NCBI GenBank assembly: GCA_943372155.1
Contig: CALRXP010000003.1
Location: forward strand, 1-32,232
From: Candidatus Endomicrobiellum trichonymphae
GTDB lineage: Bacteria > Elusimicrobiota > Elusimicrobia > UBA1565 > UBA9628
Length of the DNA: 32,232 nucleotides
Direction of reading: 5' to 3'
Numbering within the stretch: the first letter of the stretch is position 1; every line of letters starts with the position of its first letter. A model generated the notes under the pieces. It was not told the origin of the DNA, searched no databases, and saw only the letters and a program-made list of their open reading frames with translations. Shown in pieces: positions 1 to 32,232 of the stretch. Position numbers and translations under genes: made by a program.

Positions 1-709
1 ACATCGCGACCGTGCCGACCACGGAAAGAGTTTTCATCAGACGCGGCGCGGCGGCCAAAAGGAACCGGCCCAGGCCCGCAGAATTTTCCTTGCGGCTCAG
101 GTGCAGGCCGATGTCGTCGAGCTTGACGACGAGGGCGACGAAGCCGTAAACGAACACCGTCATCAGGACCGCCACGGTCGCGAGCACGCCCGCCCTCACG
201 AGAAACGACGCGGCCGACACCGCGCCCAAGGTGATGACGATGATCTCCGCCGACAGCACGAAGTCGGTGCGGACGGCGCCCGCGATCTTGTCCTTCTCGA
301 ACGCGACGAGGTCCGTCTTCGGATCGGCCAACGCCTTCGTGAGATCGGCCCGCTCCTTTTTCAGCTCCGCCGGCGAATGAAGAAACGCGTGGGCCAGCTT
401 TTCGAAACCCTCGTAGCACAGGTACAGGCCGCCGCACATCAGCAGCGGCGTCACGGCCCAGGGCGCGACGGCGCTGATGGCCAGCGCGGAGGGGACGAGG
501 ATCGCCTTGTTGCGCAGGGAACCCTTGGCCACGGCCCAGACCACGGGCAGCTCACGCTCGGCCTGCACGCCGGAGACCTGATCGGCGTTCAGCGCGAGGT
601 CGTCGCCCAACACGCCGGTCGTCTTCTTCGCGGCGACCTTCGCGAGCAGGGCCACGTCATCGAGAACCGTGGTGATGTCGTCGAGCAGCGCGAGAAGGCT
701 GGTGGCCAT
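1..709 (-). CDS. DUF808 family inner-membrane protein (YedI-like), 3' end beyond the window
   Basis: Not in the ORF track; translated by hand from ATG at 709: [45 protein letters not shown]...[14 protein letters not shown]...[13 protein letters not shown]...[14 protein letters not shown]. These are the characteristic DUF808 motifs. Confidence 0.9.
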
Positions 710-716
710 GCTGGCG

Positions 717-1826
717 TCAGTTTATCAATTCGAGATACTGCCCGGCGGCCATGGACAGGCCCCGTTCGCAGGAGATGAAAAGCGATTTGTAAGGGCCGCC
801 GTCCTCGTTCACGGCCTCCAGAACGTGCCCGTGACGCGTGATGAGGGTCTCGACCGCGGTCCGTCCCTTGGACACGTCCCGGCCGAGCTTCTTCAAGCCG
901 TTCAGCCACATCAGGCCCAGGTGCAGCCAGTGGGCGCGGTGATAGCCCGGCGCCAATCGCGTGGCGAGCGGCACGGTCGAGGGATCGTAGGCGCCGGCGG
1001 CGCAGCGCATCGGCCATGGCTCGTCGAGCTTCTCCGCCGCGAGCCGGTCGGCCGCCTTATTCAAGATCTCCGGGCCGTAGGAGCGCAGGTACAACGCGGC
1101 CACCGTCGCGTCCACGCTCATCGCCTCGGTGTCCGCGTGATCGCGGAAAAAATCTCCGCGCCAGCGGTCGGCCAGCAGGCGCTCGGCGAACGCTTCGGCC
1201 CCGTACTTCGTCTTGAGGCCGATCTCCCCCGCCCTTCGTAGCATCATCAGCACGCACAGGTTGTTGTACGTCGACGAGGGCCGGCGGATCGTGTCCACCC
1301 AGTCCCCGGTCACGCGCCGCGAGACCAGCCCGCCGGGCTCGAGATGCTTCTCCTGGTAATCGTCGAGCAGGCGTTGAAGAGCCTTCGTCTGCTCCGCGTC
1401 GGGGCCTTTGCGGGAGCGCGCCTTGATCTCGGCCCAGCACCAGATGAGCCACGGAAGGTTATCTCCGCGCCACCACGGCATGTCGAAGCCGCGTCGGGGC
1501 CCGAAGCAGCTCGTCACACGCCCGAGGCGCGCCGATTCCCGCGTCATGAGCGCGGCCTGGCCGCGCAGATACTCCTCGCCGAGCGTGCCCCACGCGCCCG
1601 CGAAGGTCTTGCCGAAGTCCGACGGCCACATGGGCCAGAAGTGGCCGTGCCCGGCGCGCATCACGGGACCGGCGTTGCGACGCAGGACGCCCGCCGCGAT
1701 CTCCGCCGGCGTTCCCCCGCCCGGCGCGCGTTCGACGCCGCGCAGGAGCACGCGCCAGGAATCGAAGGATTGGACGGCGACCGTGTAGAACAGCTCCGGC
1801 GTGAAGTCGTAGGGTCCGACGATCAC
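717..1826 (-). CDS. Six-hairpin (alpha/alpha)6 glycosidase-like protein (GH100 / amylo-alpha-1,6-glucosidase-like)
   Basis: 369 aa, GTG start abutting the upstream stop. [11 protein letters not shown] resembles the WxRD motif, plus GDWVD...TYNN and a C-terminal EAVNEDGGP...SMAAGQYL. The family assignment is tentative. Confidence 0.55.
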
Positions 1827-2567
1827 TCAGTAGCCCGGGTTGATGGCGGGGCAGCGCGTCCGAAGCCAAGCCTTGAGCTGCGCGTCGGTGAACTTGAACG
1901 TGTGATCGCCGTTCGCGTAGGCGAACAGCTCGTTGTTCTTGACCGCGCACAGGTGGCCCTGAGCGTCGCGGAACGTCGAGTCGGCATTGGGGCGCCCGGT
2001 CGGGCTCTCGCCCATGCGGAAGCCCCCGTCGAGCATGAGCCCCGCGTAGCTCGTGATCTCCACGCCGCCGCGCTCCGCCGGGTCCACTCGCGGGGATACC
2101 GTGACCGAGCCGCGTTCGAGGGTCTTGAGTTGCGCCGTCTCCGGCTCGATCGTGAACGTGCCGCCGTCGCTCATGCGCACCGACACCGCCCCGGCGTTTT
2201 TGTCCATGCGCAGCTCGAGCGAGGTCGAGCGCGGGAAGAACCAGAACTCTCGAGCGGACGTGAGGTTCGGGTTGGAATCCTCGCCGTCTCCGTAGGAGCT
2301 GAACACCATCATCAGGCCGTCGTCGAAGAACGTGTAAGCCTTGTAGATCAGATTCGTCGTGTTGATCGGGTCGATCGAGACGAAGCACTTCCCCGAGCCC
2401 ATCGAGTCCGAGTAGCCCTGCGTTCCACCGATGTGGGTCGGCGCCACCCGGGGACACGCGCTCGCCGTCAGGGCGACGGGATTGTAGGCGGGATGATAAT
2501 GCCTGGCCGACTCAGCGGAGGCCGAGAACGGCAGCGCGAGGAGTAGGAACGCGAGCGGGTTTCTCAT
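1827..2567 (-). CDS. Exported hypothetical protein
   Basis: 246 aa with an N-terminal signal peptide (MRNPLAFLLLALPFSASA), four Cys and beta-rich composition. A -10-like TAGCCT lies 6 nt upstream of the ATG. Confidence 0.75.
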   Translation of the reverse strand: MRNPLAFLLLALPFSASAESARHYHPAYNPVALTASACPRVAPTHIGGTQGYSDSMGSGKCFVSIDPINTTNLIYKAYTFFDDGLMMVFSSYGDGEDSNPNLTSAREFWFFPRSTSLELRMDKNAGAVSVRMSDGGTFTIEPETAQLKTLERGSVTVSPRVDPAERGGVEITSYAGLMLDGGFRMGESPTGRPNADSTFRDAQGHLCAVKNNELFAYANGDHTFKFTDAQLKAWLRTRCPAINPGY

Positions 2568-2635
2568 GCCCGAAGGCTAACAATTTCCGAGCCGCGAGCA
2601 CTAATGATAATCACGGCTTCCTGGAAACAGTTTCA

Positions 2636-2675
2636 GACGCTGATCTACTGCGTCCGGACGCAGTAGGTCAGCGTC
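2636..2675. terminator. 40-bp near-perfect palindrome/stem-loop at the pruA stop (possible terminator or mRNA 3' stabiliser)
   Basis: GACGCTGATCTACTGCGTCC|GGACGCAGTAGGTCAGCGTC has one mismatch (2644/2667) and no U-tract, so terminator function is uncertain. Confidence 0.5.
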
Positions 2676-4311
2676 AGGCCGCGTCGCGGGCGAGGAACGG
2701 GTACCGGAAGTCCTTGGGCGGATCAAAGGTCTCCTTGATCGTGCGCGGGGACACCCAGCGGAGGAGATTGAGATACGAACCAGCCTTGTCGTTCGTGCCG
2801 GAAGCTCGCGCCCCGCCGAACGGCTGCTGACCGACCACCGCGCCCGTCGGCTTATCGTTGAGGTAGAAATTTCCTGCCGCGTTGACGAGGGCGGCCTCCG
2901 CCTCGACGAGCACGCGCCGGTCCTTGGCGAACACCGAGCCGGTGAGGGCGTACGGCGTGCTCTCATCGATGAGCTTCAGTGTGTCCTTCCACTTTTTTTC
3001 CTGATAAACGAAGACCGTGAGAACCGGTCCGAATATTTCTTCGCACATCGTCGCGCTCTTGGGATCGGTCGTCTCGATGACGGTCGGGTGCACGAAGTAG
3101 CCGACGGAGTCGTCGCAGATGCCGCCGGCGACGATCTTATTGGCCTTGTTCTTCTTCGCCGCGGCGATGTAGCCCTTGATCTTGTCGAAGGACGCCTTAT
3201 GGATCACGGCGTTGACGAACTTGCCCGGATCCTCGGGCGAGCCGACCTCGATCTGGGCGAGCATGTCCTTCATCGTCTTCTTGACCTTGGGCCACAACGT
3301 CGCCGGGATGTAGGCGCGCGAGGCGGCGGAGCACTTCTGCCCCTGGTATTCGAAGGCGCCGCGCACCAGCGCGGTCGCCACGGCGTCGGGATCGGCCGAT
3401 TCGTGCGCGAGCACGAAGTCCTTGCCGCCGGTCTCGCCGACGAGGCGCGGGTAGTTCTTGTAGGTGTTGATGTTGGCGCCGACCGTGGCCCACATTCCTT
3501 TAAAAACGGAAGTTGAGCCCGTGAAATGAACGCCGGCGAGGTCGGGGTGGGTGAGCGCGACGTCCGACACGGCCTTCGGATCGCCGGTCACGAGGTTGAT
3601 CACGCCCGGCGGCAAGCCGGCCTCTTCGAAGAGCTTCACGAGCCAGTACGCGCTGTACATCGCGTGGGCCGAAGGCTTCCACACGACGGTGTTGCCCATG
3701 AGGGCGGGCGCGGCGGGGATGTTGCCCGCGATCGCGGTGAAGTTGAAGGGGGTCACGGCGTAGATGAAGCCTTCGAGCGGTCGGTACTCGAGGCGGTTCC
3801 ACAGACCCTTGGCGCTGTCCACCTGCTGGGAGTAGATGAACTCGGCGTAGTGGGCGTTGAAGCGCAGGAAGTCGATGAGCTCGCAGGCGGAGTCGATCTC
3901 GGCCTGGTAAAGGTTCTTCGATTGATTGAGCATGGTCGCGGCGTTGATCGTCCAGCGCCAGTCGCCCGCCAGCAGGTCGGCGGCCTTGAGGAACACGCCC
4001 GCGCGGGCCGCGAAAGGCATGGCGGCCCAGTCCTTGCGGGCCTTGAGCGCGGCGGCGATCGCCTTCTTCGTGTCGGCGGGCCCGCCCTCGTGATACTTGC
4101 CCAGGAGCTGAGCGTGATCGTAGGGCGAGCGGATCTCGATCTTCTTACCGGTACGGACTTCCTGGCCGCCGATGAACATGGGGATGTCCACGGGCTTGGC
4201 CTTCATCGCGTTGAGGCGCGCGAAGAATTTCACGCGCTCGGGGCTGCCCGGGGCGTAGTTGAGGATGGGTTCGTTGACGGGCTTCGGGACGGAGAATCGG
4301 GCGTTGCTCAT
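2674..4311 (-). CDS. pruA: L-glutamate gamma-semialdehyde (1-pyrroline-5-carboxylate) dehydrogenase
   Basis: 545 aa ALDH4-type: NEPILNYAPGSPER, PFNFTAI, FTGS, GETGGK, FEYQGQKCSA, EEIFGP, NDKPTGAVVGQQPFGGARASGTNDKAG. Confidence 0.95.
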   Translation of the reverse strand: MSNARFSVPKPVNEPILNYAPGSPERVKFFARLNAMKAKPVDIPMFIGGQEVRTGKKIEIRSPYDHAQLLGKYHEGGPADTKKAIAAALKARKDWAAMPFAARAGVFLKAADLLAGDWRWTINAATMLNQSKNLYQAEIDSACELIDFLRFNAHYAEFIYSQQVDSAKGLWNRLEYRPLEGFIYAVTPFNFTAIAGNIPAAPALMGNTVVWKPSAHAMYSAYWLVKLFEEAGLPPGVINLVTGDPKAVSDVALTHPDLAGVHFTGSTSVFKGMWATVGANINTYKNYPRLVGETGGKDFVLAHESADPDAVATALVRGAFEYQGQKCSAASRAYIPATLWPKVKKTMKDMLAQIEVGSPEDPGKFVNAVIHKASFDKIKGYIAAAKKNKANKIVAGGICDDSVGYFVHPTVIETTDPKSATMCEEIFGPVLTVFVYQEKKWKDTLKLIDESTPYALTGSVFAKDRRVLVEAEAALVNAAGNFYLNDKPTGAVVGQQPFGGARASGTNDKAGSYLNLLRWVSPRTIKETFDPPKDFRYPFLARDAA

Positions 4312-4360
4312 GTTTTGGATGATATCAAAGTGTCAGGCTCGCAAATTCGTTGAATTCAGA

Positions 4361-4376
4361 CTCTCCCCGGGGAGAG
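4361..4376. promoter_or_regulatory. Perfect 16-bp palindrome in the divergent pruA / DUF5706-like intergenic region
   Basis: CTCTCCCCGGGGAGAG is its own reverse complement. Function unknown. Confidence 0.35.
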
Positions 4377-4414
4377 CCAATATTATCGATAGTTCCTCCT
4401 CCTGCCGGGCGTCC

Positions 4415-4443
4415 TTGCGGAGAGACTGTTTAGCCGTTACAAT
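4415..4443 (+). promoter_or_regulatory. Putative sigma70 promoter of the 4452 gene
   Basis: TTGCGG-17 nt-TACAAT, 8 nt before ATG 4452. Confidence 0.55.
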
Positions 4444-4451
4444 CCAGGCGT

Positions 4452-4979
4452 ATGAGCGTTTCCGCCCATCTCACCCCCGAGCCCGAGCGTCGTCTCTGGC
4501 TGATCCTCGAGAGCATGCGCCACGCTGTGGATGCGACCGATCTACGCATAGGCGGTCTGACCGCGTTCGCCGTCGCGGAGCTCGCCTTCATCAAGATATT
4601 GATCCCGGTGGGAACTCCCGGATTGATCGCCATGATCTCTTTGACCGCCATTTTGCCGCTCGGGGTATTCGCCTTCGCGCCGCTGAAGCGATTGCCCAAG
4701 TGGCTTCAGTTTCTTGAAGGAAGCAAAGGCAAGATTAAAGTCGAGGACAGCCTGATCACCGTTGAAGACTTGGTCAAATACAGCCACGGAGAGCTGATTT
4801 TTCGTCTCGACAAATATTTAGGCGGCGGCATCACCGCGACGCCCTACTACGAGGACATCGTGGGGCAGATCGTGGAGAACGCCCGGATCGCCGCGCGCAA
4901 GCAGAAGCTGCTGCGCGTCATCAACGTGGTGGCCGGTCTCGGACAGCTCGGCCTGCTCGGCCAGCTGATCTGGCGCTAG
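4452..4979 (+). CDS. Pycsar effector-like (DUF5706/PycTM) membrane protein
   Basis: 175 aa. Two N-terminal TM segments follow ATDLR (cf. aD.K), then a Pro, then DSLITVEDLVKY (cf. nl.yf.dia.y), YEDIVGQIVENARIAARKQKLL (cf. dl..Qi..ns.Ia.rK) and a C-terminal hydrophobic helix. Confidence 0.6.
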   Translation: MSVSAHLTPEPERRLWLILESMRHAVDATDLRIGGLTAFAVAELAFIKILIPVGTPGLIAMISLTAILPLGVFAFAPLKRLPKWLQFLEGSKGKIKVEDSLITVEDLVKYSHGELIFRLDKYLGGGITATPYYEDIVGQIVENARIAARKQKLLRVINVVAGLGQLGLLGQLIWR

Positions 4980-5542
4980 AGCCGACGTTTGACGGCGCGG
5001 ATGCCCGCGCCCAGGACCGGCACCTTTTCAAAGAGGTTCGCGCCGGAATCCCAGTAGTCCTGGTGATAGGCCGCGCGTCCTTCCTTGTCGAAACGCAGGT
5101 GGGTCATGCCGATCGACCACTGCGTCTCGCCCTTGTGGAACTTTTTGAAGCGGATGCCCATGCGCCAGCGGATGAAGACGCCGTTAGGTGAAGTGAGGAC
5201 CTCGTCGATCTCGACCTTGCAGGATTCGACGTTGCGCGCCGTCGCGACGAGATACGCCTCGAGCTCGTCGACGCCCTTGATCGACTTGAGCGTGTCGTTG
5301 AAGCGCACCTCCGGAGCGTACACGGAGCGGATGTTCGCTTTGATCAGGTCCTCGCGCAGGTCGCCGAAGAAAGCACGGAACTTCTCGACGGCGGCTTTTT
5401 CCGCGGCGGAGCCGGACGCGGGCGAGCCGATCGCGGAGGCCTCGGTCGCTTTCAGCGACTCGGCGTGCCACGCCATGGGATCGACGGCCGGGGCGTGGGA
5501 ACACCCCGCGAACGCGAGAACGGCGAAAAGCGCGTATTTCAC
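4976..5542 (-). CDS. NTF2/SnoaL-like lipoprotein
   Basis: 188 aa with lipobox LAFAGC, YAPEVRFNDTL and HQDYWDSG...FEKVPVLG. This pattern is typical of the SnoaL-like proteins in DUF1365/cfa clusters. GTGA overlap with the cfa-like gene. Confidence 0.85.
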   Translation of the reverse strand: MKYALFAVLAFAGCSHAPAVDPMAWHAESLKATEASAIGSPASGSAAEKAAVEKFRAFFGDLREDLIKANIRSVYAPEVRFNDTLKSIKGVDELEAYLVATARNVESCKVEIDEVLTSPNGVFIRWRMGIRFKKFHKGETQWSIGMTHLRFDKEGRAAYHQDYWDSGANLFEKVPVLGAGIRAVKRRL

Positions 5543-6786
5543 GAGGCCGCCGGCACAGGCAGACGGCGGTTGTTGGGACGAGTGAGCACCAGCTGCAAAT
5601 CACCGAGGGTCCTGGTGGAGAAGCCGGCCTCGCAGTAGCTGAAGTAATAATCCCACGTGCGCAGGAAGACGTCGTCGAAACCAAGGGCCTTCACCTCGGC
5701 TTTTTTGGCCAACAAGGCCTCGCGCCACAGCCGCAACGTCGGGGCGTAGTGCGCGCCGATGTTCTCCACGCTTTCGACGACGAGGCTCGTATTTTTGGTC
5801 ATCGCGTCGCACATGACGGTGAGCGACGGCAGGAGCGCGCCGGGGAAGATGTGCTTCTGGATCCAGTCGCAGCCGCCGCGGTAGGCGTCGTAGCGCTGGT
5901 CGGGAATGGTGATGCCCTGAATGACGACGACGCCGTCAGGTTTCAATAACCGGTCGCAGGTCGCGAAGAAGGTTCCCAGGAATTCGTGGCCGACGGCCTC
6001 GATCATCTCGATCGAGACGATGCTGTCGTAGGACCCTTCGGCCTTACGGTAGTCGCGCAGAACGACCTCCACCTGGTCGGCGAAGCCCTCGCGCTCCAAA
6101 CGCGCCTTCACGAATTCGAACTGGCGCACGGAGATCGTCATCGTGGTGACCTTCGCGCCGCGCTTGGCCGCTTCGATGGCGCAGGTGCCCCAGCCGGAGC
6201 CGATCTCGAGCACGTGATCGCCCTTGCGGACCCCGGCCTTGTCGAGGATCATGTTCACCTTGCGGCGCTGGGCGGATTCAAGGGTATCGCCCGCCTCGAA
6301 CTTGGCGCACGAATACATCAAGGTCGGGTCGAGAAAGAGCTTGAAGAACTCGTTGCCCAGGTCGTAGTGCGCGTAGATGTTGCGGCGGCTGCCGGACTCG
6401 GTGTTGCGGTTGAGGAGGTGACGCAGGCGGTTGCGGACCTTGCCCCACGCGGCCCAGCGGCTGTTCTCGACGGCCATCGCCTCGCCGTTCTCGATGAAAA
6501 GCCGGACGAGGGCGGTGAGATCGTCGGTCTCGAAGTCGCCGTGCTGGTAGGCCTCGCCGAAGCCGACGTCTCCCCACAGGAGCACGCGGCGGAAGAAGGT
6601 CGAACGCTTGACGCGCAGGCTGGCTCGCACGGGCGACGAAGGGTCGCCGAAGACGCGCGTCGTGCCGTCGGGCAAAGTCATGGTCAGGCGTCCGCGACGG
6701 ATGCGGTCGAGCGAGGCCATGACGGCGGCGGCGCCGGTTTTCTCAAGAAGGCCGGATTCGGCGGGAGCGGCGGCGGTGAGTTCCAT
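5539..6786 (-). CDS. Cfa-family SAM-dependent fatty-acyl-phospholipid methyltransferase (UfaM/cyclopropane synthase-like)
   Basis: 415 aa: GFGEAY, SRRNIYAHYDLGNEFF, MYSCA, VLEIGSGWG, SIEMIEAVGHE, DWIQKHIFPG, WDYYFSYCEAGF. Confidence 0.92.
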   Translation of the reverse strand: MELTAAAPAESGLLEKTGAAAVMASLDRIRRGRLTMTLPDGTTRVFGDPSSPVRASLRVKRSTFFRRVLLWGDVGFGEAYQHGDFETDDLTALVRLFIENGEAMAVENSRWAAWGKVRNRLRHLLNRNTESGSRRNIYAHYDLGNEFFKLFLDPTLMYSCAKFEAGDTLESAQRRKVNMILDKAGVRKGDHVLEIGSGWGTCAIEAAKRGAKVTTMTISVRQFEFVKARLEREGFADQVEVVLRDYRKAEGSYDSIVSIEMIEAVGHEFLGTFFATCDRLLKPDGVVVIQGITIPDQRYDAYRGGCDWIQKHIFPGALLPSLTVMCDAMTKNTSLVVESVENIGAHYAPTLRLWREALLAKKAEVKALGFDDVFLRTWDYYFSYCEAGFSTRTLGDLQLVLTRPNNRRLPVPAAS

Positions 6787-8067
6787 TTACATGACCTCCA
6801 CGGATTTATCGGTGAAGCGACGGGCGACGGCGAGACCGGATTGGACGGCATCTTCGTGAAACCCGTAGCCGTGATAAGAGCCGGCGTACCAGGTGTCGCG
6901 CACGCCGCTGAGAGAAGGGAGCTCGGCCTGGGATTTGAGGGCCGAAAATCCGTAGGCCGGATGCTTATACAACAGATCACGAAGAACCGTGCCGGGAGCC
7001 GGCTCGCGGCGAGGATTGAGCGTAACCAGATAACGGCGAGAGCAATTCAAGCCCTGCAATCGATTCATGTCATAAGTGACGGAAACACCGGAGGTCCCGT
7101 CCTCCCCCGCCTCACGCTTGTAGTTCCACGCGGCCCAGGCGCGGCGGTTCGGGGGCATGAACGACTCGTCGGTGTGAAGCACGGTACGGTTATTGAGGTA
7201 GTGCCAGGCGCCGAGCACGCGTTTCTCCGCGTCGCTCGGATCCGCGAGCAAGGCCAACGCCTCGTCAGCGTGACAGGCGACGACGGCGCGATCGAAACGC
7301 TCGGGCTCGCGGCCGTGGGCGCGAACCTCGACCCCGCCGCCGGCGAGGCGCCGCAGGGACTCCACACCCGCGCCGCGCTCGACGCGGCCTTTGAAACGCG
7401 AGAGGAAAGCCTTGATGTAGGAGTGGCTGCCTCCGACGACGGTCTGCCAGCGCGGGCGGTCCACGAGCGACAGCAGGCCGTGGTTATTAAAGAAGCGGAC
7501 GAAAGTCCGCGCGGGGAAATCCATCATCTCGGCCAAGCCCGTGGACCAGATAGCGCCGCCCATCGGGGCGGCATAGTGGTCCACGAAGTCGCGGCCGAAG
7601 CCGCGCGAACGCAGGTACTCGCCGAGGGTCAACCGGTCGAGCGCGCCGGCTTCGAGATCCGCGGCGGCGACGCGGCCGAAGCGGACGATCCCGCCGACGA
7701 GAGCGTAGAAGGCGGGCGAGAAAACGTTCGCGCGCTGGGCGAACAGACCGGAGAGTGTGGTGCCGGCGTACTGCAGGCCGGACTCCGCATCGTGATAGCC
7801 GAAGGACATCTCGCTCCAGCGCCAGCCGACGCCGAGCTCGGCGAGAAACGCATGAAGGCCCGGATAGGTCTTCTCATTCAGCACGATGAAGCCGGTATCC
7901 ACCGGCGTACCCGCGTCAGGGCCGTCATCGACGACGACCGTGTGGGTGTGGCCGCCCACGCGGTTTTCTTTTTCGAACAAAGTCACGTCCCAACCGGCCT
8001 TCGACAGCTCCCAGGCGGACACGACGCCCGCTACGCCGCCGCCGATCACCGCAACCGTACCCTTCAT
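6787..8067 (-). CDS. FAD-dependent oxidoreductase, amine-oxidase family (UfaD-like fatty-acid desaturase candidate)
   Basis: Start corrected to ATG 8067 (ATGA overlap, GGAG upstream), 426 aa. VAVIGGGVAG Rossmann motif, RVGGHTHT, VDTGFIV.N..TYP, FF.NHGLL, AWAAWNY, GYGFHEDA. Confidence 0.9.
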   Translation of the reverse strand: MKGTVAVIGGGVAGVVSAWELSKAGWDVTLFEKENRVGGHTHTVVVDDGPDAGTPVDTGFIVLNEKTYPGLHAFLAELGVGWRWSEMSFGYHDAESGLQYAGTTLSGLFAQRANVFSPAFYALVGGIVRFGRVAAADLEAGALDRLTLGEYLRSRGFGRDFVDHYAAPMGGAIWSTGLAEMMDFPARTFVRFFNNHGLLSLVDRPRWQTVVGGSHSYIKAFLSRFKGRVERGAGVESLRRLAGGGVEVRAHGREPERFDRAVVACHADEALALLADPSDAEKRVLGAWHYLNNRTVLHTDESFMPPNRRAWAAWNYKREAGEDGTSGVSVTYDMNRLQGLNCSRRYLVTLNPRREPAPGTVLRDLLYKHPAYGFSALKSQAELPSLSGVRDTWYAGSYHGYGFHEDAVQSGLAVARRFTDKSVEVM

Positions 8068-8579
8068 GATGGTCTCCCCTCCGCGACGCGGGCCACGGAG
8101 AACGACAACGGCAGGGCCGCGCACCAGAGCGCGGCCAGCAGCGCGTAGCCCGCCGGAGCGGGGACGGTCAGCGTGGCCGCGCCGAGCCGGGCTCCGGCGG
8201 AAAAGCTGAGCGGGCTCGCGGCCGCGCCGAGAACGGCGCAGAGCCAAGGACGGCGCTCAAGCCAGCCGAGCGAGGCGTCGAAGGTCGCGGCCAGCAGAAT
8301 CCATAAAGCCACGATCCACATAGGGGCGAGCCAAGCGGCCGGGGCGCCGCGATACGCGTACAACCCCGCTCCCTGGGCCGCGCTTTCGAGAAGGAGGCCG
8401 AAGACGCCGACGGCGGCCAGCCGGCGAGCTTCTCGCTTGGCGTCGACGCTGAAGTAAAGATGGGCGGCGCACAGGAGCGCGACGACCGCCGGACCGAGCC
8501 AGAACAGTCCGCGGCCGGCGCCCGCGACGCAGGCGAGCCAGCCGGCCTGGAAGCCGAAATAATTGAGGAAATTTCTCAC
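8064..8579 (-). CDS. DUF2878 family membrane protein
   Basis: Start corrected to GTG 8579 (GTGA overlap), 171 aa. NYFGFQAGWLACV, PMWIVALW, SL.WL, GAAASPLSFSAGARLGA; multiple TM segments. Confidence 0.85.
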   Translation of the reverse strand: MRNFLNYFGFQAGWLACVAGAGRGLFWLGPAVVALLCAAHLYFSVDAKREARRLAAVGVFGLLLESAAQGAGLYAYRGAPAAWLAPMWIVALWILLAATFDASLGWLERRPWLCAVLGAAASPLSFSAGARLGAATLTVPAPAGYALLAALWCAALPLSFSVARVAEGRPS

Positions 8580-9340
8580 GCGGACCCCGCGACGCTCTTC
8601 TTCGGGTGATCGAAGATGGGAACGTTCTTGGCCCAAAGCTTGAGGGCTTCCCAATGAATGCCGCCGACGACCGACAGAGTCATGAAGGGCCAGCGCGCTA
8701 GAGCGGATACCAGGGATCGGCCGGTGATCTCGACGCGGGAGAACGTCATCGTCGCGTCGAACAGCTTCTTGCCGGACTCGTGATTTTCCATGTGCACCGT
8801 CAGCCGCTCACCGGGAGCGCGCAGCGCCCAGGCGTACTCCTGGTTCATGCTCATGAAGGGCGACACATGGAACACCTTGGGAGCACGCCAGCTCAGCGCG
8901 TCGCCTTTCGTGAGGCTCGCACGGCGGTCGAGCACGTAGCAGTGCCGCTCAAGCCACGGGGTGTTGCTGACCTCGGCGACGACGGCCTCAAGTACGCCGG
9001 CTCGGTCGAAGCAATAGTAAAAGCTGACCGGATTGAAGCACCAGCCGTAGTAGGCGAGATGGGTCAGCAGGCGGACGGCGCCGTCGGGACGGCGCCCCGT
9101 CCTCTCCTCGACGAGTTCGCGGACGCACTCGTCGAGCGGACGGGCGGGATCGCCCAGATGGTCCTCGCGGCGAAAGCGCGCCGGAGCGGAGCGCGACGCG
9201 CTCCACAGCCAGCGGCCGCGGAACACCTCGTCGATCTCGGCCAGGTCCAGATAGACCATGAACATCGTGTAGTCGAAATCGTGCGGGACCGGCAAAAGGC
9301 GCCGGTGCCGGACGACGCCCTCGTACAGCGCGCTGTTCAA
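8576..9340 (-). CDS. DUF1365 family protein (UfaO-like)
   Basis: Start corrected to TTG 9340 (TTGA overlap), 254 aa. SALYEGVVRHRR..P..H.F.Y, FNPVSFYYC, EVSNTPW.ERHCY, KVFHVSPF, GIHWEALKLW.K. Confidence 0.92.
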   Translation of the reverse strand: MNSALYEGVVRHRRLLPVPHDFDYTMFMVYLDLAEIDEVFRGRWLWSASRSAPARFRREDHLGDPARPLDECVRELVEERTGRRPDGAVRLLTHLAYYGWCFNPVSFYYCFDRAGVLEAVVAEVSNTPWLERHCYVLDRRASLTKGDALSWRAPKVFHVSPFMSMNQEYAWALRAPGERLTVHMENHESGKKLFDATMTFSRVEITGRSLVSALARWPFMTLSVVGGIHWEALKLWAKNVPIFDHPKKSVAGSA

Positions 9341-10356
9341 TCGCGCCTCCGGAACAGGTAATGCGCCACGCGCCACTCCCCGCCGTCCGCGTAGCCGAAC
9401 AGCTCGGCGCAAGCCATATAGAAAATGCGCCAGCGCTCGAAGCGCACGGCCGCGCCGGAGCCGTAGGTCTCGCGCAGGATCTCCAGAGCGCGGGCCTTGT
9501 TCCGGTCCAGATTCGCGAGCCAGTCGTTCGACGTTTTCTCGTAGTGGCGGCCGTCCACGGTCCACATCTTCTCGTGGATGAGGTCCCGTTGGAAATCGAG
9601 CAGGAGGCCCTCGGACGGCATGATTCCGCCGGAGAAGAAATGCCGCGCCATCCAGTCGTCGTCGCGCTCGTCGGCGAACGGATAGGCGAGCGATTTATGG
9701 CAGAAGATATGGACGAAGAGCTTTCCTCCGGGCTTGAGCCACGTCGAGACGCGGCGCAGAAGCTCCGGGTAGTTGCGCATGTGCTCGAACATCTCGACCG
9801 ATACGACGCGATCGAAGCGCTTATCGATGTCGAAGTCGTTCATGTCGCGCGTCAGCACCGTGACGTTGGTGAGGCCTCGGCGGGCGGCCTCGGCCTGGAT
9901 GTGTTCCCGCTGGGGCGCGGAATTGGAGACCGCGGTGATGCGCGCGTTCGGGTAGCGCTCCGCGTTCCACAGGGTGAGCGAGCCCCAGCCGCAACCGAGC
10001 TCCAAAATATCCTGCCCGTCGGCCAGTTCCGCGCGGGCCGCGGTCATCGCAAGCATCGCGTCCTCGGCCTCAGCCAAGGTCTCGCGCCCCGTTTCATACA
10101 GGCAGCAGGAGTATTTCATGCGCGGTCCGAGCGCCAGCGCCATGAAGGCGGCGGGCACCTCGTAGTGCTGCTCGTTGGCCTTATGCGGCAGCGGCGCGAC
10201 GGGGCCGGAGACGATCGAGGCCCTCAGAGCCCCGAACCGGGCGGCGGCGTCCCGCGTCTCGTCGTTGAGACGCTGGGCGCACAAGCGCCGAATGCCGGCG
10301 CGGGTCAAGACGTCGGGCACCAGGCCCGCTTCGACGGCGGCGATGGCGGTTTTCAC
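9337..10356 (-). CDS. Class I SAM-dependent methyltransferase (Cfa / coclaurine N-methyltransferase-like)
   Basis: Start corrected to GTG 10356 (GTGA overlap), 339 aa. ANEQHYEVP, LGPRMKYSCC, ILELGCGWGSL, SVEMFEHMRNY, WMARHFFSGGIMPS, WRIFYMACAELF. Confidence 0.9.
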   Translation of the reverse strand: MKTAIAAVEAGLVPDVLTRAGIRRLCAQRLNDETRDAAARFGALRASIVSGPVAPLPHKANEQHYEVPAAFMALALGPRMKYSCCLYETGRETLAEAEDAMLAMTAARAELADGQDILELGCGWGSLTLWNAERYPNARITAVSNSAPQREHIQAEAARRGLTNVTVLTRDMNDFDIDKRFDRVVSVEMFEHMRNYPELLRRVSTWLKPGGKLFVHIFCHKSLAYPFADERDDDWMARHFFSGGIMPSEGLLLDFQRDLIHEKMWTVDGRHYEKTSNDWLANLDRNKARALEILRETYGSGAAVRFERWRIFYMACAELFGYADGGEWRVAHYLFRRRD

Positions 10357-11129
10357 GCGGTCCTCCGGGGGAACCAAGGAACGAAAGCGGACGTCTCCCG
10401 CTGATAGCGGCGATAGTCCTCGCCGCGCGAACGCAGGGCCTGCTCCTCGGTGGCGGGTATGCCGGTCACGCGCAGCAGGAAATAGAGCATCAACGCGGGA
10501 GAGAGCCAAACGCGCCAATCGGCGGGCGCCATGGCGGCGTAAGCGAGCCAATGCGTCCACTCGAAGAAATAATTGGGGTGGCGCGAGTAGCGCCACAAGC
10601 CCGCGCGGCAGGTTTTCCCTTTATTGGCCGCGTTCGACCGGAACTCGGCCAAAGAAGCGTCGGCCATCAATTCGCCCCCGACCGCGACGAGCCAGAGAGC
10701 CGCGCCAGCGGCGTCCCGAAGACCGAGCTCCCCGGGAGCCGCCGCCAGCGCGGCGAAAGGCAAAGCGAGGACCGCGGCGAGGGCGGCCTGCGCCTGAAAG
10801 AACCAGAAAAAATTGCGGTTCGCCGCTTCGCCCCAGGAGGCGCGAAGCGCGGCGTAACGGCCGTCTTCGCTTTTGCCGCGGACGCGATCAACGTAGAGGT
10901 GCCAAGCCAGGCGCGCGGACCAAAGCCCCCCCATCGACCCGATCAGCAGGCGACGATGCGAATCTCCGGGAAGGAGCCCCGCGCAAAGAACGGCGAGGAA
11001 CCCGAGGGCGCCCGCCCAGCCCACGTCGACCAGGCTCGCGTCCTTCGTGCGGGCCTGAACGCTCCACAGCGCGGCGAAAAACGCCGCGAGCGCGAGCCAG
11101 CCGACGAAGAGGATTTTGAGTTCGATCAC
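10353..11129 (-). CDS. DUF1295 family membrane protein (steroid 5-alpha-reductase-like)
   Basis: Start corrected to GTG 11129 (GTGA overlap), 258 aa. SLVDVGW, WSARLAWHL, EDGRY, GLWRYSRHPNYFFEW, TGIP.TE, YRRYQRETSAFVPW. Confidence 0.9.
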   Translation of the reverse strand: MIELKILFVGWLALAAFFAALWSVQARTKDASLVDVGWAGALGFLAVLCAGLLPGDSHRRLLIGSMGGLWSARLAWHLYVDRVRGKSEDGRYAALRASWGEAANRNFFWFFQAQAALAAVLALPFAALAAAPGELGLRDAAGAALWLVAVGGELMADASLAEFRSNAANKGKTCRAGLWRYSRHPNYFFEWTHWLAYAAMAPADWRVWLSPALMLYFLLRVTGIPATEEQALRSRGEDYRRYQRETSAFVPWFPRRTA

Positions 11130-11362
11130 GATTTCAAGCGCCCGATGAGCCGGCGCTTGAAATCCGCGTCGCCCGGGGCGGGAACGCCCCAGACCTCGCG
11201 CGCCGCCCGGTCGATCCACCGGATCTGCGCGGCGTAACGCCGGCAAACCCAGCAGACGGCCATATGAAGGCGGAGCATGATGCGGCGCATCCGCGGCGAC
11301 TCATCGTACGAGCCGTCCGAGACCGCTTGCGCCACATCCGAGCACGACGGGATCCAGCTCAT
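11126..11362 (-). CDS. Small soluble zf-HC2 (ZAS-type) anti-sigma factor
   Basis: 78 aa from ATG 11362 (ATGA overlap with the sigma stop). An N-terminal Cys (SCSDV) plus HMAVCWVC matches H-x3-C-x2-C. No TM segment or cupin domain. Confidence 0.88.
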   Translation of the reverse strand: MSWIPSCSDVAQAVSDGSYDESPRMRRIMLRLHMAVCWVCRRYAAQIRWIDRAAREVWGVPAPGDADFKRRLIGRLKS

Positions 11363-11931
11363 CGTTTGGTCCATTTCTTCTCGAGGCACTCCCGGAGCTT
11401 GTTGCGAGCCCGGAACATGAGCACCCCAAGATTCGTGGCTGAGACCCCGATAATCTTACAGGCTTCCGCGGTAGACATATCCTCCACCGTTTTCAGCTGA
11501 AAAGCGGCCCTTTGCTCGTCGGAAAGGCCTTTGGCGCACTCCTCGAGCCAGGCCTTGAGCTCGTCGTTGACGGCGAGTTCCTCCGGCCCTCGCGGGATGC
11601 AATTCCACACGCCCAACGAGCCGAAACGTCCGGCGAAGGCGGCCTCCATGTCCTCGGTCGCCTGCTCGCGTTTGTTCTTGCGGCGGCGCTCCGAGCACTT
11701 GTGGTAGAGGACGCCGAACAGGAAGGTCTTGAGCGTCGAGCGCCCCTCGAACCGGTCGATGGCGGTCAGAAAATCCGTGAGGGAATCCTGCACGGCCTCC
11801 TCGGCGTCGCGCTCGGACAGGCCCCAGGAACGCGCCGCCGCCAGGAGCGGGGAGGTGAACTCTTCGACGAGTGCCTCCACCGCTCCCGGACGGCGCGCCT
11901 TCAGGTCCTTCAGACGGTCTTGGTCGCCCAT
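11359..11931 (-). CDS. ECF RNA polymerase sigma-70 factor (TIGR02943-like)
   Basis: 190 aa. Region 2 DAEEAVQDS...RFEGRSTLKTFLFGVL; region 4 QRAAFQLK...EACKIIGVSATNLGVLMFRARNKLRECLE; adjacent anti-sigma. Confidence 0.9.
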   Translation of the reverse strand: MGDQDRLKDLKARRPGAVEALVEEFTSPLLAAARSWGLSERDAEEAVQDSLTDFLTAIDRFEGRSTLKTFLFGVLYHKCSERRRKNKREQATEDMEAAFAGRFGSLGVWNCIPRGPEELAVNDELKAWLEECAKGLSDEQRAAFQLKTVEDMSTAEACKIIGVSATNLGVLMFRARNKLRECLEKKWTKR

Positions 11932-11958
11932 GGAGCCGCGACCATCTTACAATTTCCG

Positions 11959-12279
11959 CTAAACGGCGATCAGCGCGTCGAGCTTGGCCTTGATGGCCGC
12001 TTTCGACTGCACGCCCACCATCTGCTCCACGAGCTTGCCGCCCTTGAAAAAGAGCAAGGTCGGGATCGCGGAGACTCGATAGGCCGACATCGTGTCCCCG
12101 TTCTCGTCCGTGTTGAGCTTGCCGATGACGGCCTTGCCGGCGTATTCCGTCGCGAGCTCTTCGACCACGGGCCCGAGCATGCGGCACGGGCCGCACCACG
12201 GCGCCCACAGGTCCACGAGCACGGGCTTGGACGACTCCAAAGCTTCCTTCTTGAACGTCGCGTCGGTCAGTTCGAGCAT
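11959..12279 (-). CDS. trxA: Thioredoxin
   Basis: 106 aa with the WAPWCGPC active site and AIPTL. Strong RBS AGGAGG. Confidence 0.96.
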
Positions 12280-12309
12280 AATGCCTCCTGGAAATTACGT
12301 TTTACCCTA

Positions 12310-13251
12310 TCACTTCTTGTTTTCACGGGGTATGACGGAAACGTCTTGCGGACCCCGTTCTTTCACGACGGTCAGGCGCGCGGACCGGCCGATCGCATCT
12401 TCCGTCAGCACCCGGTGCAGATCGTCCACGCCGGTCACCGGCTTGCCGTTGAAGGCGATGAGCAGGTCGCCCTCCTCGATGCCCGCGTCATCGGCCGGGC
12501 CGCCCTCTTCCACGGCGATGACAAGCACGCCGCCCTCGGCTTCGACGCCGAGCCGCTTGGCCAAACCCCTCGGCACCTTCACGTCCTGGGCGCCCAGGCC
12601 CAGAAAGCCGCGCCGGATTCGGCCGTGTTCGATCAGACGGCCGGCCACAAACTTCGCCGTGTCGATCGGGATCGCGAAGCACAATCCCTGCGCGGGGAGG
12701 ATCACCGCCGAGTTCACGCCGATCACGCGCCCCCGCGAGTCCACTAGGGGCCCGCCCGAGTTGCCAGGGTTCAAGGCCGCGTCGGTCTGCACGATGCCGT
12801 CCATCATGCGCCCGGACTCCGAGCGCAGCGAGCGACCGAGCGCGGAGACCACGCCCGCCGTCACCGAGTATGAGAACCCGTACGGGCTGCCGATGGCGAT
12901 GGCCACCTGCCCGGGCTTGAGCGACTTCGACTCGCCCATCTCGAGCACGGGCAGGCCGTCGGCCTGCACGCGCACGACGGCCAGGTCCGTGTCGGGGTCG
13001 TCGCCGACGACCTCCGCCTGGAAGCGGCGGCCGTCGTGCAGCACGACGTCGAGCTCTTGAGCCCCGTGCACGACGTGGCTGTTGGTGAGGATGTAGCCGT
13101 TGGCCGTGAACACGAAGCCGGAGCCCGCGCCTCCGCGCACGCCCTTGCGGGCCTCGATCTTGACCACCGCCGGGCTCACCCGCGCGGCGACCTCCGACAC
13201 CGTTGTAGAATACGCGTCCAGCAGCGCCCCGTCGTTCTCTTGCGTGTTCAT
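12310..13251 (-). CDS. HtrA/DegQ-like trypsin serine protease with one PDZ domain, no signal peptide
   Basis: 313 aa. GSGF, LTNSHVV (His), DLAVV (Asp), NPGNSGGPL (Ser), C-terminal PDZ. RBS AAGGAG. Confidence 0.92.
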
Positions 13252-13288
13252 AAGCTCTCCTTTATTCGCGTCGACTTCGGTTTCGTCC

Positions 13289-14041
13289 CTAACGGCTCAT
13301 TCCGCCGGCGGTCCTAATCGTCTCGCCCGTCACCCAGCGCGCGTCCTCCGACGCGAGAAAGGAAACCGCGTCTGCGATGTCGGCCGGTTCTCCGATGCGG
13401 CCGAGCGGCGTCTTCGCCACCATGCCCGCCTTGAGTTCCTCCGTCATCACGGCGTTCATCAGGTCGGTCGCGACCGGCCCCGGCGCCACGCCGTTGACCG
13501 TTATCCCCTTAGGCCCGAGCTCGGCCGCCCAAATGCGAGTGAGAGCCTCAAGAGCCGCCTTCGTAGCGGAGTAAACGCCCGCGCCCGCCATCGAGCCCGT
13601 GGCGGCGATGGAGGACACGTTGATCACGCGGCCGCCTTTCTGGAGATGCGCGAGCGCCGCCTGGGTCGTGTAGATCGGGCCGTTGACATTGAGGTCGAAC
13701 TGCGCCTTCACGTGCTTCTCCGTCACACCCTCGAGCGGAACGAACTCCCCCCACCCGGCGTTGTTGACCAGGATGTCGAGGCCGCCGAATTCGCGGAAGG
13801 CCGCTTCGACGAACCCCTTGGCCTCGGCCGGGATGGACGCGTCGGCCTTGTACGCCGCCGCTTTGCCGCCGGACTTCTTGATCTTGGCCACCAACGCGTC
13901 CGCTTCCTTTGCTGAGCGCGAGTAGCTGATCGCGACCGTTGCGCCGTCCGCGGCCAAGCGCTCCGCGATCGCCGCGCCGATCCCACGCGCGCCGCCCGTC
14001 ACCAACGCCATCTTTCCTTCCAGTCTCTTCGTCATGGTCAT
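13289..14041 (-). CDS. Short-chain dehydrogenase/reductase
   Basis: 250 aa: TGGARGIG, NNAG, YSATK, VAPGP, TPLGRIG. Confidence 0.93.
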   Translation of the reverse strand: MTMTKRLEGKMALVTGGARGIGAAIAERLAADGATVAISYSRSAKEADALVAKIKKSGGKAAAYKADASIPAEAKGFVEAAFREFGGLDILVNNAGWGEFVPLEGVTEKHVKAQFDLNVNGPIYTTQAALAHLQKGGRVINVSSIAATGSMAGAGVYSATKAALEALTRIWAAELGPKGITVNGVAPGPVATDLMNAVMTEELKAGMVAKTPLGRIGEPADIADAVSFLASEDARWVTGETIRTAGGMSR

Positions 14042-14050
14042 ATTCCTCTG

Positions 14051-14072
14051 TTCTTGAATGATGAGTCAATAA
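14051..14072. promoter_or_regulatory. Second, degenerate copy of the TetR operator upstream of the SDR gene
   Basis: TTCTTGAATGATGAGTCAATAA matches the 14671-14692 site at 17 of 22 positions. Confidence 0.65.
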
Positions 14073-14087
14073 TTGGGCCTAAAAATG

Positions 14088-14663
14088 TCACCCCAGGGTC
14101 CTCAACGCCTCGTCCGCGACGGCCCGCAGCTCGGCCCGGTCGCAGCCGGTGCGCGCCAGCGCCCGCAGTCCGAGGGTCGCCGCGAAGAGAAAGCGGGCGG
14201 ATGTCTTGGCCTCGCCGCGCCCTTTGACGCTGCCGTCGGCGCGCCCGCGCAGGACGGCGGCGAGCAATGCGCCTTCCACCCGACGCCGGTTGTCCTCCAC
14301 GCAGCGCGCCACGCGGTCGTCGTGGGCGGAGCGCTCGGATGCGGCGTTGGCGAGCAGGCAGCCGCCGGGATCGCCGACCGCCTCATCGAGGATGATCGAG
14401 AACAGCGTCTCGATGGCCGCCCGTCCGCTCTTGGCGGCATTGAGGGTCTCAAGCAGCCGCACGCCCTTCGTCCCTTGATAGCGCTTGAGCGCGGCCAGGT
14501 ACAGCGCGCGCTTGTCGCCGTACGCCCCGTACAGGCTCGCCCGGCGCAGGCCGGTGGTCTTCTCCAGATCCTCGATCGAGGTTCCGTCGAAGCCCTTCGC
14601 GCGGAAGGTCTCCACGGCCTTGTCGAGGACTGCGTCGCTGTCGAACGAGCGGGGGCGAGCCAT
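14088..14663 (-). CDS. TetR/AcrR family regulator (NemR/ComR-like)
   Basis: 191 aa. MARPRSFD...F..KGFDGTS..DL...TGL.RASLY..YGDK HTH, and a C-terminal GCLLAN motif. Confidence 0.93.
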   Translation of the reverse strand: MARPRSFDSDAVLDKAVETFRAKGFDGTSIEDLEKTTGLRRASLYGAYGDKRALYLAALKRYQGTKGVRLLETLNAAKSGRAAIETLFSIILDEAVGDPGGCLLANAASERSAHDDRVARCVEDNRRRVEGALLAAVLRGRADGSVKGRGEAKTSARFLFAATLGLRALARTGCDRAELRAVADEALRTLG

Positions 14664-14669
14664 GGTTCC

Positions 14670-14698
14670 ATTATAGACTGTTCAGTCAATAATGTCAA
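14670..14698 (-). promoter_or_regulatory. Consensus sigma70 promoter of tetR with an overlapping palindromic operator (14671-14692)
   Basis: The minus strand reads TTGACA-17 nt-TATAAT, then 6 nt to the ATG. The imperfect palindrome TTATAGACTG-TT-CAGTCAATAA covers the spacer and -10. Confidence 0.85.
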
Positions 14699-14730
14699 GC
14701 GCCCGCCGCCCTTTGCTAGAATCCGTCTCA

Positions 14731-15672
14731 GTGGAAGACCTCCTCGCCGCGCAACGCGGACGCTACCTCGCCCTCGCCGCGGATCTGCCGGCGCGTCTGC
14801 GCCTCGTCGAGGTCAGCGAAGGCAACTCCCTCCTGCGTAAAGCCCGCAAGCTCGTCGCCTTCGGCCCCCGCTACGTCCGCTGGGCTGCCGCCCGGGCCGG
14901 CCTGCGTCCCGGCCTCGTCGACGTTCCCCTCTTCTGGGGCGGGCACATGAATCTCCCCTACGCCGAAGACGCCGATTTCGTGACGATGTATCTCGCGGGC
15001 GCCCCCGGCGGCCCGGAGTACAAGCTCATGCGCTACTTCATCCGGACTCTGAAGCCGGGCGATTCCTTTTACGACGTCGGCGCCAACTACGGCTTTTACA
15101 CGATGCTCGCCGCGGAGTTCGTCGGCGCCAAAGGCGAAATCCACGCCTTCGAGCCCCTCCCCGAGGTGCACGCCCACCTGAAGCGAAACACCCCGGGCCC
15201 CATCGCCCGGATCGTGGACGCGGCGCTGTGGGACCGGTCGGGCATGGCGACCCTCTACCGCCACCGCCTCGGCGACGTGTTTAACACGCTCGAAGAAGAA
15301 GTCACCGACTTTGACCCGACGCGCGGCTCGCTGAAGACCGAGGTGCGTTGCACGACGCTCGACGAATACGTCAAAGAGAACCGCCCCCCGACCGTGATGA
15401 AGATCGACGTGGAAGGCGGCGAGAAACGCCTGCTGGCCGGCGCCCTGGAAACCCTGCGCCGTCACAAGCCCGCGATCGCGATGGAGACCTGGGCTAGGGA
15501 AGGCGGAGAACGATTCTCCCTGCCTTCCTGCCGGACCTTGATCGCGCTGGGCTACCGGGCCCATGCCCTGAGCGAAGACGGCGCCGCCTCGCCCCTCGCC
15601 GAGGCCGACCTCCCCGCCTTCATCCGGAATATGCCCGCCGGTTGGGACAACCTCGTCTTCCTGCCGTCTTAA
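14731..15672 (+). CDS. FkbM family methyltransferase
   Basis: FYDVGANYGFY, IHAFEP, TTLD, VMKIDVEGGE...L.GA. Start placed at GTG 14731, 8 nt after TGcTAGAAT; the ORF-track start at 14692 lies inside the tetR promoter. Confidence 0.88.
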   Translation: MEDLLAAQRGRYLALAADLPARLRLVEVSEGNSLLRKARKLVAFGPRYVRWAAARAGLRPGLVDVPLFWGGHMNLPYAEDADFVTMYLAGAPGGPEYKLMRYFIRTLKPGDSFYDVGANYGFYTMLAAEFVGAKGEIHAFEPLPEVHAHLKRNTPGPIARIVDAALWDRSGMATLYRHRLGDVFNTLEEEVTDFDPTRGSLKTEVRCTTLDEYVKENRPPTVMKIDVEGGEKRLLAGALETLRRHKPAIAMETWAREGGERFSLPSCRTLIALGYRAHALSEDGAASPLAEADLPAFIRNMPAGWDNLVFLPS

Positions 15673-15734
15673 CCGACCCTTTACCCTCGTCGTAATAAGT
15701 CCTTAACGGCGTACGGCTATCCTGTGCGTACGCC

Positions 15735-16490
15735 ATGATAGACACCGAACGATCGCTCGACACCATCGCGCGCCTCCACACCGAGATCATGCGTGAGCGT
15801 GCCGCCGGCCTGCATGAATCGGCCGAGGCCGCCAAGGCCCGGCTCGTCGCTCGAGAGGAAGCCCTCGCTCGTCTGCGGACCCAAGTCTCCCTGCTGAAGA
15901 AGTCTCTACAGCCGGCGCCTGTCGCCGTTACCGTTCCCGTCGCCGCTCCTATTCCGGTCCCCGCGAAGGAGGCTCTTCCGGTCTCGGCGGTCGCAGGAGC
16001 CTCCCTCCCGCGGACCATGAACTGGGCATCGCTCGCGCCCTACGCCGCGATCGTCGCGTGCGCCTTCTACCTCGATCTCGGCGGCATCCGCCGTCCCGCC
16101 GCCGTCGTGCACGATCTCACCGCCTTGGTGCGGCCCGCGCCGGTTCCGGTCGTCAGCGCCCGTCCCGTCGCGAAGGGCGCGCCCATCCTCGTCGACGACG
16201 ACCGGTCCCAGGAAGCTCTCCTGCTCGTCCATGAGTGGAAGCTCCCGGGAGACGAGAAGTCCCTGGGCGAGCGCCTGGGCGGCGAGCTCGATCTTCCCGG
16301 CGGCCGTCCGGCCTGGAGCGTTGAGCGCACCGGCGCGCGCGGCTACCGCGTGACCTTCCAGACCACCGAAAAAGATCTGCCGTACGCCTTCGAGGCCGAC
16401 GTCGAGTCGCGCGTCGTTTGGCCAACGCCCGAGACGCAGGAGCTGCTTGCTCCGCGCTTCACGGCCGCCTTCCGCGACTCCGTGCGCTGA
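15735..16490 (+). CDS. Hypothetical membrane protein (N-terminal coiled coil, Pro/Ala linker, TM helix, C-terminal domain)
   Basis: 251 aa filling the gap between co-oriented genes. Heptad-like N-terminus and hydrophobic LAPYAAIVACAFYL segment. Confidence 0.7.
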   Translation: MIDTERSLDTIARLHTEIMRERAAGLHESAEAAKARLVAREEALARLRTQVSLLKKSLQPAPVAVTVPVAAPIPVPAKEALPVSAVAGASLPRTMNWASLAPYAAIVACAFYLDLGGIRRPAAVVHDLTALVRPAPVPVVSARPVAKGAPILVDDDRSQEALLLVHEWKLPGDEKSLGERLGGELDLPGGRPAWSVERTGARGYRVTFQTTEKDLPYAFEADVESRVVWPTPETQELLAPRFTAAFRDSVR

Positions 16491-16501
16491 TCGATTCGCG
16501 C

Positions 16502-16530
16502 TTGAGTCCGGGCCCCGGAATGGTTAGGCT
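16502..16530 (+). promoter_or_regulatory. Putative sigma70 promoter of the C39-like peptidase gene
   Basis: TTGAGT-17 nt-TAGGCT, 6 nt before GTG 16537. Confidence 0.6.
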
Positions 16531-16536
16531 TGGACC

Positions 16537-17517
16537 GTGATCAAGCTTTTGCTGCTCACGGCGCTCACTGTCTCCGCGCAGACGACCTTGCCGGTCTCCT
16601 TCGCCGAGACCGCGGCCTTGGTGCGAACGTTCAAAGCGCGGCGCGCCACAAGCGAAGCGCCCCATCTCGTCATCTGGCGCGGCCGAGAAACCTCCGCCTT
16701 CACTTCCCCCGCTTACAACGTCGGCGCCTTTGATCGCGCGGTGCTCTCCTGGAACATGAGCGGCGCGGCGACCTTCGAGCTCGAGGCAGACGGCGACGGG
16801 AAGTGGCGCGTGATGGGTCTTTGGAGCGACGCGCCGCAAAGCGTAAAGGGCGAGGGCGTCGATGTGGACACCCTGGCACTGAAGACCGCCGCCAAGTCCT
16901 TGCGCTTCCGCGTGACACCCGCGCCGGGTGCGGTCGTGACGATGGTCGCCGCGACGTATTGGACTCACGGGGAGAAGCGCCCTCTCGGCCGCGCGCGCTC
17001 CGCCGCATGGGGCCGGACGCTTGACGTGCCGCAACGCTCCCAAGGCGCGGTCGGCACGGATCCCTCTAAAGTCTGCAGCCCCACCTCGCTGTCGATGGTT
17101 CTCGCCTACTATGGCGTGGACAAGCCGGCCGAGGAGGTCGCCCGCGGCGTCTTCGACCACGCGGAGAAGATCTACGGCAACTGGCCCTTCAACACGGCCT
17201 ACGCCTACCGCGTCGCCGGGCTTGAAGCCTACGTTCAGCGCTTCATGGGTCTTGAAGACCTCGAGGCTGAGATCGCGGCCGGCCGTCCGGTCATCATCTC
17301 GCACAAGTTCGAAGCGGGCGATCTCGACGGCGCTCCGATCGCGCGCACCGACGGTCACGTGATCGTGGTCGTCGGCTTCACGAAGGACGGCGACGTGGTC
17401 GTCAACGACCCGGCGGGCCGGACGGGCGCGGTGCGCCGGGTCTACAAGCGCGCCCAGCTCGACAAGACTTGGCTCGTGCGCGCCAGCGGCGCGGCCTACG
17501 TCCTGCGCCGGCTCTGA
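16537..17517 (+). CDS. Exported peptidase C39-like family protein
   Basis: 326 aa with a signal peptide. VPQRSQ...VCSPTSLSMVLAYYG (Cys), YGNWPFNTAYA, GHVIVVVGF (His), VVNDPA (Asp). Confidence 0.88.
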   Translation: MIKLLLLTALTVSAQTTLPVSFAETAALVRTFKARRATSEAPHLVIWRGRETSAFTSPAYNVGAFDRAVLSWNMSGAATFELEADGDGKWRVMGLWSDAPQSVKGEGVDVDTLALKTAAKSLRFRVTPAPGAVVTMVAATYWTHGEKRPLGRARSAAWGRTLDVPQRSQGAVGTDPSKVCSPTSLSMVLAYYGVDKPAEEVARGVFDHAEKIYGNWPFNTAYAYRVAGLEAYVQRFMGLEDLEAEIAAGRPVIISHKFEAGDLDGAPIARTDGHVIVVVGFTKDGDVVVNDPAGRTGAVRRVYKRAQLDKTWLVRASGAAYVLRRL

Positions 17518-18699
17518 CTACTTAATCAGAGCCAGGCTCGACGTGTAGCCGTGCACGAAGTTGCGGCCGCCGACGGGGCCGAATTCGCCGTTGGCGAAGA
17601 AGCCGGCCATCGGCACGGGGCCGCGCAGGCTCTGCACCAAGGTCGCGTCGTGGTCGGAGTCACCGTAGAGGCCCTTGCCCCGGCCGCAGCAGGAGAAGAG
17701 CAGCGCGCCGCGAGGCGCGGCGTCGGTCTCCGGCAGGAGGCCCAGCAGCATCGAGAAATCCTGGTCGGAGGTGTGCGCGTCGCGTAGCTGAAACTGCAAG
17801 GTCTGGCCGCGGCGCAGGTTCGTGCCGAGCACCAGCGAGCCGGACTCGTTGTCGTAGCCGATCAAGTTGCGGATGACGAAGTCGCCGCGGCGGAACTCCG
17901 AGCGGCCTTCGTTCATGACCAAGCCGGCGAACAGGGCGCTTCGCGCGAGTCGCTGGTCTTCGGGGGAGCACTTCGAGAGCGTCTCCCGCAGGACCTCGAG
18001 AGGATTGCGCCCGCCCAATTCATGCAGGACGTTGCCCTCGGCCTTGGTCACGATCAGGGGATCGCCGATCGGGCGGCAGCCCTGGGCGACGACGGTCTGA
18101 ATCTCGACCGGACCGACGAGCGCCACGCCCGCGAGACCTTGGCGGTGGACCTGAGAACCGAGCAGCATCCAGGACGGCTTGTGCAGGATCAGGCCGCTGG
18201 CCATGCCGCCCACGAGCGGGGCGCCCGGATAGCCTTCGTTGAACAGCGCGGCCATGCGCTCGGGATCGGCGCTCGCCGGATCGCCGAGGATCATGAACTT
18301 GGGGTTCTCGTTCGGATACAGGTCGAGCTCGCGCACGAGCGCGGCGCCGTTCTCGAGCTTGCCGAGCTCCGCCTGGGCGAAGGAGAAGGGCTGGACGCGC
18401 ACGCCGGGCAGGTGCATGGCCAAAATTGAGACGCCGGGGGTCATCTCGACCTCCTTGCGTCCGGCGATCACGCCGCTGGCGTTGCAGCCGAGCACGCGCA
18501 GGGGCGCCAGGCCCTTCGCGAGAAGAGTGGAGAACTCCGCCGGGTCGAAATCGCCGAAGGCCTCGGAGACGAACACGAGCGCCAGATCGCAAGTTCCCGC
18601 GCCGAGGCGCGTGCGCGCCGCCTTGGCGGCCGCGGCGGCGGCCTTGCGCCAATCCTTGTCGTCGGAGAATCCCTCCGCGAAGCGTTTCGCGTCGGTCAC
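17518..18699 (-). CDS. FIST domain signal-transduction protein
   Basis: 393 aa: GCNASGVI, GGMASG, VVAQGCRPIG, GQTLQFQLRD, ALLFSCCGRG, GFFANGEFGP, HGYT. Confidence 0.9.
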   Translation of the reverse strand: MTDAKRFAEGFSDDKDWRKAAAAAAKAARTRLGAGTCDLALVFVSEAFGDFDPAEFSTLLAKGLAPLRVLGCNASGVIAGRKEVEMTPGVSILAMHLPGVRVQPFSFAQAELGKLENGAALVRELDLYPNENPKFMILGDPASADPERMAALFNEGYPGAPLVGGMASGLILHKPSWMLLGSQVHRQGLAGVALVGPVEIQTVVAQGCRPIGDPLIVTKAEGNVLHELGGRNPLEVLRETLSKCSPEDQRLARSALFAGLVMNEGRSEFRRGDFVIRNLIGYDNESGSLVLGTNLRRGQTLQFQLRDAHTSDQDFSMLLGLLPETDAAPRGALLFSCCGRGKGLYGDSDHDATLVQSLRGPVPMAGFFANGEFGPVGGRNFVHGYTSSLALIK

Positions 18700-20249
18700 T
18701 TCTTTTCTCCCTTCACGGCCTCGGCCACGGCGGGCACGCCCGCGGGCTCGGCGGCGTCGGCGAGGCGGCGCAGGTCCGAGCCGCAGCCGAAGACGCGCGG
18801 ATAGGTGTCGGCCTCGAGGCGGTGCGCGAGGATGTAGTCCTGGTCGTCCGGGTCGACGAAGGAGATGATCTTGCGCGGCAGATAGAGCCGGTGCACGGCC
18901 GCGAGCAGGGCGTCGGCCTTGGGCTCCCCGGTGCGGCCGACGAGCTCGAAGTCCATGCGCCCGCGCGCGTGCAGATCGGCGATGCGCGCCAGAGCCGCGC
19001 GTCCGAGGGCGTCGTCTCCCGTCGCGTTCCAGGCGCCGCGCAGGCCCCAGTCGAGCCAGCGGCGGTAGTTGTGATTGCCCTTGAGATGGTGCATGCGCCG
19101 GCAGACCTCAAGCGCCCGCGCGTTGAGCGCAGGATCGAGGCGCGGCTCGCGCAGGATCGCCGGGTCGCCGGTCCGCGACACGCGATCAAGGAAGCCCCCG
19201 CCGTCGCGCTCCCACAGCTCTTGGAAAAGGAACCGGAGCATCGCGTCGGCGAATTCGCGGTGAGCCTTCATGCCGGTGGCGATGAAGCCGTCCGTGAAGG
19301 CGAGCGCGGTCTCGGCCGCGTCGCCGAGAAGTCCGACGACGGACTCGCCGTCGCCGCCCGCCGAGTGTTGGAGGCCGAGAAGCGGATCGTAGAGGCGCGT
19401 CTGCAGAAAGCTCAGCGCCTTCATCGCGGCCTCTCCGGCGCCGGGCTGGCCGAAGGCGTGGGCGCGCAGCAAGGAGGAGGCGGCGAGCGCGTTGCCGTCC
19501 GCGGGATAGACGGCCGCCTCGGGCAGGCCGGCGCGGCGGAAGGCGCCGGCCGAGGCGTCCCACAACGTCCGGAGCAGATAGTCGCCGCAGGCGGTGGCGG
19601 CGTCGCGCCAGCGCGCCTCGCCGGTCAGCGCGTGGGCGTCCCAGTACAAGGCCGCCCACCGCGCGTGCAAAGACAGGGGAGAGCCGTGACCGGAAAGGAA
19701 GCGGCGCCCGACCGCGTCCCAGCCGGCCCAACGTAGCTCGAGGGCGCGGGTCAGGGCGGCGCGCGCCGGCGCGTCGCCGCGCTCGCCGGCGGCATGGAGC
19801 AGGCACTCGACGAGAGCGGGTTCGGCGGAGGCGGGCAGAGCGTTGAGCGCGGCCAGCGCGGCGGAGACCTTGCCCTCGTCGGGGGCCTCGGCCAATGCCG
19901 TCTCGCGTACCGCGCCGGTCCAGGCGGGGCCGGACTCCTTGGACGCGAGCGGGGCCGACGCCTCCTTGGCCAGACGCTCGAGCTCGGCGGGCAACGACGC
20001 GGAGGGCAAGGAGAGGACCGCGCGCCGCGCGCCGTCGCTGTCGAGCACGACCGCGCCGCGGCCGATGCGCGCCGCGGCGTCGGGGCGCGTCTCCGGATCG
20101 GCGAGCACCGCGACGAAGCGGCTGGCGATCTCGGGCTCGGCGGAGGTCAACGTCTCCGGCGGCAGAGGCCCCACTGCGGCGAGGATGGGCTTGCCCTGCG
20201 CTTTCGCGCGGGCGAACGCCTCGGCCGTCCAGGCGATCCAGGGGCTCAT
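18696..20249 (-). CDS. Degenerate YyaL/DUF255-like protein (thioredoxin-like N-terminus plus six-hairpin barrel)
   Basis: Start corrected to ATG 20249 (TGATG overlap), 517 aa. W.AW..EAFARAKAQGKPI, FVAV..D.ETRPD, DYLLRTLWD..AGAF, GLLGD.A, LWERDGGGFLD. It lacks the usual CHWCH and HFEKMLYD motifs. Confidence 0.7.
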   Translation of the reverse strand: MSPWIAWTAEAFARAKAQGKPILAAVGPLPPETLTSAEPEIASRFVAVLADPETRPDAAARIGRGAVVLDSDGARRAVLSLPSASLPAELERLAKEASAPLASKESGPAWTGAVRETALAEAPDEGKVSAALAALNALPASAEPALVECLLHAAGERGDAPARAALTRALELRWAGWDAVGRRFLSGHGSPLSLHARWAALYWDAHALTGEARWRDAATACGDYLLRTLWDASAGAFRRAGLPEAAVYPADGNALAASSLLRAHAFGQPGAGEAAMKALSFLQTRLYDPLLGLQHSAGGDGESVVGLLGDAAETALAFTDGFIATGMKAHREFADAMLRFLFQELWERDGGGFLDRVSRTGDPAILREPRLDPALNARALEVCRRMHHLKGNHNYRRWLDWGLRGAWNATGDDALGRAALARIADLHARGRMDFELVGRTGEPKADALLAAVHRLYLPRKIISFVDPDDQDYILAHRLEADTYPRVFGCGSDLRRLADAAEPAGVPAVAEAVKGEKK

Positions 20250-21307
20250 CAGGCGGAAGCCGTGTCCTCGGACAGCTCGAACATGCGCTCGATGGGCTTG
20301 AGCGCGCGCGCGGCGATGGAGGCCGGAACCTCGATGCGCTGGGACGCGGTCGGCCGCTCGAGAGCGGACAGGACGCGTTCGAGCGTCACCGCCTTCATAT
20401 GCGGGCACAGGCGGCACATGGGCACGAAGACCTTGTCCGGGAACTTCGTGCGGGCCAAATCCCCCAAGCCGCACTCGGTGATGAGCATGTAGGACGACGC
20501 CTTATGATCGTCCACCCACTTCATCATATCGCCCGTGCCGCCGATGTAGTCCACGACCGAGGTCAGGGCCGGGGTGCATTCGAAGTGCGCCAGAATCTTC
20601 ACGCCCGGGTACATCTTCCGGTAGAACTCCACCGAGGAGGCGTCGAAATTGTCATGCACGATGCACGTGCCTTCCCAGACGATCAGGTCCTTGCCGATCG
20701 TCTTGCCGAGCTCCTTGGCGAGATTGGCGCCCATCATGGCGTCGGGCGCGAAGATTACCTTCTCGTGCTTCTCGTAGAGCTTGCGCATGATCTTCGGCGC
20801 GTTGGCGCTGGTGACGACGACATCGCATTCCGCCTTCACGGCCACGGTCGTGTTGATGTACACGGCGACGGGCGCGCCGGGGTGTTTTTTCTTGAGCGCG
20901 CGCACGTCGGCGGCGGTAATGGATTCCGACAGCGAGCAGCCGGCCTCGGGCGCGGGCAGGAGGACCACCTTGTCCGGGCTCAGGATTTTAGCGGTCTCGG
21001 CCATGAAGCGCACGCCGCAGAAGACGATGGTCTTGGCGTCGGAGGCGGCGCCGAGCTTGGCCAGCTTATACGAATCGCCGATCATGTCGGCCACGCCGAG
21101 AAGAATTTCCGGGCGCTGATAAACGTGCGCCGGTATGATCGCCTTCTGTTCCTTCTTGAGGCGGTTGATCTTCCAGGTCAGGCGCGCGGCGCGCTCCAGC
21201 TCCTCGTCGCGGTAGCCGAGCCCGGCGAGGCCCTTGTCGGCGAGGCGGGACGCCTCGATCTCCAGCTCCGCGGGCGACGGCTCGAAGGCGGCGAGCTTCA
21301 ACGCCAT
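20249..21307 (-). CDS. nadA: Quinolinate synthase
   Basis: 352 aa: AH.YQ, GDS, FCGVRFMAETAKILSP, AGCSL, YINT, CIVH, AHFEC, CPHMK (three Fe-S cysteines). Confidence 0.95.
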   Translation of the reverse strand: MALKLAAFEPSPAELEIEASRLADKGLAGLGYRDEELERAARLTWKINRLKKEQKAIIPAHVYQRPEILLGVADMIGDSYKLAKLGAASDAKTIVFCGVRFMAETAKILSPDKVVLLPAPEAGCSLSESITAADVRALKKKHPGAPVAVYINTTVAVKAECDVVVTSANAPKIMRKLYEKHEKVIFAPDAMMGANLAKELGKTIGKDLIVWEGTCIVHDNFDASSVEFYRKMYPGVKILAHFECTPALTSVVDYIGGTGDMMKWVDDHKASSYMLITECGLGDLARTKFPDKVFVPMCRLCPHMKAVTLERVLSALERPTASQRIEVPASIAARALKPIERMFELSEDTASA

Positions 21308-22008
21308 AAATTCAGCTCCGGATAGTTGCAGAAAATGCCGTCCACGCCGAGCTTGTTGAGACGGTCGCGTTCGACCGGCGTGTTCACCGTGTAGACGAGA
21401 ATCTTCCGCCCGCGGTCGTGCGCGGCCTTGACCGTGCGCGCGAGCGTCTGGCGGACGCTCAGGTTGAGGCTCTCGGCGTCGATGTCCTTCATTTCCTTAA
21501 GGGCGGTCTTGAGAGTGGTCAGGCCGAGAAGATAGCCCAGCCGCACCTTCTCGTCGAGGGAGCGCACGGAGTACAGCGCGGCGTGATCGAAGCTGGAGAC
21601 GACGGTGCGCGCGAGCGCGTCGCGCTTATGAATGAGATCGACGACGCGCTCCTCGATGCCGGGGTAGACCGAAGAGCCGCGCTTAATCTCGACGTGAAGC
21701 TCGACGCTCTTCGGCAGGATGTCGAACACGTCCTCGAGCCGCGGAAGCCTTTCGCCGGTGAAGCTTTTATCGAACCAGGACCCGACGTCGAGACCGGAGA
21801 CGTCGTCCCAGTGGACGTTCTTGAGGCGGCGCTTGTCGCGGCCGCAACGCTTGAGGTCGTCGTCGTGCGCGACAACGAGCTCGTGGTCGAGGGTCTGGTG
21901 CACGTCGAGCTCGATGGCAGGCGCGCCCATGGCGATCGCGCGCAGGAACGAGGCCATCGTGTTCTCGGGGGCATGGCCGCTGGCGCCGCGGTGGGCGATG
22001 ACGAGCAT
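21298..22008 (-). CDS. Glycerophosphodiester phosphodiesterase family protein
   Basis: Start corrected to ATG 22008 (TAATG overlap), 236 aa. IAHRGASGHAPENT, IELDV, VAHD, VEIK, SSFD, YTVN, GVDGI..NYP. Confidence 0.92.
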   Translation of the reverse strand: MLVIAHRGASGHAPENTMASFLRAIAMGAPAIELDVHQTLDHELVVAHDDDLKRCGRDKRRLKNVHWDDVSGLDVGSWFDKSFTGERLPRLEDVFDILPKSVELHVEIKRGSSVYPGIEERVVDLIHKRDALARTVVSSFDHAALYSVRSLDEKVRLGYLLGLTTLKTALKEMKDIDAESLNLSVRQTLARTVKAAHDRGRKILVYTVNTPVERDRLNKLGVDGIFCNYPELNLWR

Positions 22009-22829
22009 TACTGCAGGACCTCCAGGACGGGCCCGACGGCGACGTCCTCGTAATCGATGCCGAGCTTCTCTTCGCGGCCCGTGCCCGGTCCGTGGAAATC
22101 GGAGCCGCCCACGGCCAGCAGGCCCTTCGCCGTCGCCCACTCGCCGTAATTTCGCAGTTGCGTAGGCGTGTGCCCGGAGTAATACACCTCGATGCCCTGC
22201 AGACCCGCCGCGCGCAAATCTTCGAGCTCGTTGACCTTGCCCGCGGTCTGCGGGTGCGCGAGGCAGGCGGTCCCGCCCGCGTCGCGGATCAGCGCGATGG
22301 CCTCGCGCGGGCTCGGGCCCATGGACTCGACGTAGCCGGGCTTTCCTTTGATGAGAAAGCGCTCGAAAGCTTCCTTGCGGCTTTTGACGACGCCCAGGCG
22401 CCGCAGCGCGTCGGCGACGTGCGGCCGGCCGAGCGTTTCATGCGCGCCGGACTGGACGTCCGCGAACTCGATGGCGATGCCGAGCGCGCGCAGATTCTCG
22501 ACGATGCGCTTGGAGCGCACGGCGCGGCGCTCGCGGAATTCGGAGAGGCGCTCCGCGAAGCCCGCGGACGCGACGTCGATGCCGTAGCCGAGGACGTGGA
22601 CCCGGTCGGCGGCCCCCTCGCCGGCGCAGTTGATCTCGATGCCGAGGCGGACGTTCAATCCCTCGACCTTGGCCGCGGCGAACAGCTCGGGACCGCCGGA
22701 GACGCTGTCATGATCGGTCAGCGTCAGGAGCTCGACCCCGTTCTTCACCGCGCGGGAAACGAGCTCCGCCGGAGTCAACGTTCCGTCGGAGAAGATCGAG
22801 TGGCAGTGCAGTTCGACGCGCTTGGGCAC
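22008..22829 (-). CDS. PHP domain phosphoesterase (YciV/TrpH-like)
   Basis: 273 aa: LHCHS.FSDG, LTDHD, GIEI, VHVLGY, GRPHVA, LAHP, GIEVYY, GGSDFHG. Confidence 0.92.
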   Translation of the reverse strand: MPKRVELHCHSIFSDGTLTPAELVSRAVKNGVELLTLTDHDSVSGGPELFAAAKVEGLNVRLGIEINCAGEGAADRVHVLGYGIDVASAGFAERLSEFRERRAVRSKRIVENLRALGIAIEFADVQSGAHETLGRPHVADALRRLGVVKSRKEAFERFLIKGKPGYVESMGPSPREAIALIRDAGGTACLAHPQTAGKVNELEDLRAAGLQGIEVYYSGHTPTQLRNYGEWATAKGLLAVGGSDFHGPGTGREEKLGIDYEDVAVGPVLEVLQ

Positions 22830-22830
22830 G

Positions 22831-23061
22831 TTAAACCGCGACGACTTCCTTGATCTCGGGAATCTCCTGGCGGACCATGCGCTCGACGCCGCCCTTCAGG
22901 GTGGCCGTGGAGCTGGGGCAGGTGCCGCAGGCGCCGGACAACGTCACTTTGACGATGCCCGCGGCCTCGTCCACCGACACTAAAGAGATATCGCCGCCGT
23001 CAGACTGGATGTAGGGGCGGATCTTCTCGAGAACCTTCTCGACGCGCTCGTAAGTGGTCAT
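22831..23061 (-). CDS. NifU C-terminal / Nfu-type Fe-S carrier
   Basis: 76 aa: IRPYIQSDGGD, GACGTCPSS..TLK.GVE. RBS GGGAGG. Confidence 0.93.
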   Translation of the reverse strand: MTTYERVEKVLEKIRPYIQSDGGDISLVSVDEAAGIVKVTLSGACGTCPSSTATLKGGVERMVRQEIPEIKEVVAV

Positions 23062-23080
23062 AAAATGAATCCTCCCTTAT

Positions 23081-23548
23081 TTATTTGCCGGACGCGAGCT
23101 TCTCGAGCCACTCGGGTGCGGCACCGCAGGTCCCGCCCTTCTGCGCGAGGATCGCGGCCAAGGTCACGCCGTCGAAATAGCCGTTGACCAGCTCGCCGAG
23201 CTTCGTCCACACCGGCGAGATGGCGCAATGCCCCTGATGCCGGCAGTCCTTCGTGCCCGAGGTAAAGCGTTCGCACGTCTCCTCGAAGACCGCGCCGTCC
23301 ACGGCGCGCACGACTTGCGCCAAGGTGATTTCCTTCGGCTCGCGCGACAGCGAGTAGCCGCCCGCGCTGCCGCGATGGCTCGTCACGAGGCCGGCGCGGC
23401 GCAGCTTGACCAGGATCTGGCTCACGTAGTCGCCGGGCACGTTCTCGGTCTCGGCCAGGCGCTCCGCCGGCAGCGGCGCCTTGCCGTGTTCGGCGGCCAA
23501 GGTCACCATCAGGCGCGTCGCGTACTCGATCGAGCTCGTGATTCTCAT
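23081..23548 (-). CDS. Rrf2 family transcriptional regulator (IscR-like, three Cys)
   Basis: 155 aa. Winged HTH YVSQIL.KLRRAGLV.S.RG..GGY and C-x9-C-x5-C. Confidence 0.92.
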   Translation of the reverse strand: MRITSSIEYATRLMVTLAAEHGKAPLPAERLAETENVPGDYVSQILVKLRRAGLVTSHRGSAGGYSLSREPKEITLAQVVRAVDGAVFEETCERFTSGTKDCRHQGHCAISPVWTKLGELVNGYFDGVTLAAILAQKGGTCGAAPEWLEKLASGK

Positions 23549-23555
23549 AGGATCC

Positions 23556-23894
23556 TCAGTACAGGCCCAACTGCTCCTTGGCTTCCTCGGTCGCCATCGT
23601 GCGCGGGTCCCAGCCCGGCACGAAGGTCAGGTCCACGTCCACGTCCTTGATGCCGGGAAGCTTGGTGAGGGCGGTGTGCACGGAGGCGAGCAACATCGGC
23701 CCGTACGGGCAGGCGGGCGAGGTCAGACTCATGCGCACCTTGACCGAGCGGCCCTTGGCCGATTCGCCGAACTCGGCGCCGTAGACGAGGCCGAGGTCCA
23801 CGATGCTGATGTGGATCTCCGGATCCTGGACCGGCTGAAGGGCGGCGCCGACCTCCTTAAAGGTGGCCTCGGCGGCTTCCGTTTTCGCGCTCAT
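23556..23894 (-). CDS. DUF59 / SufT-like Fe-S assembly factor
   Basis: 112 aa: DPEIHISIVDLGLVY, MSLTSPACP, W...M.TEEAK..LG. Confidence 0.92.
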   Translation of the reverse strand: MSAKTEAAEATFKEVGAALQPVQDPEIHISIVDLGLVYGAEFGESAKGRSVKVRMSLTSPACPYGPMLLASVHTALTKLPGIKDVDVDLTFVPGWDPRTMATEEAKEQLGLY

Positions 23895-24337
23895 GACTTT
23901 TTAACCTCGAAGCCCTGCATGACGGTGTTCCAGCCGAGCGTCGCGCATTTCACGCGCAACGGGAACTTGCGCACGCCCTCGAGGGACGCGAGCTGCTCGA
24001 GCTCGGGCGGCAGGCCGGCGACGTCGCCGTTTTCGAGCATCAGCTTCTTGAACGCGGCGACGAGCGACTTCGCCTTGGGAATATCGGTTCCTTCCAGAGC
24101 TTCGGCCATCATCGCGGCGCTGGCCTGGGAGATCACGCAGCCGTGGCCGGCGTACCGGAGCTTAGCGACCTTGCCGTCCTTCAGCTCGGCCGTGATCTCG
24201 AGCTCGTCGCCGCAGACGGGGTTGATCCCGTGCGCGCGCAGGTCCGCCGGATCCACCTTGCCCTTGCGGGTCGTGGAACGGAAATAGTCGAGGAGCACCT
24301 CGCGATAAAGATCCTGCAGTTCCGCGTCGCCTTCCAT
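23891..24337 (-). CDS. sufU: SUF system NifU-family sulfur-transfer protein SufU
   Basis: Start corrected to ATG 24337 (TAATG overlap), 148 aa. LYREVLLD, NPVCGD, GCVISQASA, RVKCATLGW. Confidence 0.92.
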   Translation of the reverse strand: MEGDAELQDLYREVLLDYFRSTTRKGKVDPADLRAHGINPVCGDELEITAELKDGKVAKLRYAGHGCVISQASAAMMAEALEGTDIPKAKSLVAAFKKLMLENGDVAGLPPELEQLASLEGVRKFPLRVKCATLGWNTVMQGFEVKKS

Positions 24338-25587
24338 TACCGCACCCCCGCCTTGGGTTTGACCTTGAAGAATTCGAGCGTGCGCTTGAGCGCGCGCCCG
24401 AAGGCTTCCACGTCCGACTCGTCGTTGTAGAGATAAAAGCTGGCCCGGGCCGTACCGCCGCACTGGAGAAGGTGCATCAGCGGCTGGCAGCAATGGTGGC
24501 CGACGCGCACCGCGACGCCCTCGAGGTCGAACGCCGTGCCCACGTCGTGCGGGTGCAGACCGGGAACGTTAAAGGAGACCACGCCGGAGCGCTTGGCCGG
24601 ATCCGTCGGCCCGAGGACCGTCATGCCCTCGGCCTCGAGGATCGCGCGCGTCTTATCGGCAAGCGCGTTCTCGTGCTTCGCGATATTGTCCAGACCGACG
24701 GCCGACAGATAGTCGAGCGCGGGCCCGAAGGCCACCTGGTCGGCGAAGTTGGGCGTGCCGGCCTCGAACTTGTACGGGAGCTCGTTCCACGTGGACTTCT
24801 CGAGGGTGACGCGTGAGATCATGTCGCCGCCGCCGAGGAAGGGGTCCATGGCCTCGAGAAGCTCCTCACGGCCCCACAAAACGCCGATGCCCGTAGGCCC
24901 GAGCATCTTGTGCGCGGAGAAAGAGACGAAATCGGCGCCCCAAGTCTTGAGATCCATGGGCTTGTGCGGCGCCCACTGACAGGCGTCCACGGACACGACG
25001 GCGCCGGCCGCTTTGCCCATTTTGATGAGCTCGAGCACGGGGTTAACGGTCCCGATCGCGTTAGACAGCGCGGTGAAGGTGAACAGCTTCGGGCCCTTGG
25101 CCAGAAGCTCCTTGGCCTTCTCCATGTTCAACGTGCCGTCGAGGTTGACGGGCACGAACTCGAGCTTGATCCCGCGCTCGGCGGCGAGCAACTGCCACGG
25201 CACGATGTTCGAGTGGTGCTCCATCTCGGTCGAGAGGACGATGTCCCCCGCCTTCAGGAACTTGCGCGCCCAGGCGTGGGCGATGAGGTTGAGCGACTCG
25301 GTGGCGTTGCGCGTGAAGATCAAGGTCTGGGGCTTCGGCGCGCCGACGAAGGCGGCGAGCTTCGTGCGCGTGAGCTCGGCCATGTTCGTGGACTCTTCGG
25401 AGAGCGTGTGCACGCCGCGATGGACGTTGGCGTTATGTTTCTCGTAAAAGTCGACCAACGACTGGATCACGACCCGCGGCTTCTGCGTGGTCGCCGCGTT
25501 GTCGAGGTACGCCAGCGGCTTGCCGCGCACCAGGCGCTTTAAGATCGGAAAATCGGCGCGGTATTTTGCGGCGTCGAAGCGGCTCAT
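24337..25587 (-). CDS. sufS: Cysteine desulfurase, group II
   Basis: 416 aa: YLDNAATTQKP, NVHRGVH, EHHSN.VPW, FSAHKM.GPTG, FEAGTP, RVGHHC. Confidence 0.96.
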   Translation of the reverse strand: MSRFDAAKYRADFPILKRLVRGKPLAYLDNAATTQKPRVVIQSLVDFYEKHNANVHRGVHTLSEESTNMAELTRTKLAAFVGAPKPQTLIFTRNATESLNLIAHAWARKFLKAGDIVLSTEMEHHSNIVPWQLLAAERGIKLEFVPVNLDGTLNMEKAKELLAKGPKLFTFTALSNAIGTVNPVLELIKMGKAAGAVVSVDACQWAPHKPMDLKTWGADFVSFSAHKMLGPTGIGVLWGREELLEAMDPFLGGGDMISRVTLEKSTWNELPYKFEAGTPNFADQVAFGPALDYLSAVGLDNIAKHENALADKTRAILEAEGMTVLGPTDPAKRSGVVSFNVPGLHPHDVGTAFDLEGVAVRVGHHCCQPLMHLLQCGGTARASFYLYNDESDVEAFGRALKRTLEFFKVKPKAGVR

Positions 25588-26767
25588 GATTTGGCCTCCA
25601 CGGCCTCGGGCGTGCGCCCGTGCAGCGCGTCGGCCAGCGCCGACTTGAGCGGCTCGAGACCGACACGGTCGATCATCTCGGAGCCGAAGGCGTACACGAG
25701 CAGGCGCCGCGCGGCGTCGGCGCCGATGCCGCGGGAGCGCAGGTAGAACAGCGCTTCCTGGGACATCTGCCCGACCGCGCCGCCGTGCTTGCAGGACACG
25801 TCGTCGGCGAAAATCTTGAATTCCGGATTGGTGTTGACCCGGGCGTCCTCGGACAACAGCAAGTTCTTGTTGTAAACCTGCGCGTCGGTCTTCTGCGCGC
25901 CGGGCTTCACGTGGATCAGACCGTCGAAGACGTAGCGTGACTTGTCGTCGAGAACGGCCTTATAGAGCTCGCGCGTGATGCCGCCGACGGCCGCGTGCTC
26001 GACGACCGTGTGATGGTCGGCGAACTCCGAGCCCGCGAGCAGCGCGAGGCCGTTGAAATGCGCCTCCGCCCCCTCGCCCGCCATACGCGCGCGGACGTCC
26101 TCGCGCGCGAAATAACCCGACAAATTGAAGACGTGCGACTCGTAGCGCGCGCGGGAGCCGATTTCGGCTTCGAGCGCGACGGTGAGGCGGCCCTGGGCGC
26201 CCTGGCGGACGACGCGGTAATGCTTGAGCGCGGCGCCCTCCGCGAGGACGACCTGCGCGCGGACGTTGGACCAGAACGGGGCGTCGCCGAAAGCGGCGTA
26301 CTCCTCGACGATCTCGGCGGAGGCGCCGGGCTCGAGAACGATCAGCACGCGGGCGTGGGCGGCTTCGGCGCGATTGGCCGAGGACTCGGCCAGGTGGATG
26401 AGATGGATAGGCTGATCGACGCGCACGTGGCGGCCGACGCGAACCACGATGCCGTCCTTGGCCTGGGCCGCCGCGAGCGCGGCCAGAGGGAGGTCGGCGG
26501 GGAGGGCCGCGGCGAGCAGGGCCTTCAGATCGCCCGCGCCCGACAAGCTCTCGACGCTCACGCCGTTGGGCAGCTTAAGCAAAGCGTGCTTGGACTCCCA
26601 GCGGCCGTTGACGAGCGCGGCGCGATGGAATCCGACGGGGCAGAGGACGCGTCCGCCGAGCGGCGGCTGAGACGCGGGCATGCCGGCGGGCTCGAAGCGA
26701 GGGCCCGTCAGAGCTTCACCGGGGGTGAAGCGCCAGCCTTCCTTCTGGGCGGCGAGGGCTTCTTTGA

Positions 26768-26771
<4 letters not shown>
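25584..26771 (-). CDS. sufD: Fe-S cluster assembly protein SufD
   Basis: 395 aa: FDGLI.V..GAQKTDA...[28 protein letters not shown]. Confidence 0.95.
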
Positions 26772-27520
<749 letters not shown>

Positions 27521-27521
27521 A

Positions 27522-28961
<1,440 letters not shown>

Positions 28962-28967
28962 AGGGAC

Positions 28968-28996
28968 AGTATATCATTCCTGACTAATTTAGTCAA
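28968..28996 (-). promoter_or_regulatory. sigma70 promoter of the suf operon
   Basis: The minus strand reads TTGACT-17 nt-TATACT with a TG extension, 6 nt before the sufB ATG. Confidence 0.8.
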
Positions 28997-29002
28997 GAAT
29001 GA
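28974..29002. promoter_or_regulatory. Rrf2/IscR type-1-like operator palindrome
   Basis: TCATTCCTGACTAA-T-TTAGTCAAGAATGA has 14-bp arms with one mismatch. Core 28976-29000 fits the IscR type-1 consensus ATASYYGACTRwwwYAGTCRRSTAT at 23 of 25 positions and covers the suf -35. Confidence 0.85.
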
Positions 29003-29040
29003 CCTAGACGGGCCGCGCGAGACCTGTTATATACCAACGA

Positions 29041-29898
29041 ATGCCCACCGTTCCCTGCCCCGGCTGCCAAAAGGACCTCACCCTCGATCAGGAGGTCTGC
29101 CAGCACTGCCGACGCCCCCGGGATGAATTCGAGATCGAGGAAGGCCGCGAGCGCGTGCGCCAGGCGGCGCTGCGCCGTCAGGAACGCCCCCGCCGTATGC
29201 TTCGGGTCGCCGTGTTGATCCTCACGCTCGGCGGCGCCGCCTTCGCGGGCTGGACCCAGCGGGCGCAATTGGTGTCGCGCGTCCAAAAGGCGAAAATGGA
29301 TTTCGCCGCGGAGGTCGAACGGACCCGTAATTTGAACGGCCGCGATCCCGGCGCGGTCGTCGGCCCGGCCGAGGGGCTCGCCTCCTCGAAACCCGCGGTC
29401 ACGGCGTCATCGGCCGTCGCCCTGGGGACCGCCCCCGCGTCCGCCGCCGCGACGACGCCGGCTCCTCCCGCGCCCGTGCCCGACGTCGTCGCCGCGACGC
29501 CCCCCTCTCCGCCATCGAGCACGAGCGAACGGCGCCTGTACGGGATCGTCTATGATCTCGTCACCAAGAAGCCGATCAAATCCGCCGTGGTCCATTTCGA
29601 GAACAACTCGGGGATGCATTGGCAAACGACGACCGACGCGCTGGGGCAGTACCAGCTCGACATCTACCGGCACTTCTCTCCCTCCGTGCTCACGACGCGC
29701 GTGAGCGCGCCCGGGTACCGCAACGGCCACATCGAGGACCAATTCACGGGGTTCTATGAACAGTCCGAAAAAACCCGCCTGCGCCTAGCGGCGGAAATCA
29801 CCGACGACGAGCTGGAACCGGTGCCGTTTGATTTCGTCGAGTCAGCGGACGTATTGGAACGCAATCTCGTGCTGGTTCCGGAGAAGAAGCGCAAGTAA
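29041..29898 (+). CDS. Zinc-ribbon / TM / Pro-rich / carboxypeptidase-regulatory-like domain protein, paralog 1
   Basis: 285 aa: CPGC-x10-CQHC, a basic stretch then TM, a Pro/Ala linker, and LYGIVYDLVTKKPI..A...TTDALGQY...APGYRNG. Confidence 0.8.
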   Translation: MPTVPCPGCQKDLTLDQEVCQHCRRPRDEFEIEEGRERVRQAALRRQERPRRMLRVAVLILTLGGAAFAGWTQRAQLVSRVQKAKMDFAAEVERTRNLNGRDPGAVVGPAEGLASSKPAVTASSAVALGTAPASAAATTPAPPAPVPDVVAATPPSPPSSTSERRLYGIVYDLVTKKPIKSAVVHFENNSGMHWQTTTDALGQYQLDIYRHFSPSVLTTRVSAPGYRNGHIEDQFTGFYEQSEKTRLRLAAEITDDELEPVPFDFVESADVLERNLVLVPEKKRK

Positions 29899-29901
29899 GC
29901 C

Positions 29902-30834
29902 ATGGAGACGCCTCCCTGTCGTTGGTGCGGCATGCGGTTCCCTCCCGAGGAGGCCGCGTGCCCTTATTGCCGGACTCCGAGACAGGATGCGGAGGCCGAG
30001 CCGCTGTCGCCGCTCGAGAGCCCGGTCGACGCGGCACCGATCATGCCGGCCCCGAGCCTGGGGCCTTATCTCATGAAGGCCGGGGCGGCCTTCATCGGCT
30101 TCCTCGCTTTGGCCTGGTGCCTCCACCGACTTTTCCCGGCCACGCTGGAGTCGAGCTGGACCGACTTTCAAAATGAGGTCGAGCGCACAAGAGACCCTCA
30201 CCCACGCGCCGCGACCGCGAGCACCGAGGTCACGACCTCCTCGTACGTGTACCTCTCAGGCTCTCCTCCGCCGACGGTGCTGTCGACGTCGTTCACGCCT
30301 CGAGCGGAGCCGCCCCCCGCCGCGCGCGCGCCCTTGGCCCCGCCTCTGCCTCCAGCAGACCGACCCGCTCCCGCGGGTTCGCCCGCGACCGACGCCGCTC
30401 CCATGACGGTCAAACCCATCGCCGAAGCGGCCCCCGCGCCGCCCCTTCCCGACCCTTCCTTCTTTCGCGTGTACGGCGTGGTTTACGACCTAGCGACCCT
30501 CCGGCCCATCGCCGGCGCGCATCTCGTGTTCAGGACCGAGCGTTTCACGGTCGCCGCCGGTGTGACGGACGAGGCGGGGCACTATCGGGTCGACCTCTCG
30601 AAAGGCAATAATAGCGGGGAAGTGACGGTTTCGATCCACGACGGGGTTCCGGGCTACCGAAACGGCCTGTTCGAGGACAAGGATCCGCCGCTGAGGGAGC
30701 GCCCGAAGGACGCGCGCCTCATGATCATGAGCGAGACGACCGACAGCGACCTCGAGCCGGTGCCCTTACGCTACAAGCAAAGCGACGAGGTCATCCCGCT
30801 CGACCTCGTCCTCATCCCCCTGGCGAAAAAATAG
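29902..30834 (+). CDS. Zinc-ribbon / TM / Pro-rich / carboxypeptidase-regulatory-like domain protein, paralog 2
   Basis: 310 aa: CRWC-x10-CPYC, TM, Pro-rich linker, and VYGVVYDLATLRPIAGA...VTDEAGHY...VPGYRNG. Confidence 0.8.
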   Translation: METPPCRWCGMRFPPEEAACPYCRTPRQDAEAEPLSPLESPVDAAPIMPAPSLGPYLMKAGAAFIGFLALAWCLHRLFPATLESSWTDFQNEVERTRDPHPRAATASTEVTTSSYVYLSGSPPPTVLSTSFTPRAEPPPAARAPLAPPLPPADRPAPAGSPATDAAPMTVKPIAEAAPAPPLPDPSFFRVYGVVYDLATLRPIAGAHLVFRTERFTVAAGVTDEAGHYRVDLSKGNNSGEVTVSIHDGVPGYRNGLFEDKDPPLRERPKDARLMIMSETTDSDLEPVPLRYKQSDEVIPLDLVLIPLAKK

Positions 30835-30835
30835 C

Positions 30836-31720
30836 ATGCCTGAATTCGACTCCCTGCCGTGCCCCGGCTGCCACACCCCGCTCCCCCCTGAAGCGACGGG
30901 CTGTCAGGTGTGCATGCGCGCGCGCACCAAGCAGGAGATCGTTCGCGGCTACGCCAAGCTCCGCGACGACAAAGCGCGGCGTCGAAGGCGGCCGTTCCAG
31001 ATTCTGGCGGTCCTCATCGCCCTCGGCGCGCTCGGCAAGATCTACCTGGTGTACGGGGATAAAATCCGCACGGTCACGGGCAAGGTCGCCCGTGCCGTCG
31101 GCCGCCGTATCGACGACATGCGTGACCCGAAGAATTATGCCGGTAAGCCCGAGGACGCGCCGCCGCCTAATTCCAATCCCGCGGATGCCAAGCCGGCGGC
31201 CGCTCCTGGCGCCCCGGTCCCGCCGGAGTCCGCCCTGCGAAACCAGCTTTTCCCTCCGGACTCCCCCGCCCCCTCGCCGCAACCCGCCGCGGTTCCAACG
31301 CCGCCGCCTGCGAGCGGCTCCGGCCCGCAGCCGCTCGACAAGAACGCCTGGCGAGTCTCCGGAATCGTGTACGACCTCGCGACCCTCGATCCCATATCGG
31401 GGGCCGAAATCACTTTTCTTTACAAAGATCGCTCGCCTGTGACCGTCAAAACGGACGAGACCGGCGCTTATGAAGCGGATCTTCCAAAGGGCGAAGGCTG
31501 GAACGTGAACGTGAAGGCGCCGGGCCACCGACGCGGCGGCCTGCTCGATATCGACCCGCCCTACAACGTGCGCGACGCCGACGAGCGCCGGGCCACCCTC
31601 GAGCACATCACCGATGGAGACCTCGCGCCTTCCCAGGTCGGCTGGAAGACGTCGAAATCGAGAGTCAAGCTCGACCTGATCGCGGTCCCGCAACGCTGGA
31701 GCGACCCGCCTCAACGCTGA
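30836..31720 (+). CDS. Zinc-ribbon / TM / Pro-rich / carboxypeptidase-regulatory-like domain protein, paralog 3
   Basis: 294 aa: CPGC-x10-CQVC, RRRRR then TM, Pro-rich linker, and VSGIVYDLATLDPISGA...KTDETGAY...APGHRRG. Confidence 0.8.
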   Translation: MPEFDSLPCPGCHTPLPPEATGCQVCMRARTKQEIVRGYAKLRDDKARRRRRPFQILAVLIALGALGKIYLVYGDKIRTVTGKVARAVGRRIDDMRDPKNYAGKPEDAPPPNSNPADAKPAAAPGAPVPPESALRNQLFPPDSPAPSPQPAAVPTPPPASGSGPQPLDKNAWRVSGIVYDLATLDPISGAEITFLYKDRSPVTVKTDETGAYEADLPKGEGWNVNVKAPGHRRGGLLDIDPPYNVRDADERRATLEHITDGDLAPSQVGWKTSKSRVKLDLIAVPQRWSDPPQR

Positions 31721-31752
31721 CGCCCCCGCGCGGGATTTGGTAGTTTCTCCCG

Positions 31753-32232
31753 ATGTCCAAGCTCCTGTTGCTGGCGCTATTCGCCTGCGCCCCTCTCTCC
31801 GCGATCGCCCAGACGACGGTCGACGCCCCCGCGTCGACGGCTACGTTCCGCGGCGTCCACTTCACCGGCTGGGCCGCAGGCTCGACTAAATCGCGCCGGC
31901 GCTTCCTCGCCGATATGAAGGGCGCCGGCTTCAACGCCGTCGTCATCGCCTTGAAGGATTACGACGGACATGAATTCGTGCGCGACGTTCCCCTCGCGAT
32001 GAAGACGGGTGCGTTCACGAACGCGATCCCGGACCTGCCGCTGGCCGTCAAGGATTTCAAGGATGCCGGGATTTACACGGTCGCGCGCATCGCGATCTTT
32101 AAAGACGACCACCTGGCCCGAGCCCGCCCCGACCTCGCGGTGCATTTCCCCGACGGGCGCATCTGGACCAATGACAAAGGCACCGCCTGGACCGACCCTT
32201 ATCAGAAGGAGGTGTGGAACTACGTGATCGAC
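31753..32232 (+). CDS. Exported putative glycoside hydrolase (DUF4015-like), 3' end beyond the window
   Basis: Not in the ORF track; translated by hand: signal peptide MSKLLLLALFACAPLSAIA, then RGVHFTGWAAG...NAVVIALKDYDG...GIYTVARIAIFKD...WTDPYQKEVWNYVID. Confidence 0.85.
   Translation, partial: MSKLLLLALFACAPLSAIAQTTVDAPASTATFRGVHFTGWAAGSTKSRRRFLADMKGAGFNAVVIALKDYDGHEFVRDVPLAMKTGAFTNAIPDLPLAVKDFKDAGIYTVARIAIFKDDHLARARPDLAVHFPDGRIWTNDKGTAWTDPYQKEVWNYVID

Follow-up and report, generated by a model that had tools for sequence, protein, structure and literature searches.

A cytoplasmic zinc ribbon joined through a single transmembrane (TM) helix to a domain in the cell envelope is not a new layout. 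According to the available text of PMC5182063, the ribbon of ZitP from Caulobacter crescentus binds cytoplasmic PopZ, and its periplasmic domain recruits CpaM, a periplasmic carbohydrate-enzyme-like protein, for pilus assembly; ZitP is defined in that text by a zinc_ribbon_5 domain (PF13719) with CXXC-x19-CXXC spacing and by a periplasmic DUF3426 domain. The ribbon of GltJ (AgmX) from Myxococcus xanthus is described, in the available portion of PMC11135422, as a protein-interaction switch. Llmg_0524 and Llmg_0526 from Lactococcus lactis are membrane proteins with a CX2CX10CX2C motif that bind zinc stably, and one of the two affects cell-wall integrity (PMC4628341, in the sections available).

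Here we describe three tandem genes, P1, P2 and P3, in a 32,232-nt stretch of DNA (the window) from Candidatus Endomicrobiellum trichonymphae, a member of the Elusimicrobiota. The original prediction knew of no named system with their layout, a claim that gives way to the examples above. The features of the locus are as follows:

24340..28961, minus strand: sufB-sufC-sufD-sufS operon, divergent from the array; always beside the locus in the taxonomic family of the window
28962..29040, no strand: intergenic region between sufB (minus strand) and P1, with a suf-proximal conserved element and a promoter-like pair
29041-29898, plus strand: P1, 285 aa; extra group-A copy
29902-30834, plus strand: P2, 310 aa; group-A copy, clustering with the upstream copy of relatives
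30836-31720, plus strand: P3, 294 aa; group-B copy, corresponding to the downstream one in relatives
31753..32232, plus strand: DUF4015 gene, N-terminal 160 aa (PF13200, E=5.6e-30), cut by the contig end

As described in PMC5182063, ZitP resembles P1–P3 in size (~300 aa) and in being bitopic: a cytoplasmic C4 ribbon at the N-terminus is followed by one TM helix, and the C-terminal domain is periplasmic. There is also a likeness of context, in that the next gene after the copies is for a periplasmic DUF4015 protein, and members of one subgroup lie 3' of a PilB-like ATPase gene. However, the Cys spacing given for ZitP in that text is x19 and here it is x10, with no PF13719 match in the family, and the periplasmic part of ZitP is DUF3426 whereas that of P1–P3 is predicted to be CarboxypepD_reg-like; no DUF3426 domain (PF11906) was found in the three proteins or in their own genome, which is 82% complete. 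ZitP also comes from another phylum and has no detectable sequence relationship to P1–P3. GltJ, as described in PMC11135422, also starts with a ribbon and crosses the membrane with a single TM helix, and its periplasmic part consists of a flexible region and a folded domain at the C-terminus. It differs in its 377-residue cytosolic region, which includes a GYF domain, and in the type of its periplasmic domain, TonB-C; neither GYF nor TonB_C domains were found in P1, P2 or P3. Llmg_0524 and Llmg_0526, in the sections available, are paralogs in one operon with Cys spacing identical to that of P1–P3, but they belong to a Gram-positive host and are likened to P1–P3 by the Cys motif, not by their extracytoplasmic parts.

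Layout and range of the P1–P3 family

The three ORFs are intact, are homologous and have one common layout, as the original prediction had stated. They can be aligned over their full length with 48 columns invariant, among them those of the four Cys, and BLASTP similarity is far above chance (P1-P2 E=3e-28, P1-P3 E=5e-17). The ORF list and the junctions bear out the claimed spacing of 3 and 1 nt: the P1/P2 junction reads TAA, 3 nt, ATG and the P2/P3 junction TAG, 1 nt, ATG. GC3 of the three frames is 0.79-0.83, against 0.68 in a 300-aa antisense ORF. Every element that had been listed was found, namely the C-x2-C-x10-C-x2-C motif, an Arg-rich stretch, one TM helix, a motif after it, a Pro/Ala linker and the C-terminal motifs. 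The parts lie at these residues:

P1: ribbon 6-23; TM helix ~53-71; linker ~72-160; C-terminal domain 161-285; insertion ~233-263, holding the invariant R246
P2: ribbon 6-23; TM helix ~56-74; C-terminal domain 185-310; insertion ~259-289
P3: ribbon 9-26, then a strongly conserved basic helix; TM helix ~54-72; C-terminal domain 169-294; insertion ~238-268

The ribbon cysteines C6, C9, C20 and C23, which form two CxxC knuckles ~10 apart, are invariant in all 34 aligned members, and the ribbon was found in 33 of the 38 family ORFs of the fetched loci, the other five being cut by contig ends or frame breaks. Zinc-ribbon models in Pfam (Zn_Ribbon_1, Zn_ribbon_3, DZR and UPF0547) give P1, P2 and P3 scores of 10-13 bits against cut-offs of 27-29; two double-ribbon relatives exceed the UPF0547 cut-off of 29, with 30.6 and 38.8 bits. 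By analogy with the CX2CX10CX2C proteins of L. lactis, the N-terminal C4 ribbon probably binds zinc. In 30 of the 34 members, more Lys and Arg residues flank the TM helix on its N-terminal side than on its C-terminal side, a bias that upholds the predicted topology, in which the ribbon would be cytoplasmic and the C-terminal domain periplasmic. We regard P1–P3 as bitopic inner-membrane proteins of an uncharacterised family.

The TM helix is joined to the C-terminal domain by a spacer, predicted to be periplasmic, of 52-127 residues, in which Pro, Ala, Ser, Thr and Gly are abundant. A bitopic, N-in protein with a Pro-rich periplasmic spacer brings to mind a TonB-like energy transducer whose spacer reaches the outer membrane, and there is a weak match to the Pro-rich part of GltJ. 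That match (NCBIfam NF033761), at 18.6 and 16.2 bits against a cut-off of 450, is confined to a Pro-rich low-complexity stretch, however, and along with the missing TonB_C domain we note that ExbB/ExbD-like neighbours occur at none of the loci examined; we think this reading extremely improbable.

In group B (defined below) conservation is highest in the ribbon with its helix region, which averages 75% identity to P3, against 31% for the linker. The cytoplasmic tail of P2 is atypical, being acidic and Pro-rich without Lys or Arg ahead of the TM helix, and because P2 has no basic cytoplasmic helix, one cytoplasmic partner need not serve all copies. Conservation of the ribbon and helix might point to trans-membrane signalling, in which a periplasmic cue is sensed and the ribbon sequesters or releases a cytoplasmic regulator in an anti-sigma-like manner, or binds nucleic acid, which the basic CRRPR motif could contact. 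At one locus (L067) a member does lie directly 3' of an ECF sigma gene and a FecR-like gene. Yet this is the only locus with a sigma-FecR pair, and no sigma factor or regulator adjoins the copies in the window, where the ECF sigma gene is 17 kb from the array, or at the other loci examined. Nor did any anti-sigma family in Pfam or NCBIfam match, and the ribbon is not of the type found in zinc-binding anti-sigma factors, which have an H-x3-C-x2-C motif. We consider a signalling role unlikely.

Full-length matches to the domain are present in 51 of the 61 genomes sampled from the order to which the window belongs, at 1-5 per genome, and in none of the 143 sampled genomes elsewhere in the phylum. 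A homolog search returned 268 clusters at E<=1e-10, and all eight homologs with a named organism come from Elusimicrobia/Elusimicrobiota MAGs, where they are annotated as 'hypothetical' or 'carboxypeptidase regulatory-like domain-containing'. A word-indexed search with P1 alone gave three matches, and a related-loci search with one family alignment gave four loci. In the window's own genome the ribbon profile has five matches at E<=1e-10, exclusively family members, the next match being at 1e-3. No characterised full-length family was matched in Pfam, NCBIfam or PDB sequences, NCBIfam yielding only low-complexity matches far under the cut-offs for the three proteins. We found no paper on the architecture or the family, and for DUF4015 one paper, which mentions it in a legend. 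An anti-phage defence system was ranked low, with no PADLOC family matching P1, P2 or P3 at E<=0.01. On the strength of these comparisons, P1–P3 belong to a real, unnamed, lineage-specific family of one Elusimicrobiota order.

The C-terminal domain and its insertion

The C-terminal domain had been assigned to the CarboxypepD_reg fold, with an unusual insertion of about 35 residues. By Pfam the assignment falls short: PF13620 scores 27.8, 20.0 and 28.4 bits in P1, P2 and P3, under the gathering cut-off of 32.3, and covers only profile positions 2-51, 2-60 or 2-63 of 82. Some relatives do exceed that cut-off (36.1, 35.9, 38.7 and 38.8 bits), and PF13620 matches 31 of 34 family members at E<=0.01. 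Profile comparison sustains the assignment, since hhalign pairs the family profile with that of 70 generic 85-aa CarboxypepD_reg repeats at a probability of 97.8% (E=5.2e-12). Five segments of the domain have beta-type hydrophobic periodicity, and it is predicted to be a transthyretin-like beta-sandwich. Searches of PDB sequences gave only weak partial matches, to Bap and transthyretin-like proteins, and neither P3 nor a homologue was found in the ESM Atlas.

The hhalign alignment places the generic-repeat profile on family positions 1-72 and 104-121, using all 87 template columns and opening a single template-side gap of ~31 residues. The claim of an insertion thus stands, at a slightly shorter length, and the profile alignment supports a family-specific insertion of ~31 residues after the PGY strand and before the last strands. 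It carries the motif (E/D)D-x-DPPYRER...R...DLEP-P, with an invariant Arg, and is the periplasmic segment with the highest conservation (0.58-0.62 identity). Domain positions 78-95 are nearly without Pro or Gly, and positions 89-94 have helical periodicity. We suggest that the insertion is the likeliest binding surface of the domain. The CarboxypepD_reg repeats of giant surface proteins are thus alike over the first ~72 positions and the last strands; the family domain differs from them in being single in each protein, terminal and membrane-anchored, and in carrying the insertion.

Copy number and gene neighbourhoods

The same locus in relatives carries one, two or three copies. Groups A and B are well supported in the tree (97/92 and 98/95), and the single-copy genomes are sister to the two groups together. 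P1 and P2 are duplicates within a single orthogroup; the P1-type extra copy is absent from the relatives' loci examined, although one 91%-identical protein exists. The original prediction took the three paralogs for non-redundant subunits, and one could picture an obligate hetero-oligomeric trans-envelope system, possibly including the DUF4015 protein. A and B are indeed old and distinct, and lie side by side in L035 and in 8 of the 10 loci examined in relatives; every copy is intact and keeps the family invariants. A small-xxx-small motif occurs in 29 of 34 family TM helices, a weak indication, since such motifs are frequent in Ala-rich helices. Much of the copy-number record speaks against such a system, however: one genome (G020) has only B at the locus, seven genomes of the genus have one pre-duplication copy in the same place, P1 is an extra, and the window's own genome holds a B-like copy alone downstream of an arg operon. 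In a second genus, G184 has a triple built independently from one ancestor, its third copy truncated. We therefore regard an obligate hetero-oligomer as unlikely; P1, P2 and P3 look like local tandem duplicates, not a fixed three-part machine. Beyond the window's taxonomic family, members occur as singletons in varied contexts.

Downstream, 32 nt separate the P3 stop from the DUF4015 gene, whose product, a putative glycosyl hydrolase-like protein, begins with a signal-peptide-like segment. The rest of this protein (its C-terminal part) is encoded on contig C2 of the same genome together with a 970-aa M16 peptidase, the two genes overlapping by 4 nt, and we infer that the P1-P2-P3 array and the downstream genes form an operon. 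The order sufB, divergent, then the copies, optionally DUF4015, and M16 recurs in two genera of the taxonomic family. A dedicated link to DUF4015, which the original prediction had envisaged, finds no backing: the gene is missing from the G022 and G017 loci within the genus and never adjoins a member outside it, which also counts against its place in a hetero-oligomer. The idea that the B copy and DUF4015 always go together was dropped, since single-copy G008 has DUF4015 and G022 and G017 do not.

In both genera the M16 gene lies downstream of the copies on the same strand, and this order, with the 4-nt overlap and a linker that is long, poorly conserved and Pro/Ala-rich, would suit a scheme in which a periplasmic M16 peptidase cuts the disordered linker and frees the C-terminal domain, making the proteins substrates or precursors. 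But the linker bears no conserved cleavage-site mark in the family alignments, and members outside the taxonomic family have no M16 neighbour, so that we hold this to be quite unlikely.

Upstream, the short conserved intergenic region shared with divergent sufB, present in the genus and in G184, might suggest that the proteins are a metal/redox module for Fe-S assembly, their four Cys binding iron in a rubredoxin-like manner alongside the suf operon. Alignment of 13 intergenic regions shows conserved elements on both the suf side and the array side. The suf side has a sigma-70-like site, and the suf-proximal element contains the palindrome TGACTAATTTAGTCA (28981-28995); before P1 are TAGACG (29005-29010) and, after a 17-nt spacer, TATATA (29028-29033), which stops 7 nt ahead of the P1 ATG. 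These elements are probably promoters, and the P1 start would be nearly leaderless; Rfam and tandem-repeat scans of 28800-32232 gave no matches. That the two promoter-like elements are separate, with the palindrome on the suf side, and that suf genes are missing next to members of other subgroups, argue against an Fe-S role, as does the stable zinc binding of CX2CX10CX2C in two L. lactis membrane proteins (PMC4628341). We judge such a role very unlikely.

Across subgroups the neighbours include suf/M16, serA, the arg operon, prfB/L1, T2SSE and ECF sigma-FecR; in four genomes of another family a T2SSE gene, for a PilB-like ATPase, is immediately upstream of the member. Because neighbours vary in this way, gene context yields no single function, and because the suf/M16 linkage is limited to one family of close kin, it could be inherited order without functional meaning.

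A candidate envelope adaptor family

The reading we favour, with modest confidence, is that P1–P3 represent a ZitP/GltJ-like family of bitopic envelope adaptors multiplied by tandem duplication. The adaptor function and the partners are proposed by analogy: on the cytoplasmic side the ribbon would serve as a docking site for a partner, and across the membrane the periplasmic domain would keep a component of the envelope in place or position it. At this locus the M16 peptidase, periplasmic and encoded in the same direction, and the hydrolase-like DUF4015 protein are candidates for that component, and for the T2SSE-linked subgroup the candidate partner would be the PilB-like pilus ATPase machine. 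A bolder version, which we think rather improbable, would make the family the Elusimicrobiota counterpart of ZitP, with a set of ribbon landmarks through which a cue from the cytoplasm would be linked to where periplasmic machines are placed. An A-B heteromer would then position the co-transcribed DUF4015 and M16 proteins, the T2SSE-linked paralogs would do likewise for a type IV pilus-like machine, and the insertion would be a new binding module on a transthyretin-like fold.

We do not see a new kind of system here, and little speaks for a dedicated three-subunit machine. What the analysis does define is a coherent, unnamed family of an uncultured lineage; its boundaries are clear, its insertion is diagnostic and it has a history of duplication. 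The analysis also links this family to a growing class of bitopic proteins, ZitP and GltJ among them, in which a tiny cytoplasmic ribbon organises periplasmic events. For the Elusimicrobiota, a lineage in which, to our knowledge, no genetics exists, the family would, if the analogy is true, offer a way to approach pilus biology and the organisation of the envelope.

Three tandem genes and the family they belong to

The array consists of three consecutive reading frames, which we refer to as P1, P2 and P3:

29041-29898, + strand: P1, ORF of 285 aa
29902-30834, + strand: P2, ORF of 310 aa
30836-31720, + strand: P3, ORF of 294 aa

P1 and P2 are joined by TAA-gcc-ATG and P2 and P3 by TAG-c-ATG, and 32 nt downstream of P3 a DUF4015 gene begins. 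GC3 is 0.79-0.83 in the three frames versus 0.68 in a long antisense ORF, which we take to be a GC artefact. The proteins align end to end with 48 invariant columns (BLASTP E=3e-28 for P1-P2 and 5e-17 for P1-P3), and the original prediction of three related ORFs was confirmed, all of the motifs it quoted being found in P1-P3.

With a profile of the three C-terminal domains, 1421 cluster representatives matched at E<=1e-3, 268 of them at E<=1e-10. Two classes can be told apart among them: proteins of 200-330 aa with the whole domain at the C-terminus (the family), and giant repeat proteins in which the match is confined to the first 45-70 positions and is generic CarboxypepD_reg. In giants such as the homolog P0004 the number of matched CarboxypepD_reg-like stretches reaches 44 (6305 aa), and several matches of ~1220-1560 aa are composed of 85-aa repeats in strict register. 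Among 93 listed proteins of at most 520 aa, 36 have a complete zinc ribbon in the first 80 residues, many begin inside the ribbon (suggesting that the genes were called too short), and in a few the membrane anchor stands alone. The ribbon is present in 33 of the 38 family ORFs of the fetched loci, the other five being broken by contig ends or frame breaks.

All eight homologs with an organism name are Elusimicrobia/Elusimicrobiota MAG proteins, annotated as 'hypothetical' or 'carboxypeptidase regulatory-like domain-containing', and the two full-domain loci from named genomes both belong to Elusimicrobia MAGs. A search with a broad C-domain profile gave at least one match at E<=1e-8 in 51 of 61 sampled genomes of the window's order (1-5 per genome); a phylum-wide sample contained 8 genomes of that order, of which 7, the window's own included, had a match, and the 143 sampled genomes outside it yielded no full-length match and one partial generic match. 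The family is genuine, unnamed and, as far as sampled, restricted to one order of Elusimicrobiota.

The window's own genome (82% complete) has five members: P1-P3, one after serA (contig C108) and a group B-like member (see below) apparently divided between two contig ends (C49 and C127). The C49 end carries ribbon and TM helix behind an argC-D-F-B-E-H cluster, and the C127 end carries linker and C-terminal domain before a PPC-domain protein (loci L088 and L004 cover the two ends). We infer that these pieces are one gene; the two ends do not overlap exactly, so that the assembly was probably interrupted by the Pro-rich linker. A ribbon profile detected nothing in this genome beyond the five members at E<=1e-10.

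Domains, predicted topology and the insertion

The zinc-ribbon cysteines (C-x2-C-x10-C-x2-C) are conserved without exception in all 34 aligned members, and Pfam zinc-ribbon models score just 10-13 bits on P1-P3. A single hydrophobic helix follows; 30 of the 34 members have more K+R on its N-terminal side and 3 have less, a bias from which the ribbon is predicted to be cytoplasmic and the remainder periplasmic. The spacer between helix and C-terminal domain spans 52-127 residues (median 95.5), with median contents of 17% Pro and 54% Pro+Ala+Ser+Thr+Gly. We note that residues 28-55 of P2 (window 29902-30070) are acidic and Pro-rich, with no K/R before the TM helix, where orthologs have a basic cytoplasmic helix; the homolog P0011 carries a similar variant, and so the stretch is not a sequencing error. 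Two longer members, L061:1412-2635 (408 aa) and L065:3720-5273 (518 aa), have two zinc ribbons, matching UPF0547 above its cut-off as well as DZR, with the same C-terminal domain behind.

The C-terminal domain matches CarboxypepD_reg below the Pfam cut-off, covering profile positions 2-51 to 2-63 of 82. The insertion proposed for this domain is real at the profile level: when 70 generic 85-aa repeats from seven giant proteins matched by the C-domain profile were compared with the family (global profile alignment, 97.8% probability), they matched family positions 1-72 and 104-121, leaving ~31 family-specific residues without counterpart. The insertion, which contains an invariant Arg, is the best-conserved segment of the predicted periplasmic part, with 0.58-0.62 identity to P2 or P3 versus 0.20-0.31 for the linker. 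Pro and Gly are nearly absent from positions 78-95, and a helix-like periodicity at positions 89-94 is flanked by beta-like segments, a crude indicator rather than a structure.

Gene neighbourhoods

In the window's taxonomic family sufS-D-C-B occupies one strand, and the opposite strand carries, in this order, the family copies, an optional DUF4015 gene and a gene for an M16 peptidase (970 aa, with a signal peptide). In the own genome the remainder of DUF4015 follows on contig C2, and next to it the M16 gene, these two overlapping by 4 nt. G022 and G017 have no DUF4015 at the locus, and in G002 an opposite-strand gene separates it from the family copy; the genomes of the order's other two families contain DUF4015, never beside a family member. 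Downstream of sufS, at 23084-23548, is a regulator gene of the Rrf2 family. Two separate elements, both conserved in an alignment of 13 intergenic regions, occupy the intergenic region (28962-29040):

by the sufB start, strongly conserved: CAGTrTAyCATTCCTGACnnnTTTAGTCAAGAATG, with a palindrome at 28981-28995 (alignment A7)
a few bases ahead of the first copy's ATG: TGGACG-N17/18-TGTTATAA

We read these as putative back-to-back promoters, the suf-side element probably comprising the suf promoter and an operator.

Elsewhere, members follow serA (three genomes of the genus) or the arg operon (own genome), or stand between lnt-prfB and a divergent gene near L1-L11 genes (five genomes of another family); at L040, L044, L045, L050 and L065 that divergent neighbour encodes a protein of 158-282 aa without a Pfam match. 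One member follows an ECF sigma-FecR pair, all in a row on one strand (L067:1050-3526, G024), and no second sigma-linked member was seen. The most suggestive context is a position directly 3' of a gene for a PilB-like T2SSE/MshEN ATPase, in four genomes of three genera in another family of the order:

L039:5985-8524 (the two genes overlap by 1 nt)
L042:3904-6366
L041:3822-6313
L057

In two of these loci a myo-inositol-1-phosphate synthase gene comes next. Envelope-related neighbours recur (M16, M48, M50, amidase, DsbA-like, beta-lactamase-like, Lnt), and no single partner does.

Duplication history and known relatives in layout

Maximum-likelihood analysis of the family copies resolves two groups. 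Group A (support 97/92) unites P1 and P2 with the copies that lie upstream in relatives; group B (98/95) unites P3 with the downstream ones and with the split copy of the own genome. The single-copy genomes of this genus branch as sister to the two groups together. P2 clusters with the relatives' usual upstream copy, at a weakly supported fork placed differently in two trees. P1, which is more diverged, is an extra copy within group A, seen elsewhere as just one 91%-identical protein.

Family copies at the homologous suf locus
Three: G000 (own genome)
Two: G003, G004, G010, G011, G014, G016, G019, G024 (8 of 10 loci in one examined set)
Two: L035 (named MAG)
One, group B only: G020
One, pre-duplication: G002, G007, G008, G012, G017, G022, G023

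G184, of another genus in the same taxonomic family, has three shorter copies (269, 220 and ~155 aa, the third missing the initial strands of its C-terminal domain), which lie between sufB and the M16 gene (L083:4917-6855); these form their own clade (SH-aLRT 97) and therefore represent an independent expansion. In the single-contig genome G019 (L025), frame shifts fragment sufD, both family copies and DUF4015, which looks like assembly error in a long-read genome, not gene decay. P1-P3 had been proposed to be non-redundant subunits of a hetero-oligomer. With one, two or three copies among relatives and an independent triple in G184, recurrent tandem duplication of a single gene explains the pattern better than a fixed machine of three subunits does, and we consider an obligate hetero-oligomer improbable.

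Searches of Pfam, NCBIfam, PDB sequences and PADLOC found no characterised family matching full length, nor was a paper on this architecture or family found in the open-access literature. The original remark that no named system with this layout is known is not supported: its general form exists in ZitP, GltJ and two L. lactis proteins. ZitP is described as a 311-residue bitopic protein whose cytoplasmic CXXC-x19-CXXC ribbon binds PopZ and whose periplasmic DUF3426 recruits periplasmic CpaM for pilus assembly (PMC5182063). For GltJ an N-terminal ribbon and a single TM helix are described, followed by a flexible periplasmic region that leads to a TonB-C domain (PMC11135422), and in L. lactis two membrane proteins of one operon are reported to have CX2CX10CX2C and bind zinc (PMC4628341). 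Unlike ZitP, the Elusimicrobiota family lacks the ZitP ribbon subtype and DUF3426; unlike GltJ, it lacks GYF/TonB-C, and it falls short of the equivalog score. The family is not a member of the ZitP, GltJ or L. lactis protein families, although by analogy it may work like them. We lean towards a ZitP/GltJ-like bitopic adaptor, multiplied by tandem duplication.
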